This document shows, one piece after another, positions 1-64,000 of a stretch of 64,000 bases of DNA; the first letter of the stretch is position 1, and each line of letters begins with the position of its first letter. Position numbers and translations under genes: made by a program. The DNA comes from Malacoraja senta. Its lineage: Eukaryota. Below the pieces are notes generated by a model. That model was given only the letters and a program-made list of their open reading frames with translations, was not told where the DNA came from and made no database searches. The stretch lies in assembly GCA_038087875.1 (NCBI GenBank), contig CM075994.1, positions 1,738,001-1,802,000 on the forward strand, written 5' to 3'.

Positions 1-1629
1 CACCACCCTGGCCACACTCTCATTTCACTCCTGCTATCGGGAAGAACGTATAGGAGCCTGAAAACAGTAATGTTCAGGTTCAGGAGCAACTTCTTCCCTA
101 CAACCATCAGGCCATTAAACACTACAACCTCCAAATAACCTCAGAACTAGATAGACTGCGGGGCATTGGTGTTGTCTTTGCACTTTTATGGTGTTTACAA
201 AATACTCTAGTCTGAAGACGGGTCTCGTCCCAAACATCACCAATTTCTTTTCTCCAGAGTCTACGTTTCTCCAGCTTTTTGTGTCTATCTTCAGTTTAAA
301 CCAGCTTCTGCTGTTCCATACCACACTTGTTTAGATATCTGTAAGAATTTCATTGTTTTGTTTCGGAATAAATAACAATAAAACTCTCTTCACTCTCTCT
401 TCTTGACTCTTATTTCATTGGCTTACTATGCTGAGAATTAAAGCAATTGGTGCTTAAAAGTAAAACTAAATAAAAAGCTTTCTTAATGTAATAGGCTCAG
501 GGCATATGCCCAACTGACAAAGCCACGATTTAGCCAGCACGATTGGCAGCCTTGCCAACAGTCTGACTGTTTAAATTTAATTTGTTTTTATTTATTTAAT
601 TTTTAGTGTGTTAAGTTTGTGGAAATGTTCTCCGGTTTGTTTTATGTGGGGGGAAGGGTGTGGGTCAGGGGAAACTTTTGTTCAGTTCCTTACCTTGCCG
701 GAGATGCAATTATTTTCCGGGTCGCAACTCCGGTCGCTCTGCGGCCTAACATTGATGAAGCTGGAGGATGCGGCCTGTGGACTTTACCATCGTGAAGTCG
801 AGTCAGAAAGCTCCAACGACGCAGAGGCTCGACGCGAGGTTCGATCACCCGGCGCGGCGGAGCTGACATCCCCCCCGATGCAGAGCGCCCAAACGCGCGG
901 GCTACGGGAGTCAAGATCGTCCAGTCAACGGAGGGCTCAAGGACCCCGACCACGGGAGAGCAAAGAAAGGAAGAGATTTGAACTTTTTTTTCGCCTTCCA
1001 TCATAGTGAGGAATGTGGAGGAGTCACTGTGGTGGATGTTTATGTTAAAATGTGAAATTCCTCATATGTGGCAAAACATACTTGGCTAATAAAATATTAT
1101 TGTGATTGTATTGAGATCGTGATTTCTAATGGCACATGCAATGAACAGTTTCTTGAAACACTCCAGCCCATGAGGTTATAGGTAACATGAAGGATCAATG
1201 GCACACAAAGTCAGACTGGTTCAGAGGAGCCATGGGGTGCATGTCCCAGTTATCACTGCAATAATTCTTCAGGATAGTGTCTTCTAGCATAAAGCCTAAG
1301 TTTGCTGAGGCACCGCCGAATCATCCCACACCATGCACTATCCATCTCCGGTTCTTGACAGTCTCTGGGTAAGTCCTTAAACTGTGGAAGGTCAATGCGC
1401 TTTATTTGTCACATGTGCAACTGCAGTGTGAAATTCGTTTTGCATATTTACACAGGCAGGCGCTGCCATGTTCCGTGGTTCAGCGGCCACGGTATCTCGG
1501 GAAGATCTTCGCCACGGGACACCAAGACATGAGCGTTTCAATAAGATGGCTGACCTTGCCAGCAAAGCTCAAATCACGGAAATGAATATACATGTCAAAA
1601 ATAATAAAAAATTTAAAAATTGTATTTAC

Positions 1630-1750
1630 CTTTGGTTTTCGCTCAACAGTGAAGAGAATATTGGGCAGGAGTGATGCCGGTCCGAGTGAGCAGTAGAAGG
1701 TGACAACTCCAGCAAGGAATGACCAGAAGATCATAAGAATATGCAAGTAC
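1630..1750 (-). CDS. SNX14: SNX14 coding exon 2; gene continues beyond the window start
   Basis: AG/GT-bounded 121-nt exon encoding (R)[40 protein letters not shown], close to the recalled human SNX14 N-terminal transmembrane region. Phase fits exon 1. Confidence 0.93.
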
Positions 1751-2449
1751 CTATAGACAGAAAACAGTTATTGTAGGAATCACTGTTTTTTACTCAAACT
1801 GCAATTTAGTATACAACACACGAGAGGCATAGACAGGGTAGACAGTCATAACCTTTTTTCCCAGTCTGAAGAAGGGTTCCAACCCGAAGTGTCACCTATT
1901 CTTTTCTCCAGAGATGCTGCCAGACACGGTGTTACTCCAGCACCTTGTGTCCTTTCAGTCTTTCGGCTTGTGACATATGCCAGAACATAGAATAGTACAG
2001 CACAGGAACAGGCCCTTCAGCTCAAATTTCCTGTGGCAGATGTGTTGCCCAGTTAAACTAATCTCATTTGCCGGCACTTGATCCATATCCCTCCATTTTC
2101 AGCAAATTCAAAAGCCTCTTAATTGCCGCTAATCTCTCCATCCAGGTGAAGCAGTGATACGCCTGCATTTCTTCCAACCTAGATTACTGCACCTGATGTT
2201 CACGATGTATCTTCCCAATGCAGGAGAAGCCAAATGCATCTTAGTTGATTGTTTTGCAGTGTGATTGTGATCAATTCACAGGAGGCTCAGTGATCATCCA
2301 GTTACCCAACACCTGAATTTAGCTGGGTTTAGTTTATTATCATGAGGTATAGTGAAAAGCTTTTGTTGCATGTTAACCAGTCAGCGGAAAGACTATACAT
2401 GATTACAATTGAGCCGTCCACAGTTTACAGATACAGGATTATAAGTCAG

Positions 2450-3705
2450 AATTGATAGTACAATTAGGGCATTCGGTCCATCAAGTGTACTCCGCCATTC
2501 ATACATGGCGGATCTATCTCTCCCTTCTAACCCCATTCTCCTGCCTTCTCCCCATAACCTGTGACACCTGTACTAATCAAGAATCTATCTGTCTCTGCCG
2601 TAAAAATATCCACTGACTTGGCTTCCACAGCCTTCTGCAGCAAAGAATTCCACAGATTCATCACCCTCTGACTAAAGAATTTACTCATCTCCTTCCTAAG
2701 TCCTTTAATTCTGAGGCTATGACCTCTAGTCCTAGATTCTCCCACTAGTGGAAACATCCTCTCCACATCCACTCTATCCAAGCCTTTTACTATTCTGTGT
2801 TTCAATAAGGTCCCCCCTCATTCTTCTAAACTCCAGCGAGTACAGGCCCAGTGCCGACAAACACTCATCATAGGTTAACCTACTCATTCCTGGGATCATT
2901 CTTGTAAACCTCCTCTGGACCCTCTCCAGAGCCAGCTCATCCTTCCTCAGATATGGTGCCCAAAATTGCTCACAATATTCCAAATGCAGTCTTACCAGCG
3001 CCTTATAGAGCCTCAGCATTACATCCCTGTTTTTGTATAAAAACCCTCTTGAAATTAAGTTTGTTTTCTTTACCACCAATTTGACATGCAGATTAAATTT
3101 TTGGGGATCCTGCACCAGCACTGCCAATTCTCTTTGCACCTCCAATTTCTGGATTATCTCTCAATTAAAAAAAATATACCTGTCCTTCCACTTATTTTCG
3201 TATCATCCGCAAACTTGCCCACAAAGCCTTCAATTCCCTCATCCAAATCATTAATACCAGCAAATTTGTCAAGCAAGACCTCCCCTTCACAAAGGCATGC
3301 TGACTTTGGCCTAATTTATCGTGAACATCTAAGTACTCCGTAACCTCATCCTTTATAATGTACTCTAAAATCATACCTCTAAAGTCAGACTAACCGACCT
3401 TGTGCAGCAATGTAATATTAGCAATTTTCCAATCATCTAGGACCTCTCCTGCCTCTAGTGATTCTTGAAATATCACTGTCAATGCCTCCACAATCTCTAA
3501 AGCCACCTCTTTCAGAAACCTAGGTTGCAGTCCATCCGGTCCAGGTGACTTATCCACATCAGCCCTTTAGCTTTCCAACCACCTTCTCCCTAGTAATAGC
3601 CAATCCACTAACTTCCAACCCCACTCTTGAATTTCAGGAACTTTGCTGGTGTCTTCCACTGTGAAGACTGATGCAAAAACGTTATTAAACTCCTCTGCCA
3701 TTTCT
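2450..3705 (-). mobile_element. CR1-type LINE, degenerate 3' part
   Basis: Broken ORFs with CR1 ORF2 motifs (SQHAFVKGRSCLTNL, LYKALVRLHLEYC, FFSQRVMNLWNSL). Boundaries approximate. Confidence 0.85.
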
Positions 3706-4267
3706 TTAAAGGAAATAATGTTCAGTGCAAGATAACGTCCAGTTGAGTCCAATTAAAGATAGTCCAAAGGTCTCCAATGAGGTAGATGGTAGATTCGGAC
3801 CGCTCTCCAGTTGTTGGTAGGATGGTTCAGTTGCCTGATAACACTGGGAAGGAACTGTCCCTGAATCTGGAGGTGTGTTTTCACACTTCTGTACCTCTTG
3901 CCTGATGGGATAAAGCAATTCTTCATCACTCTCTAACCTATCAGCACTAATACAACACTACCTTAAAAAGCAGCACCTCATTTTCTCCCAGGTATATTGC
4001 AGCCTTACACCCAATACTGAAATCTACACGGTAACTTTGCAGGTGACATAGTGGCGCAGCTTGTACAGCCTCATCACGCCAATGACCCAGGTTCAATCCA
4101 GACCTTCAATCCAAAATCATTTGGAGAACGTTTGCACATTCTCACCTACTACCCCACCACAGTCCCCTGTCACTCCCTGAAGGGGAGGGGAGAGGACTGG
4201 ACGGGGGAGGAAGGAAGCGAGAGGTGGGGAGAACTGATCTCGGTGACGGAGGCCCTGATCCCCTCAC

Positions 4268-4404
4268 CGGTTGAACAGCAGGGTGCAGGAGGCGAGCAGC
4301 AGGAGGATGCAGCAGAAGACCGGGTACTGGCGGCCGACGTCGCGGAGCAGGTGAAGCCGCAGCCTGAGGCCCAGCTGCCGCAGCACCCGGCGCACGGCCG
4401 TCAT
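4268..4404 (-). CDS. SNX14: SNX14 coding exon 1
   Basis: ATG at 4404 gives MTAVRRVLRQLGLRLRLHLLRDVGRQYPVFCCILLLLASCTLLFNR, then a GTGAG donor. Resembles human SNX14 ([22 protein letters not shown]). Lies in a CpG island and next to SYNCRIP, as in human. Confidence 0.92.
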
Positions 4405-4452
4405 GTCGGAGCCGTGGCCCACGGGCGCCCACTCCCGGCACCTCCGCCCGCC

Positions 4453-4504
4453 GTCACCACCAAAGACCCTATAGCGGAGCTCCTCTAGTATCTTTGGTCA
4501 CCAC
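4453..4504. mobile_element. 36-bp palindromic micro-element with 8-bp direct repeats
   Basis: GTCACCAC (4453-4460) + CAAAGA...TCTTTG (4461-4496) + GTCACCAC (4497-4504). Confidence 0.6.
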
Positions 4505-4580
4505 CAGCCGCCTCCCGTCACTTCCGCCGCCCGGCCCAGGCGGAAGCGGAACCAACGAGCGTCCAGTCCCGGCGCTGCAG
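4505..4580 (-). promoter_or_regulatory. SNX14 CpG-island promoter with ETS/GABP-like motifs
   Basis: CACTTCCG and GCGGAAGCGGAA in GC-rich sequence upstream of the ATG. Confidence 0.5.
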
Positions 4581-5619
4581 GCTTGTCCTTCACTGGGAGG
4601 GTTCTAGGTTCATTAAAAATGCACTGCAATTGAAATAAAGGTGCTTTTATGGTCACATGTGCAAAGTGCTAGCGCACAGTGAATTTTTCATCTTACAGTC
4701 CAGTAGAGTATTGCCACACTCCCGATAAGCAACTATACAGAAATTAGTATACTGAGCCCGCATGCAAGAGGCACCATTTGCAAAGTACAGTCCCCGCGCT
4801 CTAATTCTTGAGCGATGCCTGATCCAAAGCCCAGGCTGTTGCGGGCCTCCAGCCGTCGCCTTTCCTCTCATCCGACTTTGTATCCCAGGGCCGCCTCCCG
4901 CAGCTGAACATAAAGGCCAGATACGGGTCCCTCTCCTACTGTCCTTATTCCTCGCCCGTTGTTTCCATTGTCTTCACCGGTACTGAAGCCGTTCTGTGAT
5001 TAACCCGAAAGGTTAACTGTGTTTCTCCATATATGTTGCCGGGCCTGCTGAGTGTTTCCAGCAGGCCAGTTTGTAGATAGAAAAATCGATTTTACTTTAA
5101 TATATGAAAAATGAAAGGTTCAATGCTATAAAAACGAATGGAATAAAAAGGAACTGCAGGTGCTGTTTATACCAAAGATAGATATAAAATGCTCAACTAG
5201 AGGTTTTGATTATCATTACCATTTACCACATTTACCCCCACTTTTATTTCTTTTGATTCATTCCTCCTTCCATTCGGACAATGCAACCATCAGCTTTTGT
5301 CAACTATTACTATGAGTAAAGCTTGATTAAATATCCAATGCATACACATTGAACCTCTTTGGTATCACAAGCATCCCATCCAGAATCTTTAAGACAATTC
5401 AGGCAGCAGGGTGGCACTAATTTTCTAAATTATTAGAACACTAAGTCTACCATTTCACAAATAATCCACAATTGGAACCAATGAAATTCAGAGAAAACAT
5501 CACAGTACACAAACTTTGTAGTTAAATGGCATTAGGAATATCACTAGTCGACTTACCAAACGTTTTATAAAATCTGGCAGCCCATTGATGTTCCAATGAG
5601 TTGAATCACAGACCAGGTA

Positions 5620-6200
5620 AGGTCATCAGTCAGAGTATTGAGTATAGAAGTTGGGGTAGTCATGTTGCAGTTATACAAGATGTTGGTGAGGCTACATTTA
5701 AAATATTGAGCTCACTTTTGGTCACCATGTTAAAGAAAAGATGTTGTCAAGCTGGAAAGGATGCAGAGATCTACAAAGATGTTGCCAGGACTCAAGAGCC
5801 TTGGCATAAGGACAGGTTGAGGAGTTTATTCCTTGGATGAGAAGTGATCTTATAGAGGTGTATAAAATCATAAGAATAGAAAGGAATGCAGTCTTTTGTT
5901 TGCCCAGAGTATGGGATATTGAGAACAAGAGGGAATACGTTTAAGGTGAGGAGGGAGGTTTTAATGGGAACCCGAGGGGTAACCTTTTTTTAAGACAAAG
6001 GGTTGTGGGTGTATGGAAGGTACTTCCGGAGGAGGTAGATGAGGCAGGTACTATCGTAATGTTTAAAAAACGTTTAGACAGGTACATAGATAGGGTAGGT
6101 TTAGAGGGATATGGGCCAAACTCAAGCAGGCGCGACTAGTGCAGATGGGACATGTAGGTCGGCATGGGCAAGTTGGGCCAAAGGGTCTGTTTCCACACTC
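5620..6200 (+). mobile_element. CR1-type LINE 3' fragment
   Basis: Degenerate CR1 ORF2 C-terminal sequence (SIEYRSW...) and 3' UTR resembling other copies in the window. Confidence 0.7.
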
Positions 6201-6782
6201 AATAACTTTTACATTTATGGTGATGGAATTATTGTGCAAGTTCAAAATGGTGAAAAAGATACCAAATCTCTCCAGCAGATTGCTAATGAATGGATGTACA
6301 GGGTACCTGGTCAGCAAAATATCTAACATTACAATGGCACTAATTTTACCTTTTTAAAAAAAAATTACCACATGTAAGAATCCTGGTTAACAGGTCCTTT
6401 GGGCAAGAAAAAAGTATTCACTGACCATGAAAGAAGTCTTCTTTCTACAAGAAACCGACACCATCCATGAATACCATTGCCACTTGATACTGTATGGATA
6501 GAGGCCACCGAGTATTTACAAACCAATAGTTAGCTTGGAGACACAAGGAACTGCAGATGCTGGTTTAGAAAACGACATGTGTTGAGAGTATGATGGATCA
6601 GGGTTGAAGTAGACATTCGAGATACAGCGCAGAAACAGGTCCTTCTTCTCACCGAGACTACACCGATCATTGATTACCCCGTACACTAGCACTATCCTAC
6701 ACACTAGGGACAATTTACAATGTTACCCAAGCCAGTTAACCTACAAACCTGCACATTTTGAAATGTGGGATGAAATCGGAAA

Positions 6783-6982
6783 NNNNNNNNNNNNNNNNNN
6801 NNNNNNNNNNNNNNNNNNNNNNNNNNNNNNNNNNNNNNNNNNNNNNNNNNNNNNNNNNNNNNNNNNNNNNNNNNNNNNNNNNNNNNNNNNNNNNNNNNNN
6901 NNNNNNNNNNNNNNNNNNNNNNNNNNNNNNNNNNNNNNNNNNNNNNNNNNNNNNNNNNNNNNNNNNNNNNNNNNNNNNNNNN
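6783..6982. other. Assembly gap (200 N)
   Basis: Run of N. Confidence 1.
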
Positions 6983-7451
6983 CCCTCTTTTTTTTAAGTT
7001 AGGTTCAGAAAAGAACCAATCTGGAAATGCTCAACTACCTGAAATATTGGTGATTACACTTCCATCTGCAAGCAGTCCTCTTCAGGAATAATGAGTTATC
7101 GAACTGCAGTGTGAGGTAGTGATGAGCAATAACACGAGAACCACAATCAGCTGGACGTGAATGCAATGGCTTGGACATGGTTTTTAAGTTTTCTGCGCAA
7201 GTCTGGTATTGTATGAATATTGCATTATGAAACCATCTGACACAAAACAATGGTCATCACCCACCACTACCCCTGTATATTACAAAAAAAGGTAAATTTG
7301 CTATACAAAATTTAAAAATTACAGTCCATATATGTTGACATCTGAAGCTCTTTTCCTTGGCGTTCCTGGTCTCCATTTGGCGTCCTGGTCTGGAGTCTTA
7401 CCATCATCTCCTTTAGCAGCTTCCAGTGTAACCTCTGCAAGTCAGTCGTCA

Positions 7452-7490
7452 TCAAAACAGGTCAGGACCGGCCTCGACCTCGTTTTCCTG
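7452..7490 (-). CDS. SYNCRIP: SYNCRIP alternative terminal coding exon (hnRNP Q1-type C-terminus)
   Basis: After a TAG|CAG acceptor it reads QENEVEAGPDLF*, matching the recalled human Q1 end QGKGVEAGPDLLQ. A second frame reads AGKRGRGRS* (stop ends 7462). Confidence 0.8.
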   Translation of the reverse strand, partial: QENEVEAGPDLF

Positions 7491-8968
7491 CTAGCCAGGC
7501 AACAAAAGGAAGCCATTAAATTAACATCTAAAACAGAATTAGATGAGAAAATATTACTGGTTTTAATGTTACTGGTCCAATAATCCAGAATTTAACATTT
7601 CAGCATTTTATATTAAATTCTGAGAGGCAATAAACTGAGCTTGAGCTACTGGTACAGCCCAGGTGAGTTCATCTTAAAACTGAGCATACCATTTCATTTA
7701 TACATGCTGCAAGATTTTGAAACCTCAATAACAAATTTCAATGCTTATTTATATTAATGTACATACACACAAAAATGTACACATTATTCAATTTAAGTTT
7801 CCAGTGTAAAACAAAAACAATTGTTTGGATAGGTTCCATAAATTGGTGCATAAATTGTGTTTGAAGTTAATTTAAAATATCAGATCATTATTCTTAGTTT
7901 ACGTGTAAGAAATGGTACACACCCGTTTCCAAAGAGAATGCTATCAAAATATGTCACTTTATATTTTGAGAACAAATTTGAGCAGATTGGTTATACAAAC
8001 TTCAGTTATTTCACAATGCACATATAAAAAGCATATTTAGAGGTTAGGCAAGGACACACTAAGCATTTAGTGCTGAAAATTAGTAGCACTGTTTTTTGTG
8101 ATTTGTATTCTGAAATATTTTGAGAACAGTTCAAAAATGTATCCTGAGGAATATTTAATTTTATCTTTAAAAATTGCACACAAAAAAGAAACAAACCACA
8201 AAGAACAAGTACGTTTAAGGTACCATTTGGTGTCATCTGCAGAGTACTTTCATGGCATAAAAGATCAGTGCTTGTTAGATCAGATTAAAGTCAAAACAGC
8301 AAGGCAGCAACTCAAAGATAACTTAATTCACATATGCATTCATTGATATGTGTCTTTGTTAATTACACCAAATCATTTTGCAAGACACAGCCATTGATGA
8401 ATGACATGCTGCCTTAAAGATTTGTCTCAATGTTACATATCATTCACCATACACAATATCAATAATGAAATAAACTGTGCAAATGTTAACATATTTCTAG
8501 TACTTCCTTCTAATACCACCCTGTCCAAGGTTTTCCATTAGAAATTCATTGGAGAATTTGGATCAGTTTTGGTAAGAGTAAATAATTTGTCAAAGGAAAA
8601 TTTATGGAACAAAATGGAATTTAGTTAAATTCATGTTGTTTGAGAATTTTGAAATTTTATTGACATAGACATGCACAGTAGATAGAGAATAGTAGAATAA
8701 ACTTGGCAAACTCATTTCTGGAATAGCCAAAACAAGAACTGGTAGTAATTTGAAAAGATCCAAACATTTTAAAAAAAATATTTAGGTCAGCTTGCCTGCT
8801 TCTGGGAATGCAAGTTAGTAACATACAGTTTTGTCAGTACTTCAAATACAAGAAATTTAAAAAGCCAAATTTCAAAAATAGAAATTCCCAGACAAGTGCA
8901 ACAATTGCAGATTGTGCCGTCAAGTCCAAGTGATTTTTTAAATTAAAGTATACACATCTGCACATTGG

Positions 8969-9184
8969 ACAAAAATGCTGAAGGAACTCAGCAGGTGAGG
9001 CAGCATCTATGGGGAGAAGGAATAGGCAACGTTTTGGGTCGAGCCCCTTCTTCAGGCTGAAGAAGGGACTTGACCCGAAACGTTGCCTATTCCTTCTCTC
9101 CTTAGATGCTGCCTTACCCCGCTCAGTTCCTCCAGCATTTCTGTCTACCTTCGATTTTTCCAGCACCTGCAGTTCTTTCTCAAG
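8969..9184. mobile_element. Palindromic Penelope-derived repeat in the SYNCRIP 3' UTR
   Basis: Two inverted copies of the GCAGCATCT...CCCTTCTTCAG repeat, flanked by CATCTGCACATTGG direct repeats (8955-8968 and 9185-9198). Confidence 0.75.
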
Positions 9185-9313
9185 CATCTGCACATTGGGG
9201 TCTCTTGCCAGACGTTACCAATTAACAAGCGGCAGCCAATCAGATTTAAAGCTAATTTGTGTTTTATAGTCAGTACAGACAATCTGTCAGTCATTTTACT
9301 GAACCCTAGTGGT

Positions 9314-9902
9314 CTATTTCCACTGTTGCCATAAGTATCCTGATAAAACTTCTGGTCGTTCTCAGATTTGTAACCATAGTTACCAGAATAATCACCACCT
9401 TGGAGCGGTTGCTGAGCAATAGGTTGTGAGCCCCAGTTTTGATTATTGGTCTGGCGCCGCTTCGAATCTGGCTGGTTGTACCCATCAGCTTTTCGTTTGC
9501 CTCCTAAATTTCCACCGCGGCCACCCCTCACACCACGTACCCCGCGGGCTCTCTGCTGTGCCTGGGAACCCCTCTTGCACCACGAGCACCTCTCCCTGCC
9601 ATTTGACCACGTTGTGAGAATCCAGATCTTCGTGGTTGGGAAACTCCACGACCTCTAGCGGGTGGTGCACCTCTTCCACTTCTGCCACTTCTTCCTATAG
9701 CAGTTGTTTGATAATCATCATAACCATAATATGGATCTTCATATCCTCCACGATAATCATGGTAATCGTAGCCATAATAATCATATAATCTTCATAACTA
9801 TAGTAATCTAGTGGATAACTGTAACCTCCTCTTGCTCCACGATTTCTGTTTCGTGTTGGAGGGGGCATACGGGGTGGAGGGTAGTAATAGTAATCCTCAT
9901 AC
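9314..9902 (-). CDS. SYNCRIP: SYNCRIP last coding exon (Tyr-rich, RGG, NLS, Q/N tail); three 1-nt deletions as assembled
   Basis: YEDYYYYPPPRMPPPTR...GGKRKADGYNQPDSKRRQTNNQNWGSQPIAQQPLQGGDYSGNYGYKSEN...QQWK*. Frame shifts near 9785, 9570 and 9330. Confidence 0.93.
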
Positions 9903-11321
9903 CTGGAGTTAAAAAGATACTTGATTTGTAGAAAGCATGATTAAAAGGCAAGCAATTTTAAATTAAAAGCAGTGTATAAATTCATATCTTCCCAAATTAT
10001 AACCATAAATTTCATACAGATAGTGAATGGTACTCAAGCTGGTATGCAGCAGGTATGGAAATCTAACTACGCAAATATAATAAATTGCTATCAAGAAAAT
10101 CAAATTTCTTTATAAGGGCAGTTACACATGTACAAGATATACACTAAACAAGCAGGTGAAACTGGCAGATGGAGTTCAATTATTTTTCTTAGACAAAAAG
10201 GTTAAGGGCATCGTTGGGACAAAATGTACTTAGTTGTATTTCTCACTATCCTTCAAGTACTACCAGCATGGATTCAAGCGCTACCATAATGCGTAACGTT
10301 GATAACCACACATCTCCTGTAGTAATCAATCTTTGGCACGATGATGCTTTACAAAAAAAACTCAAAAAGCGCAGGGGTACAAAACGCAATCATTTCAGGA
10401 GGGTTAGGGTATAGAAGTGAGAACGGGACACCACAGATAAAACATAGCCTTGCAGTTGTGAAAACTACTTTCAGCTTTGGACTCAGCATCTCTAGTAAAG
10501 GCAATGGGCCTTGATAGCAGATTTAGCACAATTGCAGAATTGGGGGGGGGGGGGGGTGGTGTTATCTCCACGGATTATATATGTTTTAGGATGATTCTCT
10601 ACTCGCTAAGCTCCAGCCAACAGGGCAGGTTAATGGATTAGCTATTGCACATCAGTTCACCATGCAGCAAGACACATGGGAACAGCTGGGCCAAATGAAT
10701 TAGCAGAATTAGCCAGGATCCATCTAAATGGCACGTCTCAAGAGTATGAATGGCACCCCCCCCCCCCTAATTTGAAATGAATGCCAATTTAAAGCACATC
10801 AAATCTAGCACAGGGAAAGTCAGTAAATATTAAACAGGCGGAAGTTTCCATTCTCCTAGTTAACTGAGAGCACAATAGAAGAATAATTCAGCTTTGTGTT
10901 CTTTTGTGCACCCGAACTTCAAGGAATAATAACGAGGAGTTCAACTGTAGATTTACAACACAATTTCATTTTGTACTGAAGCTAAAAATCATACCAGTTA
11001 ATAACCAAAGTAGTTCCACCTGCTGGCCAAAGTATTTGCTAGACTGAACAAAATTAGTGTTTCAAATTTCAAAAGGCAAAACCAGCAGCTGAAGTGCAGG
11101 TTTGTGCAGAAAGGATTCACACTTGCAACATGCTGGTAAGTGAATCATTAAAAACAGCTCCTGATCTACCACCAACCAACCTCTGACCTGGCAACAGGAT
11201 TTACCGTTGGACCATCTGAGGCAGACTACAGGCATTACCACAGCCACTCCATTTTAACTGAAACAATTCTTCAAAAATCTGTCAGCTACAATTGAACAGC
11301 CGATCTATCAGATGTACTTAC

Positions 11322-11443
11322 AGCTGAGATCTAGCAGCTTGCCTCTGAGCCTGGCGTTCCTTCTTCTTCTTGTCCGGTGGCTTAGCAAGAACAATTTCAA
11401 TATTTTCACCTTCTAGGTCTTTCCCATTCATTTCATTCATTGC
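11322..11443 (-). CDS. SYNCRIP: SYNCRIP coding exon (end of RRM3)
   Basis: 122-nt AG/GT exon: AMNEMNGKDLEGENIEIVLAKPPDKKKKERQAQRQAARSQ. Confidence 0.96.
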
Positions 11444-11593
11444 CTGCAATGTGCAATTGGATGAAACTGCTTTACAGATGTATATACTATCAGAAATAAG
11501 CAATTAAAAAAGATTAACAAGCTTAGTCAAACAGCTGCATGGAATATTGCAAAGTCCAACCTTTCACTATGCTGCTTTCTACTGAATCTTTAC

Positions 11594-11743
11594 CTTTACA
11601 GCGCCGTCTCTTTCATCAAAGTGAACAAAAGCATAATCTTTGAGTTTCTTCACCCGTTCCAGTTTGCCAAAGTGACTGAAGGTTTTTTCTAGTAATTCTT
11701 CTGTTACTGTACTGGCCAAATTACGAACAAACAGCACCTTCAC
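11594..11743 (-). CDS. SYNCRIP: SYNCRIP coding exon (RRM3)
   Basis: 150-nt AG/GT exon: VKVLFVRNLASTVTEELLEKTFSHFGKLERVKKLKDYAFVHFDERDGAVK. Confidence 0.96.
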
Positions 11744-14128
11744 CTGCAAATGAAATGTTTAAATGAATTATATCCAAAGATAAACATTCTATTGATCAGC
11801 ATTAGTAACAGTAAAAAAAACACAATAAAAAGTAACAAGCAACACTGCAGTAGCCAAGTACATGCTCTAAGATGGAAGTTAGTCATGAGGCACATAAAAA
11901 ATGTTGTGGCACTTTTAGGATTCAACTTTTATTTTCCGCTGTATAGTTTATTCCCATCATGTGGTCACTGCTTGGAAGGCCAATATCGCTAGTTGCCTTT
12001 GGGATAGATGAGCAGAATTCTTGAACCATTGTCCAAAAGGCGAAGGTGGGTATTCCCACAGTGCTAATCAGCAGGGAATGCATGAATCTGAAGCAACAAT
12101 GAAGTGCTGGCAATGTGTTTCAAATCTAAGATGGGGTGAGTACATGAGGATGATATTCATAGGCACACCTTACTTGAGACCAGAAGCACTGTTTCAGAAT
12201 CTGAGGTAGGTCGACATTGTTCACCTTAGTTTAGTTTAGAGACATAGCATGGGAACAGGTCCTTACACTAGCGCTATCCTACACTCTAGGGACAATTTAC
12301 TATTTTTACTGAAGCCAATCAACCTACAAACCTGTATGTCTTTGGTGTAGGAGAAAACCGTAGCATCCGGGGAAAACCCACGAGGTCACGGGGAGAACGT
12401 ATAAATCCCATACAAACAACACCCATGATCAGGATTGAAACCGGTTCTCCAGAGCTGTAAGGCAGCAACTCTACCGCTGTGCCACAGTGCCACCATGTTA
12501 TGGTGTGTGTGCATGTTTAAGGTCATCCATGTAATGCCACTTTGTCCTGGATACTTTCAGAATACACTGCCACGCAGTCCATCACACTCTTGCATGGGCT
12601 TTGGGCTGTCAAGAGGAAAGGTTCTCAAAATATCCAGTCTCTGATCAGCATGAGGTGATGAGCATTTGAGGAAGAGACAAACCTCATGTTGATAGTGGAT
12701 ACTTTGGGGTTAACATTGCCAATTAAATGCTATATGTGGTATATTCGTGCAAATAAAAGCTCATCAGCCCAAAAGTAAACATTATCAGGGACTTGATTCG
12801 TGCAATTTCAGACATTCTCTGTGAATTTACTTATAATCTTTTAGGTGCTGTATCTCAGTGCCAGATACCCAGGCTCAACGCTGACCTTGGGTGCTGCCTG
12901 TGTGGAGTTTGCATATTCGCCGTGACGATGTGGGATTCTTCCGAGTTCCTCCCACATCCCAAAGACGTGCAGGCTTGTAAATTAATTGTCCTGACTAAAT
13001 TGTCCTGAATGTGCGGGGAGTGGATGGGCGAGATAACAGAACTAGTGCGAACAGGTGATGGATGGCATGGACCCAGTGGGCCAAATGGCCAGTTTCCATG
13101 CGGTTTCTTTCAACCAATTAATCATAATTCTGGCTCACCAAAGATTCAAGATTCAAGAGAGTTTATTGTCATGTGTCCCAGATAAAGAGAATGAAATTAC
13201 TGCTTTGCTTCAGCACAACACCATATAGTAGGCATGAATACAGAACAGATCAGTGTGTCCATATACCATTATATAAATATATACACATGAATAAATAAAC
13301 AGTTAACGTGCAAATAAACAGATAATGGGCTATTAATGTTCAGTTTTGTTTGAGTTGAGTTGAGTTGTGGGGAAGCAGTTATTCCTGAACCTGGACGTTG
13401 CAGTCTTCAGGCTCCTGTACCTTCTACCTGAAGGTAGCGGGGAGATGAGTGTGGGTCCTTGATGATGCTGCCAGCCTTTTTGAGGCAGCGACTGCAATAG
13501 ATCGCCTCGATGGTAGGGAGGTCAGAGCCGATGATGGTTTACCACCAAAGGGGTCTGAAGAAGGGTTCCGACCTGAAACGTCACCTATTCCTTTTCTCCA
13601 AAGACTGCTGAGTTACTCCAGCATTTTGTGTCTTTAAAAGGGTTGCATAAATGCAATCTTTATATGATGCATGCTAAAGAGCTGGTAAAATAAAGGGGGA
13701 ATCGGGAACATTTGATATTTAGGCAAATATGGGGAATGCTACTTAAATAAGTAGTTTTCTCCTGAAAGCATCACATTTTTCAACTGTTGAAGTTACACCC
13801 AATGGAGATTATGCAACAGCACTCTTGGCTGAAGATACTGAAGAGCCACTCACCACTGAATGAAGCGACTACATATACATGGCAAGTGCAGCGCAAATTG
13901 GAACAAGACCGAGACTCTTGGATCTAAATGGGATTTCACGATGGAATTCAGTCTGAGAAAACATCCCAGATCAAGGGAAGGAAAGTGTATTCAGGGTTCC
14001 CAATAATAATCAACAGAAGTGATGACAACAATGATCAACTTTCATAGCGTGAACAAATGCAAGGATTTTAAATTAGACAACACCACTAAGTCTACGTCAC
14101 AATTAAAACAATGCTCAAGGATTAGTAC

Positions 14129-14334
14129 CTTTGACATGACCTCTGGATCAGGATCCTCGATGGGGTCTGCCCATTCCACCGTTACAACGTTACCCCACAC
14201 CTTCACTTTCCCACTCATAAGCCTGCGTCTAGCCTGGGCTGCAGATTTATGATCCTCAAACTCCAAGAAGCAGAAACCCCTATTCTTCTTCTTGTCATCC
14301 GGTTGATGATACAATATCACATCTGTGAGCCCCT
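14129..14334 (-). CDS. SYNCRIP: SYNCRIP coding exon (RRM2)
   Basis: 206-nt AG/GT exon: EGLTDVILYHQPDDKKKNRGFCFLEFEDHKSAAQARRRLMSGKVKVWGNVVTVEWADPIEDPDPEVMSK. Confidence 0.96.
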
Positions 14335-15719
14335 CTGGCAAAATAAAATGCAAATGTTTTTTTTTAATTCCACTGCTCTCTCTACATTTATCTAAATGAT
14401 AACGCAGATCCTCTCAGAGGTTATGTAAAGTTTAAACATTTTTTGAGATACATGAAATAAAGGTGCAATAACAGCAACATTCCCAAAGTTTCCCCTGACT
14501 CAAGGCAATACAAAGAAGCTGATTATCCTACAACTTGATCAGGACAATAGTTCACAGAAGGGATTGCTAAACGTGACATTGTGCTGCAAAAACGATATTT
14601 TGTTCTGAGTTACTTCTTTCCTGTTACCTTTACCACTCCACTGCACACCTGTCAATGAGTGCGTCAGGGGTCATGGGGAGAAGGTAGGAGAATGAGGTTG
14701 AGGGAAAGATAGGTGAGCCATGATTGAATGGCAGAGTAGATTTGATGAGCCGAATGACTTAACTCTGCTCCTATGATTATTGTCTATGACATTATGAAAA
14801 CATTCAACTTCAGGGAGTGCAACCAGTCACGTGCTGGGAAGAGATACTGCACCAAGTCTATGATCAGCAGGAAGCTGTTCTCCTCAATGAAAGACCACAC
14901 AGATGATCTAGATGTCAGTGAAAGGTTTGCCCCAATGTGATGTAGGGCAGAATCTATCTAGAGTGAAAGGAAGACACAAGCGTTCAGGAAGCATACAACT
15001 TATGTAGACTGGAGCTTGAGCGCCCAGCCAGGAAATAGCATAAACCAGGGTAGACACAAGATGCTGGAGTAACTCAGCAGGCGAGGCAGCATCTCTGGGG
15101 AGAAGGAATGGGCAACGTTTCAAGTCAAGACCCTTCTTCAGATGTTACGGGTCTTGACCCGAAACGTTGCCCATTCCTTCTCTCCAGAGATGCTGCCTGA
15201 CCCGCTGGGTTAATCCAGCATTTTGTGTCTACCTTCGATTTAAACCAGCATCTGCAGTTCTTTTTTACACATTAACCAGGGTATGTACATCCTTATACAA
15301 TCAATAGACAATAGGTGCAGGAGTAGGACATTCGGCCCTTCGAGCCAGCACCTCCATTCAATATGATCATGGCTGATCGTCCACAATCAGTACCCTGTTC
15401 CTGCCTTCTCGCCATATCCCCTGACTCCGCTATCTTTAAGAGCTCTATCTAACTCTCTCTTGAAAGCATCCAGAGAATTGGCCTCCACTGCCTTCTGAGG
15501 CAGAGAATTCCACAGATTCACAGCTCTCTGGGTGAAAAAGTTTTTACAACTTAAGGGAATCAATGGCATGACCAACGGTATTGATGCACAGATGAATCTT
15601 GGGGCCACTCACACCAGATGAGGCAATTATTTTCCTCCCACTCGATTTGTGAGCCTTTGGAACTCTTGCTCAAGAGAGTATGGAAGCAGATTATTTGACT
15701 AATTTTGAAACAAAGGAAA

Positions 15720-16420
15720 GATCAGAGGCGAGGCCACATTTGGAGTATTGTGTACAGTTTTGGTCACAGAGAAGATTTATGAGGATGTTGCCGGAACTGG
15801 CCTACCCACAGAAGACCAAGGGTTGTGGTGGAAGACAGTAATTCTGGCTATTTGTCTGAGGTGTTCCGCATGGATGTTCTGAGACCTCTGTCCGAGAGAT
15901 AGATATAAATTACTTGGATGTAAATGTAGATTAGTTGGTTAGTAAGTTTGGTGGCATTGTGCACAATCTATACAGCTATGACTGTCAAAGTATACAGCAG
16001 GATGTAGATCAGCTACGGGTATGGGTGGAGAAACTGCAGATGGAGTTCAATCCAAGCAAGCGTGAGGTGTTGTGGGAGACTAAATGTAATGGGAAAGTAT
16101 ATAGTTAATACCAAAACCATCAACAGCATCGATGAACAGGGAATCCAAGTCCACAGCTCCCTGAAACACAAGTCCACAGCAACACAAGTAGATAAAGTGG
16201 TAAAGGCAGCAAAGGCTCATAGGTCGGGACAATGAAGAGTCAGGAAGTGATGACGTAGCTTCATAGGACTTTAGTAAGTCCGCATTTGGAGTATCGTGTG
16301 CATTACAGGACATGGCGGCTTTGGGAGGAGGTTTACCAGAATGATGGCGGCATTAGATGTAGGGAGAGTTTGGACAGACTTGGATTGTTTTCTCTGGAAT
16401 GCAGGAGATTGAGGGGAGAC
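15720..16420 (+). mobile_element. Old CR1-type LINE fragments
   Basis: Degenerate CR1 motifs (HLEY, LDRLGLFSLECRRLRGDL). Confidence 0.65.
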
Positions 16421-16948
16421 CTGCAAAGCCAACATTTTACAATTCTGGATAAGAGAATAATTGACTAGCACTATTAACGGATAGAATGAGCAAGCTTATC
16501 TTAGTTATCAGTGAAAATGGGACATACTAAGCATGCGTATCTATATGACCATATTACAAAAACTTATGTCAATCCCAAATCTAGCTACATCATGAATTGC
16601 ATCTTCCTTGACAGAATGAATACAAGTGGTTAACAGAAACAAACAGGCAACCCAAACCACTGGTAATTCCATAAAACGTAGCTTCATTTGCAATCCCAAA
16701 ATTTTACAAACTGTCAAAACAGCAGAAGACATGGGAACTTACTAAACTTCTTCAGTCTAAAATGCAAATTAAGATCTTCGGAAATTAAGTTATTTGCAGT
16801 GGAACTATCAAATTAATTCAAAAACTTGTTGACCTGCTCCTTCCAACTTCAAACCAGTGAAAACTGTACCATTGTCACTCCCACACGTGATTACATAATT
16901 AACAGTATGTGTAAACTAGACAACAGAATGAAGACAAGGCAATTTTAC

Positions 16949-17084
16949 CTGTAACTTTTCCAAATTCTTCCATTATTTGTTCTTTTGTCTTGCTTTTTGG
17001 AATGGATCCCACGAAAAGTCTGTTGTTTGCCACAGAAATGCAAACACCAATGTGTTTACCAGGCCGAATTTCATGGTTATCGCA
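16949..17084 (-). CDS. SYNCRIP: SYNCRIP coding exon (RRM1/RRM2 junction)
   Basis: 136-nt AG/GT exon: CDNHEIRPGKHIGVCISVANNRLFVGSIPKSKTKEQIMEEFGKVT. Confidence 0.96.
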
Positions 17085-17167
17085 CTGAAAATTGGACAAC
17101 TGAGTCAGTTTATGAACCCTAATTAAAGGAATAGATTATAGTATATGTAACAATTGCAAAATCTCAC

Positions 17168-17344
17168 CAATTTGACAGCCTCCTGCGCTGAATCTTTGGA
17201 GCAAAATGTGACGAAAGCATACCCTCGATTTAAGCCAGTTAAAGGATCCATCATCAGACGCAAATCCCAAATTGGCCCAGCTTTTTCAAAAAGGGGAACA
17301 AGTTCATCCTCAAAAAGATCCCTTGGTATTTTTCCTACAAATAT
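17168..17344 (-). CDS. SYNCRIP: SYNCRIP coding exon (RRM1)
   Basis: 177-nt AG/GT exon: [59 protein letters not shown]. Confidence 0.96.
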
Positions 17345-17948
17345 CTACGACAAAATTGGACTGATTAAAAAAAATCAAATATGCAACGACATGAATTTTC
17401 ATGGTCAAGGAATTGGTAGAAATGTTTCTCTACATCAACTATCAATGGGATGTTCTAAAACAAATTAGCATCTTTAAATTCTACTAATGACTGAAATAAC
17501 CAATGGTCAAATTTAAATTTCGACCAACCAGAACTAATCCTAAATCACATTTATTATTAATTTCTTCAAACCCCATGCATTATAGAGTGGGTGTGGAGAG
17601 GATGTTTCCACTAGTGGAAGGGTCTGGGAACCAGAGGATATAGCCTCAGAATAAAAGGACATACCATTAAAAAGGAGATGAGGAGGAATTTCTCTAGTCA
17701 GAGGGTGGTGAATCTTTGGAATTTATTGCTACAGACGGCTATAGAGGCCATGTTATTGGGCATTTTTAAGGCAGATATTGACAGATACAAGATTGGCAAG
17801 AGTTATGGGGAGAAGGCAGGAGAATGGGCTTGAGAGGGAAAGATAGATCAGTCATGATTGAATCGCAGAGTAGACTCAATGGGCCGAATGGTCTATTTAT
17901 GCTCCTATGACTTAGGAACATTATCACTAACAATAAACACTAACTCAC

Positions 17949-18062
17949 CTCAGTACCGCTGTTAGGTTGAGGACCCGAATGCACAGCATCAGGCGGGGGA
18001 CCACCATACTTCCGCTGTCCTGTGGTAACATCAAGCGTATAGCCTGTCCTTTCTAAGAGAGC
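17949..18062 (-). CDS. SYNCRIP: SYNCRIP coding exon
   Basis: 114-nt AG/GT exon: [38 protein letters not shown]. Confidence 0.96.
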
Positions 18063-18613
18063 CTAAGTAAACACAAACAAGCATGGCCATCGTAACTCAG
18101 CAATTGCAATTAAGAAACTTAATGATAGTTGCAGAAACACTTTTTCACCCCATTAAGGACAACAAAAACGAGGCTAATCTTTAACTCAGGCTGTTAATTT
18201 GGAAGGAATAATTTAGTACAATGCCCCGAATGGGCAATTGAGACAAACCATTTGCTCCAAGTATCTAGCAGCATTCATCTACTTACAAAGACTTTGGATC
18301 GTCATGATTAAAGGCAGTCAAGATGCTTCTTAACAAATGAGCATCCTGGCTAACATTTGAAAGGACCAGACAAGCAATGTTTTTCACTTAAGTGTCCCGA
18401 TCTACATCAGCCAACTTAATCCAACAGTCTGACCATAGCAATGCCCCACAGCCATCTTTTTAGCCTCACTGTCTCCCAACAATCTTTTTTTGCAAATGAC
18501 AAAATGTCTTTGTATAATGAGATGAGTCTACTGAGGCACCAGAGAAATGCAAAAATATTTTAAAATAATTGAGCAAACAAATACTATGTCCATTGTTAAT
18601 GTTGGATCCCTAC

Positions 18614-18721
18614 CTTTATTTTTGTCTCGTCAGGTCCTTTATTAGCATCTGTCACCTTAGATCCTTGCTTTTCTCTCTGTCTGTAGGTCTTCATTACACC
18701 ACATAGAAAGGCACTTTTATT
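18614..18721 (-). CDS. SYNCRIP: SYNCRIP coding exon (N-terminal acidic domain)
   Basis: 108-nt AG/GT exon: NKSAFLCGVMKTYRQREKQGSKVTDANKGPDETKIK. Confidence 0.96.
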
Positions 18722-19263
18722 CTTCAGGAAAAAAAAAATTCAATAAATTAAACCAAAGCCCGTAAGATATTTTTTCTCAGACCCGCATGCAAGATTTACC
18801 TTCCAAAAACTAAAAACAATCATTTTTCAACTCATGGAATTTGAAATTATTCATTGCTGATATTATAATACATCAACAACTAACAATAAAGGATCATCCA
18901 GATGTCCTCAGAAATTTTATTTTTGGTCAATAAAGAGTTGCTGGCACTCAATGACTAGTAATAAATAATATTGAAACATTCTACGATCTTGCTGTGAAAC
19001 TGAAATAATGCCCAACAACCAGATCAAAAGTGTTTAATTGTCATATGTACTGGCAACAGTACAATAAATTCTTACTCACATGAACGGGGCCCCATAAGCG
19101 CAAATAGATTAAATATATTTTTTATTCAATAAATTAATAACCATAACGCTACAAAAAGAGGCTCTTCATATAACCAAGTACAGTCCAAAGAAGTTTATAG
19201 TTGCTGAGGTTAGTGTTACATGGAGTTCAAGAGCCTGATGGTTGCTGAGAAGAAGCTATTCCT

Positions 19264-21278
19264 TGCACACCAGTCACTGAAAGTAAGCATGCAGGTACAG
19301 CAGGCAGTGAAGAAAGCTAATATTGGCCATCATTGCAAGGGGATGAGTTTAGGAGCAAGGATGTCCTACTGCCGTGAACAGGGATCTGGTGAGACCACAC
19401 CTATAGTATTGTGTGCAGATTTGGTCTCCTAATATTGAGGAAGTACATTCTTGCTATTATCGTAGTGCAGCATAGGTTAGCGGGACTGACATATAAGTAA
19501 GTTTATTGGCCAAGTATTCACATACAAGGAATTTGCCTTGGTGCTCCGCCCACAAGTAACAACATAACATACAGTGACAGTTACGAATGACTCGGAAAAC
19601 ACTAAACATTAATAATAATAAAACATTAATGATAAAACACCATTGATCAAGCATGTGAACCAACAAAATACCAGATCAAAGGGAGGCTACAGATTTTTGG
19701 CTGTTGAGTAGAGCAACTACTCGTGGATAAAAACAGTTTTTATGTCTGGCTGTGGCAGCTTTGACAATCCGGAGTCGCCTTCCAGAGGGAAGTGGTTCAA
19801 AGAGTTTGTGGCCAGGGTGAGAGGGGTCAGAGATGATCTTGCCCGCTCGCTTCCTGGCCCTTGCAGTGTACAGTTCATCAATGGAGGGAAGGTTGCAGCC
19901 AATAACCTTCTCTGCTGATCGGACAATTCGCTGCAGCCTCCAGGTGTCGTGCTTGGTGGCTGAGCCAAACCAGACCATGATGGAGAAGGTGAGACCAGAC
20001 TCTACGATGGCTGTGTAGAATTGGACCATCATTGCCTGTGGCAGATTGTGCTTCCTCAGCTGCCATAGGAAGTACATCCTATGTTGTGCCTTTTTGACTG
20101 TGGAGTCGATGGTAGCCTCCCACTTAAGGTCCTTGGAGATGATGGTTCCCAGGAACTTAAAAGACTCCACAGATGTAACTGTGGTGTTGTTGATGGTGAG
20201 TGGGGTGAGGGGAGGGGGAGCTCTCCTAAAGTCTACAATCAATTCCACTGTCTTAAGAGCATTGAGCTCTTGGTTGTTGCAACGGCACCAGGACGCCAGC
20301 TGTGACACTTCCTGTCTGTAGGCAGATTCCTCCCCATCCTGGATCAGTCCAATCAGGGTTGTGTCGTCCGCAAACTTGAGAAGCTTGACAGAGGTGTCTG
20401 TGGAGGTGCAGTCGTTGGTGAAGAGAGAGTAGAGGAGAGGAGAGAGTACGCAGCCTTGCGGTGCTCCTATGCTGAGCGTTAGCGGGTCCGAGATGTGCTT
20501 TCCCAGCCTCACATGTTGCTTCCTGTCTGTCAGGAAGTTGGTGATCCACTGACAGAGGGGTTCAGGCACAGTCAACTCGGAAAGTTTGGAGTGTAGTAGG
20601 TCTGGCACAATGGTGTTGAATGCAGAGCTAAATTCAACAAACAGGATCCTCACATAGGTCCCCTGGCATAGGTGCTGTAGGATGAAGTGCAGGTCCAGGT
20701 TGACTGCATCATCCACAGATCTATTGGCCCGATATGCAAACTGCTTAGGGTCCAGCAGGGAGTTTGTGATATTTTTCAGCTTGGCCAGCACAAGCCTTTC
20801 CAGTGTCTTCATGACTACAGAGACTACATATGATGAAAGAATGGGTCGACTGTGCTTGTATTCACTGGAATTTAGAAGGATGAGAGGGTATCTTATAGAA
20901 ACATATTCTATGAGGGAATCTTAAGGGATTAGACAGGCAAGATGCAGGAAAAATGTTCCCCATGTTGGGAGAGTCCAGAACCAGGGGTCACACTTTAGGA
21001 ATAAGGGGTAGGCCATTTAGGACTGAGGTGAGGAAAACCGTTTTCACCCAGAGAGTTGTGAATCTGTGGAATTCTCTGCCACAGAAGGCAGTGGTGGCCA
21101 ATTCACTGGATGTTTGCAAAAGTTAGATTTAGCTCCTAGGGCTAACGGAATCAAGGGATATGGGGGGAAAAAAGCAGGAACGGGGTACTGATTTTGGATG
21201 ATCAGCCATGGTCATATTGAATGGCGGTGCTGGCTCGAAGGGCCGAATGGCCTACTCCTGCACCTATTTTCTACGTTT
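19264..21278 (+). mobile_element. CR1 3' fragment interrupted by a Rex1/Babar insertion
   Basis: CR1 sequence (SLKVSMQVQQAVKKAN ... YDERMGRLCLYSLEFRRMRG) resumes after about 20820. Flanked by CTATTCCT direct repeats (19256-19263 and 21279-21286). Confidence 0.75.
19495..20815 (-). mobile_element. Rex1/Babar-type non-LTR retrotransposon, 5'-truncated, 378-aa RT ORF at 19676-20812
   Basis: RT motifs QFAYRANRSVDDA, GAPQGCVLSPLLYSLFTNDC, KFADDTT and FKFLG, with C-terminal DPSHPGHKLFEPLPSGRR typical of Rex1/Babar. Confidence 0.88.
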
Positions 21279-21935
21279 CTATTCCTGAACCTGGAAGTTA
21301 CGGTTTTCAGGCTCCTGTACCTTCCAAATGGTAGGTGCGAGATAAGGTCATGGTCGTGATGTGGGTCTTTGATAATATTGGCTGCCATTTATTTTTTTAC
21401 ATTGAACAAAAAACCCAAACTATCATCTCAAAAATGAATAAATTACTTTTGAGAAATAGTTTTGTGGCTACAAAGCATTATTGCCTCTGAAAATGTGAGC
21501 CATCATCCGAGATAAAAAAGTCAAATGCAATACTGTTTTTCCCCCAAAAAGATCAGATTATTTTACACAACAGGGCAGCATGGTGGTAGAGCTGTTGCCT
21601 CATAATGCCAGAGACCTAAGTTCAATTCTAACCGTGTGGTGTTTGCACATTCTCCCTGTGACCACGTGGGCTCCCTCCTACATTCCAAAGATGTGCGTGT
21701 TGGTAGGTTAATTGGCCTCTGTAAATTGTCCCTAGTGTGTAGGGAGTGGATGCAAAAGTTGGATAATATAGAACTAGTTTGAACAGATAATCAATGGTCA
21801 GCGTGGACTTGGTGGGCCGTTTACATATTGCATATCCAAAAACTTCCCCAGAAACAGTACAATTGCATTAACATCTATACAATTTTAATTTCACCATCAT
21901 CATCATCCAGATTTGTTGGAGAACTAAACAATTAC

Positions 21936-22054
21936 CTGAACGTGCGAAAGATCACTTTCCTTAAATTGCTGTAGCACCGACAATGCACCTTCTTCATTGA
22001 ACTCCCTCAAAGCATCAAGTGCTCTTTCATCTAAATCACTATGAGACACTAAGC
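21936..22054 (-). CDS. SYNCRIP: SYNCRIP coding exon 2
   Basis: 119-nt AG/GT exon: GLVSHSDLDERALDALREFNEEGALSVLQQFKESDLSHVQ. Confidence 0.96.
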
Positions 22055-24877
22055 CTACAGAAAAGAGATGTAGAGTTTAGTAATATCCTCTTATAATCGC
22101 AGTTCAACTTTGTTCTCCTTAAGTATATATTGCTGCATATTATGAGATTTTCAGCTGTGTTTGAAATATATACTCGCTAAAAATATGTTTATCGCCACAA
22201 GACCTATAATGAAGAATACACTGATCAGTTTCTTGTGGTGTATTGTAAGGCAAAGGATACACTGACCTTCATTGCAGGAGGTATAACTACAGGAGCAAGA
22301 ATGCCTTGTTACAATTATATAGGGCCACTTTGTGGTACTATGTCCAACGTGGGTCTCCAAACATATAAAGGATGTACTTGGGGTAGTGTAAAATGTCATC
22401 AAACTGATTCCTGGGATGACAATTGCCAGTGAGTGATTGGGTGAAATAGGCCTGTATTCACTTAGGCTTCAGAATGAGAAAATCTTGACAAAACCTTAAA
22501 AAGTCTGACAACTGGACAGGCTAATATCCAACTTGATTCCTCTGGGTGGAGGGGTGGCAATCTCAGTATGCAAAATGACACCCTCAACTCTAGGTTTAGG
22601 AGAAATTACTTTATAGTAAGCTCTGGAATTCTCTTCCACTGAAAGCTATGGAGACTAAGTATTTAAGTATAGTGGGAATATGGTATTGAAATACAGGATC
22701 AGCCTTGATTATACAGATTGGCAAAGTATTATTTAAGGGCCGAATGACCTAGCCCTGCTATATTCCCGTTTCAAATGAAAACTGACATTTACTGATCATT
22801 TGCTGTGATGGTATTTAGCCTTTGTTCACAGATACTACCCACAGTAAAATAATGCTAATAGTGTTGGAATAAAAGACATAGTAAGCTCCCAAAACCAACA
22901 TCCCAAGTAACAGTCAAAAAGCTACTGAGCTCCCTCTGCCACCGGAATTCATCTAGCTTAAATGTTTGCTCCATTAACAAAGGAGGAAAAAAACACTTCC
23001 AAATGATCAAACACTCATTGCAGTCATTTTTAATCCAGTTGCTTGCAGACGAGTGACCGTAGCAACTGGATCAAATGTACTAAGGCCTGATTCTGAATTG
23101 CAGCCCAAAGCAAGATATTTACACGGGCCAAGGCATAAGAATGCAAATATTGCAGTAAAAACAAACCTTGTGCTCCAATGTGCTGCAAATAATTACACCA
23201 AGCATAATTAGACAAAGAGCAACACAAGGCACTATTCACACACAACCAAGTTTGTCATGGAAGTCAGAACAATAATCTTAAATGCAGAAAAATAAGTAGC
23301 AAGGCGTTTCCAAACGGCCAGAATGGGAGGAGTCTAATGAACTTACTGAGACATTAGGTTGGAAACACAAAACATGAGAATCATCTGAAGATAGTCTCAA
23401 CCCAAAACGTCACCTATTCCTTTTCTCCAGAGATGCTCAGCTGACCTGCTGAGTAACTTCAGCATTTTGTGTCTATCTTCAATGAGAATCAGGAGACTGT
23501 AGTCCTATTTGACCAAAGGACAAAATTGCTTCAAATGGTTTTTGTATGAGCTCTAGTTCGGTGGGCTTCAGGTGAGGCAGATGATAGGGAAAGTAATATA
23601 TGGTCAACTTTGAGAAAAATCACTTGAATTAAGACTGGTGTTAAGGATTGCTGTCTCATCAGCCAACACTCATTTTGTGAAATTAATCTTTTTCTAGTGG
23701 TCACAGAACACTGACAGGAATCTGAGGCAGGACATATGTGGGCATTATATGGTGTTGCAAGAACAATCAGCACCCCACCCCCACAGAAAATCACTAACGC
23801 TGTGTTTTGGATCTTTTAAACCTTGTATTACTTAAATACTCTTGTCGATTCCGACGTTTAAAAACTTAAGATGTGCCGGAAAAGTAAAGATTTCAAACCT
23901 CAGATCACCAGTAGCAGTAAGGAGTTCTCTGGGTGATACGTTCATAAGCCATGCTGGCAGAATTAAACCATTCAGCCAACCGAATCTACTCTGTCATTCA
24001 ATCATGGCCAATCTATCTTTCCCACTCAACCCCATTCTCCTGCCTTCTCCCCATAACCCGACACCAATGACTTGGCCTCCACATCAATCTGTGGCACTGA
24101 ATATATTGGTGACTTTTTGGCACTGAGCGTAAGAGCACTAAAAATTACTCAAATAGGAGTGGCATTGTTAGTAATGCAAAAATAGCTACCAGTTAATATA
24201 AAATTAATGCTCAAGCTTTTCTTTCTACTGGAATGACATTCACAATTATTTTTGCCGCAACTCTGGCCAGTGATCACGTTGTGAGATTAAACTTTGAACA
24301 GCGGGCACAGAACACCGACAGGGATCACAGCAGACATGATCATTCCCCCCTGCCTCTTTTCCCAACAGGCTGAGGATTGTGATCATGACTCAGCTACATC
24401 CCTGGCCCTGACTATTCAGCTGACAAAATGAGGAACCGAAATATGGTTAACATTGCTTTGCACTGCAATTTAAAAGCTGCATTATCGGGCCACGTGGTGA
24501 ATTTTCAACTTTTCATCTAACTTCAGGCGAAGACCAGGTGCGTACAAGACTGGACGTACTAGAACTTCATTTATCTGGCTCAGATTAGTATTTAATACAA
24601 ATCTGTCTATAACTAGACGCATATTTCTCATAAGTTGGGGGCATGACTTTCCTTACTCCTGATGAAAAAGCAGCAATATGGACATGATTATTTTAAATTT
24701 CTTGCATGAGATGTTCCAACTACACTATGATTGAGGACAAAATTAATGAAGAACAGAGTGCAATTGCAAATCAGACCCTCAGCTCAATGGTTAAACACTG
24801 ACAGAGTAGAGATAATCATCAAGGCAACACATTACCTGATAATACATGAAATAGCTTTGATAGTCTACAATCCATAC

Positions 24878-25040
24878 CTGCTAAATAAATTTCATCTAGT
24901 TTATCCGCTACCTTTCGAGGTAAGCCGGCGGTGAGTAGTGTCTGGTAGTGTTCAGACCGAACGAGGGCAGTGGAAGTTTCTATGGTTTCCTCTATACCAT
25001 TGCCATTCATTTGCTCGGTAGCCATTGCTTCAGTAGTCAT
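24878..25040 (-). CDS. SYNCRIP: SYNCRIP first coding exon
   Basis: (MTTEA)MATEQMNGNGIEETIETSTALVRSEHYQTLLTAGLPRKVADKLDEIYLA. The MATE..NGNG start matches SYNCRIP rather than HNRNPR, and SNX14/SNHG5 synteny agrees. Confidence 0.95.
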
Positions 25041-25099
25041 CTGTACACGTGTACACACACAGACATAGAGGCGAGTCAGAACACGTGGGGGCTGCCAGC

Positions 25100-26060
25100 T
25101 ACACCACACCGGTCTGACGGCGCTCACCGGCCTCCCACCAACATCCCCTACCCCTCCCTCCAGCCCGGCCCTCACCCGCCTGCAACTCCCCGGCCCGCAA
25201 AACCCCGGCCCGAGATCCCACCCAACCCGCACCCTCCCTAACCCCTACCGGCCGGCCCTGTCCGCAGCCCCTTGGCCCGGCCGGGAAAGAAGCCGGACCT
25301 TCCCGCCCTACGTTACATGGTGCTGCGGCCCCGGGCCCACGCCAGGTGACAGGTTACCCGCCAGGGCTCCGGGCGCAGCACGTCCCCTCCTCCAGCGCCG
25401 GGACTCGCCTGGCCCAGAGGCCGGACCACGCTGCAACCCTCCGGACAGTGGCCCGGGGCTGCAGGCCGGGCACGCGGCCTAGCACTGCGCCCTGACACGC
25501 CTCGAGTTTCGCGCTGTTACACCCCCCACCCACCCCGACCCCCCTAAGCCATTCCTCCCCCATTCTTCCTCTCTCAGCCCTGGCCGCGGCTCCGGGGATG
25601 AGCGGGACGCCGGCAGAGACGCTGACCTGGCTCCGGGCGTGCGGCCGCGATGCCCACTCGGCCCCCCTCCACTGGCGCTGAGCTCCACAAAATGGCGGCT
25701 GCAGTGCGCGGCTCCCGCAGCCCCCGCGCTCCGCCGCTGCCCCGCACGCGCTCGTTCGCCCCGCCTCGCCTCGCGGGGTCTCCAGGCCTGGCCCGCACGG
25801 ACATCATCCCGCCTCGCCATTGGTCAGCGACCGCGGCCCATCCTCATCCTAGCGATCTGATTGGCTACGACGCATGCGTGGTCCCGCCCCACCCTACTCT
25901 GCGTGAGCTAATTGGCTGACTCAGACCCTGCCCCGCCCCCGCGCGGTCCCACCCACACACTGCTCTGCGTGAGGTGATTGGTGGAGGCTCGGGCCTCCTC
26001 ATGCCAATCATCTCCAGCTCTGCGGGCTCAACTCTGGTCCCACCCACGCCGATGGAGCTT
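25100..26060 (-). promoter_or_regulatory. SYNCRIP CpG-island promoter and non-coding first exon region
   Basis: CpG-rich. YY1-type CAAAATGGCGGC at 25688-25699; CCAAT boxes at 25819, 25860, 25911, 25977 and 26004; GC boxes; candidate exon-1 donor CAG|GTCAG at 25627/25626. Confidence 0.75.
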
Positions 26061-26249
26061 CCCACCAGCTGTTAACTCTGTACACCTCAGCCAGTCGCAC
26101 ATCTGCATCTTCCCGGGATGCAGATGTGCGACAGCAACGTTAACCTCAAACCTGTAGTCCCCTACCATTGGTAAGACTCTGCAAATACCCTCTATTCCCT
26201 TCATGATCTTCAAATGTTTATTTTACATTTCATATATCTCATTTTTGTG

Positions 26250-26970
26250 TCTGTCTAGCATTTGCAGGTCCTCCCTCGCCACCTCCAACGGGATCCCACC
26301 ACTGGCCACATCTTCCTATCTCCTCCCCTTTCGGCTTTCCGCAGAGACCGCTCCCTGGTCAATTATTTCCTTCCCACCCAAACCACCCCCTCCCCTGGTA
26401 CTTTCCCTTGCAACCGCATGAAATGCTACACTTGTTGCTTTCCCCCCTCGACTCCATCCAAGGACCCAAGCAGTCTTTCCAGGTGAGGCAGAGGTTCACC
26501 TGCACCTCCTCCAACCTTATCTATTGCATACGCTGCTCTTGGTGTCAACTGCTGTACATCGGTGAGACCAAGCGCAGGCTTGGCGATCGCTTTGCCCAAC
26601 ATCTCCACACAGTTCGCATTAACCAACCTGATCTCCCGGTGGCTCAGCACTTCAACTCCCCCTCCCATTCCAAATCCAACCTTTGTCCTGGGCCTCCTCC
26701 ATGGGCAGAGTGAGTCCTACCACAAATTGGAGCACCTCATATTTAGCTTGGGTAGTTTACACCCCAGCAGTATGAACATTGACTTCTCCAATTTCAGGTA
26801 GTCCTTGCTTTCTCTCCCCCTTCCCACCTTTCCCACAGCCTGTCTCACCCTCTTCCTCGCGCACCCCCACATCAGTCTGAAGAAGGGTCTCGACCCGAAA
26901 CGTCACCTATTCCTTCACTCCATAGATGCTGCCTCACCCGCTGAGTTTCTCCAGATTTTTGTCTACCTTC
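26250..26970 (+). mobile_element. Penelope-like element 3' fragment (GIY-YIG endonuclease)
   Basis: FTCTSSNLIYCIRCSWCQLLYIGETKRRLGDRFAQH...PVAQHFN is a PLE-type GIY-YIG, followed by a hammerhead-like motif. Confidence 0.88.
26874..26907 (+). ncRNA. Minimal hammerhead ribozyme motif (Penelope-associated)
   Basis: AGT-CTGAAGA-A-GGGT CTCG ACCC-GAAA-CG-TC-ACC: CUGANGA core, stem II, GAAA and a UH site. Confidence 0.6.
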
Positions 26971-29900
26971 CACATCTTCTAAGATCTCCACTGAACCTTT
27001 TGCAAGAGGACCCATTTAGCATCAGGCACTCCAATGAACGCCTGCCCAGCCTCTCCTTATAGCTCAGGCCCTCAATTCCTGGCAACATTCTCGTAAATCT
27101 TCTCTGCACTTTCAAACTTAATGTCATTCACTCATCTTGGGCTTTTGCCTCTGGTTGGCTTCCTGCAGGTACAGAAAAAAGTCTGTGCACATTAGTTGTT
27201 GCCTCACAGTGCCAGAGTCCGGGGGTTCAATCCTGGCTAACGGGTTGCAACTGTAGTTTTCTATTCTGTGATGGCATGGGTTTTCTCCGGTTGTTATGGT
27301 TTCCTCCCATATTTCAAAAACATCCAGGTTTGTAGATTATGTTGCAGGAAGGAACTGCAGATGCTGGTTTAAACCGAAGATAGATATAAAATGCTGGAGT
27401 AACTCAGCAGAACAGGCAGCCTATCTGGATAGAAGGAATGGGTGACGTTTCAGGTCAAGACCCATCGTCAGTCTGAGTTACTCCAGCATTTTGTGTCTAT
27501 CTCAGGCTTTTGTACATTAATTGAGCTTCTGTAAATTACTTCTCGTGTGTAGAATGTAAAACTGGGTCTAATATAGGTTTACAGATGACCATAGGTCAGC
27601 GTAGACTCGGTGGGCCAAAGGGCCTGTTTTCACGTTGTATCTCTAAACAAAAACTAATCACGCTCAGATGATCATCACCAGTTAACCACGCAATACTCTG
27701 AACCCCAAAACAGGTCGAGGTCGGAATTGAATCTGGGTCGCTGGACCTGTGAGGTAGCAGCTCTTCCCACTGCACACTGTGCCAACCTATAGCTGACCAA
27801 GCAGAGCTTGAGATCCCAAGAAAATATGGATAGTTGAAAACAGCAACATGCCATCTCAGATCAGGAATCTTCTTCAAACTCGACTCTATCTTCAGATTCT
27901 ATATATTTCCCTAATTGTATTTGAACTAGGCTTGGTTGTATGTATACGATCAGCCCTCACCCTCCTGCACTCCAAGAAATAAAGGACCCTTCATACTAAA
28001 AGTATTCCCATGGTCCATTTTCAAACAAATGAATAGTTAAAAAACAAGTTCATGTATCCCATTTAATCTTGTTCTTAAGACAACTTAAAGGCCACGAACA
28101 GCTTTATTTCAGCTATTTTAATTGTAATTTAATATTTATCATCATTTAGTTTATTTAAACCTCTTCAGATCATAGAAAGCAACATGTCTGCAATTTCATA
28201 TTTTATTGTCACACATCTGAAAAAGAAAGCAATTCAAGTTGCACAGCCTTGAATAGCTGGCATATGCCAACTTGCATCAGTTTGAAGTAGCATTAATTTA
28301 GCCTACCACTTGGTAATGTCAGCTGCAATGCACAGACCCAGTGCTCCCACAGCCCAGTTGCCAACCTGCCTTTGCTATTACACATAATTTGCACCAAGCC
28401 ACTGGAATTTGTATCAGAACCCACATATAAGACAGGACAGAGTAGATGCAGAATCAAATACACAGGACAAGATGTTAAGAAGTCCCTTGTGCCAATAGGT
28501 GGGGAGCATTTCACGACATTCGTTGATTGTTGAGTGGTAGACGCTCAACATCGGGGGGGGGGGGGGGGGGGGTAACCTTCAGGACAGTTGGGCACAGGAC
28601 ACATCACAGTGTCCTTTACCCAGAGTCAAGAACTATAGGGCATAAGTTTAAGTTGAGTGGGGAAAGATTTAATAGGAATCCAAGGGGTAACTTTTCCACA
28701 GCGGATGGTGGGTATATGGAACAAGCTCTCAGGGGAGGTAGTTGAGGAAAGTACTATAAAATTAAAAAAGACATTTATGAGTAGCTTAGATGGGACATCT
28801 TGGTCGGTATGGGCAGATTGGGTCAAAGGACCCATTTCCATGCTGTATGGCTCTTGACACTGCAAGGCTGGCTTCCGCCATGGTAGCGTGAATGCGCTTT
28901 GGATTACAGGTAACTGGATCAGGTATGCCATCTAGGGTGGGAATCAGCACCCTCTCCAATACAGTGCAGCCTTAATCCACCCCAATGGACAGGAGCCTAG
29001 AGTGAAAATAAGCCTAACCAGCAAGACAAAGATCGATTTAGATCTGCAGTCTTCACAAGATTTGAGGTAATGTCACTGATACAGTGGCCACAACGGGATA
29101 TTATTTCCTCCACCTGTCACGTAAAACAGTATCAAAAGACAAAGTGCTGGAGTAACTCAGGGGGTCAGGCAGCAGCTCTGGAGAACGTGGATAGATGATG
29201 TCGGCACCCTTCTTCAGACTTACTCGTGGCTGTAGCAGAAGCCTTCCATTCAATCCAGCTACACCGCTGAAAGCAAAAAAACAAGTAATTTTAGAGGTAA
29301 TGATAAGTAGCTATAAGCAATTAAGCACAAGCAACTTCACACACCGTGCACAAACTAGAGGCCGGGTTTTAATATTTAGTTGCTTACCTTCAGGTGCGGC
29401 TGACAGTGCGTTGTGGTGGGGAAGTAATCACTTCTGGAGGACCGACATCTCGCTGACGTCCTCTCAGCTATCTCACCCCAGTAGGGACACCAACTAGCTT
29501 CTGGCAAGAGCTTGGACCTCGCAATGGCCTGAAAAAGTTAGGACACAATTTAAGAATAGATTATGAAACGGGGGTCAGTCATTTAAGCATGCAGATGGAA
29601 TTCGGGATGGTCACCCAAGTAACCAGTCCACTAAATAAACTGTCTTAAAATAAATCTTGACCCTCGCTAGCACACAAAATTGTAAAATTGCACCAAAAAA
29701 ACTGCCTAAATTAGTGCAGTAGTAGCAGCGCCTTGCAGGAGAGAACCCTACACTTTTTCCACCAACTAGATGGCGGCAAAGCTAGGCGACCCTTTGCGTG
29801 CTGGTCCCAGAAGTAGATCTATCATTCATTACAAACTGGACGTCTCTATCTCTTCCCCCCCCCCCCCCCCCCCAGAGGTCACTCCCATCTGCCTGCATGT

Positions 29901-30050
29901 CTCTGTATTCAACTGATGATTCAACAATCCATGCCACCTTCCAAGAACTGGCAACACCCACGGTGACAAAAAGTCACCGACACCTAGGAGAAGCAGAGCG
30001 TTGTTAGATCAGTTCACAGCAAGACCACACTACATCAGGTATTTGGTCAA

Positions 30051-30118
30051 ATCTCAGAAGTCAGATCCGTGTGGGTTTTCATCAGACTGTCAGGTTTGGG
30101 ATATTTGTCATCATTGAT
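30051..30118 (-). ncRNA. SNORD50: Box C/D snoRNA SNORD50 (U50), copy 3
   Basis: C box ATGATGA, guide TATCCCAAAC + D' CTGA, C' TGATGA, guide ACGGATCTGACTT + D CTGA, ATC/GAT terminal stem. Matches recalled human U50 guides. About 67 nt from the 3' splice site. Confidence 0.9.
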
Positions 30119-31416
30119 AAGACCAAGAACCGAGAGAAGAGCAGACAAGCCAGTGTCCATACAAGCACATCCTCCGTAAACTAAAGAGCTCACTCCAACC
30201 TCCTCACATCAAAGATACCTACGGTTGCTTGGAGCAGAGATGTGCCCCTGGGTTTCTATTGGAAAAGCAGCAAGTATGGGATTGATCTATGTTCTTCTAA
30301 TTTAACACATTTCATTGGAGCTCATGATGTGGCCACTACGTTGGAAGAGGTCCCATATTGGGAAAACACCTCCATGAGCATCAGCTTCCAGCCACCTTCA
30401 GAATAATTCATCATCCCAAGGAGAGACATTTAATGTTTCAACAAAACCCAGCACAACGGATCTCATCTCATCTCCTGACACAGGACTCGTAAATTCAACC
30501 ATTTGCAGATAAACAACCTTCAGAGCTTGCTGAAATGGCCAGTTTAATTAAAAAAATCTGGACACAATAAACGGCAGATGTTGGTTTACAAAAGGGCGGG
30601 TCAAGCAGCACCTCTGGAGAACAGGGATAGGTAAGCTCCCTCCTACTACAACCAGACTGAGAGTTCTGGCCCAAAATGCCACCTAATGAAAAGGCCAGGT
30701 TTTATTTCCTCCTGTCCTGGTCTGGTCTTCCCCAGCATTTTACTCCAGAAACAGGCAGTTCTAGCATCGCCTTCTCTTGTTTTTCTCACTTCAGATTTAC
30801 ACTTCCAGATAGTTTAGTCCAAAAATCCCAATCCCATTGATCTTTTTTTCCCAGCGATCTAGTTTAAAACATTGCTACAACGGAACTGCAGATGCTGGAT
30901 TATAACAAAAGACAAAGTGCAAGAGTAACTCGGCAGGTCAGGCAGCATCTGTAGAGGACATGGATAGGTGACATTCACATCTGCTGAGATGATATTTTGG
31001 GTTGGGTCCCTTCTGCAGACTGATTGTAGTAGGGGGGGGGACTATCTGAAGAAATGTCACCTATCCATGCCCTCCACAGATGCTGCCTCCTCCAGGAATG
31101 CTGTTGACCTGCACAATCACTGCAACACTGTCTTCAGTTCAAAACGTTTTGATTCCTAATTATTCCTAGCTCAAACAAATCATCACCAATTGAAACGTCA
31201 ACCATTCCTCTCCTGTCAGACATTGTAAACCCCTTGCCGAGTAATTCCGACATTTTCTACTTTGTGTAAAACAATTACCTGCACACATTGAAAATCACCA
31301 AACTTCACAGCTATCCATCGTAGAGGACGGGGAAATCGGGTTCACCGACACCTAGGAGAAGCAGTGTTGTTAGATCAGTTCACAGCCAGACCACACTACA
31401 TCAGGCACTTGGTCAA

Positions 31417-31480
31417 ATCTCAGTAGTCAGATCCGTGTGGTTTTTCATCAGTCAAGTTCAGGATATTTGTCATCATTGAT
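31417..31480 (-). ncRNA. SNORD50: Box C/D snoRNA SNORD50 (U50), copy 2
   Basis: ATGATGA, TATCCTGAAC + TTGA (variant D'), TGATGA, ACGGATCTGACTA + CTGA. About 65 nt from the 3' splice site. Confidence 0.88.
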
Positions 31481-32336
31481 AAGACCAAGAACAGAGAGAA
31501 GAGCAATTGATACAAGCACACTCCAACGACAACCAACAAACTCATTACAACCTCCACACTGCATTATCCCAAACACACATTTCTCTGGCACTCAAGGGCT
31601 CCAAGTTCATCGCAGAAGAGCTCAACTAGGAAAAGGAGGTGGACACAAGGAGACATAGACACTGGAATCATGATTAAAAGTGTTGGGAGTATTTCAGCAG
31701 GTCAGGCATCATGTACAGAGGATGGACAGGCAACAGGTTTCAGGTCATGAAGACACAAAATGCTCACTTAACTCAGTGGTACAGGCAGCATCTCTGGAGA
31801 GAAGGAATGGGTGATGTTTCCAGTCAAGATATTCTTCAGACTGAAGAAGTCCAGTCTGAGGAAGGGTCTCAACCCAAAACGTCACCCACTCCTTCTCTCC
31901 AGAGATGTTGCCTGTCCCGTTGAGTAACTGCCTACCTTTGGTTTGAACCAGAATCTGCAGTTCCTTCCTACACATTTCAGGTCATGACCCTTCTTCAGAA
32001 AGGAATGTGACATGGGCAAGAAGTTACTGCAAACAACTGGGGAAGAATTTCGGTATAGCCCCAGAATAAAAGGACTACCTTTATAAAGGAGCCAAGGAGG
32101 ATTTATTTTGTTCCTAAAGGGCAGTGAATCTGTGGAATTCATTGCCAGACAGATCATTGGGTATTTTTAAAGCAAATTGACAGGTTCTTGGTTAGTAAGG
32201 GTGTCAAAGTTTATGGGGAGAAGACAGAATGCAGTTGAGAGGGATAGATCAGTATTGATTGAATGGCAGAGTAGACAAAATGGGCCGAATGGCCTAATTC
32301 TGCTGCTATGACGAATTTCCAGCATTTTATATTCTA

Positions 32337-33210
32337 CTAGAGCAAGTCCAGACCCGTTGGATCTTCTCCCCAACGCATGATTCCACCACTCACCCGTTCC
32401 CCCAACGCAACCTTTTTTTCCCCCCAACGCAATATTGCACTACTCACACATAGCCCCCAAATGCGCAGGTGCATCTCATTTCTCCTCATCCCCCAGCACT
32501 CCCTCCTCCACCTCTTCAATCCCTAGAGGGAGGAGGGGGGGGGGCAGAGGGTAGAGTGGGAGCGACGTGGCAACTACCCTACCTACCCCCCCCTTCATTT
32601 CCCTCATCCTCCTCCCCTCACTCCCATTCCCTGCCCCAGCACCTACCCAGGTCATAGAGCAGCGCCAGGGCCTAGAACTCGTACTCGGCCTGGCTGTAGA
32701 CTGCAGCCGTCAGCTTGGCCGCCGCCTGGGCTCCAGTCCAGGCCCCGACTTCATCTCCGGGCTCGTCCCTGACACCGAACCCAGGCTTGTGATTGGTTCC
32801 AGCGGCGGCTTCTTTCTCGGCCCGTCACATCCCAAGCCCCGGGCTCGACCCTCACTACAACTCCAGCACCACCCTCCTCACCAGATGTCGGCAGCCGCTG
32901 CTACTCCTCGTTCACCGTGAGCGCTGGAGTGCCCCTCCCTCCCGGAGTGTCCCGTCCTGCCTTGCAAGTGCATTGTGACGTCACTCAGGTTTTCCCCCCG
33001 AAATTTACTATTTTTAAGACTTTAAACAATTAATAACTTGGGAAATATAGGTGGAAATGCGACGGGAAGATGTTTATCGCCTCCACGGGAAAAATGTGTG
33101 TAGGATGTATGAAAATGGGAAGGCTGTGGCCTAGCGTTTGGAAGAAAATAGGAATTAACCAGATTGACACACAGACACAAATAAGACAAAGACTTTTAGT
33201 ATGATAGAGA
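32337..33210 (-). mobile_element. Non-autonomous Helitron-like element
   Basis: Minus strand begins A|TC and ends CTAG|T, with a GATCC-AAC-GGGTC hairpin about 10 nt before the CTAG. No TSD. Confidence 0.6.
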
Positions 33211-33356
33211 TGTAATATAGTTACCTGCACCCATTATCAAAATACCAAACATCCGAGACATCTACGTTTGGAATCAGGTTCACCGGTGCCTAAGGGAAGC
33301 AGAATGCTGTTAGATAATTTCACAACAATGAGACAACACATGAGACACCTGGTCAA

Positions 33357-33425
33357 ATCTCAGCAGTCAGATCCGTGTGTTTTTTTCATCAGACCTTCAG
33401 GTTCGGAATATTTGTCATCATTGAT
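33357..33425 (-). ncRNA. SNORD50: Box C/D snoRNA SNORD50 (U50), copy 1
   Basis: ATGATGA, TATTCCGAAC + CTGA, TGATGA, ACGGATCTGACTG + CTGA. About 67 nt from the 3' splice site. Confidence 0.9.
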
Positions 33426-34761
33426 AAGACAAGAAATCCAGTGAAAATCAAACAAGCCAGCATCAATGCAAGCATACCGTCCGAAGATAACAAATAACAG
33501 GCATACCTCAACCTCCTTAACTAGTTGTTCAAAGCTACCGGCATTTCCCGAGTGCTGAATTATTTTGAGATCGTTTAGTTTAGAAATACAGCGTAAAAAC
33601 AGGCCCTTCAGCCTATTGAGTCCACGCCGACCATGCATTACACTAATGTCCCATTCCCCACACAAGAGGCAATTTACAGAGGCCGATTAACCTACAAACC
33701 CACACGTCTTCGGGAGGAAACACCCAGAGGAATCCCACACGGTCATAGGGAGCACATACACCCGAGGTCAGGATCGAACCAGTTCTCTGGCACTGAATGA
33801 GCTATCAGAAAAGCATTAGATATGGGATTGATCTGTGGTCTTCCAATTTAGGCAGACACAGGCCACTACTCTCCAAAGCAGAGACATACTATTAACGAAA
33901 GCAAGGTTGCTTGAACATTCAAATGGCACCAAGTGAGAAGCACACAATTAACAAGGAGTAAAGGTGTTAGGTCTGGCCTACCACATCCTCCAGGAGGTGC
34001 CCCGGGGAATAGATGACAGCTGGAGGGCAAAGTAGCCTGGGCTCTCCTGGATCAGGAACCGCTCTTAAGAACTAGCGCAGACTGGACTTTAAAAATTGCG
34101 CCAAAACATGATGCCTCATGCATGCGGGCTCGGTGACTGTACATTTTTGTACACTTTGCTAATCGGGGTTGGAATGGCAATACTCTATTCGACTGTTTGT
34201 AAGGAAAATAATTAACTGTGCTGCAGTGAACACCAAGCAATTACCTCTACAAATAACGATGAATACAAATTAGAAACTCGTCGCTTTTAGGATTGAATGA
34301 ACAATTAATAGATAGGCCTAGATAGAATGGATGGGGAGGACGTTTCCACTAGCGGGAGAGTCTAGGACCAGAGGCGTACCTTCAGAAAGGAGAGATGTAG
34401 CTCTGGTCAGACGGTGGTGAATCTGCGAAATTCTTTGCCAGACGACTGTGGAGGTCAAGTCCTTGGGCATTATTAAGGCGGAGATTGACAGATTCTTGAT
34501 TAGTACGGGTGCCTGGAGAATGGGGTTGAGCGGGAAAGATAGATCGGCCATGATTGAAAACTTGATGGGCCGAATGGCCTGATTCTGCTCTTACAACTCA
34601 TGAACTGTGCGTTTGCACCATGTGACAATAAAAATATCATTAAACCGGCCACCGCTGCCCACCCTCGGCCCGACGCCACTGTTCTGTTCCCAGGCGCACA
34701 AACCCCCGGGGCCGGCGGCTGATGCACTTACCGGAGCTGGGGGAGTGCAACAGGCCGACGA

Positions 34762-34929
34762 CGAGACCCAGGGCTCCGCTCCCATCTCCGGCCGGCGAGG
34801 CCCCAGGCTCCGCTCCCATCTCCGGCCGGCGAGGCCCCAGGCTCCGCTCCCACCTGCGGCCGGCGAGGCCCCAGGCCCCGCTCCCACCTCCGGCCGGCGA
34901 GACCCCAGGCTCCGCTCCCACCTGCGGCC
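34762..34929. repeat. GC-rich 34-bp minisatellite, about 5 copies
   Basis: Unit CCCCAGGCTCCGCTCCCAYCTSCGGCCGGCGAGR recurs at 34767, 34801, 34835, 34869 and 34903. Confidence 0.92.
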
Positions 34930-34963
34930 CGGGAGGCTCCGCTTCTTCTCCCGCCGACATCCC

Positions 34964-35020
34964 GAAAAGAGCGCGCCGCTCGTCCTCCCGCTTTATATAG
35001 TGGCGCCAGGCGTGACGTCA
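34964..35020 (-). promoter_or_regulatory. TATA box, 5'TOP/TCT initiator and CRE of the snoRNA host gene
   Basis: TATATAAA at 34999-34992; CTCTTTTC starting 28 nt downstream at 34971; TGACGTCA at 35013-35020. Confidence 0.82.
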
Positions 35021-35849
35021 CAGTGAGCGATGCGCCCTGAGGAGAGACGCCGGGTCCTGCCGTCGCATTGTGCACTCAGTCAGTGAATGGATGAAAGATC
35101 TAGCGACAGAAGGAACTCCAGGCGCTGGAATCTTCCAATGATAAACCAATCCCAAAACTAGCCGCACTGGTTCCCAGCAGCGGTATCCCTGGAGAAGGTG
35201 CTTGGGAATAACTGTGCCCGCATCCTCATGGGATTCTGCATCCATGGGCTGGTTGCAAGGAGACAGGGAGAGGGAATAATTACTGGGGTCCATGATAGAC
35301 ACAAGTGCTGCAGCAACTCAGTGGGTCAGGCAGCATCTCTGAAGAAAAGGAACGGGTCACGTTTCGGAACACTTCAGATGGAGCCCATGGTTCATTCTCA
35401 TTGTATCATAGAGCGATACTGCATGGAAACAGGCCCTTCGTTCCGACTTGCCCATGCCGACCAGGTTGCCTTATCTACGTTGGTCCCACCCTGCCTGCGT
35501 TTGGCCCATTTCCCTCTATCCTATCCATGTACCTGTCCAAATGTCTTTTAAATGTTGTTATAGTACCTGCCTCAACTACCTCCTCTGGCAGCTTGTTCCA
35601 TCCACCCACTGCCCTCTGTACCCCTCTGGTTCCTATTAAAAATGTTCCCCTCTCACCTTGTTCTGTGAGAGAATATGTATTCCCCAAATTTGTACACTAA
35701 GGAACAACGTTGGATATAGGGGGGTTGCACGGAAGGTCAAACGGCGTGACACACGGAGTAGCTCAATCCTTCTGGAGTACAAGGCAGCTTCTGCCATACA
35801 CTAGTAACACTCGAAACACGTACGTTCTTACCTGTTAAAAAACGCCAAA

Positions 35850-35905
35850 ATGGTCCATTTTTGTGCTGTAACAAATTGCGGAAATAGGGGTAACCATGAG
35901 AGAAA
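35850..35905 (+). mobile_element. THAP-domain N-terminal remnant of a DNA transposon
   Basis: MVHFCAVTNCGNRGNHE resembles the M-x3-C-x4-C start of THAP zinc fingers. The ORF dies shortly after. Confidence 0.4.
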
Positions 35906-36264
35906 ACCGGCAAAATCACTGCTGCTCACTGACTTGTGAAAGAGCAGCATGCCGGTGGATTGAGGGCAAGTCCCGGCCCACGACCGCCCAGGGCTGGAGG
36001 GTGTCTGAGCACTCTGAACCCGAGCACCAAGGTGCAAGCGGCGGAAGGAACGCATCCCTCGGGACAGCCCCCACTCTCCCCCTGGGGTCAGCGCTGTCCA
36101 GCCACGGCCGCCCTCCGCCCGTGTGACGGGCTGTGGGTTGGCAGCGCCCATTCACCCACCCCCCCGACCCCCACCACCACACGGGGTGATTCAACCCCTG
36201 ACTCACACATGGGGTGATTCACTCCCCCGACCCCCGGACCCCCACCACCACAAGGGGTGATTCA

Positions 36265-37580
36265 CACTTGCATTTGGATAGCAGTAACAGGATCGGCCCA
36301 AGTCAGCATGGATTTACGAAGGGGAAATCATGCTTGACTAATCTTCTGGATTGTTTGAGGATTTAACAAGTAAAATGGACAAGGGGGAGCCAGTGTATGT
36401 AGTCTATCTGGACTTTCAAAAAGCTTTTGATAAGGTCCCACACAGGAGATTAGTGGGCAAAATTAGTGTACATGGTATTGGGGGGTAGGGTATTGACATG
36501 GATAGAAAATTGGTTGGGAGACAGGAAACAAAGAGTAGGGATTAACGGGTCCTTTTCAGAATGGCAGGCAGTGGGGGTGGCGCAATGCCCGGTGCTGGGA
36601 TCGCAGCTATTTACAATATACATTAATAATTTAGATGAAGGGATTCAAAGTAACATTAGCAAATTTGCAGATGACACAAAGCTGGGTGGCAGTGTGAACT
36701 GTGAGGAGGATGCTATCAGAATGCAGGGTGATTTGGACAGGTTGGGTGAGTGGGCAGATGCACGGCAGATGAAGTTTAATGTGGATAAATGTGAGGTTAT
36801 CCACTTTGGTGGCAAGAACGGGAAGGCAGGTTATTATCTGAATGGTGTCAGGATAGGAAAAGGGGAAGTACATCAGAAAAGGGTGTCCTTGTACATCAGT
36901 CACTGAAAGTAAGCATGCAGGTACAACAGGCAGTGAAAGCTAATGGCATGTTGGCCTTCATAACGAGAGGAGTTGAGTATAGGAGCAAAGAGATCCCTTT
37001 GCAGTTGTACAGAGCCCTGGTGAGACAACACCTGGAGTATTGTGTGCAGTTTTGGTCTCCTAATTTGAGGAAGGACATTCTTGCTATTGACGGAGTGCAG
37101 CGTAGGTTCACGAGGTTAATTCCCGGGATGGCGGGACTGTTATATGATGAAAGAATGGAGCGACTGGGCTTGTATTCAGTGGAATTAAAAAGAATGATAG
37201 GGGATCTTATTGAAACATATAAAATTATTAAGGGGTTGGTCACGCTAGATGCAGGAAACATATTCCTGATGTTGGGGGAGTCCAGAACCAAGGGCCACAG
37301 TATAAGAATAAGGGATGGGCCATTTAGAACTGAGATGAGGAAAAACTTTTTCACACAGAGAGTTGTGAATTTGTGGAATTCTCTGCCTCAGAAGGCGGTG
37401 GAGGTCGATTCACTGGATGCATTCAAAAGAGAGTTAGATAGAGCTCTTAAGGCTAGCGGAATCCAGGGGTATGGGGAGAAGGCATGAACGGGGTACTGAT
37501 TGTGGATGAATGCCGGTGCTGGCTCAAAGGGCCGAATCGCATACTCCTGCACATATTGTCTATGTATCTATGTATCTACG
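36265..37580 (+). mobile_element. CR1-type LINE RT fragment to 3' end
   Basis: ORFs 36466-36906 and 36915-37487 ([36 protein letters not shown]) and a (TCTATGTA)-like tail. Confidence 0.9.
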
Positions 37581-37619
37581 TACAAAGAATTGATTTGAAA
37601 AAAGATTTTTGTGCTGATA

Positions 37620-37625
37620 TTTATT
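37620..37625 (-). terminator. Polyadenylation signal of the transcobalamin-like gene
   Basis: AATAAA about 85 nt downstream of the stop codon. Confidence 0.6.
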
Positions 37626-37708
37626 CAAAGCAAAGAACAATTATTCTGCATAAAGAACAAATCCTTCATCGTGGACTACATCTCTTAGTCTTCATATTAT
37701 TTTCAACT

Positions 37709-37728
37709 TTAATCCCGAACCAAATTAT
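37709..37728 (-). CDS. Transcobalamin/intrinsic-factor-like gene, terminal exon 7 (DNLVRD*)
   Basis: Strong acceptor TTCTTTTGCTTTCAG, phase-1 compatible, followed by a stop and AATAAA. Confidence 0.68.
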
Positions 37729-38467
37729 CTGAAAGCAAAAGAACATCTCAGTTCTGATTTATAATTTACATATTAATAAAGTCCCACTGGACTACCACAA
37801 GGCCACCAACATAATCAAGGATGAGTCTTATTCTGACCACTCCTTCTTCTCCCCTCACCAATCAGGCAAGAAGTACAGAAGTGTGAAAACACCTCCAGAT
37901 TCAGGGACAGTTTCTTCCCAAGCTGTAATCAAACAACTGAACCATCCTATCAACATCTAGACCTCCCATCTGCCTCAATGGAGACCAAACTATCTTTAAT
38001 TGGACTTTACTGGACTTCATCTTGCACTAAACATTATTCCCTTTATCTTGTATCTGTACACTGTTGTCAGCTTGATTGTAATCATGTATGGACTTTCTGC
38101 TGACTGGTTAGCATGCAACAAAAGCTTTTCACTGTACACGTGACGATAACTAAACCAAACTAAAGTAAAAGTCGAAGGATTTTGACATATCAAGGCACAA
38201 AGCAATTAAATGTTCACCTAAATAAAGGGCTATCTATCTATCTATCTAATTTTAGTTTTGTTTAGTTTAGATTAGAGATACAGCATAGAAACACGCTCTT
38301 CGACCCACGACGACCAGTGATCACCCGTTCACTACTCTATCCTACACACTTAGGACAATTTACAGAAGACAATTAACCTAAAGCCTACACGTCTTTGGAG
38401 CGTGGGAGAAAACCAGAGCACCCGGAGAAAACACACGTAGTCACAGGGAGAACGTGCAAACTCCTTA

Positions 38468-38693
38468 AGGGCCGGTCCCACTTTCACGACCTAATTCACG
38501 GCCTTTTTTACTCGTGGACATTTTTCATCATGCTAGAAAAAACGCCCCGACTTACTTGATGCCATGAGTACCTACGACTAGCATCACGGCCTGCTACAAC
38601 CAACCTACGACCTCCTACGACCTCGTGACGACCATGCTGCGAGTATGAGTCAAGGGCAAACTTGGCAGAGGCCGTGAAAGTGGGACAGGCCCT
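38468..38693. mobile_element. PIF/Harbinger-type MITE inserted in a SINE
   Basis: 21-bp TIRs AGGGCCKGTCCCACTTTCACG with TTA TSD (38465-38467 and 38694-38696). Confidence 0.85.
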
Positions 38694-39249
38694 TTACAGA
38701 CGGCGCCCGTAGTCAGGATCAAACCCGGGTCTCTGGCACTCTGGTACCTCTGCGCCTACCTCCGCGAACTGTTGCCCTGCAATGCTGAGAACTATATTCT
38801 GCACATTTATGGTACCAACCTCAACTACCTCATCTGGCAGCTCATTCAATACATCCACCACCCTCTGTGTGAAAAAAGTTGCCCCTCGGGTTCCCATTAA
38901 ATCTTTCCCCTCTCACCACACCCCTATTATTGAATTTTGGCATCAGTAGAGTCATAGAGAGTCATAGAGCATGGAAACAGGCCCTTCGGCCCAACTTGCC
39001 CATGCTGACCAACAACGTACTCAAGTCTCTGGCATAGGATGATGAACCGAGAACATTGTCAGAGGCAAGGATGTTACTATCTGAGCCCTGATCCATTTAT
39101 CCATTTAATCCTTGTACTGAAAAGTTATTTCAAGACGTATGGAATTGAATGCTGTTTGCTGCAAGTGGCTGAGCCATTTAAATTATTTCTAAGCTTAATT
39201 TCAATAATAACTTTCCAAATGTGTCAAGGTTGCTGTTTTGCAGACTCAC

Positions 39250-39433
39250 CCTGATTGGAGTCGCAAGTTTGATTTCCGATTTCCAACATCGAAATTCCCT
39301 CAAAAGTTGGGATGACATGGAAAAGTTTTTTTGGTGCGTTAAATGTTCCTTTAGGGATTTCGATCAGCAATCGTTGCAAGTTGTTTATGCATTTGAAGGG
39401 GCGGAATGGCATCTGATGAGTAACATGCAGAGC
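39250..39433 (-). CDS. Transcobalamin-like gene exon 6
   Basis: 184-nt AG/GT exon: ALHVTHQMPFRPFKCINNLQRLLIEIPKGTFNAPKKLFHVIPTFEGISMLEIGNQTCDSNQ. Aligns to TCN2 ...CLKARVALLASLQDGAFQNALMISQLLP...DC. Confidence 0.85.
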
Positions 39434-40580
39434 CTAGTAATATAAAAGCAAAGACATCCAGAATGATTTTGAGATCAGTTCAATCAACTGTATTTGGTCA
39501 AAGATAGATACACCCGAAGCTGAGCAACTCAGCAGGACAGGCAGCGTCACTGGAGAAAACCAATAGGCAACGTTTCGGGTCAAGACCATTCATCAGTGAG
39601 TGTCAGGGGAGAGGGAATGAAGAGATATGAAAAGCTACATGGAACAAATTAATGAAAGTCATGCAAAAATACAGAAAGCCAGCAACAATGATCAAGGAAA
39701 GGTGGAGCCCACAAAGCCCATAGGAGTCCACAGCAATTTCTTCCATGCAAACCAGCATCTGCAGTTCCTTCCTACATATACTATGTTTGGTTAAAGTTCA
39801 GAAGTGAGTGAATTTGACAGGCAGTGAAGATTTCAAGCTCAGACAGCACCCATGGTCAGGATCAAACCTGGGTCTCTGGCGCTGTGAGTCAGCGGCTCTA
39901 CCAGATGTGCAACTGTGTCTGTAATCCACTATTTTACACTCATCTACTTAATGTATCGAACTCTTGTGCCTATTGTATAGAACATAAAACGTAGAACAAA
40001 CAGCACACCACAAGAACATTCCCTACATCCCACAATGTCTGTGCCGAACTTGCTGCCAAGACCATGCACATAATCCATATCCCTCCATTCCCTACATATC
40101 CATGTGCCTATCCAAAAGCCACTTCAACACCACTATTGTATCTGCCTCCACCAGCACCCCTGGCAGCGCATTCCAGTCACTCACCACCTTCTGTGTAAAA
40201 AAAAGTTGCCCTGCATATCTCCTTTAAACTTTGCCCCGCTCACCTTAAAGCTAATCCCGCAAGTATTTGTTTTTTCCATCCCCGTGAAAAGGTTCTGACT
40301 GTCTACCCTATCTATGCCTCTCATAATTTTAGAAACTTCTATTAGATCTCCCTGCAACCTCCAGCAACCTCTCCCTGTAGATAACACCCCCTAATCGAGA
40401 CAGCATTCTGGTAAACTCTCTCTGCTCACAAACAGTCAACAATCAGGAGGACAGTGAAAGTAGTCGGGGAACTAGATTTGGAGAAAGACGGAGAGAGAGA
40501 GAAAGCAAGGGTTATTGAAGTTAGAGAAAGCAATATTCTACTATTTTGCATTCCTTTTGATGGCTTACAGTGTTTTACCA

Positions 40581-40657
40581 TGTGGCGGCCAAGCGTTCAT
40601 AGCGACATCGCTTTTTGATCCTTCGATGTCGGCTCTTATCATTGTGAAGCAGAATTC
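40581..40657 (+). pseudogene. 28S rRNA fragment (about 77 nt, domain V)
   Basis: TGTGGCGGCCAAGCGTTCATAGCGACATCGCTTTTTGATCCTTCGATGTCGGCTCTT...ATCATTGTGAAGCAGAATTC matches conserved eukaryotic LSU rRNA with one substitution and a 3-nt deletion. Confidence 0.92.
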
Positions 40658-40913
40658 CCCTCAGCCAACAATGAACCATTGTCCATTTCCTTGACCATTG
40701 TCTGCATTGATCTGTCATTTTCACACCTTACATGCTCTTTGTACCTTTCCATATCTCTAGTTTCCCTCTCTCCTAACTCTCAATCTGAAGAAGGGTCTCC
40801 ACCCAAAACATCAACCATTCCTTCTCTCCAGAGTTGCTTCCTGTCCCGCTGAGTTACTCCAGCATTTTGTGTCTATAAACTAACTTTAATCAAGGTTTCC
40901 ATTTGGGACTCAC

Positions 40914-41086
40914 CTGAACAGCAAGGGGAGTGGTGCAGACTGCCCCAAAGAGATTATTCTCCCCCTGATAGCTGAGGATTATAAGAAGCAAGCGCACGAT
41001 GGCCCTTTCAATCCACAGAGGGGTGATCGACTTGAATTGTATGCGATGCAAGCAAGTGAAAGCAAGGACAGTCATGGAGGCAGCAT
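40914..41086 (-). CDS. Transcobalamin-like gene exon 5
   Basis: 173-nt AG/GT exon: NAASMTVLAFTCLHRIQFKSITPLWIERAIVRLLLIILSYQGENNLFGAVCTTPLAVQ. Aligns to TCN2 DTAAMAGLAFTCL...GHFGNVYSTPLALQ. Confidence 0.9.
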
Positions 41087-41279
41087 CTACAACGTAGAGA
41101 GTGAAGACCGACCATTATTGCCATGGCACTATTTTAGTTTATCTCTTTCATTTTAAATGAAAATACACTGGATCGCAAAAACCCTCAAGATCCCACTGGG
41201 CTAACAAGCGATGGTGGGTTGGTCGGCTGTAGAGGGCAGTACTGAGCTGTCTCACGGGCACTCACGCGGCAGTGTTTAG

Positions 41280-41598
41280 TTTTTACCCCCTTTACTTTAT
41301 TTAGAGATAAACAGCGCAGAAACAGGCCCTTCGGCCCATTGAGTCCGTGCCGACCAGCGATCCCTGCGCACTAACACGATCCTACACACACTAGGGACAA
41401 TTTTACAATTTTACCAAAGCCAATTAACCTACAAACCTGTACGTCTTTGGTGCATGGGAGGAAACTGGAGAACCAGGAGAAAACCCACGTAGTCACAGGG
41501 AGAACATTCAAACTCTGTACAGACAGCACTCGTGGTCAGGATCGAACCCGGGTCTCTGGCCCTGTAAGGCAGCAACTCTACCGCTGCGCCACCATGCC
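41280..41598 (-). mobile_element. tRNA-derived SINE (HE1/V-SINE-like); representative of more than 15 copies, e.g. near 12230, 21575, 42360, 45340, 48070, 53570, 54470, 54945 and 57220
   Basis: Pol III A box TGGCGCAGCGG and B box GGGTTCGATCC, shared central body, (CTAAA)n-type tails. Confidence 0.85.
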
Positions 41599-41599
41599 A

Positions 41600-42345
41600 C
41601 CCCCTCTCCAGGTACTTTCCCATGCAACTGCAGGAGATGCAACACGTCCCTCGTCTCCATCAAGGGACCCCAACAGTCCTTTCAGGTGAGGCAGAGGTTC
41701 CTCACTTGCACCATCTCCAACCTCATCTACTATATCTACTTTTCCAGGTATGGACTCCTATACATCGGTGAGACCAAGCACAGGTTTGGCGATCGTATCG
41801 CTGAACACCTTCACTCAGTCCGCCTCGACCTATGTGATCTCCCAGTTGCTAAATACTTTAACTCCCCGTCCAATTCCCACACTGACCTTTCTGTCCTGGG
41901 CCTCCTCCATTGTCAGAGTGAGGGCCAATGCAAATTGGAGGACAGCACCTCACATTTTGCTTGTGTAGCTTACAACCCAGTGGTATGAATATTGATTTTG
42001 CTAACTTCAAGTAACCCTTGCATTCCCTCTCTCTCCGTCCCTTCCCCACACTAGTCTTTGTACTAGTTTCATTGTCGTCCTGGTGAGTTTCATTGTCTGT
42101 ATAACTCGTTATCACCTAGCCCACTGCCAATAGTGGAACTTTGTGGGGTCCACCCTTTCTTGATCATCTTTACTTTCTGCATATCTTTAATTAATTTGTT
42201 CTATATCTCTATATGTCACCTTCTATATCTCTCATTTCCCTTTCCCCTAACTCTCAGTCTGAAGGAGAGTCGCGACCCGAAACATCACCTATTCCAGAGA
42301 TGCTGCCTGACCCGCTGAGTTACTCCGGCTTTATGTGTCTATCTT
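41600..42345 (+). mobile_element. Penelope-like element 3' fragment (GIY-YIG)
   Basis: TCTISNLIYYIYFSRYGLLYIGETKHRFGDRIAEH...PVAKYFN, followed by a degenerate hammerhead motif near 42259. Confidence 0.85.
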
Positions 42346-42933
42346 CCAGTTTAGTTTTTAGTTTAGTTTAGAGAGATACAGTTTGGAAACAGACCCTTAA
42401 GCCCACTGAGTCTGTGCCAACCAGCGATCACCCCATACACTAGTGCTATCCTACACACTTGAGCCAATGTACAGAAGCACACAAGCCAATTAGCCTGCAG
42501 ACCAGCATGTCTTTGGAGTGTTGGTGGAAACCGGAGTACCCGGGGAAAACCCACATGGTCACAGGGAAAATGTGCAAACTCAGCACAGACTGCACCCAAA
42601 GTCAGGATCGACCCGGGTCTCTGGTTCTGTCAGGCAGCAACTCTACCGCTGCGCCATCGTGTGGCGGCAGGCAGTAGAAAGGACAGTTGGGTATTTTGTA
42701 ACTTTGTCGACACCAAAATGTGGCGACACTTGTGTACTCATTGTAGTTTGTAGTACGCATTGTGTAGGTTGTATGCATAATAAAGCATTTCACTGTACCT
42801 AGGTACCCCAGGTACATGTGACAATAAAGCATCATTCATAAAGTATTATTCATTAATTCATTCAGACTGTTTGACTTCCAACTTGTCTGCTAAATCCACA
42901 CATTAGCTTCCAGCCTGGGTAAACCTCACTTAC

Positions 42934-43089
42934 TGATATCGACTGGTGTTATGAATGGGGCCTGCCTTCTCAGAGCCCTATCAATGATGTCCTGCACAAT
43001 GTAAGTTGGGGCATTTTTCTCTTCGAAGCAGAGAACTAGGATTGCTGAAGAGATATGGTAGAAGTCCGTCAGGGGTTGTCCTTTGGTTT
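42934..43089 (-). CDS. Transcobalamin-like gene exon 4
   Basis: 156-nt AG/GT exon: ETKGQPLTDFYHISSAILVLCFEEKNAPTYIVQDIIDRALRRQAPFITPVDI. Aligns to TCN2 GHPHTSYYQYGLGILALC. Confidence 0.88.
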
Positions 43090-46000
43090 CTGTAAGATGG
43101 AAACACAGTGTTTACTAGCAACTTCAGAGGAGTTGTGGACGTAGCCCAGACCATCACGCAAACTAACCTCCCTTCCATTGACTCAATCTACACCATGCTA
43201 CCTCGGCAAAGCTTCCAGCATAATCCAGACAGCATTCTGCATTCTGGTAAACTCTCTTTGCACTCTTTCCAAATCCTCCACATCCTCCCCGTAATGGGGC
43301 AACTAGAACACCACGGATATACAAAGATTGTTACTGATCTGTGGCATTTTATCGAGATGCATCACAGCATGGTTTGGGAACAACTCCATCCAAGATCGCA
43401 AGAAATTGCAGAGCAATTTTCACACAAAGGGTGGTTCCATACATTTCACACAAATGTATGGAACCAACTGCCAGAAGAGGTAGTTGAGGCAGGGACTATC
43501 CCAACATTTAAGAAACAGTTAGACAAGTACATGGATAGGACAGGTTTGGAGGGATGTGGACCAAATGCTGGCAGGTGGGACTAGTGTAGCTGGGACATGT
43601 TGGTGGGTGTGGGCAAGTTGGGCCTAAGGGCCTGTTTCCACATTGTACAACTCTATGACACTCTATGACCTGCGGATGCAGCCCAGACCATCATGCAAGG
43701 CAACCTCCCTCACACTGACTCCGTCTAGACTTCACGCTGCCTCGGCAAGGCCACCAGCATAATCAAGGGCCAGCCTCACCTCTGTCACTCCCTCTTCTCC
43801 CCTCTCCCATCAGGCAAGAGGCAAACGCACACCTCCAGATTTGCAGACAGTTTCTTCCCAGCTGTTATCATGCAACTGAATCATCCCATCACCAACTAGA
43901 GAGAGGTCCTGACCTCCCATTTACCTAATTGGAGACCATCGGACTATCTTTAATCAGACTTTACTGCACTTCATCTTGCACTAAACCTTATTCCCTATAT
44001 CCTGTATCTGTGCACTGTGCATGGCTTGATTGTAATCACGTATAATCTTTCCGCTGACTGGATAGCATGCAACAAAAAGATTTTCACTCTACCTTGGTAC
44101 ACGTGACAACAAACTAAACAAAAATAAATATATGCCTAAGAGACATTCAAGCAACCTGGGGTGTCCACTGGCAAAAGGATGAAATGATCATAATGTACAA
44201 CAACACTGCCTTAGTTTATCAAACGCATCACTGAGGCCATAAGACCATAACACGTAAGAGAAGAATTAAGCGATTCAGCCCATCAAGTCTGCTTTGCCAT
44301 TCTATCATGGCTGGTCTGATCTATTTTTTCTGCCCCACCCCAATGTCCTGCCTTTTCTCCGTAACCTTTGACGTCCTTCCTGACAAAGAATCCCCATTAT
44401 AAAAATACTCAATGATTTGGCCTCCACCGCAATGAATTCCACATGTTCACCACTCTCTGTCTAAAGAGATTCCTCCTCATCTCCATTCTAAAGGTACGTC
44501 CTTTTATTCTGAGGCTGTGCCCTCTGGCCCTGGACTCTCCCACTTGTGGAAGCATCCTCTCCACATCCACTCTAGTTAGGGCTTTCATGAGAAAGTGAAG
44601 TGAAGAGAGATATCAAAGATTTTATCAGGATCTCGATGAACTGAGAAAATGGGCCAAGGAATGGCACTCAGACAACTTACCGGATAGTGAAAGGCCTGGA
44701 TAGAGTGAGGATGTTTCCACTCATGGGAGAATCTAGGACCAGGGGACATAGCCTCAGAATGAAAGCATGTTCCTTTAGATAGGAGATTTATTTAGTCAGA
44801 GAGTGGTGATCCTCTGGAATTCTTTGCCACAGACAGTTGTAGAGGCCATGTCAATGGATATTTTTTAATGTAAAGAATGACATATTCTTGATTAGTAAGG
44901 GTGTCAGGGATTATGGGGAGAAGGCAAGAGAATGGGGTTGAGAGGGAAAGATAGATCAGCCATGATTGAATGGCGGAATAGACTTGATGCGCCAAATGGC
45001 CTAATTCTGCACCTATAACTTATGGACTTATAAAGTGAGTGGTGTTGCATTTTAGTAAGTAAAAGCAGGGCTGCGCTGCAGGCAATTAATGGCATGGCCT
45101 TTAAAATGATTGCATACCGGAGAGACAACGGGGCACAAGTATGTTGTTCCCTGAAAAAGGATTGGTGCAGGTAGGGCTCTGGACAGGGCATAACTGGACT
45201 TTGAGAAAACATTTGAGTAGGAGCCTCACCGTAGAATGGTCTAGGAGTTCACGGGGCAAGGAATCCATGGTGATTTGGTAGGTTGCATCCAATATTGGTT
45301 TTGTCATAGAAGGCAGAGTGTAGAGGTGGAGGGGTGTTTAGTTTAGTTTAGTTTAGAGATACAGCGCGGAAACAGGCCCTTTGTCCCATTGAGTCCACGC
45401 CGACCAGCGATCCCCAAAAACTAACACTATCCTACACACAAGACAATTTACAACTATACCAAGCCAATTAGCCCACAAACCTGCACGTCTTTGGCATGTG
45501 GGAGTCAAACTGGAGCACCCGGCAAAACCCCCCGCGATCACAGGGAGAACGTGCAAACTCTGTACAGACAGCATCCGTAGTCAGGATCGAACCGGGGTCT
45601 CTGGCGCTGTGAGCCAACAACTATGCAGCTGCGCCACTTTGCCGCCCAGAGTTGCTCAAAAATGCAAAACTTTTCTCTGGGTGCTCCGGTTTTTTCTCAC
45701 ATCCTGAAGACGTGCAGATTTGTAAGTTAATTGGCCTTCTGTAAATTGTCCCTTGTGTGTAGGATAGAACTAGTATACGGGTATGGATTGTCGGCGCGGA
45801 CTCGGTCGGCCAAAGGGCTAGTTTCCACGTTGTATCTCTAAACTAAACTAAACCACGTGAATAAGTGGTAAAGAAGGTGTATGGCAGATTTGCCTTCACT
45901 GGTCAGGTGTTGAAAATAAAAGTCGGAAAGTCATGTTGTAGTTGTATAAAATTTTGGTTGGGCCACATTTGGAGTATTGTGTCCAGTTCTGGTTTTGCAT

Positions 46001-46655
46001 TACAGGAAGGATGTGGAGGTGTTGGAGAGAGTGCAGAAGAGGTTCACCAGAATATTTCCTGGAATGGAGTGTCGTAGCAGCAAGGAAAGATAGGACAAAC
46101 TTGGATTGTTTTCTCCGGAGTGTTGAAGGCTAAGGAATGACCTATTAGAAGTACATAACTTACATAGAACTATGAGAGGCATAGATAGGATAGATAGAAT
46201 CCTTTTCCCAGGGTGGAAATATCAAATACTAGAGGACATTGGTTTAAAGTGAGATGGGGAACGTTTAATGAGAATCCACGCCGACCATCGATCGCCTGTT
46301 CACATTAGTCCTCATACACTTCCTACACACCAGGGGTAATTTACAGAGGCCAATTAACGTACAAACTCACACGTCTTTGAACTGCGGGAGGACACCGGAG
46401 CACCCGGAGGAAACCCACGCCATCACAGGAAGAACGTGCAAACTCCACACACAAACACGCACATATATGGGCAGCATCCGAGGTCGGGATCGATCCCGGG
46501 TCTCAGGCGCTGTGAGGCAGCAGCTCTACCCGTCGCGCCACCTCCCCCGCCCTGAATCACACGATGGCTTCAGTAGAAGCTGGAACTGCCAGCCGAGGAT
46601 GTTTCCTTTCGCCAGCCAGTATTCAACCCTCTTCTGGTTGTCTTCCGTAACTTGC

Positions 46656-46805
46656 CTATGTTTCTGATCTCCAGATCCAGCTTGTCTTTGACCAGTTTCA
46701 CTAGGTTCACATGTTTCTGATTGTACGTGATGCTGGCCGGGTTGAGGCAGGCCGACCGGAAAGCCAATGCGTAGCGAACCGTCAGGCCAAAGGGCACATC
46801 CTCTC
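46656..46805 (-). CDS. Transcobalamin-like gene exon 3 (GC donor)
   Basis: 150-nt exon: GEDVPFGLTVRYALAFRSACLNPASITYNQKHVNLVKLVKDKLDLEIRNI, ending AG|GCAAGT. Aligns to TCN2 GQLALYLLALRANC...LVSQLKWFLEDEKRAI. Confidence 0.85.
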
Positions 46806-46865
46806 CTGCAAGCCAAGGATAGCTTAGTTTAGAGATACAGCAAAACACACCCTTCGACCCACTGT

Positions 46866-47575
46866 CAAAGTCAAAGTCAAAGTCAATTTTATTCGTCACA
46901 TGCACCCGAAGGTGCAGTGAAATGAATTTGCCAGCAGCGATACACTTAAAAAGAACACAAATACACAATAAGATTTAACACAAACATCCACCACAGCATT
47001 CTTCACTGTGGTGGAAGGCAACAAAGTTCAGCAGTCCTCCTCCTTTGTTCACCCATGGTCAGGGCCATAAACCCTCCGTAGTTGCCGCTGTGGACTGCCT
47101 GATGTACAGGCCATCTCGTCGGGATGATCCAAACTCCAACGTTAGGACGGTCAAACGCACTCCGCGGCTTGGAGGTCCTGAATTGGCACTTTCCTATCGG
47201 AGACCGCAGCTTTAGGATGTTATAGGCCGCAGGCCGGCGGTCGGAGCTCTTCCCCGGCGATTCCCGGCTAGGGATTCCAGACTCCGGATGGTAAGTCCAC
47301 GCCACGCCCGCCGCTAGAAGATCCGCAGACCACAGCCCCACAATGCCAAAGTCACCAGGCCAGCGATTGGAGCACTCCTCTCTGGCGACTCCCGGCAAGG
47401 GTTCGCCCACTCCGCGATGGAAAAGTCCACGCAGCGCCTGCTGCTGATGATGCTCCGAGCCCGACTCCAGGAAAGGCCGCTCCAAACCAGGCTGTTGGGC
47501 CGCGAGGGAGGCGACATGGAAAAAGTGGTTCCCCCTTTCCCGCCCCCCTCCCACCACCCTCCACACAAGAAGAAG
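46866..47575 (-). mobile_element. GC-rich non-coding retroelement-like repeat (relatives near 520-1110 and 58600-59400)
   Basis: Shared CCTTCCACCACAG...CTGTGGTGGATGTTT hairpin; this copy ends AATAAA plus a (TTGACT)n tail. Confidence 0.6.
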
Positions 47576-48774
47576 ACACACCATCCAGCCATCAACCCTT
47601 CACGCCAGTTCTATATACTATCCCACTTTCACATCCTACACATTAGGGGGCAATTTACAGAAGCCAAATAACCTGCGAACCCGCACGTCTTTGGAGTGTG
47701 TAAGAAAACCAGTGCATCCGGAGAAAACCCACTCGATCACAAGGAGAACGTGCAAACTTCACACATACACAGACAGCACCCGAGGTCAGGATGAAACCTG
47801 AGTGGTGCTGTGTGGCAGGAACTCCACCGCTGCGCCACTGTGCAAGGAGGAATCCTGGAATACTCTTAGAATAAAAGACACAGTGCTGGAGTAACAGTGG
47901 GTCAGGCTACATCTCTGGAATACATGGATAGATGATGTTTCGGGTCAGGACCCTTCTTGATTAGTACGGGTATCAGGGGCTATGGGGAGAAAGCAGGAAA
48001 ATGGGGTTGAGAGGGGAAACATAGATCAGTCATGATTGAGGGGGAGAGGAGTGAAATGGGTGCATCCAGGTTTAGTTTAGAGATACAGCGCAGAAACAGG
48101 CTGTTTGGCCCACTGAGTCTCTGCCGACCAGTGACCCCTATACTGCATTAACACTATCCTACTATCCTACACATTAGGGACAGTTTACAATTGTACCAAG
48201 CCAATTAGTGTACAAACCTGTATGACTTTGGAGTGTGGTAGAAAACCGGAGCACCCGGAGAAAATGCACATAGGTCACGGGGAGCACATGCAAACTCCAT
48301 ACAGACGGCACCCCATAGTCAGGATTGAACCCAGCTCTCTGGTGCTGTAAGGCAGCAACACTACTGTTGAGCCACCGTGCCGCCCATAAGGGGTACAAGG
48401 TGGAGGGGGGGAGGGGGGGGAAGAAGGGAGAGGCAAGAGGGAGGGTTATGTAGTTATCTAACATTGAAGAATTCAATGTTCATATCATTGGGTTGTCGGC
48501 TACCCAAGCGGAATATGAAGTGTCCCTTTCCTATAACAAGCTTGTTGATAGATAGGGCAGTATAAATACTTTTACAAACTCTAGTTTTTGTTTTCCTACC
48601 ATCTGATACCACTGTCTAGTGAATTAATAACTGTCCTTTGTCAGTGTGTGATTAGACACAAGGAAAGCCGTTGAATTTGGTCAGTGGCACAAAGCAGGTA
48701 GTGTTATCAGAAGATACACACGAAAAACTGGAGTGACTAGGTGGGTCAGGCAGCATCTCTGTAGAAAAGGAATG

Positions 48775-48808
48775 GGTGACGTTTCGGGTCAAGACCCTTC
48801 TTCAGACT
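48775..48808 (-). ncRNA. Minimal hammerhead ribozyme motif within a Penelope fragment (about 48715-49115)
   Basis: AGT-CTGAAGA-A-GGGT CTTG ACCC-GAAA-CG-TC-ACC on the minus strand. Confidence 0.58.
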
Positions 48809-51504
48809 GAGAGTCAGCAGAGAGGGAGACAAGAGGTATGGAAGGATAAGGTATGAAAACTACAGATCAAAGCAGACGACGAAGCATAGAATGGATCAAT
48901 GTTAGCTGAGGGGAAGATGACAATTTGGCATACTATCAGTAAAATTAATTAGGACAGTGATACTAGTCGGAGAAATAGTTGGGGAGGGACAGAGAGAGAG
49001 AGGGAAAGCAAGGGTTACTTGAAATTAGAGAAATCAATATTCAATATCAATGGGGTGTAAGCTGCTCGAGCGAGATATGAGGTGCTGTTCCTCCAATTTG
49101 CGTTGTGACTCACTCTAATCCCGACCATGGCTGCTGTCTGTTTGGAGCTTAAAATTTTCACTGCCTGTCAAATTCACTCACTTCTGAACCTTAACCAAAC
49201 ACAGTATATGTAGGAAGGAACTGCAGATACTGGTTTACACTGAAGAACCCGCTGTATCAGGTGTACAGTACAGTAGCGGGTACATCATATCAGTGATTAC
49301 TATGTGTCTCACACACTGTATTCAATTGTACTGACTTTAGAACAGAGAACATGGAGCAGTACAGCACTGGAACAGGCTCCTCACCCCACACTGCCTGTGC
49401 CGAACATGATGCAAGGTTAAATTAATCTCCTCTGCCTGCCTGCAAGTGACCCATATCGCTCCATTCACTGCATTACCATGTGCCTATATAAAACCCTCTT
49501 AAACACCACAATTGTATATGCCTCCACCACCACCCCTAGCAGCGCTCACCTTAAAGCTATGCCCTCTAATATTTTACATTTCCACCCTGGGAAAAAGGTT
49601 CTTAAGTTCATAAGTTCTCGGAGCAGAATTAGGCCATTCGGCCCATCAAGTCTACTCCGCCATTGAATCCTGGCTGATCAACAGTATCTTTCCCTCCAAC
49701 CCTATTCTCCTGCCTTTGCCCCATAACCCCTGACACCCGTCTGTGGTAAATAATTCCATAGATTCACCACCCTCTGACTAAAGAAATTCCTCCTTATCTC
49801 CTTTCTAAAGGTATGTTCTTTTATTCTGAGGCTATGGCCTCTGGTCCCAGACTCTCCCACTAGTGGAAACATCCTCTCCACATTCATTCTATTCAAGCTT
49901 CTGACTTTTTACCCTATCTATGCCTCCCATAATTTTATAAATTTCATTCAGCTTCTTCCCTCAACCTCTGACCCTCCAAAGAAAACATTCCCAGTTTGCC
50001 CAACCTCTCCTTGTACTAATACACTCCAATCCAAGCAGCATTCTGGTAAATCTCCTCTGCACCCTCTCTAAAGTCTCCACATCCTTCCTGGACTGGGGCG
50101 ACCAGAACTGCACGCAATACTCCAAATACAGCTGAACCTATAAAGCTGCATCATGACTTCCTGACCCTTACAGCTATAAGAGTGTAAGAGTCAGGAAGGC
50201 AAGCATACCACATGTCTTCTTCACCATCCTATCTACTTGTGACTTTGATGGACCTCAATAATAACTGACTGATACAATTCAGCTGGTTTGAAGTCTTCAG
50301 TCATGTCCAACCGTAGCCGAAGTGTAGAAACAAGGAACTGCAGATGCTGGTTTACCAAGTAAAGACACAAAATGCTGGAGTAACTCAGAGGGTCAGGCAG
50401 CATCTCTGGAAAACATGGAGAAGTGACGTATCAGGTCGGGACCCTTCTTCAGACTATCTAGGGTACTGGAAACTATCCGATTCACCTTTACCCCATTGCG
50501 GACGCTGGACTTTGCCTGTAGAACTGATGCACTACAATGCTGAGAGCTATATTCTGCACAGTGTATCTTCCCCTTTGCTCTACCTATTGTACTTGAATTT
50601 GACTTGGTATTTTATCTGATTGGATAGCATGCAAAACAAAGCTTTTCACTGTACCTCAGAACACATGACAATAATAAACCTAGACCTAAGCCAAATTATA
50701 TATTATTTGTGCATAATCTATGCATGATATGTGCATAATTTACGCACGATGTATAATTTACTTTTTTGTGCACTTTTTTGTGCTTTTCACTGACAATAAT
50801 AAACCTAACCATCCATTAAACCTCTATCATTTACAATTTTGGGTGTTTTTTGTGCTTTTCACTGTACTTTGGTACAGGTGATAATAATAGACATAAACCT
50901 AATTATGTATAATTTATGCATGATCTATGTGTGATCTGTGCATAACATGCATGATTTATGTATAATTTAATTTTTTTGATTTTTATTTTGTGCTTTTCAA
51001 TGTTCGTTGGTACAGGTGACAATAATAAACCTAAACTTCCATTAAACACCTATAATTTATATTTTTCATACAGTCAAAAGTCATAGGAGCAGAATTAGTC
51101 CATTTGGCCCATCAAGTCTACTCCACCATTCAATCATGGCTGATCTATCTTTGCTCTTAACCCCATTCTCCTGCCTTCTCCCCATAACCCCAGACACCCG
51201 TACTAATCAATACTTTTGTGTGGTTTTGTCCTTTTCGTTGAACCTCGTTTCAGGTGACCAAATAGTCATAGTCATAGAGTCATAGAGTCATACAGCTGGG
51301 AAACAGGCCCTTCGGACCAACTTGCCCACACCGACCAACATGTCCCATCTACTCCAGTCCCTCTAATAAACCTAAACATGCATTAAATATCTTTAATTTA
51401 CATTTTGGTGTTTTCTTGTGCTTTTCATCTTGGTACAGGTGACAATAATAAACCCAAACCCGAAAGAATTGCCTGGCAGATTTCTTTCCACGCTGTGCGT
51501 TTAC

Positions 51505-51687
51505 CATTGGTCACTTTGTCAACGATGGTCTTTTTGAGCTGATCCAGAAGCTGATTTTCAATTGGCAGGTTGTGGCGGCTGGCGAGGCGAAGGGCGAGCA
51601 AGGTGTAAGGGTCCGGCTCTTGATCGAAATTCGTTGCGATCCGGAGCAACTGCTGCAGGAGGGGGTTGATTTCATGCTCGGTAATAG
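51505..51687 (-). CDS. Transcobalamin-like gene exon 2
   Basis: 183-nt AG/GT exon: SITEHEINPLLQQLLRIATNFDQEPDPYTLLALRLASRHNLPIENQLLDQLKKTIVDKVTN. DPYTLLALRLA corresponds to the family NPSI..(A/G)LRL motif. Confidence 0.88.
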
Positions 51688-51799
51688 CTAGCAAAACACA
51701 ACAAGGTTGATTAAACCCGGCTCTCTGGCGCTGTGAGGCACCAACTCCACCGCTGCATCACTGTGCCGCCATAGGTTTCAGGTGAAACCCTCATTAATC

Positions 51800-52985
51800 C
51801 TCGAAAGCCTTTGATAAGGTCCCACATAGGAGATTAGTGGGGAAAATTAGAGCACATGGTATTGGGGGTAGGGTACGGACATGGATAGAAAATTGGTTGG
51901 CAGACAGGAAACAAATAGTAGGGATTAACTGGTCCCTTTCAGAATGGCAGGCAGTGACTAGTGGGGTAGCGCAAGGTTTGGTGCCGGGACTGCAGCTTTT
52001 TACAATATACATTGATGATTTAGATGAGGGGATTGAGGGTAACTTTAGCAAATTTGCAGATGACACAAAGCTGGGTGGCAGTGTGAACTGTGAGGAGGAT
52101 GCTATGAGGATGCAGGGCTACTTGGACAGGTTGGGTGAGTGGGCAGATGCATGGCAGATGAAGTTTAATGTGGATAAATGTGACGTTATCCACTTTGATG
52201 GCAAAAACAGGAATGCAGATTATTATTATCTGAATGGTGTCATGTTAGGAAAAGGGGAAGTACAACGAGACCTGGGTGTCTTTGTACATCAGTCTCTGAA
52301 AGTAAGCATGCAGGTACAGCAGGCAGTGAAGAAAGCGAATGGCATCATGGCCTTCATAACAAGAGGAGTTGAGAATAGGAGCAAAGGTCCTTCTGCATTT
52401 GTACAGGGCCCTGGTGATACCACACCTGGAGTATTGTGTGCAGTTTTGGTCTCCAAATTTGAGGAAGGACATTCTTGCTATCGAGGGAGTGTAGCGTAGG
52501 TTCACGAGGTTAATTCCCGGGATGGCGGGACAGTCATATGTTGAAAGAATGGAGCGACTGGGCTTGTATACAGTGGAATTTAGAAGGATGAGAGGGGATC
52601 TTCTTGAAACATATAAGATTATTAAGGGATTGGACACGCTAGAGGCAGGAAATGTTCCCGATGTTGGGGGAGTCCAGAACCAGGGGCCACAGTTTAAGAA
52701 TAAGGGGTAGGCCATTTAGAACGGAGATGAGGAAAAACTTTTTCACCCAGAGAGTTGTGAATCTGTGGAATTCTCTGCCTCAGAAGGCAGTGGAGGCCAA
52801 TTCTCTGGATGCTCTCAAGAGAAAGTTAGATAGAGCTCTTAAATATAGCGGAGTCAAGGGATATGGGGAGAAGGCAGGAACGGGGTACTGATTGTGGATG
52901 ATCAACCATGATCACAATGAATGGCGGTGCTGGCTTGAAGGGCCAAATGGCCTACTCATGCACATATTGTCTATTATTGACTATT
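51800..52985 (+). mobile_element. CR1-type LINE RT fragment to 3' end
   Basis: 220-aa ORF with VTSGVAQG and FSKFADDTKLGG, downstream CR1 C-terminal ORFs, and a (CTATTG)-type tail. Confidence 0.9.
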
Positions 52986-54226
52986 GTTAATCATATTTGC
53001 TCTCCTTACCAGTTTAATGATACCCTTGCAATGGCAAGGTGACCAGTCACTGCTCGACACAAGGACTGCAACATGGTCTGTGTCTCCAGTGTGCAGACTC
53101 CTGCTGGTCTATGACAGCGATAAGTTCATAAGTTATGGAAGCACAATTAGGCCATTTGGCCCATCAGGTCTATCCAGCCATTCAATCATGGCTGATCTAT
53201 CTTTCCCTCTCAACCCCATTCTCCTGCCTTCTCCCCATAACCCCTGACACTCTTATTAATCAAGAATCTCCACCCTAAAAATACCCAAGCAAGAAATGTT
53301 CGGAGGAGCAGACTCTGTAACGACTTAGTGGGGAAGAAGGGGGATGGAGTGGAAGAGGGAGCCTACGGCTTGGAGTAAAGAGGCTTCAACCGCCACAGTG
53401 CCAGCTGCCCCAGTCCTTCCCGTGTGAAGGGCAATTGGCAATCTTAAAATAATAAGATGTGGTGGAAAAGGTAACAGGACATCTGTTTATCTGCAATGGG
53501 GTGAGATTGATCTGTTTCTTGCGGAGGTGCATGATTTATAAGTGTTATAAGACTATCCTGATGAAGCAGCACAGTGGCTTAGCGGTAGAGTTGCTGCTTT
53601 CGGTTCGACCTTGAGTACGGGTGCTGTCTGTATGAACTTTGGACATTCTCCCCATGGCCTGGATGGGTTTTCTCCAGGTGCTCCAGTTTCCTCCCACATT
53701 CCAATGATGCACAGGTTTGTAGGTTAATCGGCTTAGTATAAATGTAAATTGTCGCTAGTGTGTGTAGGATAATGTTAGTGTGCGGGATCACAGGTCGGCG
53801 CAGACTCGGAGATCCGCACTGTATCTCTAAACTAAATTAAACGAAGAAAAAAATGCGTGTGCCTGCAACAGTAAACAACACATCAAAGGGTGATCCTGCT
53901 CGAATGCTCCCAGCGATCGTTGTATTTGACGCACTTAATTAAAGTTTTGACCGAGCCTGCACTGACCAACGATCCCGCACACGAGCACTATTCTACACAA
54001 TAGGGACAATTTACAAACCGGAGCACCAGGAGAAAACCCACGCAGTCACAGGGTGAACGTACAAACTCCGTGCAGTTAGCACCCTTAGTCAGGATGGAAC
54101 CCGAGTCTCTGGCGCTCTAAGGCAGCAACTCTACCGCTGCGGGTGTGTTTTAAAGTTTTCTTTAACACTGGAATCCTGTAAGAGCAAGGGAGAGGACACA
54201 CATATAGATGAGCAGTCGTTACTTAC

Positions 54227-54293
54227 AGCACTCCTTGCAGGAGCATCGAGAGGCAATCAGCAGTAGGATGATGGCTACTTGGTAGATGGACAT
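54227..54293 (-). CDS. Transcobalamin-like gene exon 1 (signal peptide)
   Basis: MSIYQVAIILLLIASRCSCKEC with a phase-1 GTAAGT donor. Hydrophobic signal peptide ending in the conserved first Cys; joins exon 2 in frame. Confidence 0.82.
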
Positions 54294-57200
54294 TGCCCAA
54301 AGCAGCTTCTTGTTTCAGAACCTAAATGCTGGTGTACAAGAGAAGGGAGCTGAGTGAACCTTTAAGTTTTCAGTTACTCGTCTGGTTTGTGTACAGTTAA
54401 TCTGTGGCGTATGTTGCCATTCCAACACTCAATGGAGACACGAGATGCTGGACTTTCCAGCAAAGGACAGCAAGGTGGCGCAACGGTGGAGTTGCTGCCT
54501 CACAATGCCAGAGACCTGGGTTTGATCCCGACCTCGAGTGCTGTCTGTGTTTGGAGTTTGCATGTTCTCCCCGTGACCACGTGGGTTTTCTCCAGGTGCT
54601 CCAGTTTCCTCGCACAACCCAAAGATGTGCGTGTTCGTAGGTTAATTGGCCTCTGTAAATTGCCCCTAGTGTGTAGGGAGTGGATGAGAAAGTGGGATAA
54701 CGTAGAACTACTGTGGACGGGTGATTAAGGGTCAGCGTGGACTCGGTGGACCAAAGTGTCTGTTTCCATGCTGTATCTCTAGATTAAATTAAATTGAAAC
54801 AACGTGCTGGAGAAATTCAGCTGGTCAGGCAGCATCTGTGGATGAAAATGGGCAGATGACATTTTGGGTCAGGACCCTTCGTCACCCTCTTTTATGATGT
54901 ATAGCCCTTGATAGAACATAGAACATAGAACAGAACAGTACAGGCTGGCGCAGTGGTGGAGTTGCTGCTTTACAGTGCCAGAGACCCGGGTTCAATCCTG
55001 ACTACGGGTGCTGTCTGTACGGGGTTTGTACGTTCTCCCTGTGACCACATGGGTTTTCTCCGGTGCTCCAGTTTCCTCCCACACTCCAAAGACATACAGG
55101 TTTATAGGTTAATTGGTTTCAGTAAGTTGTAAAATTGTCCCATATGTGTGTAGGTTAGTGTACGGGGATGAATACTGGTCAGCAGGACTCAATGGGCTGA
55201 ACGGCCTGTTTCTGTAAAGTGTAAAATCTGAAGGAATAGCCCACAATGTCTGTGCCGAACATTATGCCAATTTCTGGGATAACATAGAACTAGATGAATG
55301 GGTGATCGATGGTCGGCGTGGACTTGGTGGGCTGAAGGACCTGTTTCTGCGCTGTATCACTAAACTAAATTGGCAGGTAGTTATCATCTTTCGTTCCTCT
55401 TTCCCCTGACTCTCAGTCTAAAGATGGGTCTCAACCCAAAATGTTACATATTCCTTTTTCTCCAGGGATGCTGCCTGTCCCGCTGAGTTACTCCAGCCTT
55501 TTGTGTCTGTTGTTGGCAGCTAGTTAGTTCACTATTATCCATTTACGTAAAGATCCAACAATAAGATCATCCCCGGAATATTTCTGCTGCCTTTTCACCG
55601 TTTGAACTTCTCGCGGTATCTCTCAACTGGAACTCACCAATCAGCCACACTCTCCCTCCGAGCAGTCCTCTCCCACTTCTCACTCTGAAGAAGGGTCCCA
55701 ACCCGAAACCTTGCCTGTCCAGTCCCTCCACAGATGCTGCCTGAGTTCCTCCGGTACTTTGTGTTCTGCTCCAGATTCCAGCGTCTGCAGTTCCTCGTGT
55801 CTCCCTTCTCACTTCTCCGACTCTCTGTGCAAAATAAAGCTTCAAGATACTGCCCAGTTTTATTTTAAGGTGTATTGAACCATTTAGTACAAACACCAAT
55901 AAAAGTTTAGAGGGTAGGGCCATGCAGATATACCACGTGTTTCCTCTCAAGTGTTGAAAACAGGTTTATGTATTTCACGTAACACAATAACATTACTACA
56001 TGGATCACAACCCAGGCAGGTATCAAATAATATCATGTGCTGATGCTAGCTGATTAAGAACAACATGTTTGTTCCGTAGGTACTCAGCATTATACCGAGA
56101 TAAAGTACTTTAACATAGCAACAGGTGATTGTTTAGCTTAAAGATAGACACAAAATGCTGGAGTAACTCAGCGAGACAGGCAGCATCTCTGGAGAACAGA
56201 AATGGGTGATGTTTTGGGTCGAGTCCCTTCTTCAGACTGTTTAGCTTAGTTTAGTTTAGGTTATTCAATGATACAATGATTCAATGATACTTTATTGTCA
56301 CATTTACCTAGGTACAGTGAAATCTTTGTTTTTGCATTCAATATGGTAAAATCATGCAGCAGTCCTCACCTCGACAGTACACAAATGTCACCATGTTTCT
56401 GGCACTGACAAAGTTAGAAAAGTTCACTGAACATTGCTATTTTTAGAGATGCAGCATGGAAACAGGTCCTTCAGCAGACCCAGTCCACACCAACCAGCAA
56501 TCGTCCCATTCGAATGCTCATGCATTTTGTTTTACAGTGGCCCCTTACCCTATTAACTGTTCTTGGCTTGTTTAGTTTTGATGAGTAGAGTTTTATCTCC
56601 ACTGGGGTGTAGATTGATTTGGATTTGATTTGATTGATTGATCAATTGATCGTTTGGTTGGTTCGTTGGTTGGTTGGTTGATTCAGCATGGAAACAGGCC
56701 CTTCAACCCACCGAGCGTGCCGACCATCGAACACCCTTTCACACTAGTTCTATGTTATCTCACCCTCGCATTCACCCCTACACACTTTGGGGCAATTTTT
56801 AAAGAGGGCCAATTAACCTACAACACGTCTTTGGGATGTGGGAGGAAATTGGAGCACCCGGAGGAAATCCACGCAGTCACAGGGAGAATGTGCAAACTCC
56901 ACACAGACAGCACCCGAGGTTAGGATCGAACCCAGGAATCTGCCACTGGGTGGCAGCGACTCTACCCACCGCACCAATGTGCTTGGCCAATTCCCACACA
57001 CACCCAAGATCCTTGCTGTGTTAGCCAAGTAAATATCATTCCGCTTCTGTTCACCTATGACCTGCCACGCTTGGTCCTGCCCCTCCACTCTTCTAGATTT
57101 TCTTTCCCCCCACCACTGCAATCAGCCTGAAGAAGGGTCCCAACCCAAAGTGTCACCTATCCATGTTCTCCAGAAATGCCGCCTGACCGGTTGAGTTACT

Positions 57201-59524
57201 CCGGAACCTGCCAGCGCAAGGCGGCATGGTGACAGAGCGGTAGAGTTGCTGCCTTACTGCCCCAGGGACCCGGGTTCGATCCTGACTACGGAAGCTCCCT
57301 GCATGGAGTTTGTACGTCCTCCCCGTGACCTGCGTGGGTTTTCTCTGGGTGCTCCAGTTACATCCCACATCCCAAAGATGTACAGATTTGTAGGTTAATT
57401 GGCTTCAGTAAAATTGTAAATTGTCCCTACAGTGTGTAAGATAGTGTTAGTGTACGGGGATCACTGGTCGGTGGGACTCGGTGGACTGAAGGGCCCGTTT
57501 CAGCGCTGTATCTCTAAACTAAACTAAACACTTTGTTTTTTTCCTTGTAAACCAGCATCTGCAGTTCCTTGTTTGTACATCAATCCACCTCATCCTTAAT
57601 GTACTAAGTGAAGCAACTCCCACAGATATATGTGTACAAAATCATGAGAGGATTAGATCGGGTAGTCCCTTGCCCAGAGTCGGGGAGTCGAGACCCAGAA
57701 GATTTAAGGTGAAGGGGGGAAGATTTAATAGGAACCTGGGGGGGTAACCTTTTCACACAAAGGGTGGTGGGTGTATGGAACAAGCTGTCAGCGGAGGTAG
57801 TTGAGGCAGGTACTATCACAACATTTAAGAAACATTTAGACAAATACATGGATAGGACAGGTTTGGTGGGAAATGGCCAAATGCAGGCTGGAGGGACTAG
57901 TGTAGATGGGACATGTTTAAGAAAGAACTGCAGATGCTGGAAAAATCGAAGGTAGACAAAAATGCTGGAGAAACTCAGCGGGTGAGGCAGCATCTATGCA
58001 GCGAAGGAATAGGTGACGTTTCGGGTCGAGACCCTTTTTCAGACTGGTGGGACATGTTGGTTGGGACATGGATGTTTATGTAGATGGGACATGTTGGTTG
58101 GTGTGGGCAAGTTAAGCCTGTTTCCACACTGTATGATTCTATGACTATATCTGACGAGACTCTATAGGTTTGACTGTCTTTTAAACAGAAACTATCCTTT
58201 CTAGCTTCACACATGAAACTATTCGATAGAGCTCTGAGATGATGCTGTAGAGAATAGAACATAAAACAGTCCAACACAGGAACAGGCCCTCCATCCCAAC
58301 ATGTCCGTGCTGAACATGATGCCAGTTAAACTAATCTCCTCTGCCTGCATGTGGCCCATATCCCTCCATGCCCTGCATATCCATGTGCCTATCTGAAAGC
58401 CAAGGATAGAAAACGCTTGTTGGAGTGGTATACAGACACCAAACAGCAGGCTGGGGATAGCATCAAGCAGGAAATTAGGATGCGTCAAGCAGAAAATTAG
58501 GGATGCGTTTCTCATGGGTGACTTCAATCTACATATAGATTGGGCCAACCAAATTGGTAACAGTGCTGAGGAGGAGGATTTCCTGGAATGTATATGGGAT
58601 GAAAACATGCCCGCTTCACCCAAGATGGCGCCGCACATGGCAGCCTCGCCAGCAGCTCGTATGTTTCTTTGGACTTTTTGTTGTTTTCAGCGTGTCTGAA
58701 TGTATGTCTCCCGGTGTGTCTTGTGTGAGGGGTGCTGGGGGGGAATAGGGGAAACCGTTCCCAGTCACTTACCTCGACGGAGATGCGACTTTTCCCCATG
58801 TCGCATTTTTGCCCAACAACTGGATTGGTGCGGCCTTTCCCACCGGAGACCGGCCCCGAGCCCAGAGCTTCAGCAGCGGGTGCAGAGTGGACTTTATCAT
58901 CGCGGAGCTGCAATCCCTTGCCAGGGGTCGCCAGTGTTGGAGCTCCGACTTCGGCGGGCCTGCTGACTTCACCATCGTGGAGATCGGTCTGTGGAGCTTC
59001 TAGCTGCGGGCGCTGTACGGACTTTAACATCGCGGAGCTGCCTGCGAACCTTTGCCGAGGAACGGCAGAAGAAGTGCTCTGACTGCGGGGCCTGTGGTCT
59101 TGGCATCATGAAGCCGCGGTCTCCGGTAAGAAGTGGCCGATTCGGGAATTCTACGCCGCGGAGTCTTCCGATCCGTCCCGATGTCGGAGTTTCGATAACT
59201 CCGGCAAGAGGGCCTGTACATCGGGCCGTCCGTAGCGGTGACTGCGGAGGGTTCATGGCCCTGACCAAGGGTGAACGGAGGAGGAAGACTGACTGAACCT
59301 TTGTGCCTTCCACCACAGCGGGAGGTGCTGGTTCCGCTGTGGTGGATGTTTATGTTTTATGTTGAATTCTGTTAGTATTGTGTTCTTTCTTTCTTGCTAG
59401 GAGAGGACTGCTCATCCGCCCAGCTTACTTATGAGTGAAACTGCATCGTGACGAAAGGCTAACCCAGCACCAGGACATCATGAAGCAGATGGCACCACTC
59501 AACCCCGAGTTGGAGTGAACGCCA

Positions 59525-59550
59525 TAGATAGATAGATAGATAGATAGATA
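59525..59550. repeat. (GATA)n microsatellite
   Basis: ATAGATAGATAG... run. Confidence 0.95.
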
Positions 59551-59593
59551 CGGAATGGTTTTTAAACCAATATGTAGAGGAACCGACTAGAGG

Positions 59594-62085
59594 CAGGGCT
59601 CGAAATTAGCGGTTGCCCGGGTGCCACTGACCACTCAAAGCGCCGCCGGGCAACCTAAACACCGAGTCATTTTGCCCGGCTTGGCAACCAGATACTGGTT
59701 TGTACCGAAAATAGACACAAAAAACTGGAGTAGCTCCGCGGGTCAGGCAGCATCTCTGGAGAAAAGGAACGTGACGTTTTGTGTCAGCGCCGGCTGTGCG
59801 GGGCAAAGATACTAGATGCGGGGTGAGGAAGGGTCGGAGCGAATGACGGGCCCCGAACAGCGGCAGCAGCTGCCGTGACAGCGGCTCCATCTCCTCTTCC
59901 TCCCGCCCCCCGCCCGCCCTGATAAGGCCCTCTGCTTGCAAACCCGCTAACGGCGATAACCGCTTTAGAAACAAACCCTCCCTCCCGCACGCCGAGGCCT
60001 CCCCTCCCTCCCTCCCTCCCTCCCCCTCCCTCCCTCCCTCAAGCCGAGGCCTCTCCCTCCCTCCCTCCCTCCCTCCCTCCCTCCCTCCCTCCCTCCCTCC
60101 CTCCCTCCCTCCCTCCCTCCCTCCCTCCCTCCCTCCCTCCCGCCGAGGCCTCCCCCTCCCTCCCTCCCTCCCGCACGCCGAAGGGGAGGCCTCGGCGGGA
60201 GGGAGGGGAGGGGGAGGCCTCGGCGTGTGGGAGGGAGGGTTAGTTTCGAAAGTGGTTATCGCCGTTAGCGGGTTTGCAAGCAGAGGCCCTTATCAGGGCG
60301 GGCGGAGTGTGGGAGGAGAAGGAGATGGAGCCGCTGTGCGTCGCTGGTCGTGGTCGCTGCTGCCACTGTGCGAAGCCCGTCATTCGCTCCAACTCGTCTG
60401 AAGCAGCTGCATCAAAGATCTTATAGCTATAGGATCTCTGAGCTGCACCGCCCGGCCCCGCACCTTGCTGTTGGCTGGCGGAGGAGGGAGGCGGTGGCGA
60501 GGAGTTCCCAACGGCCAAGGCAGTGGGGCCATGTTGTTCGAGGAGCGCTGACCTTCCTTCCTCCCCACCTCACCCCCCCTCTCCCTCTCTCGCTTGTACG
60601 CCCCCCCCCCCCTTATCCTGGGACCCCTCCACTCCATCCCGCACTGATCCCCATTCCCACGTCTATTCAGTCCTCACTGACATCCCCAGTGCTCCCCTCC
60701 CCATCTACACCCCCCATCTATTCATCCTGCGCTGATCACCCTATCCACCTTGCATTGATTCTCCTGCCACCACCCCCCCCCATCCATCCTACACTGGTTC
60801 CCCAATTCACCCTGTACTTACCCCTTTCCCATCCATCCTGCACTTCTCCTCCATCCATCCTGTACTGATCCCCCATCCATCCTGTACTAATCCATGCATT
60901 CATCCCGTACTGACCCACCTTCCATTTACCCTGCACCTACCCCACTTCCCCTCATTCATCCTGTAGTGATCCCCCATTCATCCTGCACAGACCCTCCGAT
61001 CCACACTGTACTGACCCCCCCCCCAATTATCCTGTGCTGATCTCCCCCCCCCATCCATCCTGTACTGATCCTCCCATTCAAGAAGAATGGGGGGAACAGT
61101 CTGAAGAAGGGTCTCGACCCGAAACGTTGCCTATTTCCTTCGCTCCATAGATGCTGCCTCACCCTCTGAGTTTCTCAAGCACTTTTGTCTACCCCCATCC
61201 ATCCCGTAATGAACCCCCCCCCATTCAACACCACTGACATCCCCCGTGCTCTCCCCTCACAATTTTACCTACTCCATCAACACGTACTAATTCACCTTCC
61301 TCAATCCATCCATTCTGCACCGACTGCCTTCTAACCCCCCACCCCACCCCCGCCATTTATCCACCCCGCACTGATTCACACACACCCGCCTCCCTGACCC
61401 TATTGTGCTGGAAATGTATTCAGAGCGAACATTTACTATGTTTGATAACGGAATGCAATCAAATGTGTTTTAATTCCCAAAGTTATTATTTGTTTTAATC
61501 CATAAAGATGGATTAATTAAATTGTGAACACGTGAAACATTAAAACCGCAGTGTTCGATTGTCACTGCTGCCGCTGACACGTTATTACAGAATTCATTTT
61601 AACGACAAATCAATGCTCTTAATATGGAGTATCAGTACTGTGGTTATTTAATGAACAACATTCACAACTATACGTACGCATATATGTTACCATGGTCCAG
61701 GATTTATTGACACAGGTTGATCATACGCTGAATAATCCAACCACATTTTTGTTTGGAAGTGGAAAGAACTAATCGAAATTGCATTAATTGCAATGTGTAA
61801 AAAGAGTTGAGATACTGTCTTATAATTTTGCTGCGTCATTGTGGGATATATCATGTCTTGATTGGTGAATATGTTTAGTTTGTGACTTTATTTAAAGCAG
61901 AAATAATATGTGAATGCTTCATTGAGTATAATTCCGACTGGTAACTACGCACTTCGTCCGAGCACATTATCGCACGCGTCATGCAAGCCATCTTAAATGA
62001 CCACCTAAACTGTCATTTGGCAACCTAAAAAGCTGCCAAGGTTGCCCGGCTGGCAACAGAGAAAAAAAGTTAAGCGAGAGCCCTG
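59594..62085. mobile_element. Non-autonomous hAT-like DNA transposon with 5-bp TSD inside a CR1
   Basis: Ends CAGGGCTC...GAGCCCTG; AGAGG duplicated at 59589-59593 and 62086-62090; TTGCCCGGC(T)TGGCAAC motifs near both ends; CR1 sequence resumes after it. Confidence 0.75.
60000..60170. repeat. (TCCC)n microsatellite
   Basis: Long CCCT tandem run. Confidence 0.95.
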
Positions 62086-64000
62086 AGAGGGCAGGCCATC
62101 CTGGTCTGGGTATTGGGTAATGAGGAAGGATTAGTTAGCGATCTTGTTGTGCAAAACCCCTTGGGCAACAGTGACCATAATATGGTGGAATTCTACATTA
62201 GGATGGAGAGTGACATGGTTAATTCAGAGACAAGGGTCCTGAACTTGAATAAAGGAGACTTTGAAGGTATGAGACGGGAATTGACCAGGATAAACTGGGC
62301 AAATTATATTTAAAAGGTTGACAGTGGAGATGCAATGGCGAAGATTTAAAGACCGCATGTATGAACTCCAGAAATTGTTCATCCCAGGCTAGCGAAAAAA
62401 TAAAACTGGGAAGGCGGCTCAACCGTGGCTGACGAGAGAAATCAAGGACAATGTTAAAGCCAAGGAAGAGGCATATAAATTGGCCAGAGGAAGTGGCTTG
62501 GAGAAATTTAGAACTAAACAGAGGAGGACAAATGGGCTAATTAAGAGGGGGAAAAAAGAGCATGAAAGAAAGCTTGCAGGGAATATAAAAACTGACTGGA
62601 AAAGATTCTATAAGAATGTAAAAAGGAAAAGATTAGAGAAGACGAATGTAGGTCCCTTGCAGTCAGAGACAGGTGAATTTATATTGGGAAACAAGGAAAT
62701 GGCAGAACAGTTAAACAAGTACTTTGATTCTGCATTCACTTAGTAAGACACAAACAATCTCCCGGAAATACTAGGAGACCAAGGATCTTGTGGGAGGGAG
62801 GAACTAAAGGGAATCCTCATTAGTCAGAAAATGGCGTCGGGTAAACTGTTGGGACTGAAGGCAGATAAATCCCCAGGGCCAGATGCTCCGTATCCCAGAG
62901 TACTAAAGGAAGTGGCCCTAGAAATCGTGGATGCATTGGTGATCATTTTCCAATATCCGTTATCTCGACTCTGGATCAGTTCCTGTGGACTGGAGGGTAG
63001 CCAATGTAACCCCACTTTTTAAGAAGAGGGAGAGAGAAAACAGGAAATTTATGGACCAGTTAGCCTGACATCGGTAGTGGGGAAGATACTGGAGTCGATT
63101 ATTAAAGATGTTACAGCAGCGCATTTGGAAAGCAGTGATGGGATTGGTCAAATCAGCATGGATTTATGATGGGGAAATCATGCTTGACTAATCTTTTGGA
63201 ATTTTTTGAGGATGTAACAAGTAGAATGTATAAGGGAGAGCCAGTGGATGTGGTGTATCTGGACTTTCAAAAAGCCTTTGACAAGGTCCCACACAAGAGA
63301 TTAGTGTGCAAAATTAGAGCACATGGTATTGTGGGTAGGGTATTGCCATGGATAGAGAACTAGTTGGCAGACAGGAAGCAAAGAGTAGGAATTAACGGGT
63401 CCTTTTCAGAATGGCAGGCAGTGACTAGTGGGGTGCCGCAAGGCTCGGTGCTGGGACCCAATTGTTTACAATATATATTAACGATTTAGACGGGGGAATT
63501 AAATGTAACATCTCTAAGTTTACAGATGACACAAAGCTGGGTGGCTGTGTGAGCTGCAAGGAGGATGCTATGAGGCTGCAGGGTGACTTGGATAGGTTGG
63601 GTGAGTGGCCAGAAGCATAGCAGATGTCGTATAATGTGGATAAATGTGAGGTTATCCACTTTGGTGGCAAGAACAGGAGGCAGATTATTATCTGAATTGT
63701 GTCAGATTAGGAGAAAGGGAGGTGCAACAAAACCTGGGTGTCCTTGTACATCCGTCACTGAAAGTAAGCATGCAGGTACAGCAGGCAGTGAAGAAAGCCA
63801 ATGGCATGTTGGCCTTTATTGCGAGAGGATTTGAGTTTAGGAACAAGGAGGTCATACTGCAGTTGTACAGGGCCCTGGTGAGACTGCACCTGGTGTATTG
63901 TGTCCAATTTTGGTGTTCTAATTTGAAGAAGGACATTATTGCTATTAAGTGAGTGCAGCGTAGGTTCACCAGGTTAATTCCCGGGATGGCGGGACTGACG
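62086..64000 (+). mobile_element. CR1-type LINE ORF2 (endonuclease end and RT), degenerate; its 5' part lies at about 58490-58600 and 59550-59593
   Basis: LGNSDHNMVEF, KSPGPD, GKSCLTNLLEFFEDVT, VDVVYLDFQKAFDKVPH; upstream MGDFNLHIDW endonuclease motif at 58514. Confidence 0.92.

Follow-up and report, generated by a model that had tools for sequence, protein, structure and literature searches.

A transcobalamin-family gene without a beta domain in the skate Malacoraja senta, likely no longer a vitamin B12 carrier

The gene and its product

The window analysed here, a 64,000-nucleotide stretch of the M. senta genome (CM075994.1), holds a minus-strand gene (54293-37709) whose seven coding exons span 16.6 kb and encode a product of 310 aa. 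The locus is flanked by a sorting-nexin/hnRNP Q pair on one side and by HTR1E on the other. Its features are listed below, with the equivalent residues of transcobalamin (TC) in brackets.

54227..54293, minus strand: first coding exon, with the start Met, a hydrophobic stretch resembling a signal peptide, and Cys22 (TC C3)
51505..51687, minus strand: exon 2, alpha domain; PF01122 E 6.7e-7, AG/GT splice sites
46656..46805, minus strand: exon 3; L91 (TC Q86), C103 and K114/K123/D127/R131 (TC K105/K114/E118/R122, the CD320 site); GC donor at its end
42934..43089, minus strand: exon 4; TDFYH, a TNYYQ-type motif with Q138 replaced by H145, and C154; no His at TC H173
40914..41086, minus strand: exon 5; N186 (TC D176), C197, A234 (N224), unpaired C236 (Y226), T237 (S227)
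39250..39433, minus strand: exon 6; C258, H282 (TC Q273), a single sequon for N-glycosylation at N297, and C300
37709..37728, minus strand: exon 7; six codons and TAA, where two-domain carriers run on into linker and beta domain
37620..37625, minus strand: AATAAA polyadenylation signal, about 80 bases past the stop
9200..18100 (approximate, from the exons seen), minus strand: downstream neighbour, a three-RRM hnRNP Q/R gene

From the usual gene order, we take the downstream neighbour to be SYNCRIP. The start Met of the gene is that of most orthologues; in the little skate the start lies six codons upstream, at an ATG that is AAG here. Exon 7 was located with the alternative-frame tail of the little-skate protein (15/19 residues), which stops at the same position, ten residues past the last cysteine of the alpha domain.

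The gene is functional: its frame and splice sites are intact, 274 of 310 residues (88%) are identical to those of the little skate, and the frame has outlasted a long branch of the tree. With orthologues that look alike, a pseudogene or an assembly artefact is ruled out. A DNA contig identical to 39131-39555 (0 differences) may come from the source sample itself, and the four sequencing runs compared with the gene behave as genomic DNA. In Logan, we found six skate proteins of 316 aa of the alpha-only form on nine contigs. Since each contig measures at most 1222 bases and the gene spans 16.6 kb, these contigs must be spliced, and the alpha-only form is presumably transcribed in skate.

A family alpha domain without its beta partner

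PF01122 matches five of five exons, and the full skate orthologue scores 162 bits (cut-off 25). The predicted little-skate structure, of moderate quality (pLDDT 71.7, with pocket residues 178-188 and 233-239 below 50), is an alpha6/alpha6 barrel (Foldseek E 2e-9, TM 0.71). It aligns only with residues 6-297 of TC (Z 26.5, rmsd 3.0), and its Z scores to TC, intrinsic factor and haptocorrin are 24-26.5 vs 16 for the next fold. An Atlas structure match reached TM 0.82; in the Atlas feature search every match stayed below 0.9. Judged by its sequence, the gene is a member of the eukaryotic cobalamin-binding protein family that has the alpha domain only.

Indeed, the gene has no beta domain (PF14478), an absence unreported in the sequence-only reading of this DNA. 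The same layout occurs in 12 elasmobranch species, in which the aligned proteins end 10-14 residues past the last Cys, and 13/14 protein-search matches carry PF01122 only. With a beta-domain HMM, the 264 kb that surround the gene gave no match at E<=5, while the same HMM recovers the beta exons of the carriers at C4, C114 and C4192. Distant or hidden beta exons are thus rejected over these 264 kb; the sole N run (6783-6982) is on the far side of the neighbouring gene. A mucin tail was also discarded, as no Ser/Thr/Pro-rich frame longer than 103 residues lies downstream within the window.

The 12-species set forms one clade (100/98) that branches in a species-like manner. In our midpoint-rooted tree, built without an outgroup, its placement reaches the level of the side only: it falls on the TCN1/intrinsic-factor side of a TCN2 vs non-TCN2 split supported at 100/100. 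Haptocorrin (TCN1), CBLIF and chondrichthyan Tcn1/Gif (AJC97680.1) lie on the same side, and haptocorrin and intrinsic factor are the best PDB sequence matches (E 1e-16 and 9e-16). Grouping with chondrichthyan TCN2 is rejected (AU p 5.6e-5), and TCN2, to which the sequence-only reading had compared the protein, is not its parent; grouping with a C4192-like sawfish protein is rejected as well (p 0.016). The protein shares with TCN1 and CBLIF the alpha6/alpha6 barrel, the six cysteines and the lack of a cobalt-binding His, but not the linker and beta domain, nor the equivalents of N224, Q273, D176 and Q138. With TCN2 it shares the fold; the cobalt-ligating His that precedes the VDT motif in TC (H173) is absent from it, whereas a run of His occurs in the gene at C4.

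Two-domain carriers are found elsewhere in the M. senta genome: TCN2 (C4, which published skate Tcn2 primers match exactly), Tcn1/Gif (C114, a locus different from that of the alpha-only gene) and C4192. Little-skate Tcn3 is, like the gene studied here, a divergent elasmobranch family member, but its published description gives it two domains (Lopes-Marques et al. 2014, PMC4350170). The two are told apart by the primers and description of that paper rather than by a Tcn3 sequence: no Tcn3 primer matches the window with <5 mismatches, and the reverse primer matches (16/20) at C4192, in the 3′ UTR of that two-domain gene. A forward-primer match at C2 is non-coding, with no family exon.

The closest relatives of the alpha-only clade are alpha-plus-mucin genes (C6 in M. 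senta, where we found one copy, and Mustelus XP_078087636.1), which form its sister group (97/96). They too lack a beta domain; at C6, a Thr/Pro/Ser-rich frame of 1055 residues stands in its place. Such a tail is missing from the alpha-only gene, and the mucin form has the better-kept pocket motif. The replacement of the beta domain by a mucin-like frame points to a role of alpha-only forms at mucosal surfaces. Finally, beta-only proteins exist in teleosts (PMC4350170, PMC7918649). Teleost Tcnba/Tcnbb and notothenioid TCNL are, like the present protein, single-domain secreted offshoots of the family, but the domain they retain is the one able to bind B12 by itself, while the skate protein retains the opposite half.

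A worn pocket in a conserved fold

The sequence-only reading proposed that five cobalamin contacts are replaced while six structural cysteines are kept. Both observations are correct. The minus-strand exons hold all the quoted motifs, and a formal alignment with PDB entries (human and bovine TC, haptocorrin, intrinsic factor), together with a family alignment, gives the same positions:

46785, minus strand: Q86 to L91
43057, minus strand: Q138 to H145
42934 and 41086-41085, minus strand: D176 to N186, whose codon is shared between exons 4 and 5
40943, minus strand: N224 to A234
39319, minus strand: Q273 to H282
40937, minus strand: extra Cys236, at TC Y226

C22, C103, C154, C197, C258 and C300 align with the family cysteines, their bonding being predicted only; C22, at 54230, lies outside the 39250..46805 interval first considered. 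The five contacts are a selection, however: the protein still has T134 and Y137, with Thr in place of S227. The Q86 column is not invariant either: of 37 family members with lengths of 400-472 aa, 12 have L there and 11 have Q. Little-skate Tcn1 has L as well, and Leu86 is thus normal in genuine carriers.

Among these 37 members, 46 columns are conserved in >=80%, of which 7 belong to the pocket and 39 do not. The M. senta protein has lost 6/7 pocket columns vs 10/39 others (Fisher p 0.005), the little skate 5/7 vs 12/39 (p 0.08, not significant alone), and ten sharks and rays 4/7 vs 5/39 (p 0.02). Apart from the TNYYQ motif, the list of B12 contacts is one that we presume to be right; on this list, the alpha-domain residues that hydrogen-bond the corrin appear mostly lost from the M. 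senta protein. With the cysteines and the fold of the model retained, the picture of a kept fold around a degraded pocket holds. TNYYQ is given as a B12-contact motif in PMC4350170.

The ten sharks and rays keep T134 (10/10), Q138 (10), Y137 (9), D176 (9 Asp and 1 Glu) and Y226 (9), which could reflect a residual corrinoid half-site rather than a structural need. The alpha-only protein might supply one half of a B12 sandwich that is closed in trans by a free beta domain, derived either from a beta-only protein or from cleavage of a carrier. The teleost beta-only proteins offer a precedent, and the TDYYQ-type motif and D176 of sharks and rays fit it, which makes it more plausible for these orthologues than for skates. 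Against it, the M. senta protein has lost six of the seven invariant pocket residues, and no beta-only gene lies near it; two genome protein searches, which are insensitive, gave beta exons only at C4, C114 and C4192, and a PF14478 genome search that found no beta-only gene missed known beta exons too. We consider a split carrier unlikely.

It had also been suggested that the two His and the free Cys form a new site for a metal, heme or another tetrapyrrole, or that C236 makes a disulfide-linked complex with a partner. All three residues do occupy pocket positions, H282 and C236 are common to both skates, and the mature chain would hold seven cysteines, one unpaired, if the signal is cleaved after C19. 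These residues are not conserved among orthologues, however, and variation of this kind, which the sequence-only reading had named as refuting its proposal, is largely what the alignment shows. Position 138 is Gln in 11/11 orthologues, its His being private to the M. senta genome; the Cys occurs in 2/12, both skates, with Tyr in 9 of the other 10; and position 273 is His in 5/12, Pro in 5, Arg in 1 and Gln in 1. Moreover, none of the 21 columns conserved specifically in this lineage (e.g. F99, L104, E156, F179, E212, L219, F256) is a His or Cys. A new ligand site is therefore very doubtful, and of the earlier proposal the kept fold and worn pocket stand, the ligand site and the TCN2 reference do not.

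Possible functions of the alpha-only proteins

The skate stem is fast, with 0.70 changes per site vs 0.2-0.25 for the end branches of sawfish and electric ray. Skate-stem changes affect 29-36% of conserved columns in each of exons 2-6, and this even spread indicates that they were not aimed at the pocket. Relaxed selection in skates, with the odd residues as drift in a still-open frame after a weakening of the shark/ray function, would account for such evenness, for the changes in core residues (A93V, L94R, L122V, L148S, G230N, L287F) and for H138 and A224, both private to the M. senta genome. Yet when neutral decay was simulated over 0.70 changes per site, only 1/1000 runs ended with a stop-free frame, and the tree distance between the two skates is only 0.13, their 88% identity comparing with 69-91% for the Tcn1/Gif exons of the same pair. 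In our view, this explanation is improbable.

CD320 binds only the alpha domain of TC, via K105, K114, E118 and R122, and this domain by itself suffices for the complex (PMC4947154). By ungapped count, both skates carry K, K, D and R at these positions, and their proteins are basic (pI 8.2 and 9.3) where 9/10 orthologues lie at 5.3-6.8. The skates may thus have regained the basic helix of TC for LDL-receptor-type modules and bind CD320 or a relative with no delivery of B12. This seems quite unlikely: the likeness was noticed after the fact, equivalents of K114 and R122 occur in 0/10 shark and ray orthologues, W115 and the histidines are missing, and the lineage is not that of TCN2. Nor was a CD320 gene identified in the genome, where 150/243 candidates were scored; a pattern search gave 0 matches, and none of the five isolated LDLR-A loci read was recognised as CD320. 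In a broader and equally speculative version, a half B12 carrier became a vitamin-free secreted receptor ligand in sharks and rays, and the skates convergently rebuilt the CD320-docking helix.

We rather favour, with a probability of about one half, a conserved shark and ray alpha domain that is likely secreted, likely unable to hold B12 tightly and likely to serve, through the barrel surface, as a module that binds some protein outside the cell or a constituent of mucus. Its history begins with a duplicate on the TCN1/intrinsic-factor side, which lost its beta exons before the shark/ray split and gained a stop after the last cysteine. The lineage then lost N224, Q273 and, in part, S227, with the hydrophobic core and six cysteines kept; D176N and Y226C were added on the fast skate stem, with the frame intact, and Q138H in the M. 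senta genome only. Isolated human TC-alpha came out of purification without cobalamin, whereas TC-beta retained it through washing (PMC5599065). Binding would accordingly be weak or nil without the beta domain and the hydrogen-bond donors, and selection may now act on another, candidate surface marked by the 21 lineage-specific residues. Because the pocket is worn out and no second half clamps the vitamin, the M. senta protein has probably ceased to transport B12 and probably has another extracellular job.

Our literature search found no description of a tail-less alpha-only elasmobranch lineage. The cobalamin-binding family is treated as one of vitamin carriers, of which the skate is credited with three. 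Here, one skate genome holds at least five kinds of family gene, two of them without a beta domain, and one alpha-only lineage has persisted since the shark/ray split. The labels "intrinsic factor-like" and "transcobalamin-like" that databases give to the orthologues likely misstate their function. If the receptor-ligand reading were true, B12 uptake would have a natural decoy or regulator in these proteins, which would also be the first alpha-only counterpart to the teleost beta-only binders. The lineage also offers a natural series for the alpha domain alone, with half of the pocket kept in sharks and the pocket lost in skates, and implies that the alpha barrel has a second function, one that probably does not involve the vitamin.

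Gene structure and the missing beta domain

We found that the missing beta domain is the main feature overlooked by the sequence-only reading. The stretch it had singled out, 39250..46805, covers exons 3-6 of a minus-strand gene, the rest of which was located via the little-skate orthologue P0003 (XP_055495461.1, LOC129699569, labelled 'uncharacterized' in RefSeq). All splice acceptors are AG and the donors are GT, with one GC exception.

Features of the alpha-only gene (window positions)
54293-54227, minus strand, coding exon 1
51687-51505, minus strand, coding exon 2
46805-46656, minus strand, coding exon 3
46655-46654, minus strand, GC donor of intron 3
43089-42934, minus strand, coding exon 4
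41086-40914, minus strand, coding exon 5
39433-39250, minus strand, coding exon 6
37728-37709, minus strand, coding exon 7
37625, minus strand, AATAAA

The joined exons encode 310 residues and a stop, with 274/310 residues identical to the little-skate orthologue, which marks the window as skate DNA. The most hydrophobic stretch, the N-terminal 19 residues, aligns with family signal peptides, suggesting that the protein is secreted. In the little-skate isoform X2 (P0002), exon 6 is skipped and exon 7 is read in an alternative frame; this frame (37709-37728) is open in the window too, with 15/19 residues alike.

The window frame ends ten residues past C300. PF01122 is the sole domain in 13 of 14 matches to P0003, in a search that covered lengths of 173-553 and included some short isoforms; these 13 come from skate, sawfish, electric ray, stingrays, manta, catsharks, horn shark and smooth-hound, and a further search added a sawshark protein. 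Once aligned, the alpha-only proteins terminate 10-14 residues beyond the last Cys. A beta HMM built from long family members had no match at E<=5 in C18:1638001-1902000, on the window's contig; as a positive control, it detects the beta exons of genes on contigs C4, C114 and C4192. The predicted structure of the little-skate orthologue (pLDDT 71.7) matches transcobalamin (TC), intrinsic factor and haptocorrin over their alpha domains only. In Logan, six proteins of 316 aa are encoded on nine contigs, none longer than 1222 bases; we infer that these contigs can only be spliced transcripts, from little skate or a closely related species. In a neutral simulation over 0.70 changes per site (substitutions only), 1/1000 runs stayed stop-free; the frame is open after 0.70 changes per site, and therefore the gene is under selection.

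The cobalamin pocket

With human TC numbering taken from alignments to PDB sequences, formal alignment bore out the five contact substitutions and six kept cysteines already claimed from sequence. We take D176, N224, S227, Q273 and Q86 to be cobalamin contacts of TC. The T134 and Y137 equivalents are retained, and Leu at position 86 is ordinary, with Leu in 12 and Gln in 11 of 37 long family members (400-472 aa, two-domain by length and not individually checked, four near-duplicates removed). At least 80% of these 37 agree at 46 columns (7 pocket, 39 other); there the window protein is changed at 6/7 pocket versus 10/39 other columns (p 0.005), little skate at 5/7 versus 12/39 (p 0.08), and ten sharks and rays at 4/7 versus 5/39 (p 0.02). 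The TNYYQ motif contacts the corrin according to PMC4350170. Changes on the skate stem fall evenly along the gene, touching 29-36% of the conserved columns in every exon from 2 to 6. Relaxed selection in skates is an unlikely source of the pocket changes.

A new ligand site had been proposed from His at TC 138 (H145), His at TC 273 (H282) and an extra Cys (C236). These residues are not conserved across the lineage: position 138 is Gln in 11/11 orthologues, C236 is limited to skates, and position 273 is His in 5/12 sequences. Across sharks and rays, N224 and Q273 are each retained in 1/10, and the 21 conserved residues gained include no His and no Cys. A new metal or heme site is thus very improbable. 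T134, Y137, Q138 and D176 are retained in sharks and rays, and may be helix-capping residues or a remnant half-site.

Origin, relatives and locus

According to Lopes-Marques et al. (PMC4350170), skate Tcn2, Tcn1/Gif and stomach-enriched Tcn3 are all two-domain. This description and the Tcn3 primers, neither of which fits the window, exclude the window gene as the Tcn3 described there. A match to the reverse primer lies in the 3' UTR of the two-domain C4192 gene, which is probably the published Tcn3. At C4192:254000-269000 some of the exons occur more than once, one copy being a fusion of exons 4 and 6, and integrase-like pieces lie in between.

In an alpha-domain tree of 47 rows (12 left out as duplicates, isoforms or poor models), the 12 alpha-only proteins form one clade (100/98), within which sharks and batoids separate, and which falls on the non-TCN2 side under a midpoint root (100/100). 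Its grouping with chondrichthyan TCN2, as a TCN2 origin would have it, was rejected by a tree test. Its sister, the Mustelus protein XP_078087636.1 (97/96), matches a second beta-less gene, on contig C6.

C6:33434480-33455460, second beta-less family gene, then a 1055-residue Thr/Pro/Val/Ser-rich frame

This gene adjoins a paxillin-family LIM gene; were the latter leupaxin, the site would presumably be the old TCN1/CBLIF locus. The lungfish protein P0056 (XP_043939940.1), alpha-only with 323 aa, has an accession adjoining two two-domain paralogues; it lies on a long branch outside the elasmobranch clade and is possibly an independent beta loss.

The other carriers in the genome are TCN2 (C4, two tandem copies), Tcn1/Gif (C114) and the further two-domain gene on C4192. 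The TCN2 copies (C4:8429000-8465000) are nearly identical, with an eight-His run before the cobalt-ligand position, and may reflect either a true gene duplication or an artefact of assembly. On contig C1 (154690000-154900000), a large LRP-type gene has LDLR-A blocks of identical score that recur four times about 50 kb apart, through tandem segmental repeat or misassembly.

Beside the window gene lie a sorting nexin gene (Nexin_C), a three-RRM hnRNP Q/R gene and HTR1E, which we take to be the SNX14-SYNCRIP-HTR1E block of human 6q14. The human block is not known to hold a gene of this family, so the skate copy was probably moved there.

Possible function

Tight B12 binding by the window protein would, with good confidence, be unlikely, because the beta domain is absent and most hydrogen-bond donors are lost. 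Bloch et al. (PMC5599065) describe purified TC-alpha as cobalamin-free and TC-beta as retaining cobalamin, the halves assembling only with cobalamin. A split carrier, which would need a separate beta domain as its partner, is doubtful, with no beta match around the gene. PMC11107200 holds both isolated domains able to bind, which counters a flat 'cannot bind'. CD320 binds the alpha domain alone, according to Alam et al. (PMC4947154); a receptor decoy is improbable.

We found no publication on an alpha-only family member in a full-text literature search, most subscription journals lying outside its coverage; such proteins are present in RefSeq under automatic names. The window gene is real, an undescribed variant within a known family, and we put at about one half the probability that its product is a secreted surface-binding module.
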